Below the pieces are notes generated by a model. It worked only from the letters and a program-made list of their open reading frames with translations, was not told the DNA's origin and did not search any database. A DNA stretch of 63,968 nucleotides, the filler included, from Craspedostauros australis (taxonomy: Eukaryota), in assembly GCA_030167865.1 (NCBI GenBank). It is 5 parts of 5 records of this genome, joined end to end, with 100 filler letters (N's around TTAATTAATTAA, not from the genome) between each part and the next. Parts side by side here need not be neighbours in the genome. Positions count along the whole stretch, not along the records: positions 1 to 21,018 come from JALAGF010000835.1; 4 more parts are not named here. One strand, given 5' to 3'. Shown here piece after piece: positions 1-63,968 of this stretch; positions within the stretch are counted from its first letter, which is position 1, and the number at the start of each line of letters is the position of its first letter. Both the position numbers and the translations under genes were made by a program.

Positions 1-392
1 TCTCGGGGCACCCTCATTGCTGGGTGGCTAATACTGCCAGACGAAAGTGGGAGTGCTGCCGTAGCAGACAAGTGTGAGACTGGGTCGAAATCCGGTGATC
101 GCAACGCGCCCACGAAGGCGTGTTGTGCAAGGTTGTCCTAACTCAGCGATGTAGAACTAGCTGCGACTGTTAATCTATTAGAGCACTATCGAAAAATCAC
201 AAGGGGTGAGCAAAAGCAAAGTACCATGCCGGGATTCGAACCCGGAACCTCAGTTAGAATTACTGGTGCTCTACCGTTGAGCTACAGGCGATGCGATTGC
301 TGATCCGAACACAAGTGAAATTTATAGATAGTGGGGGCTACGGGAGTAACGTACTTAGCACTATTCAGTTTTGTGCTGATAATGGTATTACA
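1..392 (-). mobile_element. 5' end of a putative LTR retrotransposon: 225-bp LTR (168-392) plus start of the internal region (1-167), which runs off the window
   Basis: The minus strand starts TGTAATA (392) and ends GATTAACA (168), giving TG...CA termini with a short inverted repeat. It contains TATAAA (326-321). The LTR/internal junction GCTCTAATAGATTAACAGTCGCA (184-162) recurs at 63312-63334 just upstream of a long ORF. The flanks GCGAC and TGATT differ, so it is not a solo LTR with a TSD. A possible ATG lies at 17 (MRVPR...). Confidence 0.6.
221..291 (-). tRNA. tRNA-like sequence (probable pseudo-tRNA / Pol III cassette) inside the putative LTR
   Basis: TCGCCTG-TA-GCTC AACGGTA GAGC-A-CCAGT AATTCTA ACTGA-GGTT-CCGGG TTCGAAT CCCGG-CATGGTA-C. 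D and T arms are perfect and carry A and B boxes. The anticodon stem has 4 bp, and its loop (nominal TTC) lacks U33 and purine 37. The acceptor stem is mispaired. A TTTT run follows about 6 nt downstream. Confidence 0.7.
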
Positions 393-2406
393 TGATTGCA
401 GCGGCAGCAATTGTTGCGTGTGGTTTAGCAGTCCGCGGTATGCTCCAAGCAACATGCTTCCCCTTAGCTCATCCCACACATGACGAATCGTCGAAAGATG
501 CCCACTGAAGGTCTTGGCCGTCCCACGAATACTTCCCTGTGCGTGTTGAGCCAGCGGACGGTGTGGACCTGCGCATGGTGTGAGCCAGCGCACGGTACGC
601 TCGCATGCATTATACATCCCATCACCTCGAAGCTGAGATGGAGGCACCATGCTAGTTCACACAGCCCGTTTCCGTCAGCGAAAAGACGATGCGCCAAGCT
701 TTGTGCCGAATCAGAGAGTGTAATTCTTGCAATCGGTACAATGAGAGGGAGGAGCACATCGAGAGTTGATTCCGTGCCTTGGGCCACGTCACTATCTTTC
801 CTACTGCCTCTGCTGGCAATGCGATGCTGAGTGCTGATGCAACGCCGGGTGCGAGACAGCATGACGGCGGAGAGGCATGGCGATATCGGCAGTGGCCATC
901 ATCACTGCGAGGATGGAATTGCATAGGACAGCACTGATCAGGGCAGCTGGCCTTGGAGTTAATCTCCCTCAGACAACCCAGGCAAAAACGCATGACTTCT
1001 GCGATGCACTTCGGTTGGCATGCATTTTTCAGATCTGCATTCCTTTCGTGGGCCACCACCAAGAGAACAATCTGCGGCATCGGGATGGCCGTGGTTCGTC
1101 TTCGATTCGAGATACCCGGTCAATATTGAAGGCGTCGCGGCTTTGAAAATTGAGGGGGTGGTGGGTTCGAAAAATCCTGACCGAACACGTACGCATCGTT
1201 CGGACGAAGACCTTGACGAGTGTGCATGGGTCGCGGCGGCTTGATCTTTGCCGTTCGTTGGCGTGGCATCAGGTATCCACAATTCGGCGTTGCCGGCACA
1301 ACTTGTACTACATCCGGGCATTGCCCATGTTGCCAACATCAGCGTCGCGAATCTAACTTCATGGTTCGTGGGCTGAGCACACAATGGTACAGAGCCGAGT
1401 ATGGCGTGAGCAAAAAATGGCATGTTGCAAAATGGATGTTTTCGGTGGTGGAAAGTGGCGTCGCTGGCAGTATTCGCATGTATGCAATAAACCAACAAGA
1501 CCCACCATCGTGGGCGATCTCCCAGTCTCATCCTCGTGGAACTCAATAATGACACCAAGATTGCCTCGTCCACTTCAGATGAAACGTAAATGACGCAAAT
1601 ATTTCGACGCTCTGCCGTCGAAGGGTGAAGCGAAAGACTCGAATAATCTTCGCAGCCGTCATGATTCGGCTACAGACTTGACATCCAGCATGGTCTCAAG
1701 AGCCATCGTTCCTCAAGTGCAAGATCGCAATGATCCTGGGCGATCTGTACAGTTATGTGGCGGTGTGAGCGTGATGCTTGGGGGTCGAGTCTGGCGCAAT
1801 GCTGTCTTCGCCGCTGACCTGAGGGGATTGGGATCTGGGGGAATTGATTCCAACGATGCCAACTGTCAACTTCTTCGGGACAATCACCACCATTGCATTC
1901 GTTCGCGCTCGTCTGAAGATGCGCTCCGAGGGCCAATGAACGCATGTCATGTTATCACCCTTTTCATCCCTCCAACTCTGAATCGTCGTCTCATGACGGA
2001 TTCCGGCTGATGCGAAGTAGAGTCCTCGTATGGAAGATGTTGAATCGCTTGCACCCCCAGCAACGGCACTTCTGTGATGCTCCGAAGAGGAGTTAGCTGG
2101 GCGATGGGGTTGCGCGGTCTTGATCGTGGAATGAATTGGAATGAGATGAGGTGGAATGAGGTGAAATGATTCGATGCCATTCGAAGCATCAAGACCGCCA
2201 TTGGCTGTGAATGGGGTACTCGGTGTGAGCGCAATGGTGATATCATGGTCTCCAAGTATGCAGTCCATAAGCGCTTCGAGTGAGAGCGTTGATATAAGCA
2301 GAGCATAAACATGCACGATTCATCATGTTCGTCTGGCAAAAGCGCACATTGGTACTGATCACGTTGAGGTCTGAAGCAACCGCTTCGTGCACGATGCAAG
2401 TAGAGT

Positions 2407-2432
2407 AGAGAGAGAGAGAGAGAGAGAGAGAG
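2407..2432. repeat. (AG)n microsatellite
   Basis: Uninterrupted AG dinucleotide run. A similar run lies at about 55353-55374. Confidence 0.9.
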
Positions 2433-3456
2433 ATAGTATCCAAGTCTTACCTTCATACTGCGAACGGATAGCGTGGAGTTTACCACATTCGTCCACGTTG
2501 AATTTGCTCACCATGCTTTCTATTCTGTGTGCATGCGGATAGAGAAGGTTGGTGCCGTCATCGCCAGCCTCCTTCTTTGAATGCCCTCATCTGTTGCTCT
2601 TGCTCTTGCTCTGTCTGTCTTTTGTTTCGCCATTTTCCATGGTCGTTTCTGCGAGTGCTTCATGCAGAGTTCAGCACTCACGTCTCTCTCTCTCTGCCAA
2701 CAGACGTGAGTCACAATACGACCAGCCCAAAACGTCATTCGTTGACGACCACAAGAATGCGTCAGTTGGTGCGAAGCAACACGAGGAGATGAACATACGA
2801 CTACTTGCACCAAACGTTTGTGTCACTTTTGTGAGGAATCGATCGAGAATTTGAGCCGTTTTCAGCATGTCCGTTCTTTCATCTATACCTTGTACGAGCA
2901 AGTTCGGATGGAACGGCCTGTTGATTTGGAGCGCCTGATTCACACGGTCAACATGAACGGTCCACGTGAGGTCTGAAGAAGTACTTTGAGACAATCTCAT
3001 TCGATACCTCTGAATGCTGCCAACGATGTTTCAACAAAGTTCAGAAATCTGTGTCGATAACTGCAAAAAGGCGAAGACGAACACATGAAAATAGAAATAA
3101 TCACACGACTCCAAACGACTCGAAAGACTGAGTAAGAGTTCCCTCCGCACCAAGACGGCACCAAGACGACACCAGGATAACACTGACGACAACGTTGTGG
3201 ACAATCGACGATGAGCGGGAACATCACCATTCACAAACACACAGACACAAACCGAAGACGACTTCGGATACGACGATCTAATAGTTTGGGCAAGATCAAC
3301 AAGCATACTCGCAGAACTCGAGGAGCACCACAGAGGAGCGCATCTTACATAGCACAAGCAAGTATAGTACGATAGTGAAACGGCGAATCAGCAAAGCAAC
3401 CTAAGGACGTTCAGCGCTCGTTGCAGACGTATGGACACGGTCCCTTGCCCACCACC

Positions 3457-4854
3457 ATGTCGATTGCTTTGCACTACAACTATCCCGTGGGGTCCAATGA
3501 GACCGAGGAGCAAGAAGAAGAGAAGCTGCAGTTGTGCATAAAGTCGGAGGTTCTACCACGCGCCAACAAGATCCTGCAACAAGTGAGAAATGGCATCCGA
3601 AACACCTCATTCCGATTTCTCTCGTTCGAGGAGATGCCGGACACGGTGATGGACAATCGGGAGTTGCGACACGCCCTCTTCGATCTTGCCGTGTCGCGAG
3701 AGTGGGATTCGGTGGCGTTCAAGCGATGCGACGATCCGGACTTCCAGCACCTTATCGAGCGCTGCTTGCTGATGAACAGAGCGCGCAGCATGGACTTCGA
3801 TGTCCACTTCGGCATCAACTTCTCTCCCGAGAAGCTGGGGTTGGCGTTGCGCAACGGTCTGCAATACACGCGGTCGTTGCGCAAGCTCGTGCTTGGCGCC
3901 ATCCGGTTGACGGAGGATGCGGCAGCATCGATCGCCGACGGTCTGGCACAATGCCAATCGCTGCACGCCATGGAGGTCATCGCCACCATCTTCGAGACGG
4001 AGCAAGTTGTGGCACATTTGGGGCGCGGGATAGAGCACAATGGGAGCATTCACCGGTTGACGTTGGATGGGATCGACGAATGCTTGCCCATCTTGGTGGA
4101 CTGCATTGGAAGGCGAGCGTGTCCATTGGATGAGCTGCACATCTTGTCAGAATCGTGCAATTCCCTCAACAGCGCCATGGAGGAACTTGGTGCCGTCATC
4201 TCGAACGGTCGCGTCATTGAGATGCTCGATCTGTGCTCGAGACCGACGCAACAAACGAAGCACGGCACCGACAAGCTCGCAATAGCACCACTGGCACGTG
4301 CGTTGCGAGGAGAAGGTCACAAACTACAGGCGCTATCCATCACCTGCCAGCGGTGTGAACCGAACGACCAAAAGTTGCTGCACCGCGCACTCGCATATCG
4401 GACATCGTCGCTGCAGCACTTGGGGCTGGTAGTGAGAGACAGATCGTGCTCAGTGCAAGCAGACTTCGTGTCGTTCCTGCCATCGTTGCATTTGAAAAGT
4501 CTGAATCTTGGGTTGTGGCGCGTCATGCACTGCGACGAAGTCGGCGGCTGGATTCGTGCAATGTCCGACAACTACGAACTGAAGTCTGTGATTTGCAGAC
4601 CGGTCTACATAGGGCACATGTGCGATGAAGGGATTCGTCTTTCGTTCCGAGTCATGACACAGAGATACTGCCGATTGAACCGCAGCGGACGACACCTGTT
4701 TCGAGCAGGAGACACGATCCCTGCGTCTCTGTGGCCTGTCGTGCTGGGGCGAATCAATCGTCTACACTTCTCGGACCCAGATTTTGACGAGGACCATTGC
4801 AAGGCTGATCTGATCTATGAATTTCTGTGCAATGCCATTCCCCTTGTGCTGTGA
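3457..4854 (+). CDS. RNI-like leucine-rich repeat protein (expanded diatom family)
   Basis: Intronless ORF with first ATG at 3457 and degenerate LxxLxL repeats (SLRKLVL, SIHRLTL, PLDELHI, SLQHLGL, LKSLNL). The C-terminus LNRSGR...PASLWPVVLGR...ADLIYEFL is typical of diatom RNI-like proteins. Confidence 0.8.
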   Translation: MSIALHYNYPVGSNETEEQEEEKLQLCIKSEVLPRANKILQQVRNGIRNTSFRFLSFEEMPDTVMDNRELRHALFDLAVSREWDSVAFKRCDDPDFQHLIERCLLMNRARSMDFDVHFGINFSPEKLGLALRNGLQYTRSLRKLVLGAIRLTEDAAASIADGLAQCQSLHAMEVIATIFETEQVVAHLGRGIEHNGSIHRLTLDGIDECLPILVDCIGRRACPLDELHILSESCNSLNSAMEELGAVISNGRVIEMLDLCSRPTQQTKHGTDKLAIAPLARALRGEGHKLQALSITCQRCEPNDQKLLHRALAYRTSSLQHLGLVVRDRSCSVQADFVSFLPSLHLKSLNLGLWRVMHCDEVGGWIRAMSDNYELKSVICRPVYIGHMCDEGIRLSFRVMTQRYCRLNRSGRHLFRAGDTIPASLWPVVLGRINRLHFSDPDFDEDHCKADLIYEFLCNAIPLVL

Positions 4855-5467
4855 GAACTTTGAGCCTTGCTCCACTCCCCAGGAGGAGCACAAAGGCGAT
4901 TGGAGTAAACAGTTGAAAGCTGACGGCTGACAGTTGACAGTCGGCACACACATGGAGAAAGAGAGGGAGGAGAAGGAGCACAAGACCGAGGATGATGGCG
5001 GTACTGGTGCATGTGAGTAGATGCGCATCCTCGCGCAGCGACGTGAAGAACACCATTGTTGATGAACACAAAGAGCGCAGATGATTTTTGTCAATTTTGC
5101 ACCACGAAACACAATATTTCCGTGTCTTGTTAATGTCGCACTGGCGATTTTTCGGTTATTCTGGCTCTTGTTGTCGGAGTTGTGATGCTCATTTCTTTGT
5201 CGCACGAACACAGAAACGCTGCAAAAGTACGTTGGAATCGTATTGACGCAAGTGAGAAACATGAGAGCGATGAGTCGTCCCCAACGAACCTCCGACTGTG
5301 TTCCTTGTTGCATTCTGCTCCACCTCATTTCGTTCAACACAAAACCATAGCGGTGGACATCACGGGTCGGCCAACACAATGGGACCCCTGTAACAAAGGT
5401 TGCCATCAGAATCAGCATCAGCATCCATACTGGCAGTTGTCTTGCTGCTCCAAAATCGCGCACAACG

Positions 5468-6142
5468 ATGGCACACCTGAGGAGCGGATCGATGACAACG
5501 GCGCTGCAGGTACATCCATGGCGAGATGGGCATGACAAGACGTTGGACCTGCTGCAAAAGACCGACGAACTGAGTTTCGTCACGGAAGTCTCCGTCTTCT
5601 TCCTCGATCATGAATTGGAGCACATGGTCGAGGACGATGAGGTCATGTCCATCTTCGAGTCCCTCGGCACAAACCTGCCCAAGCTGCGGACGGTGCGCAT
5701 CGAGCTGAGCACGTCGCCGCACTTCCCCATGACGTCCATCTCCGTGCCACCCCTCCAGGCTCTGACGTCGCTGCTGCTGGGCGGCGGCAACCAGCTCAAA
5801 TTCCTGTTCCTGCGCAATCTCAGGCTGCTCGGCGACGACTACGACGCCAACGGTTTCTTGGAAGCACTGAGGATCCATCCCACCTTGCACAGCGTCGAGA
5901 TCATCAATTGTTGGTTCTCGAGCAGCAAGCATCTGAGCGGCATCAAATCCGCCCTCTCGGAAAGAAGGAACATGCGACACATCGACCTTGACCGTTGCAT
6001 CGTCATCAATACGACACAATCGACCGATAGCGGATCGCAAGAAGGAAATGGTAGAGGTGATAATACATGGTGCACGCTGCCGGCCTGGTTTCCGAGCAGC
6101 CTATCCTGGTGCGTGTATCCCATCAGGTGCTGTCAAGCGTGA
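5468..6142 (+). CDS. Short RNI-like/LRR-like hypothetical protein
   Basis: 224-aa ORF with strong GC3 codon bias and LRR-like motifs LPKLRTVRI, QLKFLFLRNLRL, LEALRIHPTLHSVEI, NMRHIDL. Confidence 0.7.
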   Translation: MAHLRSGSMTTALQVHPWRDGHDKTLDLLQKTDELSFVTEVSVFFLDHELEHMVEDDEVMSIFESLGTNLPKLRTVRIELSTSPHFPMTSISVPPLQALTSLLLGGGNQLKFLFLRNLRLLGDDYDANGFLEALRIHPTLHSVEIINCWFSSSKHLSGIKSALSERRNMRHIDLDRCIVINTTQSTDSGSQEGNGRGDNTWCTLPAWFPSSLSWCVYPIRCCQA

Positions 6143-6461
6143 ATACGAATTGGCAATTGTATGATGATGGAATAAAAATAGAGTGTGTAGAGCTTTACAT
6201 GCATGCATCGGATAATCCCAGCAAAGCAAAATGCTGCGTAGTAGATGCAGAGGAGAGTACATCGACGAAGCACATTCGTTGCGCAATGTGCCATGTTGTG
6301 CTGGGACTTGAGCTGCGAAGAGACGGCAATGCAATTGGTTGCTGCTGTTGTCCTTTCCATTAAACCATTCCGACCGCGCTTGTCTCGGTGCACTCCACTC
6401 GGATCTCGCGATCCCACCACAGCGTCGATCTCTTCCTCAGTGATTTGTTGTTTAGCTGCGT

Positions 6462-9400
6462 CTACGCTCCGCTTGGCAAACCGCTGTTTGGTGACACTGG
6501 AGGTTGATCACTTTGGTCGGTGCTCACATCCTGACGGCTGTTCAGGTATCGTCCAATGGCCTTCAGCACCTCATCCACCAAAAGGATGGGAAGCGCCCAG
6601 GCCATGACCGTGCTCCAGTCATCCCAAGACAGCGGCACCTTTCGTGTGTGATTGTGGGTGACACAGAGCGAAGTAGGGCAAGAAACGAAACGAAACGAAC
6701 AACGAAGCAGTGGATGATTGAGAAAACAACAATCCAGCAACCAGAGGAGGAACAAAGCAAGCAAAGATGCAGATTGTCAGCGAAAAGCGGCGGTCAAAGA
6801 ATCAAATTTGATACGCAAACAGTCAACGACATCACGCAACACTCATCGACTCAAACAATCAGGTCGTGTCATACGCACCATTCCAAAGCTTTCGCCCAGA
6901 GCTGGGAGCCCCAGGTCGGCGCTGTAGAGCACAAGCATGTGCAGCAAGAACGGACCGCTCACACCAAGCAAGAGCCAACGGTTGCTTTGCGGTCCAACGC
7001 GGAAAAGGGAGCTGTCGACAGAAACGGCCGACAGAGCCTTCAGCATCTCCATGCACACCAGAGTTGTCAGGGACAGGGTCTGCGGGAGCATGCGTCCGTC
7101 GCTTTGGAACAGATCCCTGCACATCGAGGTTCCGCCCGATGGCATCCATTGCAGCCCGCATTGGCTCCAATTGGCAAGCTCTCCAAGCGTGATGCCTTGC
7201 GCGAGGTAGTGCTGAGCGAACACACCGATTGTCGCAACACCGACGTACAGTCCCGTCAAGCTGTTGGTTGGAGGGCGCGAAACGAGGAAAGAGAACAACA
7301 GAAGCAAGTTCAGTTCGTGAATTAATAAAGGCACGGTAGATTTGTGAATGACAGCATGTGCTTGTATCGGTCAAGCATATCTTCAGCTCAAAGAAGCATT
7401 GCGGGGGATCAGGCCACCAAAACAATGCAACAGTATTGCATGCATTGGAACGCTGGCTAACTTCGACGGGAGGCTCGTTCCATAACTCAGTTCCGCAGAA
7501 AATCAGCGAACAAGCCGAACAAACAGCAGTACATCGTGTCGTGCCACGTCGTGCCGCGTCCTGACTTCACTTACCAATATCGTGTCAGCAACCAGCGAGT
7601 CATGATGGGTTCGTCGCTTGGGCGTGGTGGTTGCTCCATCAGATCCGGCGATGGAGGGTTGAACCCGAGCGCTGTGGCAGGTGGGCCGTCGGTGACCAGG
7701 TTCACCCAAAGCAAGTGCATCGCCGTGAGCGGTTCGGGGAAACCAGCCAGCGTGGCAAAGAATATAGCGCAGATTTCACCGATGTTGCAGCTGATCAGGA
7801 AGCAGATGAAGGCTTGCATATTGGCGTAGATGCGACGCCCTTCTTCGACGGCAGATACGATGGTGGAGAAGTTGTCATCGGCCAAGACCATGTCCGCCGC
7901 CTCCTTGGCGACTTCCGTGCCGGTAATGCCCATGGCAACGCCGATGGCAGACTGTTGCAATGCGGGGGCATCGTTGACGCCATCGCCTGTCATGGCAGGG
8001 ATTTCACCGAGGCTCTGCAGCATCTTGACCAGCTTCTGCTTGTCCGCGGGCTCGGCGCGGCAAAACACAATGTTGTCTTGTTTGAGGAGCTCAAGTTGCT
8101 CCTCTTCGGGCTTCAGGAAGAACTCCCGTCCCTCATACGCCTTGAGTTCCGAACGATCGGCATCGCGTGGGAAGATGTTGACATCCCTCGCGATGGCGAT
8201 CGCCGTGTCTCTGGCATCTCCCGTGATCATCATGACTCGGATGCCAGCTGTCGTGCACTCCTCGATGCTATCGGCCACCTCCGGTCGAGCAGGGTCTTTG
8301 ATACCCACCAGACCAATGAAGGTCATCCCGCTCTCGATGTCCTTGTACTTCGAGGGGTCCTTCAGCAAGGGGTGCTTGGCAATGTCGCCTTCGGCTTGCG
8401 GGACGAAGTCCTGCAGACTCTTGTCCAGGTCGCGCGTCTCCTTGACTGCCAGCGCGAGGCATCGCAGCGGTCTGGTGGAAAGCTGCGTGATGGTCTTTTC
8501 GAGCTCCCGCCGCAACGACGCGCTCATCTTCATGACCGATCCGTCCCTGAGCTTGATGCGCGTGCAACGCTCCAGCACCAAGTTCGCAGCGCCCTTGACA
8601 AGAAGTCGGTTGTTCTGTGTCATCGTATGTGGTTGAATGGCTCCAGCTGCTGCTGCTGCTGCTGCTGGCATGGTTCCGAAATCCTTTGCCGGCGTCGGGT
8701 TGGAGAATGGACACAGCACGGACATGCTCTTGCGGTCGCGATTGAACTCCAACGTCGCGTGGCGGGGATGCACGCCCCTCCATGAGTTGACGTTGGCGCT
8801 TGCCAAGACGCTCGGAGGCACGTGAATGTGCATGCCTCGGCTGCCGTAGTGCTGGTCGGGATGGTCCAGATAGTGCGACCTTCCGCCGATCTTCTCTGCC
8901 AAGATGCAGAGCGCCGCTTCGGTGGGCTCCCCGGCTCGCGTGTATACCTTCTCTGTTTCGGAGGACTTTGCCTTTGCCTTCCTGCCGGATTTGCTGCGGG
9001 CATGATGATGACGCTTGCCAACGGTGTTGCCCGCCGCGTCTACAATATCCTCATCGTCGCTTGCGTCGATGTCGTTGCCGATGATCTTGGCGTCGTTGCA
9101 CAATGCCGAGACAGCGGCAATGTCGGCGATGGCGCCGTTGGGAAGATTCTTGACTTCTTCATCAGCATCGATGCCATCGATCGCGCCGATGGGGGAGTAG
9201 GAGGTGCCTTCGATGAAATGCTCCTGGATGAGGACGCTGCTGCCAGTGACCTTCTCCAGCACGACCATGCTGACGACCGTCATTTCGTTCGTCGTGAGCG
9301 TTCCCGTCTTGTCCGTGCAAATCACGGACGTGCAGCCCAAGGTCTCGACGGACGGCAGCTTGCGCACGATGACGTTGCGCTCTGCCATGCGGCGTGTGCC

Positions 9401-10861
9401 CAAGGAGAGGCACAGCGTGATGACGGCAGGAAGGCCTTCGGGGATGGCGGCGACGCCCAAGGCGACAGCGACCTTGGCGTAGTAGATGGCGCCCTTCCAC
9501 ATGACACCGCCGAACGTGGGGTCGTCCATCTTCGGGATGCTCACCAACCAGACGCCGATGCAGATGACTCCGATGATCATCGTCAGGGTCTCGCCGAATT
9601 CATCGAGCTTGATGGCAAGCGGAGTTTTCTCGGTCTCTTCCTGCGCCTCCGTGACACCCTGCTGGATCTTGCCGAACTGCGTGTCCATGCCAGTTTGGAC
9701 AACCATGGCAAGGCCAGTGCCAGATGTAATCATGGTACCGCTAAACAGCATGCCCTGCTGGTCCTGCAGCAGCGGAGCCCGATCGGTCTCCTCCAACGTG
9801 CCCTCGTCACCGGGCAGCTTGGAAACCGTGACGGATTCGCCTGTGAGACTGGCCTCATCCACCTGCATGGAGCTGGATTGCAAAGAGAGGAGACGGGCGT
9901 CCGCAGGTATCTTGTCGCCAACGCGGACAGAGATGATGTCGCCGGGGACCAGCTTGGTTGCGTCGTAATCGGCCTGCCACTCACCGTCACGGAGGACCGT
10001 GCACAGTGATGGCTGCAGAGTTTGCAGTGCTTGGAGCGAATCCAATGCCGACTGTCCCTGCCAGACGCCGACGGCAGCATTGAGGATGAGGATGGAGACG
10101 ATGACGAGGGGTTCCACGAAAGCTTGCAGCATGGACATGTCCTCGTGTGCCTGCTGCAGCTCCATGAAGGAGAAGACCCCGCTGACTGCGGCCACGACGA
10201 CCAGGATCTGCACGAGCCGGTCCTCGAACTGCTCGGCGATGAGCGCCCAGATCGATTTGGGCGGCGGTTGTGCGAGTTTGTTGAAGCCGTATTGGAGGAG
10301 ACGTGCCTCGGCCTGCAACGACGCGAGTCCATTGCTGATGGAGGTCTCGAGCTGTTCCGTGAGGGCTCCCACCATCGTCGTTGAAGGGATTGCGGCGGTT
10401 GCGTTGTATTGCAACTCTTTCACTCCCGACACTGTCACTGCAGTTGAGTCTGCTGTGGCCGAAGCACCGCCGCTGAGAATGTCGTTCTTGTTTTCGGGCA
10501 ACCGCACCGCCACATTCAGGGACGTGCTTGCTGATGCACCACCGCGCTGAGACAGGACATGCTGGCTCCATGCCACTGTTGGTTGGATTCCGTTCGATCC
10601 AATGTGACCCGATCCTGTCGCGGCAGATGCAGAGCCGAAGAAACGGCCTCCTGCACTCTTGCTTCGTGATTTGAAGGACGTCAGAGGTGATGCCGCGAAG
10701 GCTGCCTCCGCAAATGGTGTCGCCGTCACACTGCCATGCAGCGCTACGGAGAATGCGATGCAGATCCACGCGGTGCAGATGATGGACATCATCACGGATC
10801 TTCGCGGATGCTGTGCAGGCCTTGCCGCTGCACTCCTCTTCGGAGCAAATGCCGCCTCCAT
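6462..10861 (-). CDS. ATP2A: P-type IIA (SERCA/ECA-type) Ca2+-transporting ATPase; exons 10861-7575, 7260-6879, 6638-6462
   Basis: Motifs TGES, AAIPEGLPAVIT, DKTGTLT, LLVKGA, MTGDGVNDAPAL, SCNIGE and LWVNLVTDGPPA. GT-AG introns at 7574-7261 and 6878-6639 restore RYC|LTGLYVG and FGM|VPLSWDDW in frame. The start codon is uncertain (MEAAF at 10861, or MMSII shortly downstream). Confidence 0.93.
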
Positions 10862-12013
10862 GGTCTCTTCGATCAACTGCTCGTTGCGTCTTCTGATCTT
10901 GTATAATAGAATAGTATAGTATTGTAGTATATGCTTGATCTCGCTGTTGCTTTCTGTTGTGCAACGCGAAGATTTCGATCCCTCCTTGCTGATCAATGGA
11001 TGATGCAGCGAATGAAGCTGAGGCAGCGGACGCCGCAGGTGATTCAAGAGGATGGATCAAGGAATGATTCGCGGCCGGACAGCTGCGCCGACACGAAGAC
11101 GAAGGACGACGAGAGGCTCGGCAGCAGGTGCAGCAGCAACGGCAGAAGGGAGAGGAAGGGAACCCTTTTGGCAGAAGCAGAAGCCGAAGATGACGCAAGG
11201 TGCGGTTGGACAGGAGCTTTGGCTACTGCTATGAATCTGGTTGTGTTATCCTCTCCCGCAGTTCGGTATGTCGTATAATACGTCGTGTGGAGGTTCTTGT
11301 CCTGGTCTCAGTTGCGATCGTGTGGTGGTTATGGAGATGGAAACGTGGAGATGGCCGACCATGGTTGTGGTGATGGCTGCAGTGACACGTTCCGCTTCGT
11401 TTCGTGGCGATTGCCTCATCGGCTTCGGATTCTTTTGTTTTGGGCTTCCGTAAATCTTGTGTCTTTGAACTCGGGAATCGATCCCTCACCGGGACTCGCA
11501 CATCACGTGATGTGAATGGATGGATTCGATCGCAACGATTGGTCGAGCCAGTCGTAGACCTCGTGGCATGCTATGGGACCTCTTGGCCTCATTTTGAATC
11601 AGCGAAGACAGACGTTAACGGTCGCAATTTTACCGTTACATATCGGCATACAAACTGACAATTCCGTTCATTTTTGTGAGGGGCTGCGACTTCCGAGATT
11701 GTGTTCTCCTCTGTTGCCGTTGATTGTCAATGTTGTCGCCATCGTCGGCAACATCAGCAAAGACGCCGTCACTCCGCTCTACTACTCTCTGGCGAGACAA
11801 TTGAGGCCATCAAAGTGTGCAACTTCATCAACCATCGCACCAACAGCTGCAATTTCCTCAGTCTCGGGATCGTCGTTGTCAATAGGACGGCATCATCATC
11901 TTCGACGCCATTTGCAACAGCCAGGTTCTGCTTCGAGACAACACCACTTCGTACGCATCGACATTGACATTGACATCGACATCGGCGTCGACAGCGTCGT
12001 CAGCATCAACACC

Positions 12014-15000
12014 ATGTCGAGATCGCAGTACTTCCTCAACAAAACCAAAGGGAGGTTTCGATCCAAGCATCACCATCAGGAAGGGGATGGGCATGCCAAC
12101 GATGACGCGGAACATTCTGGCAACAACAGCAATGAGCAGCATGCACTGGCTGCAGGGGCCAACGCCCGAGCAGATCACGGGCTTCCCAGTATTCAACCAA
12201 CCGCAAGCAAAACTGTAACAGGGAACAGAGGTGGCCAAGTGGCGATCCAACGCGATTCGCAACGATCCAAGGGACGAGGATTGGAGCCAGGCGGGTGGCA
12301 GCAGTCACCTTCTCCGTCTGCAAGGAGCAGCAGCAGCAACACCAAAAAGAAGAGCAAGCAAAAGAGAACTTTATCATTGGACAACGTCAAATCAGCACAG
12401 CCAAAGGACGCATCACGTAGCTTGTATCACGCAGCAGTCGCAGGCAAATCATCAGGTGTGCAGAGCAGCCGAGGTCACAACAAGCGTCGCCAGCAACAGC
12501 AACTACAGCAGCAGCACAGTCGACGACCGCTGCCCGATCCCAGAGCGCACTCAGCTCATTCTTCGCAGCATGGTGGAGCGGAAGTCAGTCTTCCGACATC
12601 GCCATCTTCCTTCTCTCAACGCAGTGGGCCCATCCCGATCGATTTAGAGTCGGGCCATCAAAGTTCGCTGCTCTTCAATGATCGCTCGCGGTTTGCTTTG
12701 CAGAGACGCTCCTCCTTCCACAACGCGGGAGAAGACGAGGATGAGAGGCTGGGATCTTCATTGTTGTTTCAGCCCAAGCAGGAGAAGCCATTGGTGGATG
12801 TCGATGGCATGGCAAGCACGTTATCCACTATGAGCCTGTCGCAGAGACTGCAAATCCCTGCGTACATCCTTTCAGATGTCACGAGCTTGCTTCACGTGCC
12901 TTACGAAGCGAATTCTCTTGGTCTACCGGAAGAGGCACCGCCTGCGGCTACTGGAGAACCTGATTTCCGAACGGAACCAAACGAAGCCACGCCGAAGCAC
13001 ATCGAAGTGAAGGAGAATCAACCGCCCAGGATTCCAAATCGCTCTGCTGCCAAATCCGGTTTGAGGAGCGGAAAGCACATGTCTGATTTGCAACCACTAT
13101 CGGACGACGAATCGCACGGCAGCCCGAGGGGGAACAAGCGTGCTCAGACGAACAGAAGTGACCAACGCCACCGCCACGCCAGGAACGACAACGATGCTGA
13201 TGCGGATGATGATATGGACGATAAATCGCTTGTGTCAGCTCTGGATATGACCGCGGACGCCAGCTTCTCGGTGGGGAGTTCACGTCCAGCACGTGTGCAC
13301 GTCTACCGAGATGGTCACGTGGAGATCAAACCAAAATTAACGATACAGACGCAGCAGCCGGCGCAGACACGACGCCGGCAAAAGCGTGCGTCCAGGCCGA
13401 CCAATGTCATTGTGTCCAATTTGCCATCCCCGTCCAGGATGGGCAACAATTTGGATCAGATCATCACGGATCTGACAGATTCCCTCGCCTCGCCCGGCAA
13501 CCAATCACGTCTCACGCACCTTGGCATTGAGCAGACGCATTCCGAATCCTTGCTACAAGCGAAGCGCAGTCCAAGCAACAATGGCAAGAAGGGTCGTGGC
13601 AGTCCCTCGAAGGGTGGATCCCGGCATGCCAGACCCAAAACGCCATCCAGAAGAACGCAGCGTGGGCCACACGTGCCGAACCGGTTGGATGAAGGAGACA
13701 TCCCATTGCAGACGAAGGCAAATTCAAGCAAGATTCTCGAGAAGAACCTGGACATTCTGCCCGAAAACGAAGAGGCGCACTTCTCTGGCAAACCTGCGCA
13801 CCATCCCAAGCCCAAGAAAATGAGAGGGCCGCAGCCTGTGGTGGAAAGAGTGGCCAAGCTCACGACCGTTCAAGCCACGGACAATCCCCGCAAGCACTTC
13901 CAAACGGTGTCGCCAACCGGCCTCCGATCGAAGCCTACTTTGATTTCTCTGTCCGTGTCATCGTCCGGTTCGTTGCCACTACCTCCGTCACCTCAAAACG
14001 AGCAGCCACAGCACAAGATGCAAAAGCTGGCGCCACCATCGCAAAAACTTCAGCGTAAGCCGGTACCTCAGCAGTCTGCACCAAAGCCGCGGCCAAAGGT
14101 AACGCCAGTGCCAACCACAGCTCCACGTCCGGCTCAGGCTCCGGTCCCAACCCAAGCCTCACTGCCAATACCTTTGTCAATGTCCGTGCCGACTCTTCCA
14201 TCACCACAGCAACACCAGCAAGCTCGTCGATCAACGCTCGAAACACAATCTTCGCATGCTAAAGGCGCGCTGATCGACGCCATGCCGTCAGAGAAGTCGG
14301 ACAAGGAAGACAGCGACACCAGCCGCTCTCAGAGGCAGGCGTACGGACCAACAACGTCATTTGACCTCCTCGGCAACTATCAGAAGCAACGTGACTCTCT
14401 GTCGGTGTCTGCCTCCGACGTGTCCACACGCATTTCAGGTGTCGGATCTGGGACTGCCCGCGAACCCATCGAAGTGCAGAACGTGCCAGCGAGTGAAGCT
14501 GCCGAGCACCAACCGCATAGATCCATTGAGCCGCCGGCGGGCACTGGTGGCGGAGATCTCGACGACGATTTCGAGGCGATCATACGCCCAGACCCTCCAG
14601 CCTTCATTGTGGGCAGCTACAGTCTGGATGCCACCGCCACCACCGTCACGGCGGCTAGGTATCGAATCGAAGACCCTATTTTCCTTGATGATTCCACCAG
14701 GGATCCTTCGAATATCGATTCCAGCCGACGCAGCCACGTGGCTGCCATCGGGTTCCGTGGTATGGATGCATCATCGCATGCTCAGCACCTACTAAACAAT
14801 AACAGTGCCCATCACGAGTCGGGGCCACACCAACGACTTCTCTCTGCCCCGATGCACCAGCAAAGCGTCGGACCGCGCGTCCTTGGACGCAACATGTTCC
14901 ACGATGACGAGCTCGATCGAGACCGTGATGGACACCTGTACGACCATGGTCCATTGACAATGCAGATGAACCAGACGATGCAAAGGAAGCCGCAGCTCCA

Positions 15001-15733
15001 GCCGCCTGCGTATTCGCCAACCTTGGAGCACAGCGCGCGACTCATGCTCGATCCATCGGCCGACATCGCAGCTCCGAATGAGAATGATCTAGACGGTTGG
15101 CTTGAAACCGCAATGCTCAGCAACGAACAGAGCCAGCAGTCGTCTGGCCAGTACGAACGGGAAGAACGCGATGATCGTTCGCCCGTGCATCACGCTCAGC
15201 ATTATAATGATCATCAGCTGCAGCAGCATCAACAGCAGCATCAACAGCAAGAGCATCAACAGCAAGAGCATCAAAGGCATGACCACGATCATCTAGATGT
15301 GCCGTACTCGCCAAGCTCGCAGCAAAACGGGGAGCTGATCTCCGCAGACCACCGTCAGATGATCAAGTCAGGACGATATCATCACTCGGTAGCATCATCA
15401 GCTGCGGCATTGCGCGTGGGCTTCGTCCACGCGAACATGCCCCTAGGGATGGTAGAACGCGCGCAGGATGATGACCGCATTGCGCCACCGAACTCGGATG
15501 GCACGTCGGAGAGCACGTCAGGTGGCGGCTCCATGGCAGCGACAACGCACACCATGATGGAGACGGTCGGCGGTGTGGACAGCGAGACGATTCCCAGCCG
15601 TTGTTGGACCGTTGATAGCCGGGGCAAGCTGTTTGAAAGTGAGGACGAAGACGATGAGAAGACCCGTGCCATGCAGCAGGCCGAGGACGAGGCTCTGGTG
15701 GATTGGTTGGAGGATGTGATCAGCGCCCGTTGA
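12014..15733 (+). CDS. Large intrinsically disordered Ser/Gln/Pro/His-rich hypothetical protein
   Basis: Open frame of more than 4 kb; likely start MSRSQYFL at 12014. No recognisable domain apart from two short motifs, LDGWLETAM and LVDWLEDVI. Confidence 0.75.
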   Translation: MSRSQYFLNKTKGRFRSKHHHQEGDGHANDDAEHSGNNSNEQHALAAGANARADHGLPSIQPTASKTVTGNRGGQVAIQRDSQRSKGRGLEPGGWQQSPSPSARSSSSNTKKKSKQKRTLSLDNVKSAQPKDASRSLYHAAVAGKSSGVQSSRGHNKRRQQQQLQQQHSRRPLPDPRAHSAHSSQHGGAEVSLPTSPSSFSQRSGPIPIDLESGHQSSLLFNDRSRFALQRRSSFHNAGEDEDERLGSSLLFQPKQEKPLVDVDGMASTLSTMSLSQRLQIPAYILSDVTSLLHVPYEANSLGLPEEAPPAATGEPDFRTEPNEATPKHIEVKENQPPRIPNRSAAKSGLRSGKHMSDLQPLSDDESHGSPRGNKRAQTNRSDQRHRHARNDNDADADDDMDDKSLVSALDMTADASFSVGSSRPARVHVYRDGHVEIKPKLTIQTQQPAQTRRRQKRASRPTNVIVSNLPSPSRMGNNLDQIITDLTDSLASPGNQSRLTHLGIEQTHSESLLQAKRSPSNNGKKGRGSPSKGGSRHARPKTPSRRTQRGPHVPNRLDEGDIPLQTKANSSKILEKNLDILPENEEAHFSGKPAHHPKPKKMRGPQPVVERVAKLTTVQATDNPRKHFQTVSPTGLRSKPTLISLSVSSSGSLPLPPSPQNEQPQHKMQKLAPPSQKLQRKPVPQQSAPKPRPKVTPVPTTAPRPAQAPVPTQASLPIPLSMSVPTLPSPQQHQQARRSTLETQSSHAKGALIDAMPSEKSDKEDSDTSRSQRQAYGPTTSFDLLGNYQKQRDSLSVSASDVSTRISGVGSGTAREPIEVQNVPASEAAEHQPHRSIEPPAGTGGGDLDDDFEAIIRPDPPAFIVGSYSLDATATTVTAARYRIEDPIFLDDSTRDPSNIDSSRRSHVAAIGFRGMDASSHAQHLLNNNSAHHESGPHQRLLSAPMHQQSVGPRVLGRNMFHDDELDRDRDGHLYDHGPLTMQMNQTMQRKPQLQPPAYSPTLEHSARLMLDPSADIAAPNENDLDGWLETAMLSNEQSQQSSGQYEREERDDRSPVHHAQHYNDHQLQQHQQQHQQQEHQQQEHQRHDHDHLDVPYSPSSQQNGELISADHRQMIKSGRYHHSVASSAAALRVGFVHANMPLGMVERAQDDDRIAPPNSDGTSESTSGGGSMAATTHTMMETVGGVDSETIPSRCWTVDSRGKLFESEDEDDEKTRAMQQAEDEALVDWLEDVISAR

Positions 15734-15998
15734 AGACGTGGCAAGGGACAGTACTCTTCTGTATTATTTGTACTTGTAATGGCTGTAGCAGTCGTGCAGC
15801 GTAGTATCAGCATTCTATTATACTTTCATTAATCTCAAAACTAGTCTGCAGCTGTGTGTGTGTGTGTGCGCGCGCGCCCATCCACGTGGATGGAACAAGC
15901 GATGGCATTCCATTGTATTGCTGTGGTCGCATCCGTGAATCAACCAAGCAAGTCAACAAGTCAGCAAGGAAACAACCGTTCATGCATCCACTAATGGG

Positions 15999-17840
15999 TC
16001 AATGCTTCCAGCCCTTGAGGTGTCCATCCTCCATTTGGGGTTCCAGAAATCCTCTGAACTGCATTCGGTACTCCTTGCTTGTACCAGTAGTAGTACCTTG
16101 GTTTGCTTTTGATGCAGTGCTGCTGTTGTCAGCTCCGCCATCGTCATCGTCATCTTTGATCTTCGTGAACTTCCATCTGGCACCATACCCTGACGACACG
16201 CGCAGTTCGAGGACGGGCTCCTCCTCCTGACACCCTCCAAAGGTATGTATGTTCATCCACACCGCCGTGCGCAGCATCGTTCGCAGAATCTCCTGCGCCT
16301 CTCTATTCTGCCGTTCCTGCGTGCCTTTCGCGACGCCAAAGAATTGCTCCGATCCTCGATGCGCATGCTTGGCCCTTGCCCGCGCTGCCAAGCTCAAAGT
16401 TTGTCGTGGGTGATGCGGTTGCGCTGCAGCATCCAGCAGCTCCTGTGGATGTGGTGGCAGGAAGGGCATGACGTGGTTGGGTAGGAATACCTTGTCGTTG
16501 GATTCTTCTTGCACGTCGTCGTCATTGTCAGTGTCATTGTCAGCGTCGGGTGGAAATCTGGTAGCCGTTCCGACAGTTTTCCGATGTCCCAGCAATCGCA
16601 GCACTCCTGCATCACCGGCATCATGCAACCAGGCCGCGATTTCTTTGGGCGACGATGGTGGCGGGAATGGCAGTTTGGGAAGCTGTTCGTCGGGAACCTC
16701 CTCGAAGCCAAGATCCGTGGCCGGCATCAGGAGCGGGTGCGATGGCATGTTGTGATCGAGACTTGATGTGGGACGCACGTTCTTGATTCGGGTCGACAAA
16801 TGCGGGGTCCAGGACACGGTGGATGATGATGCGGATGGCAGGGTTGACGGAGTCGCTGTGGAGGAGATCGGGCAAAACCAGTTCTGACACCACCATGGTT
16901 GCTGTTTGATCCGTTCCTGTCTGTGGCCAAAGTAGTGAAACGTAGATCGCTTCGGCAGTATGGGCGTAGGAGATGATGACGATGTCGCTGCATGACTGCG
17001 TTCCGAAGCTAGTGTTCGGTGCAAACTCTGCTGCTGTCGTTGTCGTTGCTGCTGCTGGAGCTCTGCCTGCACATGAGCATTCCAATCGAAGAGTCTTCGC
17101 GCAATCTCCTTGCAGAATGGTCTCTCGGGATACCCTTGAAGGATGAACTCATTCTCTCCTTCCATAGACATTCGGAAAGAACTTTGCGTGTGCTTGCTGT
17201 CGATCTTGCTGTCGAGCTTGCTGTCGTCACAAGCATAGGTTCCTGCTTCATTCTGCTGCAGCTGCAACTGCTCGAGATCATCTTCACACAGCAGAGCACG
17301 ACGCAAAGGAGCGGACAATGGGACACAACTTGAATTGGTATTCGTTCTGATACCTGCGTTAGGTAGACAGCAGTTCGTCGATCCTGAGCCGTTAGGCACC
17401 GACAGGGCCTTCTTGACTGCGCGCGCCCATTCCTTCACGGCCTGCCGACCCCGCGCCGGTGCTACTGTGGAGCTGCGCATCTTGGGTGTGGTGGATACGT
17501 TGGTTGTGTCGCCAGTGCTGGTCATGCAAGATATGCCCAAGATGTTCGCGCTTTCCGACAATGATGCTGAATCTGAATTCGACACCCAAGTTGCTGTTGC
17601 GAGTTTGTGAGAATGAGAGGAAGGGGGATGCTTTGTTCTGAGATCCGTATCTGTTCTGGGGGCAGAAGGAATCGACAAAGTGGAGATGGAATCACAATGA
17701 GACAGGCCACGGAAGGGAGCGGCGTTGTGCCATGCTGCTGCTGCAGGTACTCGTGCTGACGAGAATGACGAGAATGACAGGAATGGCAAGGCCGAAGCTG
17801 ATGCAAGAAGGAAGAAGCGCCAAGGTACTCGTAAGACCAT
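15999..17840 (-). CDS. Homolog of plant ASCH-domain-associated proteins: conserved C-terminal domain present, no recognisable ASCH domain
   Basis: C-terminal ARARAKHAHR...FFG...WMNIH...ELRVSSGYGARW...FRGFLEPQMEDGHLKGWKH, and an N-terminal block RALLCEDD...GYPERPFCKEIARRL, both recalled from that plant family. Signal-like start MVLRVPWRFFLLAS; start codon uncertain. Confidence 0.7.
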   Translation of the reverse strand: MVLRVPWRFFLLASASALPFLSFSSFSSARVPAAAAWHNAAPFRGLSHCDSISTLSIPSAPRTDTDLRTKHPPSSHSHKLATATWVSNSDSASLSESANILGISCMTSTGDTTNVSTTPKMRSSTVAPARGRQAVKEWARAVKKALSVPNGSGSTNCCLPNAGIRTNTNSSCVPLSAPLRRALLCEDDLEQLQLQQNEAGTYACDDSKLDSKIDSKHTQSSFRMSMEGENEFILQGYPERPFCKEIARRLFDWNAHVQAELQQQQRQRQQQSLHRTLASERSHAATSSSSPTPILPKRSTFHYFGHRQERIKQQPWWCQNWFCPISSTATPSTLPSASSSTVSWTPHLSTRIKNVRPTSSLDHNMPSHPLLMPATDLGFEEVPDEQLPKLPFPPPSSPKEIAAWLHDAGDAGVLRLLGHRKTVGTATRFPPDADNDTDNDDDVQEESNDKVFLPNHVMPFLPPHPQELLDAAAQPHHPRQTLSLAARARAKHAHRGSEQFFGVAKGTQERQNREAQEILRTMLRTAVWMNIHTFGGCQEEEPVLELRVSSGYGARWKFTKIKDDDDDGGADNSSTASKANQGTTTGTSKEYRMQFRGFLEPQMEDGHLKGWKH

Positions 17841-20533
17841 ACAGTACAACTCGTATTCGTAGCATGCGGCGCAGTCGGATTTGATCAATCTTCGTTCTGC
17901 CACGTCGCGGTCCAAAGTTGTCGTGTTCTGTCCGGTCCTGTCACTAGCTCCTTTGGATACGAAGTCAGGACGGATATCTATGACGAGCCACTGCGTGTAC
18001 GAGGACAGTTGTGGAGAGGAGAAGAGAGAGGGGGTGGCATTGGGAAGTGTCGCTGTCTACTTTTCGTGTTGCCAAGGGAGCCATCACTTCTTGTTTGTTG
18101 TTTGTTGTTTGTTGGTGGTTGGTGGTTAGTTGATGCGGATCTTTCCTTTTGTTCTTTCTGTCGGTTTTGGCGCCACTGCTCTGTCAAGAATAGAGATATG
18201 CAGTCGACGTAGTCGATTCATGTGTCAAAGAAGCACATCCACCAAATCATGACTTGTCGGATGTGCTTGTTGGCGGTTTCTTTGCGTCTCCGAATCGATG
18301 TTTGGAGTTCGTTCTGGACGCGCGATTTTGGCCCTGGTTCGTCGACGCGTACCATTTCTCACAGGGACAAGAGGGCAGCGCTGAGGCACAACAGCACAAG
18401 ATGGCGCCACCGAGAAGTTTTCTCATTTGTGATGTCTCGTGATTCAAGTGTCGCCTTTCGCAAAGACTGGCGCCGTCATCTATCATGACAGATCCCACCA
18501 CCAACCAAACTGTATTTGACACGTACTACCGAGCTTCGGATTGGGATTGTTCCTGTTCCTGTTTGCAGAGCAAATCTCACGGGGAACGAGGTTGTTCTTG
18601 ATCGTGACCCATGATTTCTTCCTCTTGTTTCGTTTCATTCCCCTTCTCTTCCTTTGCCCGTGGCGCGCTGAGCATTCAGTGTATCCGAGGCCTTGTGGAG
18701 CTGTGACTGTTTCGGTCGATGGTCATCTCATGAGTGGTCGAAGCGGTTCTGTTGGAGCGCGACGCGATGCATTTGATGTGATGACGATTGGTCTCTCTCG
18801 GCCGGTGGAGCAGATCGTATTCTGCCAATGTCGACACACAGGTCGCCAGTTCCCAAACCTCGAGAGCGTGAGAACAGCAAAGTCAGGAACATCGTGGAGT
18901 GTCTAACTGCAACGGCAGAGCAAATCAAAGTGCAAACCGGCGAGAGAGTTCACATGCAGGATGGGCTTCATGGGGCGGCGTCAGCAATACTCCGCAACAT
19001 CGCACCCGTCGCTCTTCCTCACACAGGCTCAGCAACTCGTAGGTGAGCTTGTTGATCTTTGTGTGACTCATTTTGCCGATCATTCTCGATGATGGCCCAA
19101 GGCTGACGGCTTACGAGCACTAGTGGCTACTATTGCATATCATAGAATAGTTGGAGCACCCATTGTAGGAGCTACGACTATGATAGTTCGTCGGAGGACT
19201 GCAACGACCACCAGAGGCGTTTCAGATAAGCAGGCCCGCAAGGACGAAGTTGGCGTGCCTTGGTGGTGGCAACAGCCGCAATTTCATCCAAGAGTGTTCC
19301 TCCAACATGTCGGTAGCATCTGAAGGCGGAGGTGCAGCGGTATCTTGGCCATGCAATCGCAGTAGGTAGCATTCCACCTCTTGTGGCAACAGCGACAAGT
19401 TGAGACCGAAGACTGAGAGGTACAACACCAATACAACGTCGACTTTTGGTGCCGCATCCCTCCCATCTAGAACACGAGCATGTTGAGGAGGGACTTGTAC
19501 GGAGTGAACGAGACATCACACGAGGAGTTGCACATGGGAGCATTGGAACTTGGGCGAACAGCAATCGGAACTGCAGGGTTGATCTTCACCCACCAGCGCT
19601 TCGATTGGTTCGAAACGCCGACCACCCCCACATTCACGATCCAAAAACATGTGTCAAGGGGCTGCACTGTAAGACGAAGTGCCAGAGATACGGAAAACAA
19701 CTTCGCAGCCACGACGCTGTGTTCTCCGCTTGTCGCCTTTTGTGTTTTCCACAACAGTCAAAGGAAGTATAATTGGGTACGAGTAATGATCACGACAACA
19801 TTTAACTTCTTCCCTTCCATTTGTGCCAATGTCATTGTCCGCACCGGTCGACATCGTCATCTAAAGACTGATCTTTTGGGACAGAGAGATAGAGTACTCT
19901 TTTGTATGCAGAGGTACTGGCAATAGTGTTTGTGGTAGTGGCAGCGGTGGTGCATACACAAGTTCTCCAGAAGGTGGCATCGAGAGAGTCAGCCGCCCAG
20001 CAGCTTGTTCGGTGAAAACCGAAGCCAAAGAGAGAGAGAGAGAGGACGAGAGATCTTGGCACCCTTGGCTTCAAACCTGGTCGCGCTATGCTCCAGAGAG
20101 AGTGTAGAGCAGATCAGAGTAAAGAACATGTCGATGGCGCGACACCATGACGGCGGAACAGATTGTCTTGTGTGCATTGTACGCTCGCGCTGTTTCTGCG
20201 CGGTTCGGAGGATTTGTTTGGCGCGTTGGTTGCCCTTGATCTTATCGCCTGTCTCGCTGAATCTCGTGTCGACGTGTTGAAACACATCGACCGCGCAACC
20301 ACCCAACCCACCAACTGGCCAAGGACAAACCAGAGCACAAGCGCTGGCCATCACCGTTTCTACAGCGCAAGAAACGGAGCCATGGTGTCCGTATGACCCC
20401 ATTCAGGATACGATAGTATAATCGTGCCGATTTTTAATTTGAGGACTAACATCATCCTATTATGTTGTAGAGGGTATATGAGTGGATTAATAGACTCCTG
20501 GTCCTTATATTTAAAAAGTTTATATTTTTCGCA

Positions 20534-21016
20534 TTAGTCTACAACTAGAAACGTTTGGCATGCGGACGTCAACGGGCACATGGAGTTAGCAATCGCCAGT
20601 CGTGCTTCAGGTTGATTTCCAGTCGTGTCCATCATCGACACGCTCACATTTCGCGATGGTGAGGCGGTTAGGTGCGAAGAAATGTTGAGGATTGTGAAGT
20701 GGTGGCAGGCATGCTGAGGCCAATGCTTCGTTCCGGCTGCAGATCAGGCATCACAATCCAGAGTTGTGGGTTGGTGGGTAATCCAGATCTTGATGCCCAG
20801 CTTGACTTTCACACTGCCTTGTTCTCTGTTCTGCTGCTGTCCTTGGCCATCGTTGGCTTCTGGCCGTTGTTCATCTGCTTTGCTCTTGGCTTCTTGTTTT
20901 GGTGTCAATCACTTAATTCTTCCGAATCGAACTCAGTTTCGTGTGCTTTCCTGTTTCCAAACAAGTGTGATTTTCTTGTTCTCGACGTATTTCACGTTTT
21001 GGACCAGAACAAAGGC
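20534..21016 (-). pseudogene. Possible decayed ORF (TE-like remnant) at contig end
   Basis: One frame reads about 160 codons (AFVLVQNVKYVENKK...CQTFLVVD) broken only by three TGA codons, consistent with CGA>TGA decay. An AT-rich tract follows. No domain recognised. Confidence 0.25.
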
Positions 21017-21018
21017 CT

Positions 21019-21118
21019 NNNNNNNNNNNNNNNNNNNNNNNNNNNNNNNNNNNNNNNNNNNNTTAATTAATTAANNNNNNNNNNNNNNNNNNNNNNNNNN
21101 NNNNNNNNNNNNNNNNNN
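21019..21118. other. Artificial contig linker N44-TTAATTAATTAA-N44
   Basis: Six-frame stop linker, identical at four sites in the window. Confidence 0.98.
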
Positions 21119-23411
21119 CACATGCTAACGTGTAATTAACGTGTACCAAACGACTGAGACCTTCGGAAGCAAGTTCGTGACTGATCACCAGACGATAAAT
21201 ACATGAGAACATCATCGAACCTTCGGCAGAAACAAACGAATTTTGTGCTGTTGGATTCACGCGACTAGACTAAACACATTGATTGATCCATAAAACTTAA
21301 AATGAAACTAACTACAATCTGAAAGGTTCCATTATACATAAAGAGACTACAAGGATTGCGAATATGTGCTTAGTTTGAAAATCCCAGAAATCCGATTAGA
21401 CTTTTCATTTCAAGGTCTTGATCGACTCACTCGGGGGGCTCCTAGATCCACATCCTCAGATTGGAGACAGCCACTTCGACAAACACCTTGGCGCCATGCT
21501 CGTGTCGTGGTTACGACCACTCGCACCCGACCCGAATCCCACACCTCCACAAACGAATGGAAATACCTCAGCCCTGTGTGCTTGCTTCAACGCCGATACA
21601 GTTCGGATCACGGACATTGTTAACCTCGCAACTTGCCGTTTCTGCCTCACTTTCTCAAATTCAGTTCAACACATCAGAAAGTCCGACACACGTGCCGATC
21701 GGCAAGAGTTGGGATGGGGTGCTTGGTTCTGGCAAGTTGTTGAAACCACCACACAAGAGAAGCCAAACAAGCGAACACCACGGATGCAATGCCACGCAGA
21801 CACCACGATACCGAATTATCGTTCCTGTCCAAACTCGCCATTTCTGGAAACATCAATACCCCATACTCGCGCTTCTTCGGGATTGGACGGTCATTCCGGC
21901 CAAACAGTCATTCCAGTGATCATCTTGATCGATTGAGTCACGAAGGTCAAACTATATAGGGGCTATTCATGTACTTGGCGGAGTTTTCCAATCTTGAATG
22001 GCCTGTCTAAAAGCCTGTCATTGGATGACGTTTGAACCACGTTGATGAATGACGTCACTGTCTTGATGTCTTGTCAATTTCGGTCCGTACGTCGCTCGTA
22101 TCAACAATCTTAGCTTCGTCTAGACGGTTCTCAGCTTTTCATACTATTTCATGTCTACCTTATGTACTAGTCATTATACGAGCTTCCTTCACGTTGCAAC
22201 CATTATCAAACAAGTTAAGGATGGTATCATCGACTCTCCAGAGGACTGAATGCGCGCTCCGCGGTATTGTAGTGCGTCTGCGTCTTTGTCTCGTTGGTGC
22301 CTCTCTGCTGCTCACGATTCTGTTTGGACGAACTCGCAATCATCAGCGCATCTCGCGGTCTCTCTCTCTAGAAAATCCACTAACTTATTCGTTTGTAGTA
22401 GCAGGGACCAAGAAGAAAAGTGACAAACTACTGGTACATAGGTGGCTCACATCTCGTGCGTCTGTGATGATGCAGTCTCGGAACGAATCTCTGCGGGTCA
22501 TGATGCACTGATATTCACGGAAAGTACCGCAGATTTGACCCCGTGCGCTTGCAATCCGTTTCGTAAAATCAATCCAAGAATACGAGTACAAGTGCTTGGC
22601 ATGCTCTGTCCTCCTCGTGACGGAATTGGGAGGGCTTGCGTGTTGAGGTTGATGTTGGCAGCATTCTTCTCCTGGCGTGAGGTTTGTGCCCGGGACGACC
22701 TATTTGATGCCCATGGTCAAAAGGCGGCTCGTGATACCTGTCACGGTCTCATGCCTGATCACACCACCGAGCTTGGTGTTCACCGCAAGGACGGTTCTGA
22801 ATTCATGACCAGCGCCACCACACTCATGGGTAGATTCACCATCAACCAGTCCAACGGTTTCGTTTGCAGGCCACCGGGCGGACGGATTGTAGAGCTGCGT
22901 TCGTCTCTGCTTTGAAGATGGGTATCATGTTGCTGGCATGGTCCGTATCATCTAGTGACGATAACAACGGTCCTTTCCAGTGCAGTAGCCGCCCTGTGGA
23001 AATACTGTAGCCCTGCCTCCTCTCATGGCTGAGTAGTGACGTAGGAATGCACTATCCTCGCCAGATGGAGCTGTGCGCATGCGTGCGCATGTCAAGGCAC
23101 GTTCGTTTGTCCCACGAAAATGGGTGCTACTCGGCAAAGAACGTGGATGAACGCGCTGATTCGTCGAGCACCAGAATCGCCCCTGGGCAGTTCTTTCCCT
23201 GTTTCTTCGCGAGGCCTCTGTCTGTTCCGCGCTCCATCCTCGCATGTATGGTACGTATGGTATGGTACACATCTCCCCTATACATTCATCCCAATGACTT
23301 TCTGTCCTTACCAAACCCAATACTCTGAGATGGAGTGGATAGTATCGGCATTGTGCACATGATATATATATCATCCAGATAGATACCGTTGCCTGGAATG
23401 ATATGGTAGGC

Positions 23412-23461
23412 CATAGCATATCATAGCATAGCATTTCATAGCATATCATAGCATATCATAG
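23412..23461. repeat. (CATAG/CATAT)n pentamer repeat
   Basis: About 10 imperfect copies are directly visible. Confidence 0.85.
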
Positions 23462-23580
23462 TACATCCATCAATTCAACCCATTTCCTTCGCGGTCTCAA
23501 GCACTCGCAGATCGAGAGAGCAGTGATAGTACCAACATTGACATCACGATCGTCGTTGCCGGTTCCTGTGTTTGCCCATC

Positions 23581-23666
23581 GATCACATCCATTCATCACA
23601 TCCATTGACCACATGCCTTCATCACATCCATTGATCACATGCCTTCATCACATCCATTGATCACAT
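23581..23666. repeat. Minisatellite: 13-bp monomers in a 26-bp higher-order unit (CATCACATCCATT-GATCACATGCCTT)
   Basis: About 6.5 monomers are directly visible. Confidence 0.85.
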
Positions 23667-24060
23667 CAGCTCACTCCCTCCATCACAATCATCGATCCCT
23701 TCAGTCCATCAAGTTGGCATGCCTCATGCCCAAAAGGTATTGATTGTGAAGGCAGACATACCACTCGATCCGTGCCTGCATGTCGCTTGATGTGACCAAT
23801 CTGCGCGCCAAGGTGTCCAAAAATCATCTTGCTTTCGTCGCAGACGTTGGCGGTTGCGACAGTGAGTGGTGGTGTTCCTGCTGTTAGTTCAGAAGCCACA
23901 ATCGCAGCCTTTCGGCTGTACGCCTTCGCCAGTGGAGAGTAGAGTAGATCAAAGGTACGAGTAGAGAGGAGCACATTTTTCGCTGGGTGATTCCCCTGAG
24001 AAAGCACCACCAAGAGTAGAATAGTTCACCAGCGTGTGGAAGGTGGTGCCCGAGTCGACC

Positions 24061-25901
24061 ATGGACATCCAACCGTTCGGTGGCCGTGATGATGGCGATG
24101 GCGATGGTGACCACCATTATCACCACCATCGTGCGAGTACCCGTGGAGGGCCGAAGATGGCGCAGCGCGGAGAAGTTGCGGCCTCGATGCCTTGCCACGA
24201 TTGCGCCGGCGAAGAAACAGCCAAAAGGCGCTCACTTGGAAGCGAACAAATCCGTTTCTTGGCGCACAACATCACAGCTGTGAGGCCCACAGCGAAAGAT
24301 TCGCAACATGATCACAACCAACGGCATTCGCAGCATCAACGACATTCGCAACAACATTCGCAGCAGGAGCAATGGAAACACAACGTGGTGAGGAACAGCA
24401 TGGCCAAAGGCGGTCATAACAACGGCATCGTCGCGCAGACAAACACGGGCGTTGTGAGCACAGGAGAAGGCGCGTTATTCCATCATCAGCACAATCATGC
24501 ACGCAGTCTGCCACAACAAGAGCAGCAACGTCAGCAACATCAGCAGCAAGAACAAGAACATCAACATCAGCAGCCATCATATCAACCACAAATGCAGCAG
24601 CAGATGCAACTGCCTCAACAACATCAGCAACAACAACCACATCAGCAACATGCCACCGACGATGCAAAGAACGTACCTCATGCAACTGCCAGATTGCTGA
24701 CGTCGGACAGCGTCGCGCATCCATCAACGCTCTCTCTCCAAGGCTCCGATCAATCGGCCCCACATCTGCACCATCATCCTCGCCATCCTCTGCATCTGTC
24801 GACGTTGCAACCAGGAGGCATCGGTCCTTCCATGGCATCATCTTCGATTCTGCAGCAACAACAGCAACGACCAATGTCCATGTCTGCATCTCTCCCTCTC
24901 TCGCAACCAACAATAGCAGCGCCATCGGCATTGCCATACTCATCCGGAGGACCGTCGTTTCGGTCCAACTCAAATTCCAACGGTAGCAGTAATGCTGGCA
25001 TCAACGCCAATGGCAATGCCGATGCTACCCGCACCACCGTTCTGGGAAATGCCAATGGCAGCAACGTCGGCGAAAGTCAGAATCACAATCGACCGCTCAA
25101 TGTTCTCGCTCGGCCGATGCCCAATGGAGATCACCAGATTGCATGGAGCAGAATGCTGAACCAAAGCGATACGCCCACGTGAGTGTTTGTTGCAAATTGG
25201 AATGGTAGCCTGTGAAGATCAAATGCAAAAACGAAGAGAAGGAATGTCGTCGCAGGTGTCAGAATCAGCGATGCTCCGTTGGATGGTACAAAGCCGCAAC
25301 GAAATGACGCGATGCTCACTTCTCTTCCTTCCGTCCGTCTTCCCTTGTGTTTGCTTGGTCTTGTATCGACGGCCACGGCGCATTCGTTACATACGTGGTT
25401 TGCTGGAATGACACTTGCTCGGCAATTGTTGCTGCGGCACATTGGATCCGTTCATCCGTCTTCGTCACCGGCCACAATCAAATCTGAACAAACAACGACG
25501 ACGACAACAACGGCAATGGCAGAATACTTACGTTGACGGCATTCCCGTTCCGAATATTCGATTTGAACGAAGCTGCCGTGTCGCTGCTGGGGAAGGGATG
25601 CGTCTCGCACAGTCTGTTTGACTACTTCGTTCGCGAAAACACCTGGCGCCCGACGCTGGTCTCGCATCCGACCTTGCTGGGCAGGGCGCACGACGGAGAG
25701 ATCGTCAAGGTGCGGTGCAGCGGCAACAACGTTTACTGCTTCTGCAAGATCCGAATCAACGGTGTGAGGTGCCCGTCGGATGTTGCCGCCGCGAAGGGGA
25801 ATGCGCCCGATCAGGAATTGGCCGGGTACGTCGTGTACCTGGAGCGGTTGGACCTGCCCCTGCACATGGCATCCTCAGTCATCTACCGAAGTTTTCCGTG
25901 A
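24061..25901 (+). CDS. Gln/His-rich protein with C-terminal divergent PAS-like domain (paralog 1); exons 24061-25178 and 25523-25901
   Basis: A phase-2 intron GTGAGT(25179)...GGCAG(25522) joins LNQSDTPT to ILTLTAFPFRIFDLNEAAVSLLG in frame. This resembles a PAS N-terminal strand-strand-helix, and the exon aligns with the paralog at 32730-33252. Confidence 0.75.
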
Positions 25902-28486
25902 GCTACTCGAATCGATGGACCGTGCCGCATGTGCGCGGTGAACTAGGAACGGTGAATTGCGCGTGGAATGGCATGGCGTTGTTTTGTATCGCCGTGCATC
26001 ATCGGGATGAAATGTGGAGGGGGGACGGGCGTGGCGCGGTGAGACGATCGTTTGAGCATGGGATGGTTGTTGGTTTTCACGGTCACGGTAGCCAGTGGAT
26101 GGACGTTTCGCGCCATCGCGGTGGTATGCCCGCGTGTAGCAGCGTAGAGTAGAAGATATGTACTCTTTTAGTATACCACGGCTCTAATTGTGCCGTCTTC
26201 GTGTGTCGTGTTGTGTTGCGTCGCATCGCCGTTTGTTGCGGCGGAGGCGGCGAGATGCTCCTGATCGCCCGTGGTGAATGTAGGGACAACGTGCCAAGCG
26301 CGGCGCACCACGTATCGGATCGATGGGAGCGACCGATCGTAGTTTGTCCACGCCACCGAGCGTCTGCGGCATTGCACCATGGCATTCAATTACAATACCG
26401 TCCTCACCGAATTCCCTATGTCGCGGATCTGCGATTGGCGCCGGTGGCGAATCATGACGCGCTGCTGTTGTGGCGACGTAATGGAGGCTCTCGTGGAATG
26501 CACAGCCAGCTCATCTGTTTGCCTGTCTGTCTGACTGCACTGAATACGGAACGGCGTCGAATGCTGATTCCGGCGCCACGTTGACGAAGCTTGCGGTCCT
26601 TGAGTGGGTCTGCGGTAAACACGCACATCGGCGCAACACTTACCGACGGAGACAATCCATGGCGGCACTCTGCGGCGGGCAATGTCGCGTTGGGCCGCGG
26701 AGAACGAGCGGTGGACGGCGGATGGTGCACGATCTATGGCATGGTATAGACATCGGTATGATGTATGAAATGATGTATGAAATGATATGATGAGGTGCGG
26801 TGTGGGATGGGATGGAAGCGCGGAGGAGCCGCAAGCGACGTGGAGGACGCGATGAATGTGCGAGGACGGCAGAGCGCAGGTATGGCAATGCGATGAAGAG
26901 CGGATGGTGTCCGCCCAGGCACATGCGCGTGCGAAATGGACGAGATCGTCGTATGGGTCGAAGCAAACGCCAGTCTGTGGGGAGGACAGCGGCCGCAACT
27001 GCAGGCGACAATCAGGGCAAGCAGCGATCAGCATTCGGCACCCACTTTGCAAGCAAACTGACAACGACACACCACCACGGCACCGCCACCAACAACGACA
27101 GCAGCATTGGTGTTTCGCTTGCCACGCCTTTCATTCACAGACACATCATCATCATCGGCATCGGCATCCCCAACACCTCTCTGCTCTCATCCATGATAAT
27201 CCTTGGCGTGTTGCAAATTCAACCATTTTGTGAGGCTGTCGTCAGCAGCGGCAGCCACGATGTTCGGCGAACTTCAACTACACGTCACCAATCATAAGAA
27301 CTGGCAGATGGTGCGACAAATTCCATGTCCCAGTTTCGGTACATCGTGATCGCCCCTGTCTGATGCAATCCGCAACGCCATCTGTCGACATTTGGCAAGT
27401 GATAAGCAAGCACCTGATGGACGGTGGTGTGGACCTTCTTCATCCTGCAACAGACCAAACAAAACGGAACAGGTTGTGTTCGTCTTGGATGTGGTGATGT
27501 GGTCATGTGATGATGTAGGTGGGTGTTAATCCGACTCCGGACAAACCCGACAGGAAAACACTTTCTGATACTTCGCTGTGCATGTCTGTCTTTGGCAGAA
27601 ACAGCTTGATCTGTGTGGGAGACCTTCCTCACAAATCGCAAACCGGCTGCGACATCGTGAATCCGTGTGGGTCATGCTCCGTTGCATTGCACTATGCGAG
27701 TACTCATGGTCGTGTTCATGTTTGTGCTTGCGCTGCTCGTTGCCTCTCCACATACATATACATTGGACCTATTCTGCATACGTGCAATACCCGTACCGTA
27801 GATACTCAAATTCGCAAGAGACGAAATCCAAGAGACAGTGAATGAATGAGCAGATTGCGAGCATGACACCCAAAGAAGAGGATGCGACTCTTTTTCCCCA
27901 TCCTTGCCACATCGGCGCAGGGGAACAATCGTCAGAGACTCGGCATAAGTGGTTGCCAACGTGTCCATTAGCATGACGTGGGTGACGTGGACAGTTGATC
28001 GAACAGTTTGCTGCCACCGAGGCGAAGAAGACACAAGATGTCATCTCTTCCACGCATTTGCGAGGGAGAACTGATGTGATAGAGCTGCTGGTTCTTCCGA
28101 CACGCTGATCCCTGTTACGTTGCTCGATCGCCAGTGCAGCCGTGGTGTCGCCATCATCATTGCAACCATCGGCCTCAATCGTCATCCTGGCAAACAGCGC
28201 AGCGCAGAACACGGGAGAGACGAAGAATCCACGGCAAAGGAGGCAGCTGGTGGATCGTGTTCTTCTCCTTTCGACATCGACTCTGTGCGAGCTTCGGGAA
28301 GAGTAGAGAACAGTACGCTGCAGCGATCTGTGCTTGCAATATTCGGTAGCAAGCTCCCATGGAGATTCTGCGCTTCTATTGGTGTTGTGGTGATCGCGCG
28401 AGATGTTGTATCTGCAAGTCTGAGCTCTACTCTAAGCGTGCTATTGGGTATCCGGTCGGAGCGATCGCTGCACACTCGTGCTGCCA

Positions 28487-29875
28487 TTATGCCGACGAAA
28501 GGCAGCTCGGAATGACGAAGTCTACCACGCCATCCTTTGATGTCACCTTGTGCGAAATGACAGGCTTGACATCGACGGCTTCGTCGGCGCCGACCCACCC
28601 GCACGAAGCCAGAAGCTTGTCGCAAGCTTCATCCAAGGTCTTTTGCGAGCGATTGGTGTGGACGGTGGCAATGGCACCGCCCGGCTGGACCGCATCGCCA
28701 ACCTGGATGGCAAAGACCACCCCCGCCGCCGGGTCCACATCCTCGCCGGCCACGCGCCGACCCGCTCCCAGATCAACGCACGTGCGACCAACCGCGAGGC
28801 CGTCGAGCGACGCCAGCTTCTGCGCCTTCTCGGCGACGATCGTTTTGGTGAACTTGGAGCTGTTGGGGTAGCTGGAGGGGTCGTCGCACACCGTGACATC
28901 GCCTCCGTGCGCCTGCACCATTTCACGGAACGTGGGGTACGCCTTCCCGCTGTCCAGCTGCTCCTTGACCATCGCGACGGTGTCGTCCCATCCGAGATCG
29001 TCGTACTTGCCGGACTGGTGCACCATCTGAGAGGCCTGCACCACGACCAGGGTTCTGAGGTCGTCGCAGCCCTCGCCCGTCTTGAGCATCTTGATGCACT
29101 CCTCGATTTCGAACCAGTTCCCGACGGCCTTGCCGATGATGGAATCCATCCGTGTCAGCAAGCACGTGGTGGGCGACAGTCCGTTTGCTTCGCCCGTCGC
29201 GATCATGCTGTGTGCCAGCTTGGCGGCCTCGTCGACGTTGGCCTGGAAGGAGCCGGTTCCGTACTTGCAGTCCAGGATGAGGCTGCGAGGATGCTCGGCG
29301 ATCTTCTTGCACATGATGGACGAGGTTTGCAGCGGGATGCTGGAGACGGTGCCCGTGACATCGCGCAGGCCGTACAGCTTGCGATCCGCGAGGCACATGG
29401 CCTTGGAGGCGGCGATGATGGAGCAGCCTATTTCCTTCACGATGGTCTGGAACTTGGGTATGGGCAAGTCCGTCTGGTAGCCGGGGATGGATTCGAGCTT
29501 GTCGATGGTGCCGCCCGTGTGGCCCAATCCGCGACCGGCCATCATGGGAACGCGGACGCCCAGCGAGCCAACGAGCGGTGCCAGCACCATGCTGATCTTG
29601 TCGCCCACCCCTCCGGTGGAATGCTTGTCAACGAGGTGCGGGTACTCATCGACAGGCCACTGGGCTTGGACGCCGGATTGCACCATGCTCTTCGTCAGCA
29701 CTGCCGTCTCCGCGGCTGTCATGCCCCTCCAGCACACTGCCATCAACCACGCGGACATTTGGTAGTCTGGGACGTCGCCTTTGGCATATGCGGCGATCCA
29801 TTCCTGAATCTCCTCATCTGAATGCGGGTCCGCATTCGCCCGCTTCTTCAGTATCATGGAGACAGATTCCACCAT
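28487..29875 (-). CDS. TYMP: Thymidine phosphorylase / pyrimidine-nucleoside phosphorylase (deoA/pdp family)
   Basis: Motifs PDYQMSAWLMA, VDKHSTGGVGDK, GRGLGHTGGTIDKLESIPGY, ADRKLYGLRDVTGTV, SIMCKK, LGAGR. Intronless, with ATG at 29875. Confidence 0.95.
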   Translation of the reverse strand: MVESVSMILKKRANADPHSDEEIQEWIAAYAKGDVPDYQMSAWLMAVCWRGMTAAETAVLTKSMVQSGVQAQWPVDEYPHLVDKHSTGGVGDKISMVLAPLVGSLGVRVPMMAGRGLGHTGGTIDKLESIPGYQTDLPIPKFQTIVKEIGCSIIAASKAMCLADRKLYGLRDVTGTVSSIPLQTSSIMCKKIAEHPRSLILDCKYGTGSFQANVDEAAKLAHSMIATGEANGLSPTTCLLTRMDSIIGKAVGNWFEIEECIKMLKTGEGCDDLRTLVVVQASQMVHQSGKYDDLGWDDTVAMVKEQLDSGKAYPTFREMVQAHGGDVTVCDDPSSYPNSSKFTKTIVAEKAQKLASLDGLAVGRTCVDLGAGRRVAGEDVDPAAGVVFAIQVGDAVQPGGAIATVHTNRSQKTLDEACDKLLASCGWVGADEAVDVKPVISHKVTSKDGVVDFVIPSCLSSA

Positions 29876-31933
29876 CTTTGGAGTGGAGTAGAGCAGATTA
29901 GGGCAGATTGGTAGCACGTTTACCAATGCGTCGCGTGAACCAAGCGAAGCACGTGAAGAATCTGATGAGCCGCTGTACTTGTCGTAGTAGAGCGGTCAGT
30001 CAGTCTGTTGGTCTACCTGCCTGTCTGCCTGCCTTCTTGGGATCGTCCTTGCGCAATCGCTGGTGTCTCTCGACGTCTGCTGCTGTCTACGTATCGATGT
30101 GGGTGTCAATGTCAATGTTGATGCCAACGTGAAAGTATGGCATCACTGTCTGGATCGTCATCATTACACACGCTGTGTCGTGTGTGATGTATTCTCTCGA
30201 TGGTTCTCTCGTTTGTTTCTCATTTTCGTTGATTGAATTCGTGACAGAGTATTGCTCGTGATTCAGCCTCATGTAAACATTCCACGTGGAAGTCAAGAAC
30301 CGGTACTCACTCAGATCGTGTTTTGCAAACACGTGGCAAGCGAACATCTGGGCGATGTCCACGTCTGCACACGTCTTTGGTGGAGGTGATGGGAGGCGCC
30401 AGATGTCTCGGCATCATGTTCCTCGGCAAAAGGTTCCGACCACATTTTCCATGCCAGATGTGGAATTTCTGGCGCTCCATTTCGCTCCAGACTGTGAATT
30501 GTTCGGCAGTGGCAGTGTTGCGTTTCAAATGGTCATAGAGTATGGTATAACAGCACGAGTAACCCGATGTATTGCATCTAAAGCCAGACCGAAGGTTGGG
30601 ATGAACAGCAGAGAATTGTGGTGAGAAAGGAGAGCCTCTCTCTCTCTTTCTCTTTCTCTCTTTGACCATGGACCACCATCGAGTAAAGAGCTGCACATCA
30701 AAGTGTTGGAAACAGGATCTGAGAAGGAGATAGAGTCCCAAACTGCAGCGTCATCGCAGTCTGACGATTTCGCAGATGTTTTGTGTCCAGAATCTCCACC
30801 ATCTGCTGGTTTTATCGCTTCGAAGCCAATCAACACTGATCACATGGAGGTTGCATCTCGGTTTGTACTTTGTGCTTTGCCAAGCAGCGCACCATCAGTT
30901 CCGGTTGCGCTTTGGGCAGGCAGAGTATTCACATGCTCTCATGGTTGAGTGTTTGATTGCCTGGGCCGGCTAATCCTTTCTTGTCATCTCTTGTTGAAAG
31001 TGAAGTGTCGTATTGTTGGTACAAATTGCACACTCTGCCAACAGCATCGTATCATTGAGTATTGTACGACCCAAGCATCGACTCTGATGGTACAAGCACG
31101 AGTTAGGCGAGTGAGAAAGGCACATAGTATGTGCATCCGTCGTGGCATCAACTGTTGCCACTGATGTCTGGCCAGCCCCTCCCGGTCAGGTGGTTGAAGC
31201 AGCCGATGAGAACCCCGAACTGGCAGCTGCGATGCGACAGATTCAGGCAGTCCATCACGACCAGATGGCTTGGCTGGGGGTGAATGTGACACGCTTTTGG
31301 TGTCCATCCCGGTTAGCTCGTGCTCACGGCGGTAGCCATCGTACTGTAGCTCCACCAGATTGCATGGGCCACTCTGTGCAGTTGCATTGGTGGCATAGGT
31401 CCGAGAACGACAGATTGCCCCCAAAGAACCCAACGTGCTGTCATTGTCAGCGTACTTCTCTTCACAGCACATCTTGCGTCCAATCTGATGGGCCACCGAA
31501 GCGGTGAAGCAAGGAATCAGTCCTAGCGCGGGTCAGCATCAACGATAGGCTTTCCAGCAGGCCATCATCTTTTCTGATCGGTGATTGCGCTGCAGAAGCA
31601 CATGTGCAGAGACTGATGCATGCACATTCGATTCCACATTCATACTCGCTCACCGAATCACGTCGAACCGAAGTGATTGGTTGCGTTGCCCGCGCTGTTC
31701 CAAACAAGCACAAGACGAACGTCGCTTGCTCCGCTTGGACTTGATCAAGCTTGGATTGAGACAGCAGATCTGCTCAACCTTCGCATCTTGCTCAGCATTC
31801 CATCAGTCTCAGTGGTTCGCACCAATTGGTGTCACTCGATAGGTGGCATACCATACATATAAGTATCAACATCCACCACTATCGTTTGGTCGGACCTTGA
31901 CACCTTGGTCGGCTCGCAGATCTGCCTTTGATC

Positions 31934-33252
31934 ATGGAGAAGTCTTCGTCGAACAGAGACTCTGGCGGTCTCCAACGCAGTGTCAATGACGCTGACGCCA
32001 ACAATGCTGATGTTGATGGCGCACCAGCCGAACGAATCAAGCCTGTGTCGAGCTCCAACGACTCCGGATGTACCAAGACGGATGTTGCTGCGACGGATGT
32101 TGCTGCGACGGATGCTGCTGCTTCTGCCACTGCTATTGACAGTGTCGACGAGATGCCAAACGAACCAGAGATCGTGGACATCCGTTCGGAGAGAGATGGG
32201 TGGGCGCGTCAACTGCTGTTGCTGCTGGGCAGCAAGAATGTTGTTCTTGATACGAACACCTCATTTCTGGAGCAGTATCAATTGCATGGTGCGAACCAAC
32301 CAGGCGCACACAGCACTGCCGCACAGCAGGCGGTGAGGCCAACCCGTATCCCGGAGTTCATCGGGGTGCAACTGACATCATGCGATCCGATCCGCCGTTC
32401 ATCGGGATTGAACAGGCCGAGTAGAACGCCTGGGTGGGTTCATCTCGCGAGGACGGACATCCCCATGTGAGTTCACTTCTGATTCCACGTTGTCGATGAT
32501 GGTCGGGTGCTGTTGACGTGATTTGCTTCATGGATGGGCGCCGCTGTTGATGATTGGGTTGGTGCGGGTGCCGTTGTTGTTGTCGTCGTTGCTGTTGCCG
32601 TTGCCTTGTATCAGCTTCCTTGATCATGGATCTGACCATTGCTTCTCCATGCCTGCACCGTCTTGTTCAAAGCACCGCTTCTCGTGCCGTTCCAATAATC
32701 CCTTGAATAAAAACATCGCCAAACCGCAGCTTGATAACGTTGGAATCATTCCCGCATCGGATCTGCATCGGCAATCAGATGGCCAGCGACATGTTCGGGG
32801 ACGCGTTGCATGCTAAGACTATCTTCGGCATTTTCGGAGACGTTGGGAGGATCACGCTTGCATCGAACTCGTCTCTGTTGGAGAAGTTGCGAGGTGACGA
32901 CATATTCAAGGTCGCGTGCAACAGGTCGCGGCGGAGTCGCCGTCGCGCCCCCGATGCAATGGCGTCGTCGTCGCCGACATCTTCTTCATCGTCCATTCTC
33001 AATTTGATGGACTTGGAACCACGTTCGCAACCTCCAGGAGTGGCGGTGGCAGCGATGGCATCAGCGCAAATGCCGATGGTTTCGATAGTGCCTGAATACG
33101 TGTACTGTAAAATCCACGCTGTCGGTATTCGAGTTCAGAGGGCGCGGCGTGGTTCCGCGGAGACCAGAAGCTCCTACATCGGCGTGTTCATTGAAACGTT
33201 GGATGTGCCCCAGGAGACACAGTCGTCCATTGTCTACCGATGCATCAAGTGA
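31934..33252 (+). CDS. Protein with C-terminal divergent PAS-like domain (paralog 2); exons 31934-32466 and 32730-33252
   Basis: A phase-2 intron GTGAGT(32467)...CGCAG(32729) joins LARTDIPI to LITLESFPHRICIGNQMASDMFG. Intron position and motif order match paralog 1. The N-terminus has a 15-bp repeat encoding TDVAA. Confidence 0.75.
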
Positions 33253-34876
33253 GACGAAACAAAACAAAATGAAATGAAAGGATATGAGGGCGACGAAAGG
33301 AATTGAGCCGTTAGACTCCATCAAGCGGGAACCAACACGGAGAGATCATACACCAGTCGACGACATCGATCGCTACTTTGAGTACGACCTACAATGCGGC
33401 CGTTTCATTTCAGTCTCGCCAATAGACCGGAGCGCGCAAGGTGTGAGTGGGACGCTGCGGGTTCGAGCGGAAGCTTTTGAAGGGATGCAATGCATGAATG
33501 GATGGATGGCTGAAGGAATGGTCCGGCGCCGAACGAAATCGGCGAGAATCGCAGCGCGGCGCAGCGCCACACATCGATGTTGTTCACCGCACATGGGCAC
33601 AAGTATCGGCAGGCGAGCATGTCAGTCTCCGTGTCCGTTCCATCGCACTCACCTGAAATGACACCGACGGAGCGATGCTGAGCATCATCGACGCCGTCGT
33701 TGCAATGTGCGGATGCGCTTTCTCTGTTTCACTCTATTATACACGCAAGTATGCGTTTGCCTATGGCTGCGTGCGAACGGACGCGCGGAAGGCCCCCATG
33801 AACACACTACACAAAATCCCGGCACGGGCGATGCAGCGCGCAACGCGCAATGCGACAACCATCAACTGGCCGACGAATCGAACGAACCGTTGGCATCCTC
33901 GTGCGTGAAGCGCAAACCAGGCGCAACGGACACAGCCATCGTGGCGGAGCAAAACAGCAGCAGCGACATCATCAGCCACAACGATTGTGATGGTATTGGC
34001 GATGAGCGCTGTGGTGCAACCATGATGACGGTGCGAGGTGAGCATTGGCAGAGTATGTACCAAAGTTGAAGAAGTCTGTGTTGTGCTTCCGTCACAACCT
34101 TTCACTACTCTGAACGCAGACAAAGGATGACGGTGGTGGGCTGTCTCACGTCATTTTTTGGACGAAAAAGTATCCAACACCAATGTTGAATTCGTGATAT
34201 ATTCGCATTTAATACTACGACACGAATCCATAAGAAATCCATGTCGTGTTGAAGTAGCTATTTATGGCCGGGTGCACTTTATCCATGACTCATGCGTTCA
34301 TGCAAACGTGGCCTGCCACCTTGCCTCACGATTTGTGGCCACATCATCATCGCCACTCTTCTGCATTCGTTTGGTCGATTTCTCCCGATTTCGTTGTCGT
34401 GGTTGTAACCACCGCAGGGGATGAGCAACATGTGCGCCATGCCCGAAGGAGTGCGACTACTCGCTGAGCACGTATTGTCCCTTGTCCCCACGGCAACTTC
34501 CGATGAAACCGCTCATGGCGCGCGCGCACAAGAGAGGAAGCAGGTGCGCAGAGTACATGCGAGTATAATATTTTAATATGATCTTGCAACAGCGTCAGGT
34601 GAAGATTTCGTTGGATGGCGCACGCGCAAGATGCGAGTATTTCTCTCTGTCAAACCATCGCGCGATGGTTCTTCGTTTTACTACATGAATGTGACAATTG
34701 AACTGTCGTCGTTTATTTGCTTCACTTTGCGACTGCCTGTGTTGCACAGTCTGTATCATACGCGTATGTGGTATCCGAGTCATACAACCACACCAAACAG
34801 ATGATGCACTCCATCACTTCATGGAATGTGCAGGTGTGCTGCTCGAAGCAAGAGTCGACGAAGCTGGTTCGTTGTG

Positions 34877-37800
34877 CTATATCGTCGCGGACTCTGCATC
34901 TTCTGGCGCCAGTTGAGCAGCCTGCGTCTGCGTGACCACCATATCGGTGTTGGCTGGTTGCTGTGCAGTTTCGTCGATGGTCACTGTCTCCGTGATCATG
35001 GGGGTCGGAGTAGCTGTTTGTGTAGCTCCGTGTATAGGTGCGACTACGGGTGCAGGGGCAGGTGCCGGTGCAGCCAAAACTTCAGGTGCGGGTGCGAGTG
35101 CGGATGCTTGCGCTGGTTCTTCTCCTACTTTCATGGATTCAGGCACAATCGCGTTTCCACCTTGTGAAGGAGCATTTGTGATTTCTGTTTGTGTGGCCAT
35201 GGGAGGCTGCACAGGCGTTGTTGCTGGGTCGTGTGCAGGGAGCTTAGCCTCTTCTGCCGAAGGTGCCGCGATCGACGGTGTTGCTATGGATGATGCCTGT
35301 GCTGCGACAATTTCCATGGGCGTTGTAGATGGCTGCGCTGTTGGTGCCATGGGCGCGGCTTCTTGGCGAACAACTGATGTCGGGGCCGATGCTGGCGCTG
35401 GTGTTGCAACTTGTGCTGTCGGCGTGGGTGTCGAAGCTGTTGCTTGCACAGCGACTACTATTGGCGCAGGTGGCGGTGTTGCCGCCACCTGTGGGATTTC
35501 TGAGCCTGCCGCGGCTATCTGGGTTACGGGGGTGCCCACAACAGTTATACCGGGCGTCGCATGAATGGTAGGAGTAGCTGCAGCGGATGCAAACGTGGAT
35601 GGCGTCGCTGCTTGTGGCGTGCCTGACCCTGCCACAACCACCTGAGTTCCAGGTGTGGCCGCTGCGGCAACACCCGGTGTTCCATGAACCGTGGGAATGG
35701 TTGTCGCAGATGCCGGTGTTGATGGGAGTGCGGCTGATGGCGGCACCGTTGCATGCACTGGCGTCGGTGCTGGCTGCGCAATAGACGCTTGTACTGCTTG
35801 CACACCAACTACCGGCGATTGTGGCGGTGGAGCGACCGTGGTCGGTGCTAGGACGGCGGCGACTGCTGGTGCTGGTCCTGAGGCTGGCATTGTTTCCATG
35901 GCCGGTGCAGCCGCTACTGAAGGCTTCGCATCGTACACCATGCCCGGTTGTTGAACTTGAGGTTGCTGAGTCGGCGTAGGCGCAGCCACATGCGTCATCA
36001 TTGTCGCCGGTAGTGGGACTGATACTGGGACTTGCGCTGGAACTTGTATTGGGGCCACAACTGCTCCGGGCACACTGGCCGTGACGACTTCCATTGGCAC
36101 GGACGGAGCCGCAACTGCCGTGGGCACAGGCGCACCAACCACTTGCATGGGCACAGAGACAGCAGGAGCCACGACGTTGGTGGCGCCAGCCATGAGGTGC
36201 ATCTGCTGGGGCACAAGCTGCTGCTGCGGTTGCGACCGCTGTTCTGGTTTGCTACTTGCCTGGCCAGTTGCTAATAGGATCCCAGGCGGCGGCGTGCCTG
36301 CACTTGTGGAGGCCACAACAGCAGATGCATGAGCGACGGCATCCGCAACAGCAGCTGCTGGCACATGTGCTGTGGCTGTGGGTACAATCAGGGTGTCGGT
36401 CTGTTCCACCAGTTTCTTCTTTTTGCAAGAACCGCCTCGATTGATGATGGACGACCACTTGAAGCCGATGTCGTTGAGCTTCTTGAAGCGCGCATCCGTC
36501 ATTCTGGATCTCCGGCCTCGTTTGCGGTTGGCCTCTTCGAGACGCTGGTTGCGCACCCAGTTCGCCAGCTCGGTGTCGCGTGGGTATCCCTTGGGGACCT
36601 TGCAATGTCCGATCTCCTTTTGGAATGCGAGCAATCTCGCGTACATCTTGTTCCATTGGGCGTTTTGCGGATCCCACTCGAAGCCCATGTTCTGAAGTCT
36701 TTGGATGCGCTGCGGCGTGATCTTGGCACTGCCCTTCTGCTGGAAGATCCAATATTCGACGCGTTGGTAATGCACCCACCGACCGAGTCTGTTATCTTGG
36801 CCGAAGCATTGGGGCACCAAGGTGTTTCCGTGCTTATTCTGTCATGGTATGGTTGCCGTCAAGGTTGTTTTCGTTGGGAATGGAATATTTCAAAACATAG
36901 TTGTATGATAGTTGATATTGGCGATTGGATGAGTGTGGGTGACACGAGTCATACAGCATGTACTCTCCGGAGAGTGCAACCAACAATGGCGACAGTGATG
37001 GCAAAAGGAACAGCCACAACGAGGACAATGAACAGTAATGCAGAAAGGGGTGACATACCTTGTACTCCAAGAGCTTCTTGAACATGGCATCCCACTTCTC
37101 GTCATGTTTGGAGAGGACTCGTGGAACAACGGTCTCAGCCATGGCGCTGGCAGCAGCGAGGGCCGTATCAGTGAGGCTCTGGTGCACCGCCATGGTCTGA
37201 ACCGGCGCCATGGGGACGACCGCAGGCGCCGCCGCCATCGCGGCTGTGCCCATCGCGCCACTGGCCATCAAGGCGATTGCATCAGGATCGTTCGGTGGGA
37301 TGGGGAAGCCGTTGCGCAAGGGGACGGGTTGGCCTGCGGAGTCGTAGGTGAATGTGATGGTGTTTTCCATCCTGATGAGCTTGCGCGGTGGCATCTTCCC
37401 AACGCGTCGCACGCGCTTCTTGGTTTCCTTTGGGGTGGTGGATGCTTGGGGCGAAAGTCCCTGCACTGGCGCCTGTATGGTTGCTTGTACGTGTGCCTGC
37501 ACTGCTCGGACTGAGGCTTGGACCGAGGCTTGTGGTACGGCCGTGGCTGTGGCTGTGGGGATAGCCATGGCCGCCATCGCAGTCGGCAATGCTGTGTTGG
37601 CGACGCCAACTGGCGTCCCAACTTGATGCTGCAAGACGACGTTGGGTGTTCCAGGTGGAGGTGTGCTGAGGTGCTGCACATGCGCTTGCGCCTGCATGTG
37701 CTGGTACAGCTGTGGCTGTGTTTGAACCTGTTGATGTCCGGGGAGCTGTACGTGGGCTTGCAAATGCGGTTGGGCTTGCACGTGCAGATGATGCTGCTGG

Positions 37801-39254
37801 TTCTGTGGAGCGGTGCTGTTGGTGTGAGCCTGATGAGGCTCTGCCATGACCACAGCCTCGGGATGTTGAGGTTGGATGTAAGTGGTTGGTTGTGGGGCTT
37901 GCGCTTGCACTTGCACTTGCACCTGCATGTGTTGCTGCTGTTGTTGATAGTGTTGCTGCTGCGGTTGCACAGTGGCGTGGGTGTGTTGCTGTTGCTGCAG
38001 TTGGCCTTGTTGTTGATGTGCCTCCTGGTGTACTTGGAGTTGCTGCTGTTGTTGGACGTGCATGTTGGTCTGTTGGACCATATGATGAGGATGCTCCTGT
38101 TGATGCTGCTGACCTGCACCCGCTTCGACAACTTCTTGAGCAGCCTGTGACACGGCGTCGACAATGTCTGCATCCATAAAGACGGCGTCCGCAGGTGCTT
38201 CAGTGGATGGTGCGGGTGCCGGTGCAGATGCGGGTATGGGTACGGCTGGCAATGCTGGCTCTGCCCCCACGTCTGATGCAGACGGAGGCACAGGTGCACC
38301 AGCAGCAGCATCGACCGGCACTTGTTCTCCTTGGCTGTTCGGGGTCTCGGCTGGATGAAGAGCGGTGGCTTGGTTCGCGGTTTCTGTAGTTACATTGGGG
38401 ATCGTTTCTTGAGTTTGAGGTTGAGTTTGGGCTGTGGGCGCCTTTGGTTGTGGAGATGCAGCCACGGGTGCTGGGTCGGTTGCTCCTGAAGCTTCCATGG
38501 CCACATGCCCTCCGCCTGCCGCTTGAGTCTCTTGTTGATGCACAAGATCGCCGCTCTGCTGTGTCAGTTCTGCCAATGACGACACCTGTGGATGCGTTTG
38601 TGGCTGAGTGTCTGGTTGTTCAGATGTCTCTACCCTAGTTGAGCTGGCTGGTGCCGCAGCCGGCGCTGGGCTTGTCACCGGCGTGGTTGGTGCGACTGCT
38701 GCTATGGTCACTGCGACAGCCATCGCTACAGGACCGCCAACGGATGCTTCCATGGTTCCTCCCGGAGCTGCTGCTGGCGTCGGTGTTTGCTGCGCTTCTG
38801 TCGCTGCTTCTACACCCGCTCCTGTAGATACTTCTCGTGTTGGTGTTTGGGGTGAAGCCTCTTGCTGTGGAGCGACTGGTGCGGTTGGATCTGGACGAGT
38901 CGATACTTCTGGAGATGGGCCTGGTGGTGTTCCCGTGGCTGCTGGTGGGAGTTCAGGAGCAGATGATGCTTGAGGTGGCTGGTCAGCAGCAGCAGCAGCA
39001 TCAACAACAGGGGTCTGTGCTTCCACCATCGTCACGTCCTCTTGCTCCTGCACTGGTTGCACTTGATCCGGAACTCCCTTCTCGTCATTGGCATTGGCAT
39101 TGGCGTTGACAGTGGGTGTTGCTGGGGGTGCTGCTGGAGGCGCTCCAAGAGGTGAGGTTGCTGTGGTGGCAACTGTTGCTCCAGCTGCAAGCACCGCCGG
39201 CGATGCAGGCAAGGTCCCGCCCTCATCTCCGCCTTCGTCGGTTGGCGTTGCCAT
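34877..39254 (-). CDS. Helicase-associated (HA) tandem-domain protein with long Ala/Pro/Thr/Gln-rich arms; exons 39254-37059 and 36838-34877
   Basis: Intron 37058-36839 (GTATGT...ACAG) restores KWDAMFKKLLEYK|NKHGNTLVPQ...LGRWVHYQR...LQNMGFEW. A second HA repeat follows (QWNKMY...GHCKVP...LANWVRNQR...LNDIGFKW). No helicase motifs. Confidence 0.88.
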
Positions 39255-40294
39255 GCTCTCAGTTGTGAATGATAGTGTGAACGAGTTTGAATGGGGTTTG
39301 AACGGATTCTTCCTCGATGCCTCTGCTCGATCACTTCTTCGATGGGACGAATACAATACAATTCCTCTGAACGAGTGCGATTGCAAGTTCGAGTGCGATT
39401 GTGAGCAGACAGAATACAACTGCTGGCACCCTTCCAATGCTGAACAATTCAAATCGATCCAGTTTGTGATGGTCGCGGAGAGGGAGGAGAAGATACCTTC
39501 CGATGATCTGCTTCGCCTCTTCTTTTGGTTGTGGACCACTAACTTAGCCCTCCGTCTTTGTTGCTCTCGCGCTCTCGTGTTGTCGATGTTCGACTGTCTC
39601 TGTCCTTTCGTTTCCTTTCTCTTGTGTTTGTGTTTTGTGCGGTTTGGGAAAGTACATGGACAGCGCCCATTTTGCGTTTCTTTGAGGTCCCAACCAGCAC
39701 AAACGCGGCAACAAACAGCACGACCGCAACAAACACAACAACAACAAACCATGGTGCGAGATCGCCGTGTTGTTTTGCGAACGTGTTTGGGCACATTCCT
39801 CCATGTAGAACTTGAACGTAGGAATCAGTACCGTATTCAACGGCCGCTCGTCTGTCATCCGTACGTAGAGCAGAGACGAGAGAATTCTTGTCTTGTTGCG
39901 ACATGTCAACCAAGACTGAAACTCGTGTCCACGATACTCCCGAAACAACTTTTTGTCCAGAAGGCTACATATTCGAGAATAGAGAAAGCTCGCACAAAGG
40001 AGTCCTGTTGGGCCACGCACCAAAGAGAGCAGTGAGCAACGGAGGAGAGCCGAGTAATAGAAGAGAGTGCCGAAGCATCCTGCAAAATGATGATGGTGCA
40101 GAGTGTTGTTTTCTCGCTTGTACGAGTACTCTACTAACATGCTGTACGATTATCCCACAAGTACGGCCACGTGATCACTGGCGTGTTGGACAACAACTTC
40201 TGCAGCGCGAGTGCACTGAACACCGTCCAACATAGACAGATGCTTCTTGTTGCCTGCAAGGCGAAACACATGACCATGAAAGCATCCCCCTGCT

Positions 40295-42030
40295 CTATGT
40301 TGCAGACGAAGTCCCCGGAGCCTGGTGGTGCTGCTGCTGCTGTTGTTGAAGCTGTTGTTGTTGGAACTGCTGTTGCTGAAGTTGCTGCTGAGTCACAGGT
40401 GCAACATTGCCTCCTGCTTGTACTGCAACGGCAGCTGCGACGGCTGCAGCCTGCACGGCGGCTTGTTGCTGCTGTTGCCACGTGACTGCGACTGCTTGCG
40501 CTGGGCCTGGTGTGGCATTGTATGCGGGTGCGGGTGCGGTTTGCATTGGTGCAGCAGGTGCAGGTGGCTGAGGCGGAGGCTGTTGTTGTGGTTGTGGCTG
40601 ATGTTGCTGTGGCTGATGTTGTGGAACGGTATCGACAGCAGCTGCTGCTGTTGCTGTGACCGCGGCCGCCTTGGCCTGCTGTTGTTGCTGTGCGGCGACG
40701 GCTGCGGCAGTGTTGGGGTCCATGGGCGGGGGTTGGGCCGGAGCACCGCTGAGAAGGGCTTGGATGGGGACGACGTTTTGGTACTGTGAGGTACGAGCAT
40801 GGTGTATGTGTTTTGGGAGAATAATGAAGGAGGGTTGGACAAGTTCGAGTGCAAGCGTGAAGTATGATGGGTGTTGGATCATTTTGTGAGGGACGATTCC
40901 GTGGATTGAATGTTGGATCGGACGGGACGATCATCGTCATGTGATTGGCGTGGATAGACCTGAACAGGATAGACATGAATAGGATGGGACAATATGGGGC
41001 TCACCTTGGTCGCGATCTCCATCAAACTGCCGCGCAGGTGCTCGTTCCTGCTGTTGAGGTCCTTGTTCTCCTTGGACAGGGTGATGACGGTGCGTTGCAA
41101 CTCCTCGATCATGCTCTTCTTGCGTCTGCGCGACTCCCTTGCCGAGATTCTGTTCTGTTCCAACCGCTCGCGTCGTTTGCGCGCCTTGACATCGTCATCA
41201 TCATCATCATCGTCGTCGTCGTCATCGCCATTCTCTGCTATGGTTGTGATGGGTAGGGTCGTTGCTGTGGCTCCAAGCGCTGGTGTCTGCGCTTTGGTCG
41301 TCGTCGCCGCAGCTGCCGCCGCAGCAGCAGTGGCTGCATTGATCGCATCCGTCATGGCAGATATTGCACTGGACGCTGTCACAGGCACTGGCGTTGCGGT
41401 TGCTGTTGGTGCTGCTACTGCAAGCGTCGCGGGGGTTGGAGCGACGGCCACAGCCGGAGTCGCAGCCGGGATTGTAGCAGGGGCTACAGTGGTAGCCTGC
41501 ACCGGCAGCGCATTAGCTGCAAGTACTGGTGGGTAAGTCACAGTGGCAGTTGCCGGAGCAACACGCGCAGTCACCACTGTGGGTGCCTTTGCTGTCGTTG
41601 TTGCTGGTGTTGTTGCTGGTGCCGCCGATATCAGCTGGGCAACCGGAGCTACAACCGGAGCTACAACTGGAGCTACAACTGAAGCCACAGCTGGGGCAGC
41701 TGAAGAAGCAATCGCCACAGGTGTTGCCTTCGCCGCAATCGTTGTTTCGACCACCTTGAGCTTGATTGCCGGTGCAGCAACTGCAGGTGTTGGGGCTGAT
41801 ACTGTGGCAGCTGGTATCGCAGGAGCAGGAGACGTCGTTGCTGCTGCCACTTGGGGTGCTTGTGCCGATGATGGCGGAGCTGCAGATGCGGCAGCACTTG
41901 CCTCCACCGTCCCTGTTGGTGTCGATGTCGATGCTGTTGCTGTTGTCGCTGTTGCTGCTACTGGTGCAGGTGTAGTCGTAGCTGCACCAGCAGCAACGGC
42001 CGCTGCCGGTGGAGCCTCTCCAGACGACAT
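40295..42030 (-). CDS. bZIP transcription factor; exons 42030-41005 and 40783-40295
   Basis: Basic region RKRRERLEQNRISARESRRRKK, then zipper IEELQRTVITLSKENKDLNSRNEHLRGSL. Intron 41004-40784 (GTGAGC...ACAG) joins IATK|YQNVVP. Gln-rich tail. Confidence 0.9.
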
Positions 42031-42820
42031 GGCGGCAGTTGCGACTCAAACACTTGCTGTTGCTGCGACACTCAGTCTTCGTGTGTCGTATTTCGAATGT
42101 CAAGCAACAAGGGAATGCCCCAATGATCGGCTCTGTGTGTCTGTCGTTGTTCTCTCTATCTCTCTGGGGGGAGGAGTGCTCCTGTTGTAGTTGTATCTGT
42201 GGCCTCTCTTGGCGCGTGATTTTGCAGATCGATGCGATGTTCACCTCTGTGGTGGATCGTGTCTGCGCGGGCACGAGCGAAGCCACTCGCGACAGTCCTC
42301 AAACTCGTACCAGCGTGTACGTGGTCGCTACCGTAAATGCACAAAGCGCACTTTGACGCGCAACGGTCCAGAGTTCGCCATGGTCGCCGCTACTTTCGTG
42401 GTGTCGCAGGACTCGGTCTGTTGTTTCGCCAAAAAACGAACTCTGATGCGACATACCTGCGACATGTTTGAAGAAGTCTATAAAACATAAAGCTAGGGGT
42501 ACATTCGTCCAAGAGAAATGCGCACACGATCGTGATCTCTCTCTCTCTCTCTATGCACAAGTAGAGCATGTTCCTTGTCCATGCATGGCACTTGGCTGCA
42601 TGATCGCACAATCTGCTAATATAGAGTAAAGTATTCACATGATGTCACAATGCATGGATGATAGAGCACTACTATGATAATCCCCTGGAATGTTGCTACG
42701 TTTATGTTACGCACCGCACCGCGTCCCCGATGCGATGTAATATTGTTTCTCCGCTAGCCATTGTTTTCTGCCCGTCACGACTGCGACTGCCACTGCCACT
42801 CCGCTATCATTCGTAAACGC

Positions 42821-44206
42821 TCAGCTATCTTGCGCGCACGGAACGAAGACGGACGCGTCCGCCAGGAATCCGGTGGGATCCTGAAAGAAGTCGCCGTTGT
42901 TGGGCACGAAGGCGTTGTTCACGACGCTCACGGGAATCAGCTCGATCTCGCCGTACGCACCCAGCAACCCCCGCGAGCCACCCGTGATGGGAAGGATCGT
43001 CCCGCCCTGTCCATCGTAGACGTCCCCCGACGCGCTGAATTGCAACGTCGTCCCGTCCTCCTCCACGAACGTGTACGAGAACGTGCAGATTCCACCGCCC
43101 GGCACGAACTGTCCGTTGCCCAGGTCGAAGCGATTCTGATGACGCGAGCACACGCCCGTGCCGCCGGACATGGGAATCTCATCGAGCGTCGTCTGGCTGA
43201 ACAGCGCGTCGTTGAAGATGAACTGCGTCCCGATGATGTCCTGATTGGCCTCGATCAACGCTGCCAGCTGGAAGAACTCGAACTTGCGTTCTTCCACGCA
43301 ACCCGGAGTGGGCCCCGTGATGGGTGCCTGCGTCGGTGATGGGATGGGCGCCCTGGTGGGGGGTCGTGTGGGTGGTGGCACCGGTGCGTGCGTGGGTTTC
43401 GCGGCCTGGCTGCGCGAGCTGCTTTTGGCGCTCTTGCTGGTCTTCGATTTCGGGAGCGGTGCGCCTTTGCCTCTCTCGTTGCCGCCACCGCTGCTACTGC
43501 TGGAATCGTCGCTGGAGGAGCTCTTGCTGGATTTGTTGCGTTTCGTCTCATTGAACTCCGCTGTGCTCTCGTCGTCGCTTGCAGCGCCAGCACCCTCATC
43601 ATCGTTTGTGCCATTGTCAGAGACTCCGATGCTGTAGTAATAGTCGCTGCTGCCCTTCGTCCCTCGATTTGTGCCGGCATAGCGCCCCTGCGCGTCGTCC
43701 GCATTCAGCTCTCGCAAATCACCCTCAACTTCATTCGCGTGCCTCGTCATCCCGCGTTGCAGGGCTCTCCTGTTACCATTGTGAGTGGCCCTTCGATTCC
43801 CGTGCGTCCCATCACGATTGTTCCTTGATTGTGGTCGTGTGAACGCCGCAGTTCCGCGTTTCTTCGCCTGCAACTGGCGGATGTCGTTCGCTGTGGTGAC
43901 TGGTCGTCGATCTTTCATATCAGTGGATTGATCGTCTGCTTCGTGAGTTCTCACGCCTCCGTCACGAAGGACAGCAGCCGAACAGCCATCCAACGAGGAA
44001 GCCGCGATCGAGAGCAGCATGCCCATTGCAAGCAACGGGCGTTTGCGGCAACGGCGCAAAGTTGATTCCCGCATCTTCCCTTCGACTGTTTGCCTGCGTG
44101 GTTGATGATCTACAAGGTCGATCATGCAGCCATCCGCGCGAGTGCTCGTATTGGTGCTCTTGCCGTTGTTTCGCGTCATGGTCGTTTCCATTGCGATTGT
44201 CTTCAT
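42821..44206 (-). CDS. Secreted or membrane-anchored protein with C-terminal dirigent/allene-oxide-cyclase-like beta barrel
   Basis: Hydrophobic segment LLAMGMLLSIAA, then a Ser/Lys-rich and PTxAP linker. The barrel-like pattern is GTQFIFNDAL...GVC...CTFSYTF...SASG...LPITGGSRGLLGAYGEI. Confidence 0.7.
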   Translation of the reverse strand: MKTIAMETTMTRNNGKSTNTSTRADGCMIDLVDHQPRRQTVEGKMRESTLRRCRKRPLLAMGMLLSIAASSLDGCSAAVLRDGGVRTHEADDQSTDMKDRRPVTTANDIRQLQAKKRGTAAFTRPQSRNNRDGTHGNRRATHNGNRRALQRGMTRHANEVEGDLRELNADDAQGRYAGTNRGTKGSSDYYYSIGVSDNGTNDDEGAGAASDDESTAEFNETKRNKSSKSSSSDDSSSSSGGGNERGKGAPLPKSKTSKSAKSSSRSQAAKPTHAPVPPPTRPPTRAPIPSPTQAPITGPTPGCVEERKFEFFQLAALIEANQDIIGTQFIFNDALFSQTTLDEIPMSGGTGVCSRHQNRFDLGNGQFVPGGGICTFSYTFVEEDGTTLQFSASGDVYDGQGGTILPITGGSRGLLGAYGEIELIPVSVVNNAFVPNNGDFFQDPTGFLADASVFVPCAQDS

Positions 44207-45053
44207 GGAATGGTTTCTGTTTTTGCGCTTTGCTTTGCTTTGCCGTTGTGCAACACACGATCACAACAATGACAATGATAGTGGCAATGACAACACTGCC
44301 ACCTTTCGTAATTACTGTGGCTGTGGCTGTTGCTGTTGAATCCTCGCGATTCTCACCATTCTCACTGTCATCATTGGTGTTGCTGTTGCCATCATCCCCA
44401 GGCAAGACACAATCAGGTTTCGTCGGCCGATTGTTGCTTGGATGAGTCTGGTTTGTTGGACAAAAAAGTGGGGGTGAGGTTTTTCACGTTTGGCTCGCGA
44501 TCATGATGCGACATCAGATACGACACGGCGTGCACTGACGACGCTGCCTTTTGGTGTCACAAAATCGCCACATTCATCTCCTCCTTCCAATCAGCAGTGC
44601 GTGCTGCGTTGCGGTAACGACTGATTGTCGCACAGCAGAATATGAGAGCAGAGTAGAGTCATGGTGGTGGTCTTACATAGAGCCCCCGCAATGACTGTTC
44701 ATCAGCCACGATACGAGTTGACTGCTCTGTTGTTTTTTATTGTTCAGACCACAACACACACAGTGGATGTTGTTGGTGAGGCGCAACGGGCAAATGGCTT
44801 TCCAAGCACACCGCAGCAATCATGTTGGCGCGGCGTGCAGACAGCAACGTTTTCTATACTTGCAGGCCTGCCTACTGAAAGGAGGAAATCTACGTGGCTG
44901 TTGCTCTTTCAGCGTATCTCTACGATTATTTCTATCTGTGTACCTGTGCGTGTTCTGCTCTTAGAGTACGTTGATGCACTTTGTTCTTTTGACACCGTCC
45001 CCCCGCATGTCTGCCTTCGCTGCTATCGCATCCACGGCATTTTCCAAACTCGC

Positions 45054-45575
45054 TTACAGAAGCGGAGCGAAGGACAAACCGCATGGAACTTGGGTCGATG
45101 ATCCATCCTCTACCTGCTGCGCCACCCATCGCTTGTCCACCTTTGCCCATCGGCGAGGTGATGTGGAGGACATGGGCGAGGTCTTGCTCCTTGCACTCTC
45201 GCGTTGCGGCGTGAGCGGCAGCAAGTCGCCTGGCCTGCCGTATCCGACCATGGCGTTGGAACGTGCAGGGGGCGACATGCCCCCACAGGTGCCTTGGCTC
45301 GAGCGCTCTGTTGTAGATCTCGGCGATGTCATGGCTGAATCGGATGGGATCGATGCCGTGGTACCATAGGAATGATGAGAGCCGCAATTCATCGAGTCGG
45401 TGTCAGCGCACTCGTTGAAGCGGACTTTGTAGGACTTCGCTTGGCGACGGGGCGAGTGACCGGCATCCATTGGCGTGAGAAAGCTCTGTGGACGTTCGTA
45501 TCCCGGGCATGCGGATTGCTGGAATGATGCGGCGCTGGAGTTATTCATGTTGTTGCTGTTGTTGTATTGAGACAT
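45054..45575 (-). CDS. Small Ser/Pro-rich hypothetical protein
   Basis: ATG follows a CAA-rich leader. Short motifs KVRF, LTPQR and KRW are typical of diatom disordered proteins. Confidence 0.5.
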   Translation of the reverse strand: MSQYNNSNNMNNSSAASFQQSACPGYERPQSFLTPMDAGHSPRRQAKSYKVRFNECADTDSMNCGSHHSYGTTASIPSDSAMTSPRSTTERSSQGTCGGMSPPARSNAMVGYGRPGDLLPLTPQRESARSKTSPMSSTSPRRWAKVDKRWVAQQVEDGSSTQVPCGLSFAPLL

Positions 45576-47646
45576 GTTGTTTGTTGTGTTTGTTTGATGT
45601 GACTGACTTTGCTTTTGTTTTTGAGTGGTGTATTCGTTTGTTGTTGCTGTTGTGTTGTTGTGTTGTTGTGATGATCGTTTTGTTGCTTTCGATTTTGTGA
45701 GCTCATCAACCATCCAACTCACGAAACCATCAAGTTACCTCTGTGCACCAAACCTCACCACTGGATGAATGCGACACAATCATGAACATCGTGTGGACAT
45801 GTGTTAACTGGTGGCTGGGTCTCATCCACAATCGGTACCGGCGAACTGTCGCTGCCGCTTGTGCATGCAATCACACATGTTGCCGTGCTTTCTCTCTGCA
45901 CACGAAAAAGCACGTTGGCTTGTGTGTGTGTTTGACTTGGTGAAATCTTGCTCACATTTTGACACGAATCACAAAGCAGTCGAACTGGTCGTTGACATGC
46001 AATCGCGACTGTTTTCGTCATCCGTGAACGATGTCTTCGTGTAGTTTTTGTCGGTCCCGCGAATGTCTCCGAATGAAATGTCGCACATAAATGTTACGGC
46101 AAATAATCAATTAAATGTATTTTACGAAGTGATACAACTTGAAGTGGCCCAAGAGATGGCTGACGTGGCAGAGAATGGTCATGACTGCCACAACTCAAGT
46201 TCGTCAGTGACATCGTGTCACTTCGATTTGTTCTTTCGGTTACTGGGTGTGCAGGTCTGCTCTATTTCGTCTTGTGTTTGCGCGTCTTCGGCGCGTGCGT
46301 GTGTGAGAGAGGAGAACAACAACGAGCACAAAAGGGATTGGAGTGTGTCGCTCGACAGAATGTGAAAGGTGATGCCGCCACGTGAGCCAATTTCTTTCGT
46401 GTTGTTTAGCCGTGAAGGGTCATGTTCTGGCATACATGCTGGTGCTCCAGTCGCTCCTCTGGTTCGTTCAATGTTGGGAACATGGTTGTCGTTCCTGTTT
46501 CTGGAGGCAGTAGGGTTGATGCATGCCTGACGCCGTTCCTGCTCCCTGTTGCGCCATGATGAAGTATAGAGTGAGTAGTACGGAGCCATGATGATACCAA
46601 AGGGAGGTAGCGCTGGACGAGATTTTATGTTCTGGTCCAGCTTCACAGGATGTCTGGCGTTTGGCGAAACCCCTGAACTCCAAGAAAGCCTGCCCAGAGT
46701 GGAAACGGGAGGTACCGAACTCATCCTGGCTCTATCATCGTCCAGGACGGCATTCTGTGCATCGGTTTCAGGATGTACTGCTGACTCGATTCCCTTGAAT
46801 TCGATCTATCCTTGGAGCCACCGCGTCGAATCTTTTGAGAGAAGGAGACAATTCTCTGCGAGATAGATCGTATAATAGGTCGTAAAGCACCAAACATCAA
46901 CGCTATCGCAAGGAGCCGACATTGCCGTGCTGATATCTTCGCTCCAGTGCACTGCTTCGCTGCGCTGTGCCTTGTTTGTGGTTGCGGTTTTGGATGTGTG
47001 TGCGCAGTGTCTGTTGATGTTGACGTTGACAGGCGAAAGAGAGACCCAGAAATGTGCTCTGTCGTCGCCTCATGCCTTGACACAAAATGTTCGGTCGTAT
47101 CCGCGTTTCCTATTTGTCAATGATAGCGACCATGGACAAGAACAGCGTTCCTCTTCAGCATTCGTCCACTTTTTGGCGCACTTTTTGGTTCTGTTGCCTC
47201 CGTGGTTCCATCGCCGCATTCGACAGACACGCGCCTCGTGTGCACTCCATCGGATCCAACAGCAGTCGCAGGGAGTTGTCGGAAAAGGAGAAAATCCAAC
47301 TTTATCTGTCGGAATCGGCAAGACTAAAACGCAACAAAGAAGCTGAACAGTTTCTTGCACCCATCGTGCTGTTTTGCTACTACTGAATTATCGCTAATGA
47401 GGTACTTGATCAGCCCTCTCCTTGTTTGTTTCTGTTTCTGTTGTTTTCTCGTTGGTGGCACCATCTCTTCCAGGGAGAATGCAAAGCTCTCTGCGTTGTG
47501 GTTTGGGATGGTTGCTCCTCTCTTTGTGTTGTTGTTGTCGTGCTTCCTGTGTTGTTGTTGTTGTGCTTCCTGTGTTGCTGTTGTCGTGCTTTCTGTGATG
47601 TTGTTGCTGTTGTCGTGCTCTCTTGTGTTGACGCACCCAGGCTGGT

Positions 47647-47746
47647 NNNNNNNNNNNNNNNNNNNNNNNNNNNNNNNNNNNNNNNNNNNNTTAATTAATT
47701 AANNNNNNNNNNNNNNNNNNNNNNNNNNNNNNNNNNNNNNNNNNNN
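47647..47746. other. Artificial contig linker
   Basis: N44-TTAATTAATTAA-N44. Confidence 0.98.
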
Positions 47747-47979
47747 CCATACCGACACCCTGCTGTTGGCGGTCCCAACCAACCAAGAGAGACTCGTTCA
47801 TCTCATAGTCGTAACACTGGCATGGAATAAACGTGCACGACCAACGCGCCCAAGCACCTTCACATCATCATTCCAATTGTCGCAAACGAGCCGTCGCACA
47901 TGCCATGAGAGCACACTGAGGACCCAACTGCCCCAATCGTATTCATACCACGCACATTCACATTCCATCATCACGCACG

Positions 47980-49644
47980 ATGAACTGCTCGCAATACCCA
48001 ATCGTATCGTCCACGTCGCATGCAACCAACCGCGGCAATGATGCTCCTTTTCACGTTCGCGCGCAGAAAAACCGAAGGGACTGCAGCATCCTGTCGGACA
48101 ATGGTGTTGAGGCAATCGCTTCCATTGCTGAATCGCACGCTCAAAGCGGTCGTCATGGCCACGCCCATCCCGAGATCAAGATCGAAGACGACAATGAAAG
48201 CCACAGCGAGTGTAGCATTTCGAGTCAAAGCGATGGCAGTGCTGCCGATGACAGTGCTGCCGACGACAGACCTACGAATACCGCCCCCTCCTCTTGGCTT
48301 ACACACAGCCCATGGCAACAACAACAGCAACAGCAGCAACTGCAGGCCCAGGTTGCTATCGGGCAAACATCAATAGCGATGAATACCGGCCAGCTACAGC
48401 AGCACAGTCATCAAAGAGGTCCTGACCAGAACGCCCAGAACGCTCACGACGCTCAGGGCTCAAGTAATCGCCACCTTCACGGACATCAAACAGCCCACCT
48501 CCAGCAAGGGCATCCAAGCTATCATCCTCAGCACTTTCAAATCACTGGCTTACTCGTTCCGTTGCCACACAACGCGACAGGTCTCCTTGCGCCCATCATC
48601 ACCCCAGCAGGCATGTTGATACCAGTGGCAGCACCTCAACACTTTGTGCCAGTTGGTACATCTCCACCCCAGTTCATTCCCGGCGTTGCCAACGACATCA
48701 ACTCCGCTCTCCAGTTGAGCTCGCTTGCTCATCTGGACGATAGGACCAACCCTCCAGAAATATTCAACGTGGATCAAGGCCTTGCGATCCGAAACGAGAG
48801 CTGTGCTGCGCCGTCCAACGAGCTTCCGATCGGCAATGCGGACCTATCTTGTGATGCACCAAATCACTCTCCCCCTTTCAGCAGCGTCCATAGCAGCAGC
48901 GGCCGCACCACCACCAGCGACCCACCAAGCGAGGACGGTCCTTCAAGCCGCGACGGCGGTGAGAGCAACGATGAAGGCTGTACTCCTGCAATCAACCTCA
49001 TCGATGGCATGGAGGCCAAGGAAGCTCTGATCGTCAAGCCTCCTGTTGCGACCATTGCCACCAGTGCCAGCAAACGTGGAAGAGGCAACTACATGCCGCA
49101 AGCTGCCAGCAAAAAGGCCAAGATCGCAAACGGAGGAGTGTCGCCGAAGCACGTGTCTCAGGCCGAAAAATGGATGGTCCGATTCAACGATCTCGTTGAA
49201 TTCAAGAGGGTGCACGGGCACTGCATAGTTCCACTTGGCAACACCGACAACCTGCCCCTGGTTCATTGGGTCAAGCGACAGCGACGCATGTACAAGTTGA
49301 AGATGGCAGGCAGATACCATTCATTGACCGACGAGAGATATCGCCTACTGGATGATCTAGGATTTGTGTGGGACGTTCGCGCGGAATCGTGGGAGACCCA
49401 ATTGCATGAGCTGCGAGTCTTCATCGCAAAGCATGGGCATGCGAAAGTGCCGTTGCGGTATTCCGATAACCCGTCCCTGGGCGTGTGGGTCAAGTGCCAG
49501 CGGCGGCAATATCGCTTGCTTCGTGCAGGGTCCAAGTCCAACCTGTGCAAGAAGCGGGTTGAGATGTTGTCTTCGATTGGTTTTCTGTGGGATGCGCAGG
49601 AGCAGCCAGATGTGGGTGACAACCACGAACAGAGTGATGCATAA
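47980..49644 (+). CDS. Helicase-associated (HA) tandem-domain protein
   Basis: Two C-terminal HA repeats: KWMVRFNDLVEFKRVHGHCIVP...WVKRQR...LGFVW and SWETQLHEL...HGHAKVP...LGVWVKCQRRQY...IGFLW. The N-terminus is disordered. Confidence 0.9.
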   Translation: MNCSQYPIVSSTSHATNRGNDAPFHVRAQKNRRDCSILSDNGVEAIASIAESHAQSGRHGHAHPEIKIEDDNESHSECSISSQSDGSAADDSAADDRPTNTAPSSWLTHSPWQQQQQQQQLQAQVAIGQTSIAMNTGQLQQHSHQRGPDQNAQNAHDAQGSSNRHLHGHQTAHLQQGHPSYHPQHFQITGLLVPLPHNATGLLAPIITPAGMLIPVAAPQHFVPVGTSPPQFIPGVANDINSALQLSSLAHLDDRTNPPEIFNVDQGLAIRNESCAAPSNELPIGNADLSCDAPNHSPPFSSVHSSSGRTTTSDPPSEDGPSSRDGGESNDEGCTPAINLIDGMEAKEALIVKPPVATIATSASKRGRGNYMPQAASKKAKIANGGVSPKHVSQAEKWMVRFNDLVEFKRVHGHCIVPLGNTDNLPLVHWVKRQRRMYKLKMAGRYHSLTDERYRLLDDLGFVWDVRAESWETQLHELRVFIAKHGHAKVPLRYSDNPSLGVWVKCQRRQYRLLRAGSKSNLCKKRVEMLSSIGFLWDAQEQPDVGDNHEQSDA

Positions 49645-50155
49645 GGACGCAGACGTATGGCGAGTACGCATGAGTATGCAGAACCACGAGGAGGACTGTA
49701 AGAGAGCATATTCGCTCCAGTAGACCTACATGAAGCCTGTTTTTGGTGAATGCTCCATAGGGTGGATGTCGCATGCAATGTAAATATATGCAGAGTTGCA
49801 GAGTATCCCTTTACGACCGGAGCTTAACGCCCATGTTATGGGCGATAATCATAATACAATAAATACAATACTTGATGCAATTGCTTTCAAGCTCTCAGTT
49901 CACGACCACATATCGTCCTGCTGAAACGATGGATGTTGCCTCCGAGTAACATGAGCAACACAAGCGCGCATCATACTGTAGAACAATTCCTTCTCTTTAC
50001 TCGGACGAGCAGAACCGCTCTCGTGCCGCTCAGCTCCATCCCGTTTGCGAGGAGCACAATCTGTTGTTGTTCCATGGGCGCTTTGATGTGTCTAGCGCAG
50101 CATCGAACACATATGGGGTGGCAGCCTTCACTCGAACACAGAGTATGGTACATAG

Positions 50156-50653
50156 GAGCTCCTCTTCGAGTGAGTTGACCTGCACGTTGCAATCGCGCCC
50201 TCCAACTTTCTATCTCGGATATCTCAACCTACCATATACTCTTAATCCTGATCGTCCCTTCGTCAAAAAAATATCAGCTAGATCTTGTACTAGCGTCCAA
50301 TTTTAAGTTTTATGGAGCCATCAAGGCGTGCATTTTCTGGACTGCTTCTATGGTTCCATAACAGCCATTTCAGCGATGGAGCGGGAAGGAAAAACCTGGA
50401 GTCAAGAGCGTCAACTGGCACCTGACGACAAGTTTCCAAAAACATGATCGAAGCTCTCAACAATCAACATGCACTATGGTGTTGTTGGACTCAGGTGACT
50501 TGACATTCTATTTGGAGATCTAGTATTCTATAAGATAACACTTGAAAAAGTGCTTTATTGCAACATCGCGCTGATATTTTTTTGGACAAAGAGAGGTAGA
50601 AAGTTGTTGGGCGTGATTATAACGTGCAGGTCAGCCCACTCGAAGAGGGGCTC
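50156..50653. mobile_element. MITE-like non-autonomous element (~498 bp) with 61-bp imperfect terminal inverted repeats
   Basis: 50156-50216 matches the reverse complement of 50593-50653 at 52/61 nt. A second inverted pair lies at ~50258-50278 and ~50571-50591. The interior is AT-rich and non-coding. No clear TSD. Confidence 0.8.
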
Positions 50654-51283
50654 AAAGTCAGTGCTGCGCCAACGCTGGTACATGTATGTACACGCGCTGT
50701 GGAGGTTCGGTGTGCTTTCCTCCGCACAGGAGGGACAGGTGTTGTTGACTTCTGCTGCCTCGCTCAGCGCTTGAAGTTCGTTTTCGACGTGCAGCTGCCT
50801 TCACATTTGGGGGGGGGGGGCGTATTGACAGAGAGATATATTTCGCTGCGAACAGCTGACGTTCCACTTTGTGGCGATGGCACCTTGAGACTACCGAAGA
50901 ACCTGACGAAGGACGGACCATGGGCAACCAAGTTGTTCTCCACCACAAAGTTTAGACAACAATTTTATAATTTACCGCACTTCTCAATATTGGTCGAATG
51001 GGTCGCCTCAGTTCTATTCCACGAATCCATTTTCTGCAAACTTGACATCACACTGCACCGTATTGCGCTGCCTGAACGGATTGTACAGCGTTTCTCCAGC
51101 ATTACGGAAGGAACTGAGAAGAGCCGACTCCGAAGGAGGACTTGCATAAACCGAGTACTACTATCTGTAGAAGAACGATACCCACATGCCTTTCAGGCAT
51201 CACCACGAAGAGAAGGAATAGCGATTGGAGCCGAAGCTGGAGCTGGATTAGGAAGGAATTTCCGCATCACAACGCTCCGAACG

Positions 51284-53125
51284 ATGGTGGCCAAGCCAGC
51301 CAAACCCTCGGAGCACGACAGCGATGTATGTCCCGTGTGTTTGCTTCCGCCATCTGAGACGGTGTCCTCCTCTGGTGATGTGATTCCTTTCTGCGTGGCA
51401 CCCTGCCGGCACAGTTTGTGCAGACTGTGCGCGGAAAGGGTCCTCTACCACAAGGATCTTCAGCACCGCCACAAAAACAATTCGGAATCCAAGCTGTCGT
51501 TTGCCACGCAGGGAAAGTGCCCGACGTGCCGACACCCCATGAGCATGTTCGATCTGACGAATGCAACACCAGAATCAGCACCCGCGTTCGTCCCCGCGCC
51601 AGTGCCAGCAGATGCAACGGCAGCACCCACCAATCCCTCGTTTCCCAAGAACTACGACTTCCAGTCATGGCCGATCCGTGGATTCCGGTACGCACAGAGG
51701 AGGCACGATCGCTTGCTCGCGTTCGAGTCAGGACTCATGGTTTCCGATGTCTGCTTCGATTTCTCCCATCACACACCTCAACTCAGATTCACCATGCAGC
51801 AATCATTGGCATCGGAATCGGAATCTGTGCTCAAGATCCTGGAGTTCACGCGTGGGAAAGCCCATTTCCATTCAAAATCCTGCACCTTCCACGGCGAAAT
51901 CACGGTGCATCCATGCAACCCAATCGGCCATCACAGGATTGAATCGATCCTCGTGATGTTGCAATTCTCTCGGGATTTCAGATTCATTGCGGATGGATAC
52001 ATCGAAGAGACGCTCCAGGCAACATCGCCGCAGGAGTTCCCCATGGATGGGACGTGGAAAGTGACGTGGCCGGGGCATCAACCAGACACCTTCAGTGCAT
52101 CCATCACGCTCTACGCGCACCACTTCTCGCTCTATGGCCTGCACTACGACGTCAAAGTCGGAGAAGACGGCGTCCCGTATTTCTCATGGCCAGCGGATGT
52201 CATCCCCGACGATGGAAATCAGCAAAATCCCTCAGTCGTCCAGACAGCAACCGGACCGATTGATCGTGCCGGGGTCGGGCAGGGAGCCAATATTGGAGAC
52301 GTTGTCGAGTGGACGACGACGAACAGAGATTTCGGCCGGATTGTGTGGTGCCGCATGCAACGATCGGCTCAAGCCCAGACGCCCCGCCTGACATTCGTCA
52401 CGCCGAGCCAGTCATTGGCGGCATTCGAACGCGTCGTTTCGACCGTCGAACCAAGTCGTCCCAAGTACCATTCCGCAGCGCCTTGGGGCAACACGTTCTG
52501 CCAGGGTCTCCGTGTGGGATTGGCATCGTACCACTTCGGCGCTGCGTCTGACGATCAGGATGCTGGCGGCCTCCCGCCTGTTCATATCTCGTACGAGCAC
52601 CCCTTTACATCGCAATGGCCTTCATTGGACAATGGATCACCCGTTCCGTCACAGGTCCCATTCCACAACACTTCGTGGGATCCAGCCGAGCGCGTCTTCC
52701 GTGGCGACATCTGTTGGCAGCAAGACTACGGTACGACATGGCAAAGCTGCCGCCGATGGTCATACGAAATGCAGTTCGACAAGGACTTCACATGCATTGT
52801 GTCCGGCCAAGTCAAGTCGCTCCTGGAGCACGCCACGGAAACCACGGACATGTCCTCCTTTGGCACCGACCTGGTGTACGTGAATGCTGCGATCGAAGAG
52901 CACTTTCGACAGCTGTGGGGTGCCATGAATAACGATGTGAGTAACGAGGATAACAACGACGATCCAGTCGACGGGGGGATGTCCCATCGATTTTCGCGGC
53001 TGTATCGGGGCCTGAGGAGTCAATGGGAGGCAGAGAATGCATCCCACCAAACCATCATGATGCTTACCTCCGTCTGCATGAAGACCCTCATTGATGGGGG
53101 AGAGGATGTCATTGAGTTGCGCTGA
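51284..53125 (+). CDS. RING-HC (C3HC4) finger protein with a duplicated, uncharacterised beta-rich domain
   Basis: CPVC...CRHSLCRLC...CPTC RING pattern. Internal repeat TFHGEI...LQFSRDFRFIADG versus VFRGDI...MQFDKDFTCIVSG. First in-frame ATG is at 51284. Confidence 0.82.
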   Translation: MVAKPAKPSEHDSDVCPVCLLPPSETVSSSGDVIPFCVAPCRHSLCRLCAERVLYHKDLQHRHKNNSESKLSFATQGKCPTCRHPMSMFDLTNATPESAPAFVPAPVPADATAAPTNPSFPKNYDFQSWPIRGFRYAQRRHDRLLAFESGLMVSDVCFDFSHHTPQLRFTMQQSLASESESVLKILEFTRGKAHFHSKSCTFHGEITVHPCNPIGHHRIESILVMLQFSRDFRFIADGYIEETLQATSPQEFPMDGTWKVTWPGHQPDTFSASITLYAHHFSLYGLHYDVKVGEDGVPYFSWPADVIPDDGNQQNPSVVQTATGPIDRAGVGQGANIGDVVEWTTTNRDFGRIVWCRMQRSAQAQTPRLTFVTPSQSLAAFERVVSTVEPSRPKYHSAAPWGNTFCQGLRVGLASYHFGAASDDQDAGGLPPVHISYEHPFTSQWPSLDNGSPVPSQVPFHNTSWDPAERVFRGDICWQQDYGTTWQSCRRWSYEMQFDKDFTCIVSGQVKSLLEHATETTDMSSFGTDLVYVNAAIEEHFRQLWGAMNNDVSNEDNNDDPVDGGMSHRFSRLYRGLRSQWEAENASHQTIMMLTSVCMKTLIDGGEDVIELR

Positions 53126-53449
53126 GAAAGCGATTTCGCTGCTGCACGTACGTATTTGTATCCCCAGAGATTAGGAATTGTGGAACTGTTCTACTTTAAT
53201 CTATAATGTAATACATATGTACTTCACTCCACTGTGCATTATTCATGCATTACAAGGAAATGCCGCACGTACGATTCCAACAACATGCTCGTAGTATGAG
53301 CTCGCAGAGTACTTTGTGTACCGGAGTGTTGCAGTCAACACGGCATATAAAGTGGACGCCATGCGGCGTCTGCATACGGTACGATGCATCGCAGTGCTCG
53401 TAAGCAGCCCTACTGGTATCCAGCCCGTTGCTGTTTGCGCACGCCAATG

Positions 53450-54826
53450 TCACGCATCGCCAATTTTGCAGCACTGTTTCCAATTCTCCATCTGGATCCG
53501 AGTAGCTTGCACGATCATCTCGACAGGGACACAGAGCAAAGAACGGCGGGCATTTGCGCGTCCGATCTTCGTGGCTCCAAGCTGCTTCGTTTCTTCGATC
53601 ATGTCTTTGCCGAGGTAAACGTACGAATGGTTGACGTTCGCAACAGCCGCCAAGGTTCCGAAGCAATGCGGGATACCATACCCATGCGGTATCACTTCGA
53701 TCACGGACCCGCACCGCTGCATGAATGGGATACCCGTGAGATGCGCGCCGTGGGGCGATAGCAGGATGTCTACGTTGTTCAACGCTTCCACCTGCTGCTC
53801 GAATGTGAACTCGTCGAAGAATACGATTGGTGGCCTGTACGGCAAGCGCAGTTCATGCTGCAGGATCTTGGATGTGGCGGGCGCATGAAGCAGACGTCGG
53901 CTCTTTCTACGATTGACGATGACGATGCGAGGTGTCGTGTTCTGAAGTGTTCTACGTGCTTCGTCAACATGCATCGTGCCGCAGCTTGCGTCCTGGTATT
54001 CCTCCTCCAGCCCAAGCGTCGTCAACACGCTGCGTCGGAGGTGTGCCATATCACCCATATGTGCCGCGAAAAAGCCTTTGTTGCGCGGTGTGTTAGCGAT
54101 CAGCAACTTCTTGCGATCGGACGTGTAGCTCTGTCTGTAGTTCATTATCGTCTTTTGGATGACAGAGATATTGGTGTGCTCCAGGACTCGGATCATGCCA
54201 GCGCTAAAGGAGGAGCTATTCGAGAAGATCTGATAATACTGCGGGTGGACCAGCAGGACATGCTCCGCATCGGGAAAGTGCCGCCACAAAGACCAGCACG
54301 GGACGAGATGCTGCATCTGATGCGGGAAGTGATGGATGAACAAGTATTCGGTGAAAGTGCACGCAACTGTTCGGATGCGCTGGTCGGAAGCTCCGCCATC
54401 TCTTGGTGGTGCCGCACCCAACGCTATCCCTTCATGATCCCATGCCTTCTTGAGATTCCCGTACGCAGCCTTGAAGAGGGCGTCGACAGGGTACGTTCTC
54501 GGATAATGGCTCACATTGAACGCAGCAGGGATGTTTGGATCAAGGATATTGCAGTTGTGATTCGGTGGGTCGTGAAACTGCGCATCGGCTGGGTGCAGCA
54601 TCATGAAGGGTGGAAAGGACGCGTTCTTGTGCTCATCCGAGGGTTGGTGCAATAGCGGCTGTTGGGCTGCATTGTTGGAGACTGAACCCATCGGCATGTC
54701 ATTTTGCGGGTTGCGGAGAGCGATGGAACCGCCCGCGAGGATACGCGTGGACACCCTCAAGCCAATCAAGCTCAAAGTCAGCACCGTTGCGATCGCAAGC
54801 TTTTGGTGGCCGCTGAGGCTTCCCAT
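53450..54826 (-). CDS. Glycosyltransferase family 61-like (DUF563) type II membrane protein
   Basis: N-terminal anchor LAIATVLTLSLIGL, a HHFPH motif, RIVIVNRRKSRRL, and TFEQQVEALNNVDILLSPHGAHLT...VIEVIP. Confidence 0.8.
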   Translation of the reverse strand: MGSLSGHQKLAIATVLTLSLIGLRVSTRILAGGSIALRNPQNDMPMGSVSNNAAQQPLLHQPSDEHKNASFPPFMMLHPADAQFHDPPNHNCNILDPNIPAAFNVSHYPRTYPVDALFKAAYGNLKKAWDHEGIALGAAPPRDGGASDQRIRTVACTFTEYLFIHHFPHQMQHLVPCWSLWRHFPDAEHVLLVHPQYYQIFSNSSSFSAGMIRVLEHTNISVIQKTIMNYRQSYTSDRKKLLIANTPRNKGFFAAHMGDMAHLRRSVLTTLGLEEEYQDASCGTMHVDEARRTLQNTTPRIVIVNRRKSRRLLHAPATSKILQHELRLPYRPPIVFFDEFTFEQQVEALNNVDILLSPHGAHLTGIPFMQRCGSVIEVIPHGYGIPHCFGTLAAVANVNHSYVYLGKDMIEETKQLGATKIGRANARRSLLCVPVEMIVQATRIQMENWKQCCKIGDA

Positions 54827-55586
54827 GGCGGAGAATCGACAACGCAAAGCTCCCGTGCCGCTTCCAATCCATTCTCAAGAGCTGCGCCCTCTCCACCGCA
54901 GACGCATTTCTGTGATGGCGCCACACTTTGTGCTTGATGTGCGTTGCGAGCAGCTTATAAATACGAGCCACACCAGCGATTCTGCCGTCTGGTCTCTATC
55001 TCTCTTGCTCTCGCTCTCCCTCTCCCTCCAGCGTGGGATTAATGTCTCCGACGAAGTCCTGGCTGTTGTTGTTGCAGAAGATACGCGAGGTCCAATCGCG
55101 GAGGTAACATGGACACAACGAAGCAATGTCACTGGATCGATCCGGGACTCGCACTCATGTCTTCGCGGGACCCCAATGTCAGTGTGACATTGTTTGATGG
55201 CGAGGTCTGAGTCGCGGGTGCATGGCGCAAGGTTACACAGTTCAGAGCTACATACCTACGCGGCTGAAGTAGATGACCCGATGGACGTGACCGCAACCAC
55301 ACCGTCCATTGTATTATCGCATGTGCGAGTATGGCAGAGCATTGTAATCTCTAGAGAGAGAGAGAGAGAGAGAGTTGTAGAGTAGGATGCCCCTGTTCTT
55401 GTTGCGCGACCACTTGTTATAAATCAAGATAAATAGTAATCGAATTGATAGACATCTAAAGGCTACAGCAGAGTCTCTGGGTCCCTTGAAGATTGTACCC
55501 GCCGATGTTGCTATTGTTGTTGCTTTTGCTATTGCTATTGCTGTTGGCACTGGTACAGGTGCAGGTACGTGCGGAATGATGCTCTC

Positions 55587-58500
55587 TCATGCTTCCTCAT
55601 CTGATGATCCGTCATACATTGACAGCGGTTGCTTCGTGCCGGGCGGTTGGATGTCGCTGACCATCTTCCACGGGCTATGCTCCATCAATGCCGCATCCTG
55701 CGTCGCTGCTCCCTTCCTCATGAGTGCGAAGGACATTTGGTGCATCACACCATCCACGTAGCACTTACCCAGCGACAGCGTTGAGAACACACCGTAATGA
55801 CCAGTGATGATACCCTCGTCCACCACAGCTCCATCAGCAAATGTCACCAGCGGAGCTTCGTAGATGCGAAAACCGAAGTACAGCATCTTTCCTTGGATAG
55901 TCGCCCCTCTGAATTGCAGCAGAGCGTTCATCATTGGTGTGCCCCAAAGAATGGATTCGAAGGACCATTCCTCGAAGAAGAAGCCGTAGGACATGTACGC
56001 CGAGTACAGCGAAACGGACCATGGCTCTCCACGTTGGACGCCTCCGATAAGCGAGATAACCTCGATCACACGAAGGAGAACGAGCCAGACGATGGCCTGG
56101 ACGACAATGGACACAACGACGATGACGGGGGCCGCGGCCAGTGGTGCTTCTGTTTTCATCATGATTGACATCAGCTCATATGACGGGATGAGGCTCGCCG
56201 CCACTATCACCACCATGATGGCATGCGCCAGCGTGTTGTTGACGGTCATGAGTGCCAATCTCCACGTGGGGAGAGGCACGTTGCTTGGATGGTGGTCCTC
56301 GTTGATCATATCACTCGTGACGTGCGTACTCGGCAACACCAACGATCTGTCGATGGTCACGCCAGGGCCGCATGTCAGCGCCATGCCAACGCTGCTATCC
56401 GTGACCTTGGTTCTCTTGTACTGACCGCCCTCCTCGACATCGAAGTCGCAAAAGGAGATGAAGGATCGTCGGACCGTGATCAGATCCAGCTTCGATGGAG
56501 GGAAGGTAGTCACTCCCGCCCTCGATCTCATGTCGATATCCATGCCGTGTGCCATCAGGACGAGGTTCCACAGTTGCGAGTAGAATGTCAGGTCGAGGAG
56601 CAACATTGTTCCGACGAAGAAGTGGAAGTTGCATGCCCAGTCGGCGAACTTGGAGAACGTTCCTGTTCGTGCTGCACCCGGCCGTTTCTTGCCGATCAGC
56701 ACCCACTTGAGGATGACGCTGGTGATCACGAAGAAGATGGACGTCAGGCCAAAGAGCGCGATCCTGTAGATGATAGGGGAGTATCTCCATTCCGGAAGCT
56801 TATTCCCGACCAACTGATCGGCAGCCACGAAGCAACTGAAGGCGAAGTACAGCTCGATGGCGAGCCACATGACTTTCATCATTCCCAACACGGTCGATGA
56901 ACCGGTGGATGTAGCGGATGTCATGTCCTCACTCGCTGTTTCGATTGCGGATTCTTCATCGCCATCTGGGAGGGCTGCCGAAGGAGCATCGACGAATGCT
57001 GGGTTGCCCTTGATTGTGGTGTTCGGGGGTGCCTGAGCGCCTTCCACCAGCACCGACACGCGCTGTACCTGGCAGCCGGAGCCGATGCTAGTTCCAGGGA
57101 GCAAGGCGCCATCGACTGTGGCGTCTGATCCAACCTGAATCTTGCGGAACTTCACGCTGGGACCTTGCTGCTCATTTCTCCATGGGCCGAACACACGGCA
57201 TCGGATGTTCATGTTGATCGTGGCGTTTGCACCAATCTTCACCAAATCGAACTCTCGGATGGTCCCGTTCACGCTGGCTGACCTGTGGATGTTGGCACCC
57301 ATCAGGTAGTAGAACATCATCATCAAAGGCGTGCCGGCGATGATGCAGCCAACGAAGCGTTCCCATACATGCACCAACCGATCGACGAACCACCATCTGA
57401 TGAAGTAAATATTGGTCTGATTGGCGTATCCTTCTGCGTATCTGCCAATGACGATCCACTTCGAGAGGACGATCGCGGAGGTGAACGCAATGGCCCAGAC
57501 TGGAACGATCAAAGGGAACAGCACCCACTCAAGACCGGGGAGGACGTTGGAGTCGGCGATGGCCTTTCCAACTTCATACGCTGGGATGATGGGGAGCGCG
57601 AAGATGACGAGCATGATGAACGCGCCGATGGCTTGGGTGATGGCGACGGCGGCTTGAGAGAGTGGCTTCTCGTTGGGGAAAGTCACAAGCCTCTTGAGGG
57701 TTGGGAGGTTGGTTGGTAGAGGCAGCCCCGTTGATGCCTCAAGGAAGGCTCTTAGATCCACAACTTTTGGAAACAGTTGGAAGACGTTTGAAGGGAGGAC
57801 TTTGTTGTATCGTTGAGAGAGGGACTGGCGGAGCTCCAACTCCATCATGGAGGACAGTCCAACATCCTTCCATTCATCGTCGGGGTGGACGCCTGATCTC
57901 GTGACGTTCTCGATGATCTCATGGAAGTCCATGTCGTTGATGTTCCAGTCTTCCATCGCGGACTTCCTCAACGATAGGTGCGAGGATTGAGCTGCCGTGC
58001 CAACATCGTGCGCGCTGAAAAAGTGCGATGTCCCGGCCACATCTAGCACTATCTTCTGCGTTCCATCATGAAGGCGCTGGCGGTTGTGGCGTCTCTGGAT
58101 CTTGCCGCTTGTTGTTTTGGAGATGGTCCGTTCCTCCACAGCGACGACTGATGCCGGTGTCAACCCGATCTGGTCAACGACGGCCTTCTTGATCTGTTGG
58201 CAGATGCTTTCGACGTCATCTGTATCTGCTGAACGGATCTCAAACACGATCTCCAACTGCCCATCGTTGTCGGTGTCGTCGGATGAAAAAGCAGCGATGC
58301 AGCCTGGACGGACAGCAGATGATGCATCTTCCACAGCTTGTTCGATGTCTTGCGGGTAGTAGTTGACACCATTGACGATTATGATGTCCTTCTTGCGGCC
58401 GCAGATGTAGAGATAATCGTCTTGGTAGAATCCGTAGTCACCTGTTCGCAAGTATACCTTGCTATCGGCATCTGCATCGGATGGTGTGGTCTCCTGCAGT

Positions 58501-59909
58501 CTGCCTTGGAATGTTTCGGCAGTGAGCTGTGGCTGATTGTAGTATCCAGCGGCAACGGATGCTCCCGCGATCCAGATCTCTCCCGTGACGTTGTCAGAGA
58601 CCTGCGAGCAGGTGTCCGGGTCCACAATGATGATGTCTACCAAACTGTGCAGATTGCTGCGTTGGGCGATGGCCACAAATGGGTGGAGATCTTCATCTGG
58701 TCGGACGGTCGACAGATGGAATCCAAAATTGAAGCTTGCTCCAACCACGTTCTCGGCCAGACCGTATCCAGCCATGAACCAGTCCTCGCACAACCCGTGC
58801 GGGCAGAAGGCCTTCGAGAATGATTCGTTCGTATCAAGCCGGATTGGCTCCGCGGCATTTTGCAGCTCGAATATACTTGAGAGATCAAGGTTGGGGATGG
58901 GATTGGACTTGCCATGTTTTGCTCGTGTCTTCGCCTCGTTGAACTTGCGGACGACCAGTCGAAACGCGAAGTCGGGGGCGGCGCTGAAATGGCACTTGTG
59001 CTGTGACATGAGATCGACCCAGAGCAATGGGTTGCGGATGAAGGAAACCGGCGAAATCATGTGGACTCTCGAACTCGATGCCAGTGGCGCAATCACCATT
59101 TGGATGAGGCCCATGTCATGATACTGCGGCAGCCATGAAAATGTGGAGAACCGCTCCGGAAGTTGCTTGCCGCTTGTACCCTTGTCGAAGCAAGTGAGCC
59201 AACTGCTGTGCAGCAGCTCGATGTTGGCCCTCACTGCGTCATATGTCACCATCACACCCTTCGGGTTGCCGGTGCTTCCAGACGTGTACTGAAGGAAAGC
59301 CAGATCCGAGCCTTGGATGTTCGGCTCATCAAAGGAAGGTGGTGGCGACGACGAGCGGCCAGACAGGAGGCTGGACAGGAATCCTTTCTTTGCCTGCTTG
59401 GGGCCGGCCTTGCTCTTGCCGCTTCTCCTGTCGACCAAGAACGGATCATGATGGATGACGCGATCGGTCACTTGGTACTTCACCCCGCTTGGCCACATGG
59501 ATCGGCTCTTGGATGCCGGATTTGCGCGATCGGCGAGACGCAGCAGGTTGATGGTCGTCTGGGTGAGAATGACTGCCGGGGAGCAATCCTCGATCACCTT
59601 GTTCATCTTCGCGAGTGACTTGACGAGCGGTGGTCCTGGAGGATAGACCAACACAGCAGTCACGCCTGCGCGGAGGCATCCCAGAAAGATGGCGAAGAAG
59701 TGCAGTCCGAAGTCGTAGCAGAGCACGACGCGATCGCCTTTCTTGACGTCCCACTTGTTGCGGAGGAGATGGGCGCATTGTCCCGCTTCATCCCAGAGCT
59801 GCTGGAAGGTGTAGTTGTTGATTGCCTTTCCCTTGTCGTTGTACCAAGTGGAGAAGACGGTGTCGGACTTGAGTTCGACGATGAACTTGAGATGGTCGAT
59901 GAAAGAGTT
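55587..59909 (-). CDS. NRPS-like membrane synthetase: FAAL-type adenylation domain, carrier protein, and three Pls/PosA-like TM + beta-helix modules; 5' truncated at contig edge
   Basis: FAAL motifs AFLQYTSGSTGNPKG, SWLPQYHDMGLI, YGLAE, GEIW, LRTGD, GRKKDIII...NYYPQDIE, KTTSGKIQR. Carrier motif VGLSSMMELEL. Three modules with TM pairs and KWxxIG / GTP...GAxI motifs. The frame stays open from 59726 up to the linker (NSFIDHLK...KKGDRVV). Confidence 0.88.
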   Translation of the reverse strand, partial: NSFIDHLKFIVELKSDTVFSTWYNDKGKAINNYTFQQLWDEAGQCAHLLRNKWDVKKGDRVVLCYDFGLHFFAIFLGCLRAGVTAVLVYPPGPPLVKSLAKMNKVIEDCSPAVILTQTTINLLRLADRANPASKSRSMWPSGVKYQVTDRVIHHDPFLVDRRSGKSKAGPKQAKKGFLSSLLSGRSSSPPPSFDEPNIQGSDLAFLQYTSGSTGNPKGVMVTYDAVRANIELLHSSWLTCFDKGTSGKQLPERFSTFSWLPQYHDMGLIQMVIAPLASSSRVHMISPVSFIRNPLLWVDLMSQHKCHFSAAPDFAFRLVVRKFNEAKTRAKHGKSNPIPNLDLSSIFELQNAAEPIRLDTNESFSKAFCPHGLCEDWFMAGYGLAENVVGASFNFGFHLSTVRPDEDLHPFVAIAQRSNLHSLVDIIIVDPDTCSQVSDNVTGEIWIAGASVAAGYYNQPQLTAETFQGRLQETTPSDADADSKVYLRTGDYGFYQDDYLYICGRKKDIIIVNGVNYYPQDIEQAVEDASSAVRPGCIAAFSSDDTDNDGQLEIVFEIRSADTDDVESICQQIKKAVVDQIGLTPASVVAVEERTISKTTSGKIQRRHNRQRLHDGTQKIVLDVAGTSHFFSAHDVGTAAQSSHLSLRKSAMEDWNINDMDFHEIIENVTRSGVHPDDEWKDVGLSSMMELELRQSLSQRYNKVLPSNVFQLFPKVVDLRAFLEASTGLPLPTNLPTLKRLVTFPNEKPLSQAAVAITQAIGAFIMLVIFALPIIPAYEVGKAIADSNVLPGLEWVLFPLIVPVWAIAFTSAIVLSKWIVIGRYAEGYANQTNIYFIRWWFVDRLVHVWERFVGCIIAGTPLMMMFYYLMGANIHRSASVNGTIREFDLVKIGANATINMNIRCRVFGPWRNEQQGPSVKFRKIQVGSDATVDGALLPGTSIGSGCQVQRVSVLVEGAQAPPNTTIKGNPAFVDAPSAALPDGDEESAIETASEDMTSATSTGSSTVLGMMKVMWLAIELYFAFSCFVAADQLVGNKLPEWRYSPIIYRIALFGLTSIFFVITSVILKWVLIGKKRPGAARTGTFSKFADWACNFHFFVGTMLLLDLTFYSQLWNLVLMAHGMDIDMRSRAGVTTFPPSKLDLITVRRSFISFCDFDVEEGGQYKRTKVTDSSVGMALTCGPGVTIDRSLVLPSTHVTSDMINEDHHPSNVPLPTWRLALMTVNNTLAHAIMVVIVAASLIPSYELMSIMMKTEAPLAAAPVIVVVSIVVQAIVWLVLLRVIEVISLIGGVQRGEPWSVSLYSAYMSYGFFFEEWSFESILWGTPMMNALLQFRGATIQGKMLYFGFRIYEAPLVTFADGAVVDEGIITGHYGVFSTLSLGKCYVDGVMHQMSFALMRKGAATQDAALMEHSPWKMVSDIQPPGTKQPLSMYDGSSDEEA

Positions 59910-60009
59910 NNNNNNNNNNNNNNNNNNNNNNNNNNNNNNNNNNNNNNNNNNNNTTAATTAATTAANNNNNNNNNNNNNNNNNNNNNNNNNNNNNNNNNNN
60001 NNNNNNNNN
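59910..60009. other. Artificial contig linker
   Basis: N44-TTAATTAATTAA-N44. Confidence 0.98.
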
Positions 60010-61828
60010 AGTCCAAGCCACCGTAGCGTACGTGTTTCGTTTCAGCTTGTTTTCCGACCTATGGTAATTTTTGTTTTTTACCGTTGCTCCCAGAGAGCAA
60101 AGCTGTCACCTTCCCGGATGCATTCGTCGCCTGTCGCGTGAAGGAGCGCCATCGTCGTTGGGTTTGTCTGTTGTCTGGTCCAGTTTTGTCGCAGAAACGA
60201 CAGAACATTTTGAGTACCCGTGCCTTTGGAGTAGAGTGAAGCAAATTCCGCGTTTGATTCATCATTGAGATTCTCGATGACATTGTGTTTCGCACTTGTC
60301 CCTCACACTGTTGATACGACCCGATTCTTAACTACGATAGTATGGGCGCAACGATGACACTTTACTACCTCGATACGGCACTAGATCAAGTCACCCGATC
60401 GTCAAACATTTAATATTGACGCAAACAAGGCACGCCCACAACAAAATCAGGCCCAACCAACGCTCCCAATGACTGCTTGTTGGCGCGAGAGTCCATAAAA
60501 TCGAACAGTTGCTGGTTTTGTGTCGAACATCCACAGTTTGTATCAACAACAGGACCTGCGCTCCCTGGGCAAACAGAGATGATTCCGTGCTCGTCTCGTC
60601 TGTCTTGGTGACACGCCACCAACAAACACATCCAACATTCAACACAGCACATGGGTGGATCTGCCGACAACAACATCGCAACGATTGAAGGCACACGGTT
60701 TGGTGTGCAGAGGGGAGGAGAGTCAACACCCGCATTGAACGAATGGAGCATCTCTGCGAGTATTGTCCATTTGAAGTTCAACGGCAGCAAAAACATGTGC
60801 ACATCGTTGATTCCAACAGAGGCAAGGAGGAGTCGCGTTCTTCCTGTCCTTGCGCGCGCTCCCTCCGAAACGAAGCGAGGATCGCCAACGCTGGCGGTGA
60901 CGGCAACGATCATTCAACAACCACCATCATTCATCGCTCAGTGCGCCGGTGTTCGTGCTCTTTCTCCCCAGACGGCACAACAAGGGCCACCGTTTGTGTG
61001 TCTGTTGATCGTTGAAAAGGCTGCAAGCTTTGATCAATTGCAGGAGATTGCAGGACACTGTCGCCTTTCTCATGCATGGCTCGTTCATGTTGCCGACAAA
61101 CGCCACCAGGACCGCGAACACGAGGCGATGGGAAGAGGAAGACGAGCGAAGGCCAACAAAGATGATTCCAACATCCAGTGGGTCCGTTGCAACTGTTTCG
61201 TCCGTTGTCACTCACATTCCACAAATTAAGTAGAGGAATGTGTTCGTGAAGAAACCATCAACTTGATATGTTTCCTTTATTGGATATTTGCCGCATATCC
61301 ACCCGAACCGCTCTGCGACAGGTATCATCCCGTCATCGAGCGACGCTTGTCGTTTCATTCCATTTGGTGTGCATCTACCATGGTCACTGTTTGTGCTTCC
61401 CCAAACACTCTGGTACTCGCTCGCGAGATCACCTTGTTTTGGGAAAGGCGTCGACACCCGTTTGTTGAATGGCGCTGAAATGAGAGAGTCTTCTACAGGT
61501 ATGGCACACACAAGGATGGAAATGAAGGCTGTGGCGAGTTGCGATCCTTCGTGCGATTGCATTGCTTTGAGAATATCGTCGTATAAGTTGCCGACATTGA
61601 CGTTGAATCGGTCGTATCTGTTTTTGTGGGCTGCCATCGTTTCTTACTTGGTGTAGAAGCATGAGGTGCAACAGGTGCAGATAACTTCTGGGTCTTCGCC
61701 ATGCGGACCGCTTGCGCAGTCACTTCGGAAATACCTGAAAGAGAATGAAGATGCGCAGAAGAGGGGGTCAAGGTCGCCGATGAAGTTGTTATATTGCAGG
61801 AAAAGATAGGCAACCTGTGCAAGCTGAG

Positions 61829-62413
61829 CTAGTTCTGTTGGGCCAATGGAACCGAATTAGATTCCGGGGATCCTGACTTTTCCCAATGATGCAAGGAGAC
61901 CAGATTGGTGAAATCCAGGTCAAGAATGGTGAGTACTGCCAGTTTACCAATCTCGGGTGGAAGCTGTCCAGTGAAGTGCACCTGTTCCAAGTCAAGATGT
62001 CCCAATGCTGTCAGTTGACCAATCTCGGATGGAAGCTTTCCAGTCAAGCCGGTAGACCCCAGATCAAGAGAGGCAAGAGCTGTCAGCTGACCAATCTGAG
62101 ATGGAAGTGGTCCAGTGACTTTGGTCCGATGTAGACTAAGTGTGGTGAGTGCGGTCAGTTGACCAATCTCGGACGGAATCTGTCCAGCGAAATCGTTGTG
62201 ATTCAGGTCAAGACGTGACAATGCTATCAGTAGACCAATCTCGGATGGAAGCCGCCCAGTGAAGTCGTTCCCTCGTAGACGAAGACCAGTGATCGCTGTC
62301 AGTTGGCCAATTTCGGATGGAAGCCGTCCTGTCAAGTCGTTCTCTGTCAGGAATCGGAGGTACGACTTTGTCAAGATACCCATGATTGCCGCACCTCCCA
62401 ATAATATCTTCAC
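61829..62413 (-). pseudogene. Plant-type 24-aa LRR gene fragment (about six 72-bp repeats)
   Basis: NDLTGRLPSEIGQLTAITGLRL-type repeats at about 62344-61905. A probable acceptor CTGACAG precedes them. The repeat breaks abruptly after LDLDFTNL, and no upstream exon is evident. Confidence 0.7.
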
Positions 62414-62432
62414 GACTCAATAGATTCAACAT

Positions 62433-62796
62433 TGTTGATCACACTCGGACAACCTTGTAAGCCTGTCCCACCTCACGCAACCAATCGTGTCTTGCATCAC
62501 AGGGTCTGTCCACGGTCCGTCATGGAAGTGAGGGCGAACCTATGATTTTACCACTAGGGATGCATCCGCGCATGGGCCAACAACTATGGACAACGCGAAC
62601 AATAAATCCCAACCAAGTCGACGCGCCTCTACGGACAGAGACACACCGGAGTCACCTGAAAGGGAGAAACGGTGAGAAGGAGAAACAGAGGCGATCCCCC
62701 AGTCACCCAAGAGCACGAAAGAGAAACGACAGGTGACATGATGGTCGTGTGAGAGGAATTCTGAGGAATCGAGGACGATGTGGGATCGATCGATAC
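62433..62796. mobile_element. Possible LTR or other repeat fragment inserted upstream of the LRR remnant
   Basis: Begins TGTTGA, is non-coding, purine-skewed and runs to the contig end. The other boundary is not visible. Confidence 0.2.
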
Positions 62797-62896
62797 NNNN
62801 NNNNNNNNNNNNNNNNNNNNNNNNNNNNNNNNNNNNNNNNTTAATTAATTAANNNNNNNNNNNNNNNNNNNNNNNNNNNNNNNNNNNNNNNNNNNN
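62797..62896. other. Artificial contig linker
   Basis: N44-TTAATTAATTAA-N44. Confidence 0.98.
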
Positions 62897-63328
62897 ACAG
62901 ATCCAGAACCTTGAAGCGGATCTTCGGAATTCGTGTCAAGGAACCAATGGGGTTCCGATAACCAAGCTTCTGACACCCGCTATCGCCAAAACACCGACGC
63001 ACGGAACCAAAGCCACAACAACGATCATCATCGCCCATTGTCTCTCACAGAACCCAGACGACGGATCTCGACCCACGGTACTCGGGCTACACAACCCATA
63101 TGCACTGTCAACCAGGACACCACAGGAGATTCCCATCGAAGAGAAGAACCATAGCACTAATCTCATAATCCGCACGTTTCTTCACCATCTACCAGTATTC
63201 TAAATTGACTACTTGTGGAACAGAAGACTCNNNNNNNNNNNNNNNNNNNNNNNNNNNNNNNNNNNNNNNNNNNNNNNNNNNNNCCAACAAGACAACAGCC
63301 ATTACGTTTGGGCTCTATTAGATTAACA
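62897..63328 (+). mobile_element. Partial 5' LTR of a second putative LTR retrotransposon (assembly gap 63231-63283)
   Basis: Ends TAGATTAACA and is followed by GTCGCA, as in the element at 162-184. It sits at a contig start with ambiguous bases, as expected for a repeat. Confidence 0.55.
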
Positions 63329-63365
63329 GTCGCAAAAGATTGTCAAGCTCTTAGACCTCTGCAAG

Positions 63366-63968
63366 ATGACAGTCACCCAACGCCTCCAAGACTCCAACCG
63401 GCCACCTCCCAAGAGGAGCCCAGGAGACAGGACCGAAGCCTTCGAGGCCCTTCCCGCGGACCCGAAGGACCCAAGCCTCTCTGCCATCCTTGATGGCACG
63501 CCAGGCTACCCCACGACTGGGCCGTCTTCGCTCTCCTTCGTGGACATCGGAGTCGACTTCATCGAGGTCACCTTCCGACACCCCATCATCGTGGATGCAT
63601 GGAACCGAAAGGAAAGAACCAACGAAACCGAANTCGTGCGCCACGTCCACAAGACTACCTGGAACGCGTTCACGGAACTCNNACAGGAGTTTCGGATCAG
63701 CATCGAAACCGCCATGATCTTTGATCTCTTCCCAACCAAGACCCTCGCAGAAGAGAAGACCATCTCCCAACTGTTGATCACCATCCACGAAGAGGCTACC
63801 GACATGGACCCGGCATTAGTCATGTTCAACCTCAAGCACCCGGACGACGTAGCAAGGAACTACGAGACAGGACTCCTCATCTATCACATCGGAGAATGGG
63901 TCAGATCCATCGAAGTGGAGGAGGAATCCACCCTCGAATCCACCCTTGACGCGATGTTCGCCGACACG
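63366..63968 (+). CDS. Open-ended ORF immediately after the LTR, putative gag-like polyprotein N-terminus (absent from the ORF track because it has no stop)
   Basis: ATG at 63366, then 201 codons with no stop to the window end (MTVTQRLQDSNRPPPKRS...STLDAMFADT). The gag call rests on position only; no motif was recognised. Confidence 0.55.
   Translation, partial: MTVTQRLQDSNRPPPKRSPGDRTEAFEALPADPKDPSLSAILDGTPGYPTTGPSSLSFVDIGVDFIEVTFRHPIIVDAWNRKERTNETEXVRHVHKTTWNAFTELXQEFRISIETAMIFDLFPTKTLAEEKTISQLLITIHEEATDMDPALVMFNLKHPDDVARNYETGLLIYHIGEWVRSIEVEEESTLESTLDAMFADT

Follow-up and report, generated by a model that had tools for sequence, protein, structure and literature searches.

The closest described systems to the element analysed here are the Helenus (TRIMp3) elements reported by Kojima in 2024, which are TRIMs that carry a tRNA-derived sequence in their LTRs and that occur in fungi, animals and one plant (PMC10886601). 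Their target-site duplications (TSDs) measure 4-6 bp, and 5 bp in fungi and plants; multiple origins are favoured for them, and how TRIMp3 elements find their helpers is stated to be an open question (PMC10886601). Cassandra elements likewise carry a module derived from a Pol III gene in both LTRs of a TRIM, and they are the only case in which Pol III transcripts have been shown (PMC7215508, PMC10886601). In diatoms, the autonomous Copia elements named CoDi (Copia of diatoms) were described by Maumus in 2009, and TG/CA ends are missing in 3 of 26 CoDi families (PMC2806351). In the portions consulted, the words "diatom" and "stramenopile" do not occur in the text of PMC10886601, nor do Phaeodactylum, Thalassiosira or Bacillariophyta in its supplement, and "tRNA", "primer binding" and "TRIM" do not occur in PMC2806351. 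No published diatom TRIM with a tRNA-bearing LTR was found in the open-access literature.

The window, that is, the whole stretch of DNA that was analysed, comprises 63,968 nucleotides of the diatom Craspedostauros australis; its position 1 is a contig end, and its parts are joined by N-padded spacers (21019-21118, 47647-47746 and later ones). The plastid contig of the assembly likewise points to a diatom, as it codes for a protein (ycf89) with named homologues in Bacillaria and Haslea. The feature near its start is almost certainly one LTR of a 662-base non-coding TRIM, which consists of a 206-bp LTR, a 250-bp internal region and a second 206-bp LTR. Complete copies elsewhere in the genome are 662-664 bp long, below 1000 bp, and their LTR pairs are 96-100% identical. 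A search of the own genome with the LTR region returned 40 scored matches of 94-100% identity, nearly all limited to positions 176-381, and the flanks of the copies change exactly at 176 and 381. The preliminary description had drawn the LTR as a 225-bp TG...CA unit at 168-392, and these limits had to be abandoned: the "TG" at 168 belongs to the primer-binding site (PBS), read backwards, and the "CA" at 392 lies in the flank. The TSD also differs from the TGATT that had been proposed for this copy. It was predicted to be ACCAT, and the single hit obtained in the genome was an LTR end of 83 nt, identical to that of the window, which forms the terminus of contig C2498 and is followed by ACCAT; therefore, the window copy is the 5' LTR of a TSD-bounded TRIM that is split over two contigs. 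The twin LTR expected to the left was recovered as this 83-nt end. The gag/pol genes expected with it were not found after the window LTR, where positions 1-175 match the non-coding internal region, and in a complete copy (L002) the longest sense-strand frame that begins with ATG has 26 codons. Eleven matches to the internal region occur in the genome, and the contigs numbered next (C834, C2670 and C6718) do not continue the elements. The coordinates of the features are collected in Table 1. Elsewhere in the window, an ORF at 28490-29875 on the minus strand matches the pyrimidine-nucleoside/thymidine phosphorylase families above cut-offs.

Table 1. Features of the TRIM copy at the start of the window (positions are those of the window).
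Feature	Position	Strand	Basis or remark
Internal region, first 175 of ~250 bp (contig end cuts the rest)	1..175	-	94-98% identity to the internal regions of complete copies
Extended pairing to nt 1-26 of tRNA-Asn (predicted)	126..161	-	duplex -18.5 kcal/mol; 23/1000 shuffles as good
Primer-binding site	162..175	-	14/14 complementary to host tRNA-Asn(GTT) nt 27-40; abuts the LTR
5' LTR	176..381	-	206 bp; sense ends TATC...AATA; copy boundaries and end census
Second T run (T5) in the LTR	192..196	-	sequence
T4 run	212..215	-	position of a host-type Pol III terminator
tRNA-like unit, 71 nt	221..291	-	paired positions, as read from the sequence: D stem 4/4, T stem 5/5, anticodon stem 4/5 and acceptor stem 4/7
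B box GGTTCGAATCC	232..242	-	sequence
A box TAGCTCAACGG	274..284	-	sequence
CAGCAA motif	297..302	-	type enriched upstream of host tRNA genes
TATAAA	321..326	-	35-30 nt ahead of the tRNA-like unit, a zone that is AT-rich at host tRNA genes
Target-site duplication ACCAT	382..386	-	twin after an identical 83-nt LTR end, G000:C2498 (L300)

The other copies support this architecture. Matching 5-bp TSDs flank all five complete copies for which both outer flanks were read (L002, L006, L020, L035 and L036): TATCT, GGCTG and TGATT at the three loci that hold a whole TRIM, and CATCC and AGTTT at two gapped ones; the LTR pairs within complete copies agree at 205/205, 199/207 and 152/152 positions. Furthermore, an exact 5-bp TSD is present at 34 of 47 distinct solo LTRs, compared with none of 1892 cross pairs, and several of the near misses resemble CpG decay. 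Of the 66 copies with both LTR ends readable, 32 have the sense ends TATC...AATA and 28 have TATC...TTCA, and the LTR starts with TA in all copies but two. The 18-mer core of the tRNA-like unit has 76 matches at one mismatch or fewer, compared with one in the control, and the copies are mostly 86-100% alike. CpG decay is seen in them, the A and B boxes included. Several loci show later events: one TRIM LTR has received, at its TATA box, a ~700-bp element bounded by terminal inverted repeats (L108, G000:C4086:3250-4850), and another locus beside a further repeat, likely an internal deletion, has a TRIM 3' LTR with its PPT directly preceded by only a few bases from the 5' part of the internal region (L016, G000:C6680, near 2148). 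Many TRIM copies lie inside or beside other repeats (flanks of L005, L006, L021, L029, L110-L112, L119 and L131), among which is a ~870-bp LTR with TG...CA ends. Contigs of run X1 span the TRIM; that this run is RNA is a guess, and such contigs show neither start nor strand.

The tRNA-derived, non-decoding cassette that had been noted inside the LTR, and its likeness to Cassandra, were confirmed, and the cassette is present in every LTR copy examined. The sense order of TATAAA, tRNA-like unit and T4 run (326-321, 291-221 and 215-212) also stands, as does the 71-nt cloverleaf with its intact D and T stems and broken acceptor stem; as a tRNA gene, this cloverleaf was not called by ARAGORN, which made no call in the whole window. 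The unit matches Rfam RF00005 at 286-227 on the minus strand with 35.4 bits, against a gathering score of 29. Its anticodon loop is AATTCTA, which begins with AA, and it contains TAGCT, CGG and GGTTC. Judged from these features, the unit probably does not work as a tRNA. As RNA, the LTR (z -1.40) and its tRNA-like part (z -0.16) both fold no better than shuffled sequences. In a comparison with an incomplete set of 59 host sequences of 29 isotypes, organelle tRNAs included, the closest tRNA is the nuclear Arg(TCT), identical at 52 of 72 positions, and the 3' half is closest to Val; with 52/72 as the highest identity, the unit is far diverged from its source, and its boxes, three stems and flanking signals have been kept. 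Non-CpG variation per column among 52 copies, a set from which seven segmental duplicates and the second LTRs of two-LTR elements had been dropped, amounts to 0.011 for the A box and to 0.009 for the B box, compared with 0.047 and 0.067 in the flanking LTR; this contrast is driven by about 14 shared subfamily columns, several of them clustered, and part of the copies were found through the 18-mer inside the unit, which biases the search to the core. The lower variation in the boxes may thus be taken as weak evidence for constraint. The compensatory stem changes that had been anticipated across copies were not seen in the 52-copy comparison; the copies are too young.

Other identities were considered for the element and rejected. 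A Helentron/HINE-like reading, suggested by short terminal palindromes, was abandoned in view of the TSD, PBS and PPT. An assignment to SINE2 was discarded on the grounds that the unit lies 90 nt inside the LTR, that the TSD has a fixed length of 5 bp, and that a PBS and PPT are present. With a 250-bp non-coding internal region, one hybrid locus aside, it is not an autonomous Copia (CoDi) either. Finally, a Cassandra/Ajax identity was rejected, since RF00005 gave the only matches in window positions 1-3000 at E values up to 1.

The diatom TRIM agrees with Helenus/TRIMp3 in every structural respect that could be assessed, this name being defined by structure and not by descent: it is a TRIM shorter than 1 kb, with a tRNA-like unit with A and B boxes in each LTR that is non-functional as a tRNA (PMC10886601). 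The likeness is closest to the fungal families, with which it shares the 5-bp TSD, the many solo LTRs, a PBS for the anticodon loop, and Copia as the likely helper; the internal regions of Helenus-3_PGr and Helenus-2B_PSt open with the same tRNA-Asn-type PBS, several fungal Helenus elements have a T4 after the tRNA-like unit, and TA ends occur among them (PMC10886601). It differs in its diatom host and in the TA start of nearly all its LTRs. The available parts of PMC10886601 hold no TRIM/helper hybrids, extended primer pairing or comparison with the flanks of host tRNA genes, all three of which we report for the diatom TRIM. The preliminary description, which was unsure whether such an element had been described, concerned a described kind, Helenus; no diatom member of it was found in the open-access literature. 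Cassandra, on the other hand, has a 5S (type 1) promoter, a plant host, a PBS for the 3' end of a tRNA, and no known helper (PMC7215508, PMC10886601).

The structure, the 5-bp TSDs, the PBS, the PPT, the copy number and the cis-signals common to the TRIM and to Copia elements with gag-pol are all direct observations. Compared with 51 host tRNA sequences, the PBS matches Asn(GTT) over 14 nt and the next best over 6 nt; it does not match the tRNA-like unit of the LTR itself. Its 11-mer has 82 sites in the genome and 6 in the control, and the 77 distinct sites that were read comprise six tRNA-Asn genes, one unrelated sequence and 70 LTR-PBS junctions of about ten families, most of which are followed by gag-like frames. 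These approximately ten LTR families share the PBS for the anticodon arm of tRNA-Asn (L041-L065, L076, L096, L188, L215 and others), and most of them keep GTGA about 40 nt further on, complementary to the first four bases of the tRNA. The extended pairing with tRNA-Asn nt 1-26 is predicted in six of eight other families (6-23 of 1000 shuffles as good) and does no better than shuffles in the remaining two (218 and 748 of 1000). In Drosophila copia and yeast Ty5, a half-tRNA serves as primer, and its end lies within the anticodon stem (nt 40). The diatom TRIM resembles these elements in its predicted half-tRNA priming (PMC10886601), but they use the initiator Met tRNA and its PBS matches tRNA-Asn; in the TRIM and in six of the eight other families, what remains of the tRNA's 5' half is also predicted to pair.

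At the other end of the internal region, a PPT ending in GGGGAG abuts the TRIM 3' LTR. One Copia element (L089) has an intact ORF of 1833 aa with an RVT_2 match, the PBS of the TRIM, a PPT ending in GGGGAG, and an LTR that opens with the same 9 nt as that of the TRIM. At this locus (G000:C4353:1-7600), Copia units form a tandem array in which 738-bp LTRs starting with TA are shared between units, with a third LTR start at 12353. The LTRs of two further families, Copia A and Copia B, begin with TAT(C/T)AGC after the same PPT core. Since the TA start is common to the TRIM, L089 and Copia A and B, this non-canonical start is a trait of the helper lineage. At another locus (L059:940-1000), the end of a Copia A LTR is truncated, and its last 30 bases recur in inverted orientation directly before it. 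The helper Copia families likely belong to CoDi, judging from the domain order protease-integrase-RT-RNase H read from the ORF, the RVT_2 match, and a named homologue of the polyprotein in the diatom Mayamaea; CoDi, probably the group of these gag-pol-bearing helpers, differs from the TRIM in being autonomous (PMC2806351). Beyond the PBS and PPT, no internal segment was found to be common to the TRIM and 20 Copia-bearing loci, so no single helper is identified by sequence.

Based on these shared signals, the TRIM very probably depends on Copia for its mobilisation. Its RNA would be packaged in Copia particles, the first strand would be primed by the 40-nt 5' half of tRNA-Asn and the second strand would start from the GGGGAG PPT, after which the Copia integrase would insert the TRIM via the shared TAT(C/T)AGC end; most insertions would then collapse to solo LTRs.

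Two loci join TRIM and Copia sequences directly. In the first (L038, C2671), the last 238 bp of the Copia A LTR are followed by the PBS, the full TRIM internal region, the PPT and a TRIM LTR; in the second (L119/L170, C6717), a full TRIM LTR is followed by the PBS and by the Copia B leader and gag-pol up to the contig end. Both hybrids switch within 16-17 shared bases at the PBS, and they are reciprocal. Hybrid junctions make up two of the six readable TRIM junctions and none of the 64 Copia-only junctions (Fisher p 0.006); the p value becomes 0.018 when the rearranged L059 is counted, and ~0.017 (calculated by hand) when four TRIM copies with a gapped or decayed junction are added (2/10). These reciprocal hybrids likely derive from strand transfer in shared particles. 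In the standard scheme, plus-strand strong-stop DNA ends in a copy of the PBS and transfers to the minus strand (PMC6894440); here, the plus-strand strong-stop DNA of one element would land on the minus strand of the other via the identical PBS, and precisely the two observed arrangements would be expected from such an exchange of templates. We tentatively propose, at somewhat less than even confidence, that the hybrids are fossils of such a transfer between Pol III-made TRIM genomes and Copia genomes in one particle.

It is also possible, and this has to be weighed seriously, that genomic copies exchanged sequence at the 16-17 shared bases, by ectopic recombination or by microhomology repair, and so gave rise to the hybrids, or that L119 is mis-assembled. 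Recombination is common, as the solo LTRs show, the assembly is fragmented and gap-rich, and no matching TSD end was found for either hybrid; their far ends were not found in genome searches, in which 30 of 105 empty-site matches were read. However, the Copia-only junctions offer the same microhomology in far more copies, yet none of the 64 is swapped. Furthermore, L038 is diverged on both sides of the joint and carries a CpG change inside the PBS, so that it is not a join through shared k-mers, and L119 begins exactly at the LTR end, inside a repeat with a known empty site.

The tRNA-like unit probably serves as the Pol III promoter of the TRIM, a role for which the signals around it speak indirectly; for the insulator and RNA-processing roles that had also been suggested, the analysis gave no positive evidence. 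A run of T4 or longer lies within 18 nt downstream of 36 of 39 host nuclear tRNA genes (background 2.8%), and exactly T4 is the commonest host terminator, found at 22 of the 39. CAGCAA, GCAACA or CAGCAG is present within 25 nt upstream of 18 of these genes, compared with a mean of 1.1 and a maximum of 4 in shuffles. On a profile of host tRNA-gene flanks, the 45 nt of the LTR upstream of the unit score 2.9, close to the leave-one-out median of 3.5, the background median being -8.6, with 46 of 5000 windows reaching the score of the LTR. TATA-like words upstream of host tRNA genes show no excess over AT content (109 of 500 shuffles reach their count). The CAGCAA/GCAACA motif and T4 terminators are shared among host tRNA flanks, and a GGT/GGC difference in the D loop separates some isoacceptor genes (L047, L052, L067 and L068 against L187; genes for Lys, Arg and Thr(TGT) in L142-L205). 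If the unit acts as a promoter, TFIIIC and TFIIIB would load Pol III at the A and B boxes and the upstream motif, and transcription would start a few bases before window position 291. Most transcripts would stop at T4/T5, giving RNAs of roughly 85-105 nt, and a read-through fraction would end at the T4/T5 of the 3' LTR, giving a ~540-560-nt template with a repeated R of ~85-105 nt. It counts against a simple Pol III model that each LTR has its own host-type terminators ahead of the PBS, since Pol III would have to pass both T4 and T5 to make a full-length template.

The TATA box of the LTR could equally serve Pol II. Accordingly, Pol II might make the genomic RNA from the TATA box of the same TRIM with the same helper, the unit acting as a TFIIIC-bound anti-silencing barrier or as a 3'-end or processing signal, with Pol III making only short abortive RNAs. 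TATAAA lies ~30 nt ahead of the likely start, the T4 inside each LTR is of the commonest host terminator type, and pairing in the D, T and anticodon stems has persisted also beyond the strict boxes even though the unit is only 52/72 like its closest host tRNA; silencing pressure is plausible given the CpG decay of the copies. Nevertheless, we consider this reading unlikely. The region upstream of the unit scores like the flanks of host tRNA genes, the acceptor stem needed by RNase P and Z has only 4/7 pairs, and the sense strand of the internal region is free of T4 or longer runs in two of three complete copies examined, as a Pol III template would be. Moreover, the T4 after the tRNA-like part recurs in several fungal Helenus LTRs (PMC10886601). 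Taking the TRIM, its Pol III-made RNA, its mobilisation in Copia particles and the hybrids by strand transfer together, we regard this account as fairly probable.

Relatives of the TRIM were sought with a pattern of B box plus PBS. This pattern gave eight hits in metagenome contigs, of which one is a clear TRIM (L294), one a possible TRIM (L295) and six look like chance matches or tRNA clusters; there were no matches in viral contigs. L294 (OOGN01002355.1) is an unrelated, smaller TRIM with an 84-bp internal region; it shares the PBS and PPT core but has a different tRNA-like unit, in which the variable arm is long. This second case bears on whether the unit merely travels along as a neutral passenger, having entered the LTR long ago as a SINE or tRNA gene. 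As the copies are young, their conservation says little, and a fold no better than that of shuffles would fit a passenger. We nonetheless hold this to be very unlikely, given that L294 also has a tRNA-like unit together with the same PBS and PPT, and that boxes, stems, upstream motif and terminator are intact after ~28% divergence from any sampled host tRNA. Furthermore, no free SINE with the tRNA-like core was found: the 38 core matches fetched are all in LTR context.

The proposal of the preliminary description that the LTR belongs to an autonomous element with gag/pol to its left can be dismissed almost entirely, and for the window copy it is refuted: one locus (L119/L170) does have a TRIM LTR ahead of gag-pol, but that gag-pol is Copia B, whose six other junctions carry its own tRNA-free LTR, the internal region is non-coding, and wherever a TRIM LTR was seen behind a PPT, that PPT was the one of the TRIM itself (30 of 38 sites fetched).

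In summary, the diatom TRIM is a real, young, multi-copy element whose kind is already known and whose host lineage is new in print as far as the open-access literature shows. Its identical LTR pairs, together with an intact Copia that has the same signals, indicate a young family. At least 76 LTR copies, above the Rfam cut-off, can pass as tRNA genes. The element extends the Helenus type to diatoms, the fourth eukaryotic lineage for this kind in print, which supports the view that parasitic LTR elements have captured Pol III genes more than once. On the question of how a TRIMp3 element reaches its helper, matching helper signals are seen here, and the two TRIM/Copia hybrids provide a testable physical link. 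If the strand-transfer reading is true, the hybrids name the helpers directly, Copia A and Copia B, and the TRIM rides on more than one family via the shared PBS for a tRNA-Asn half; the hybrids would then also show a route that places an LTR bearing a tRNA gene ahead of a gag-pol gene.
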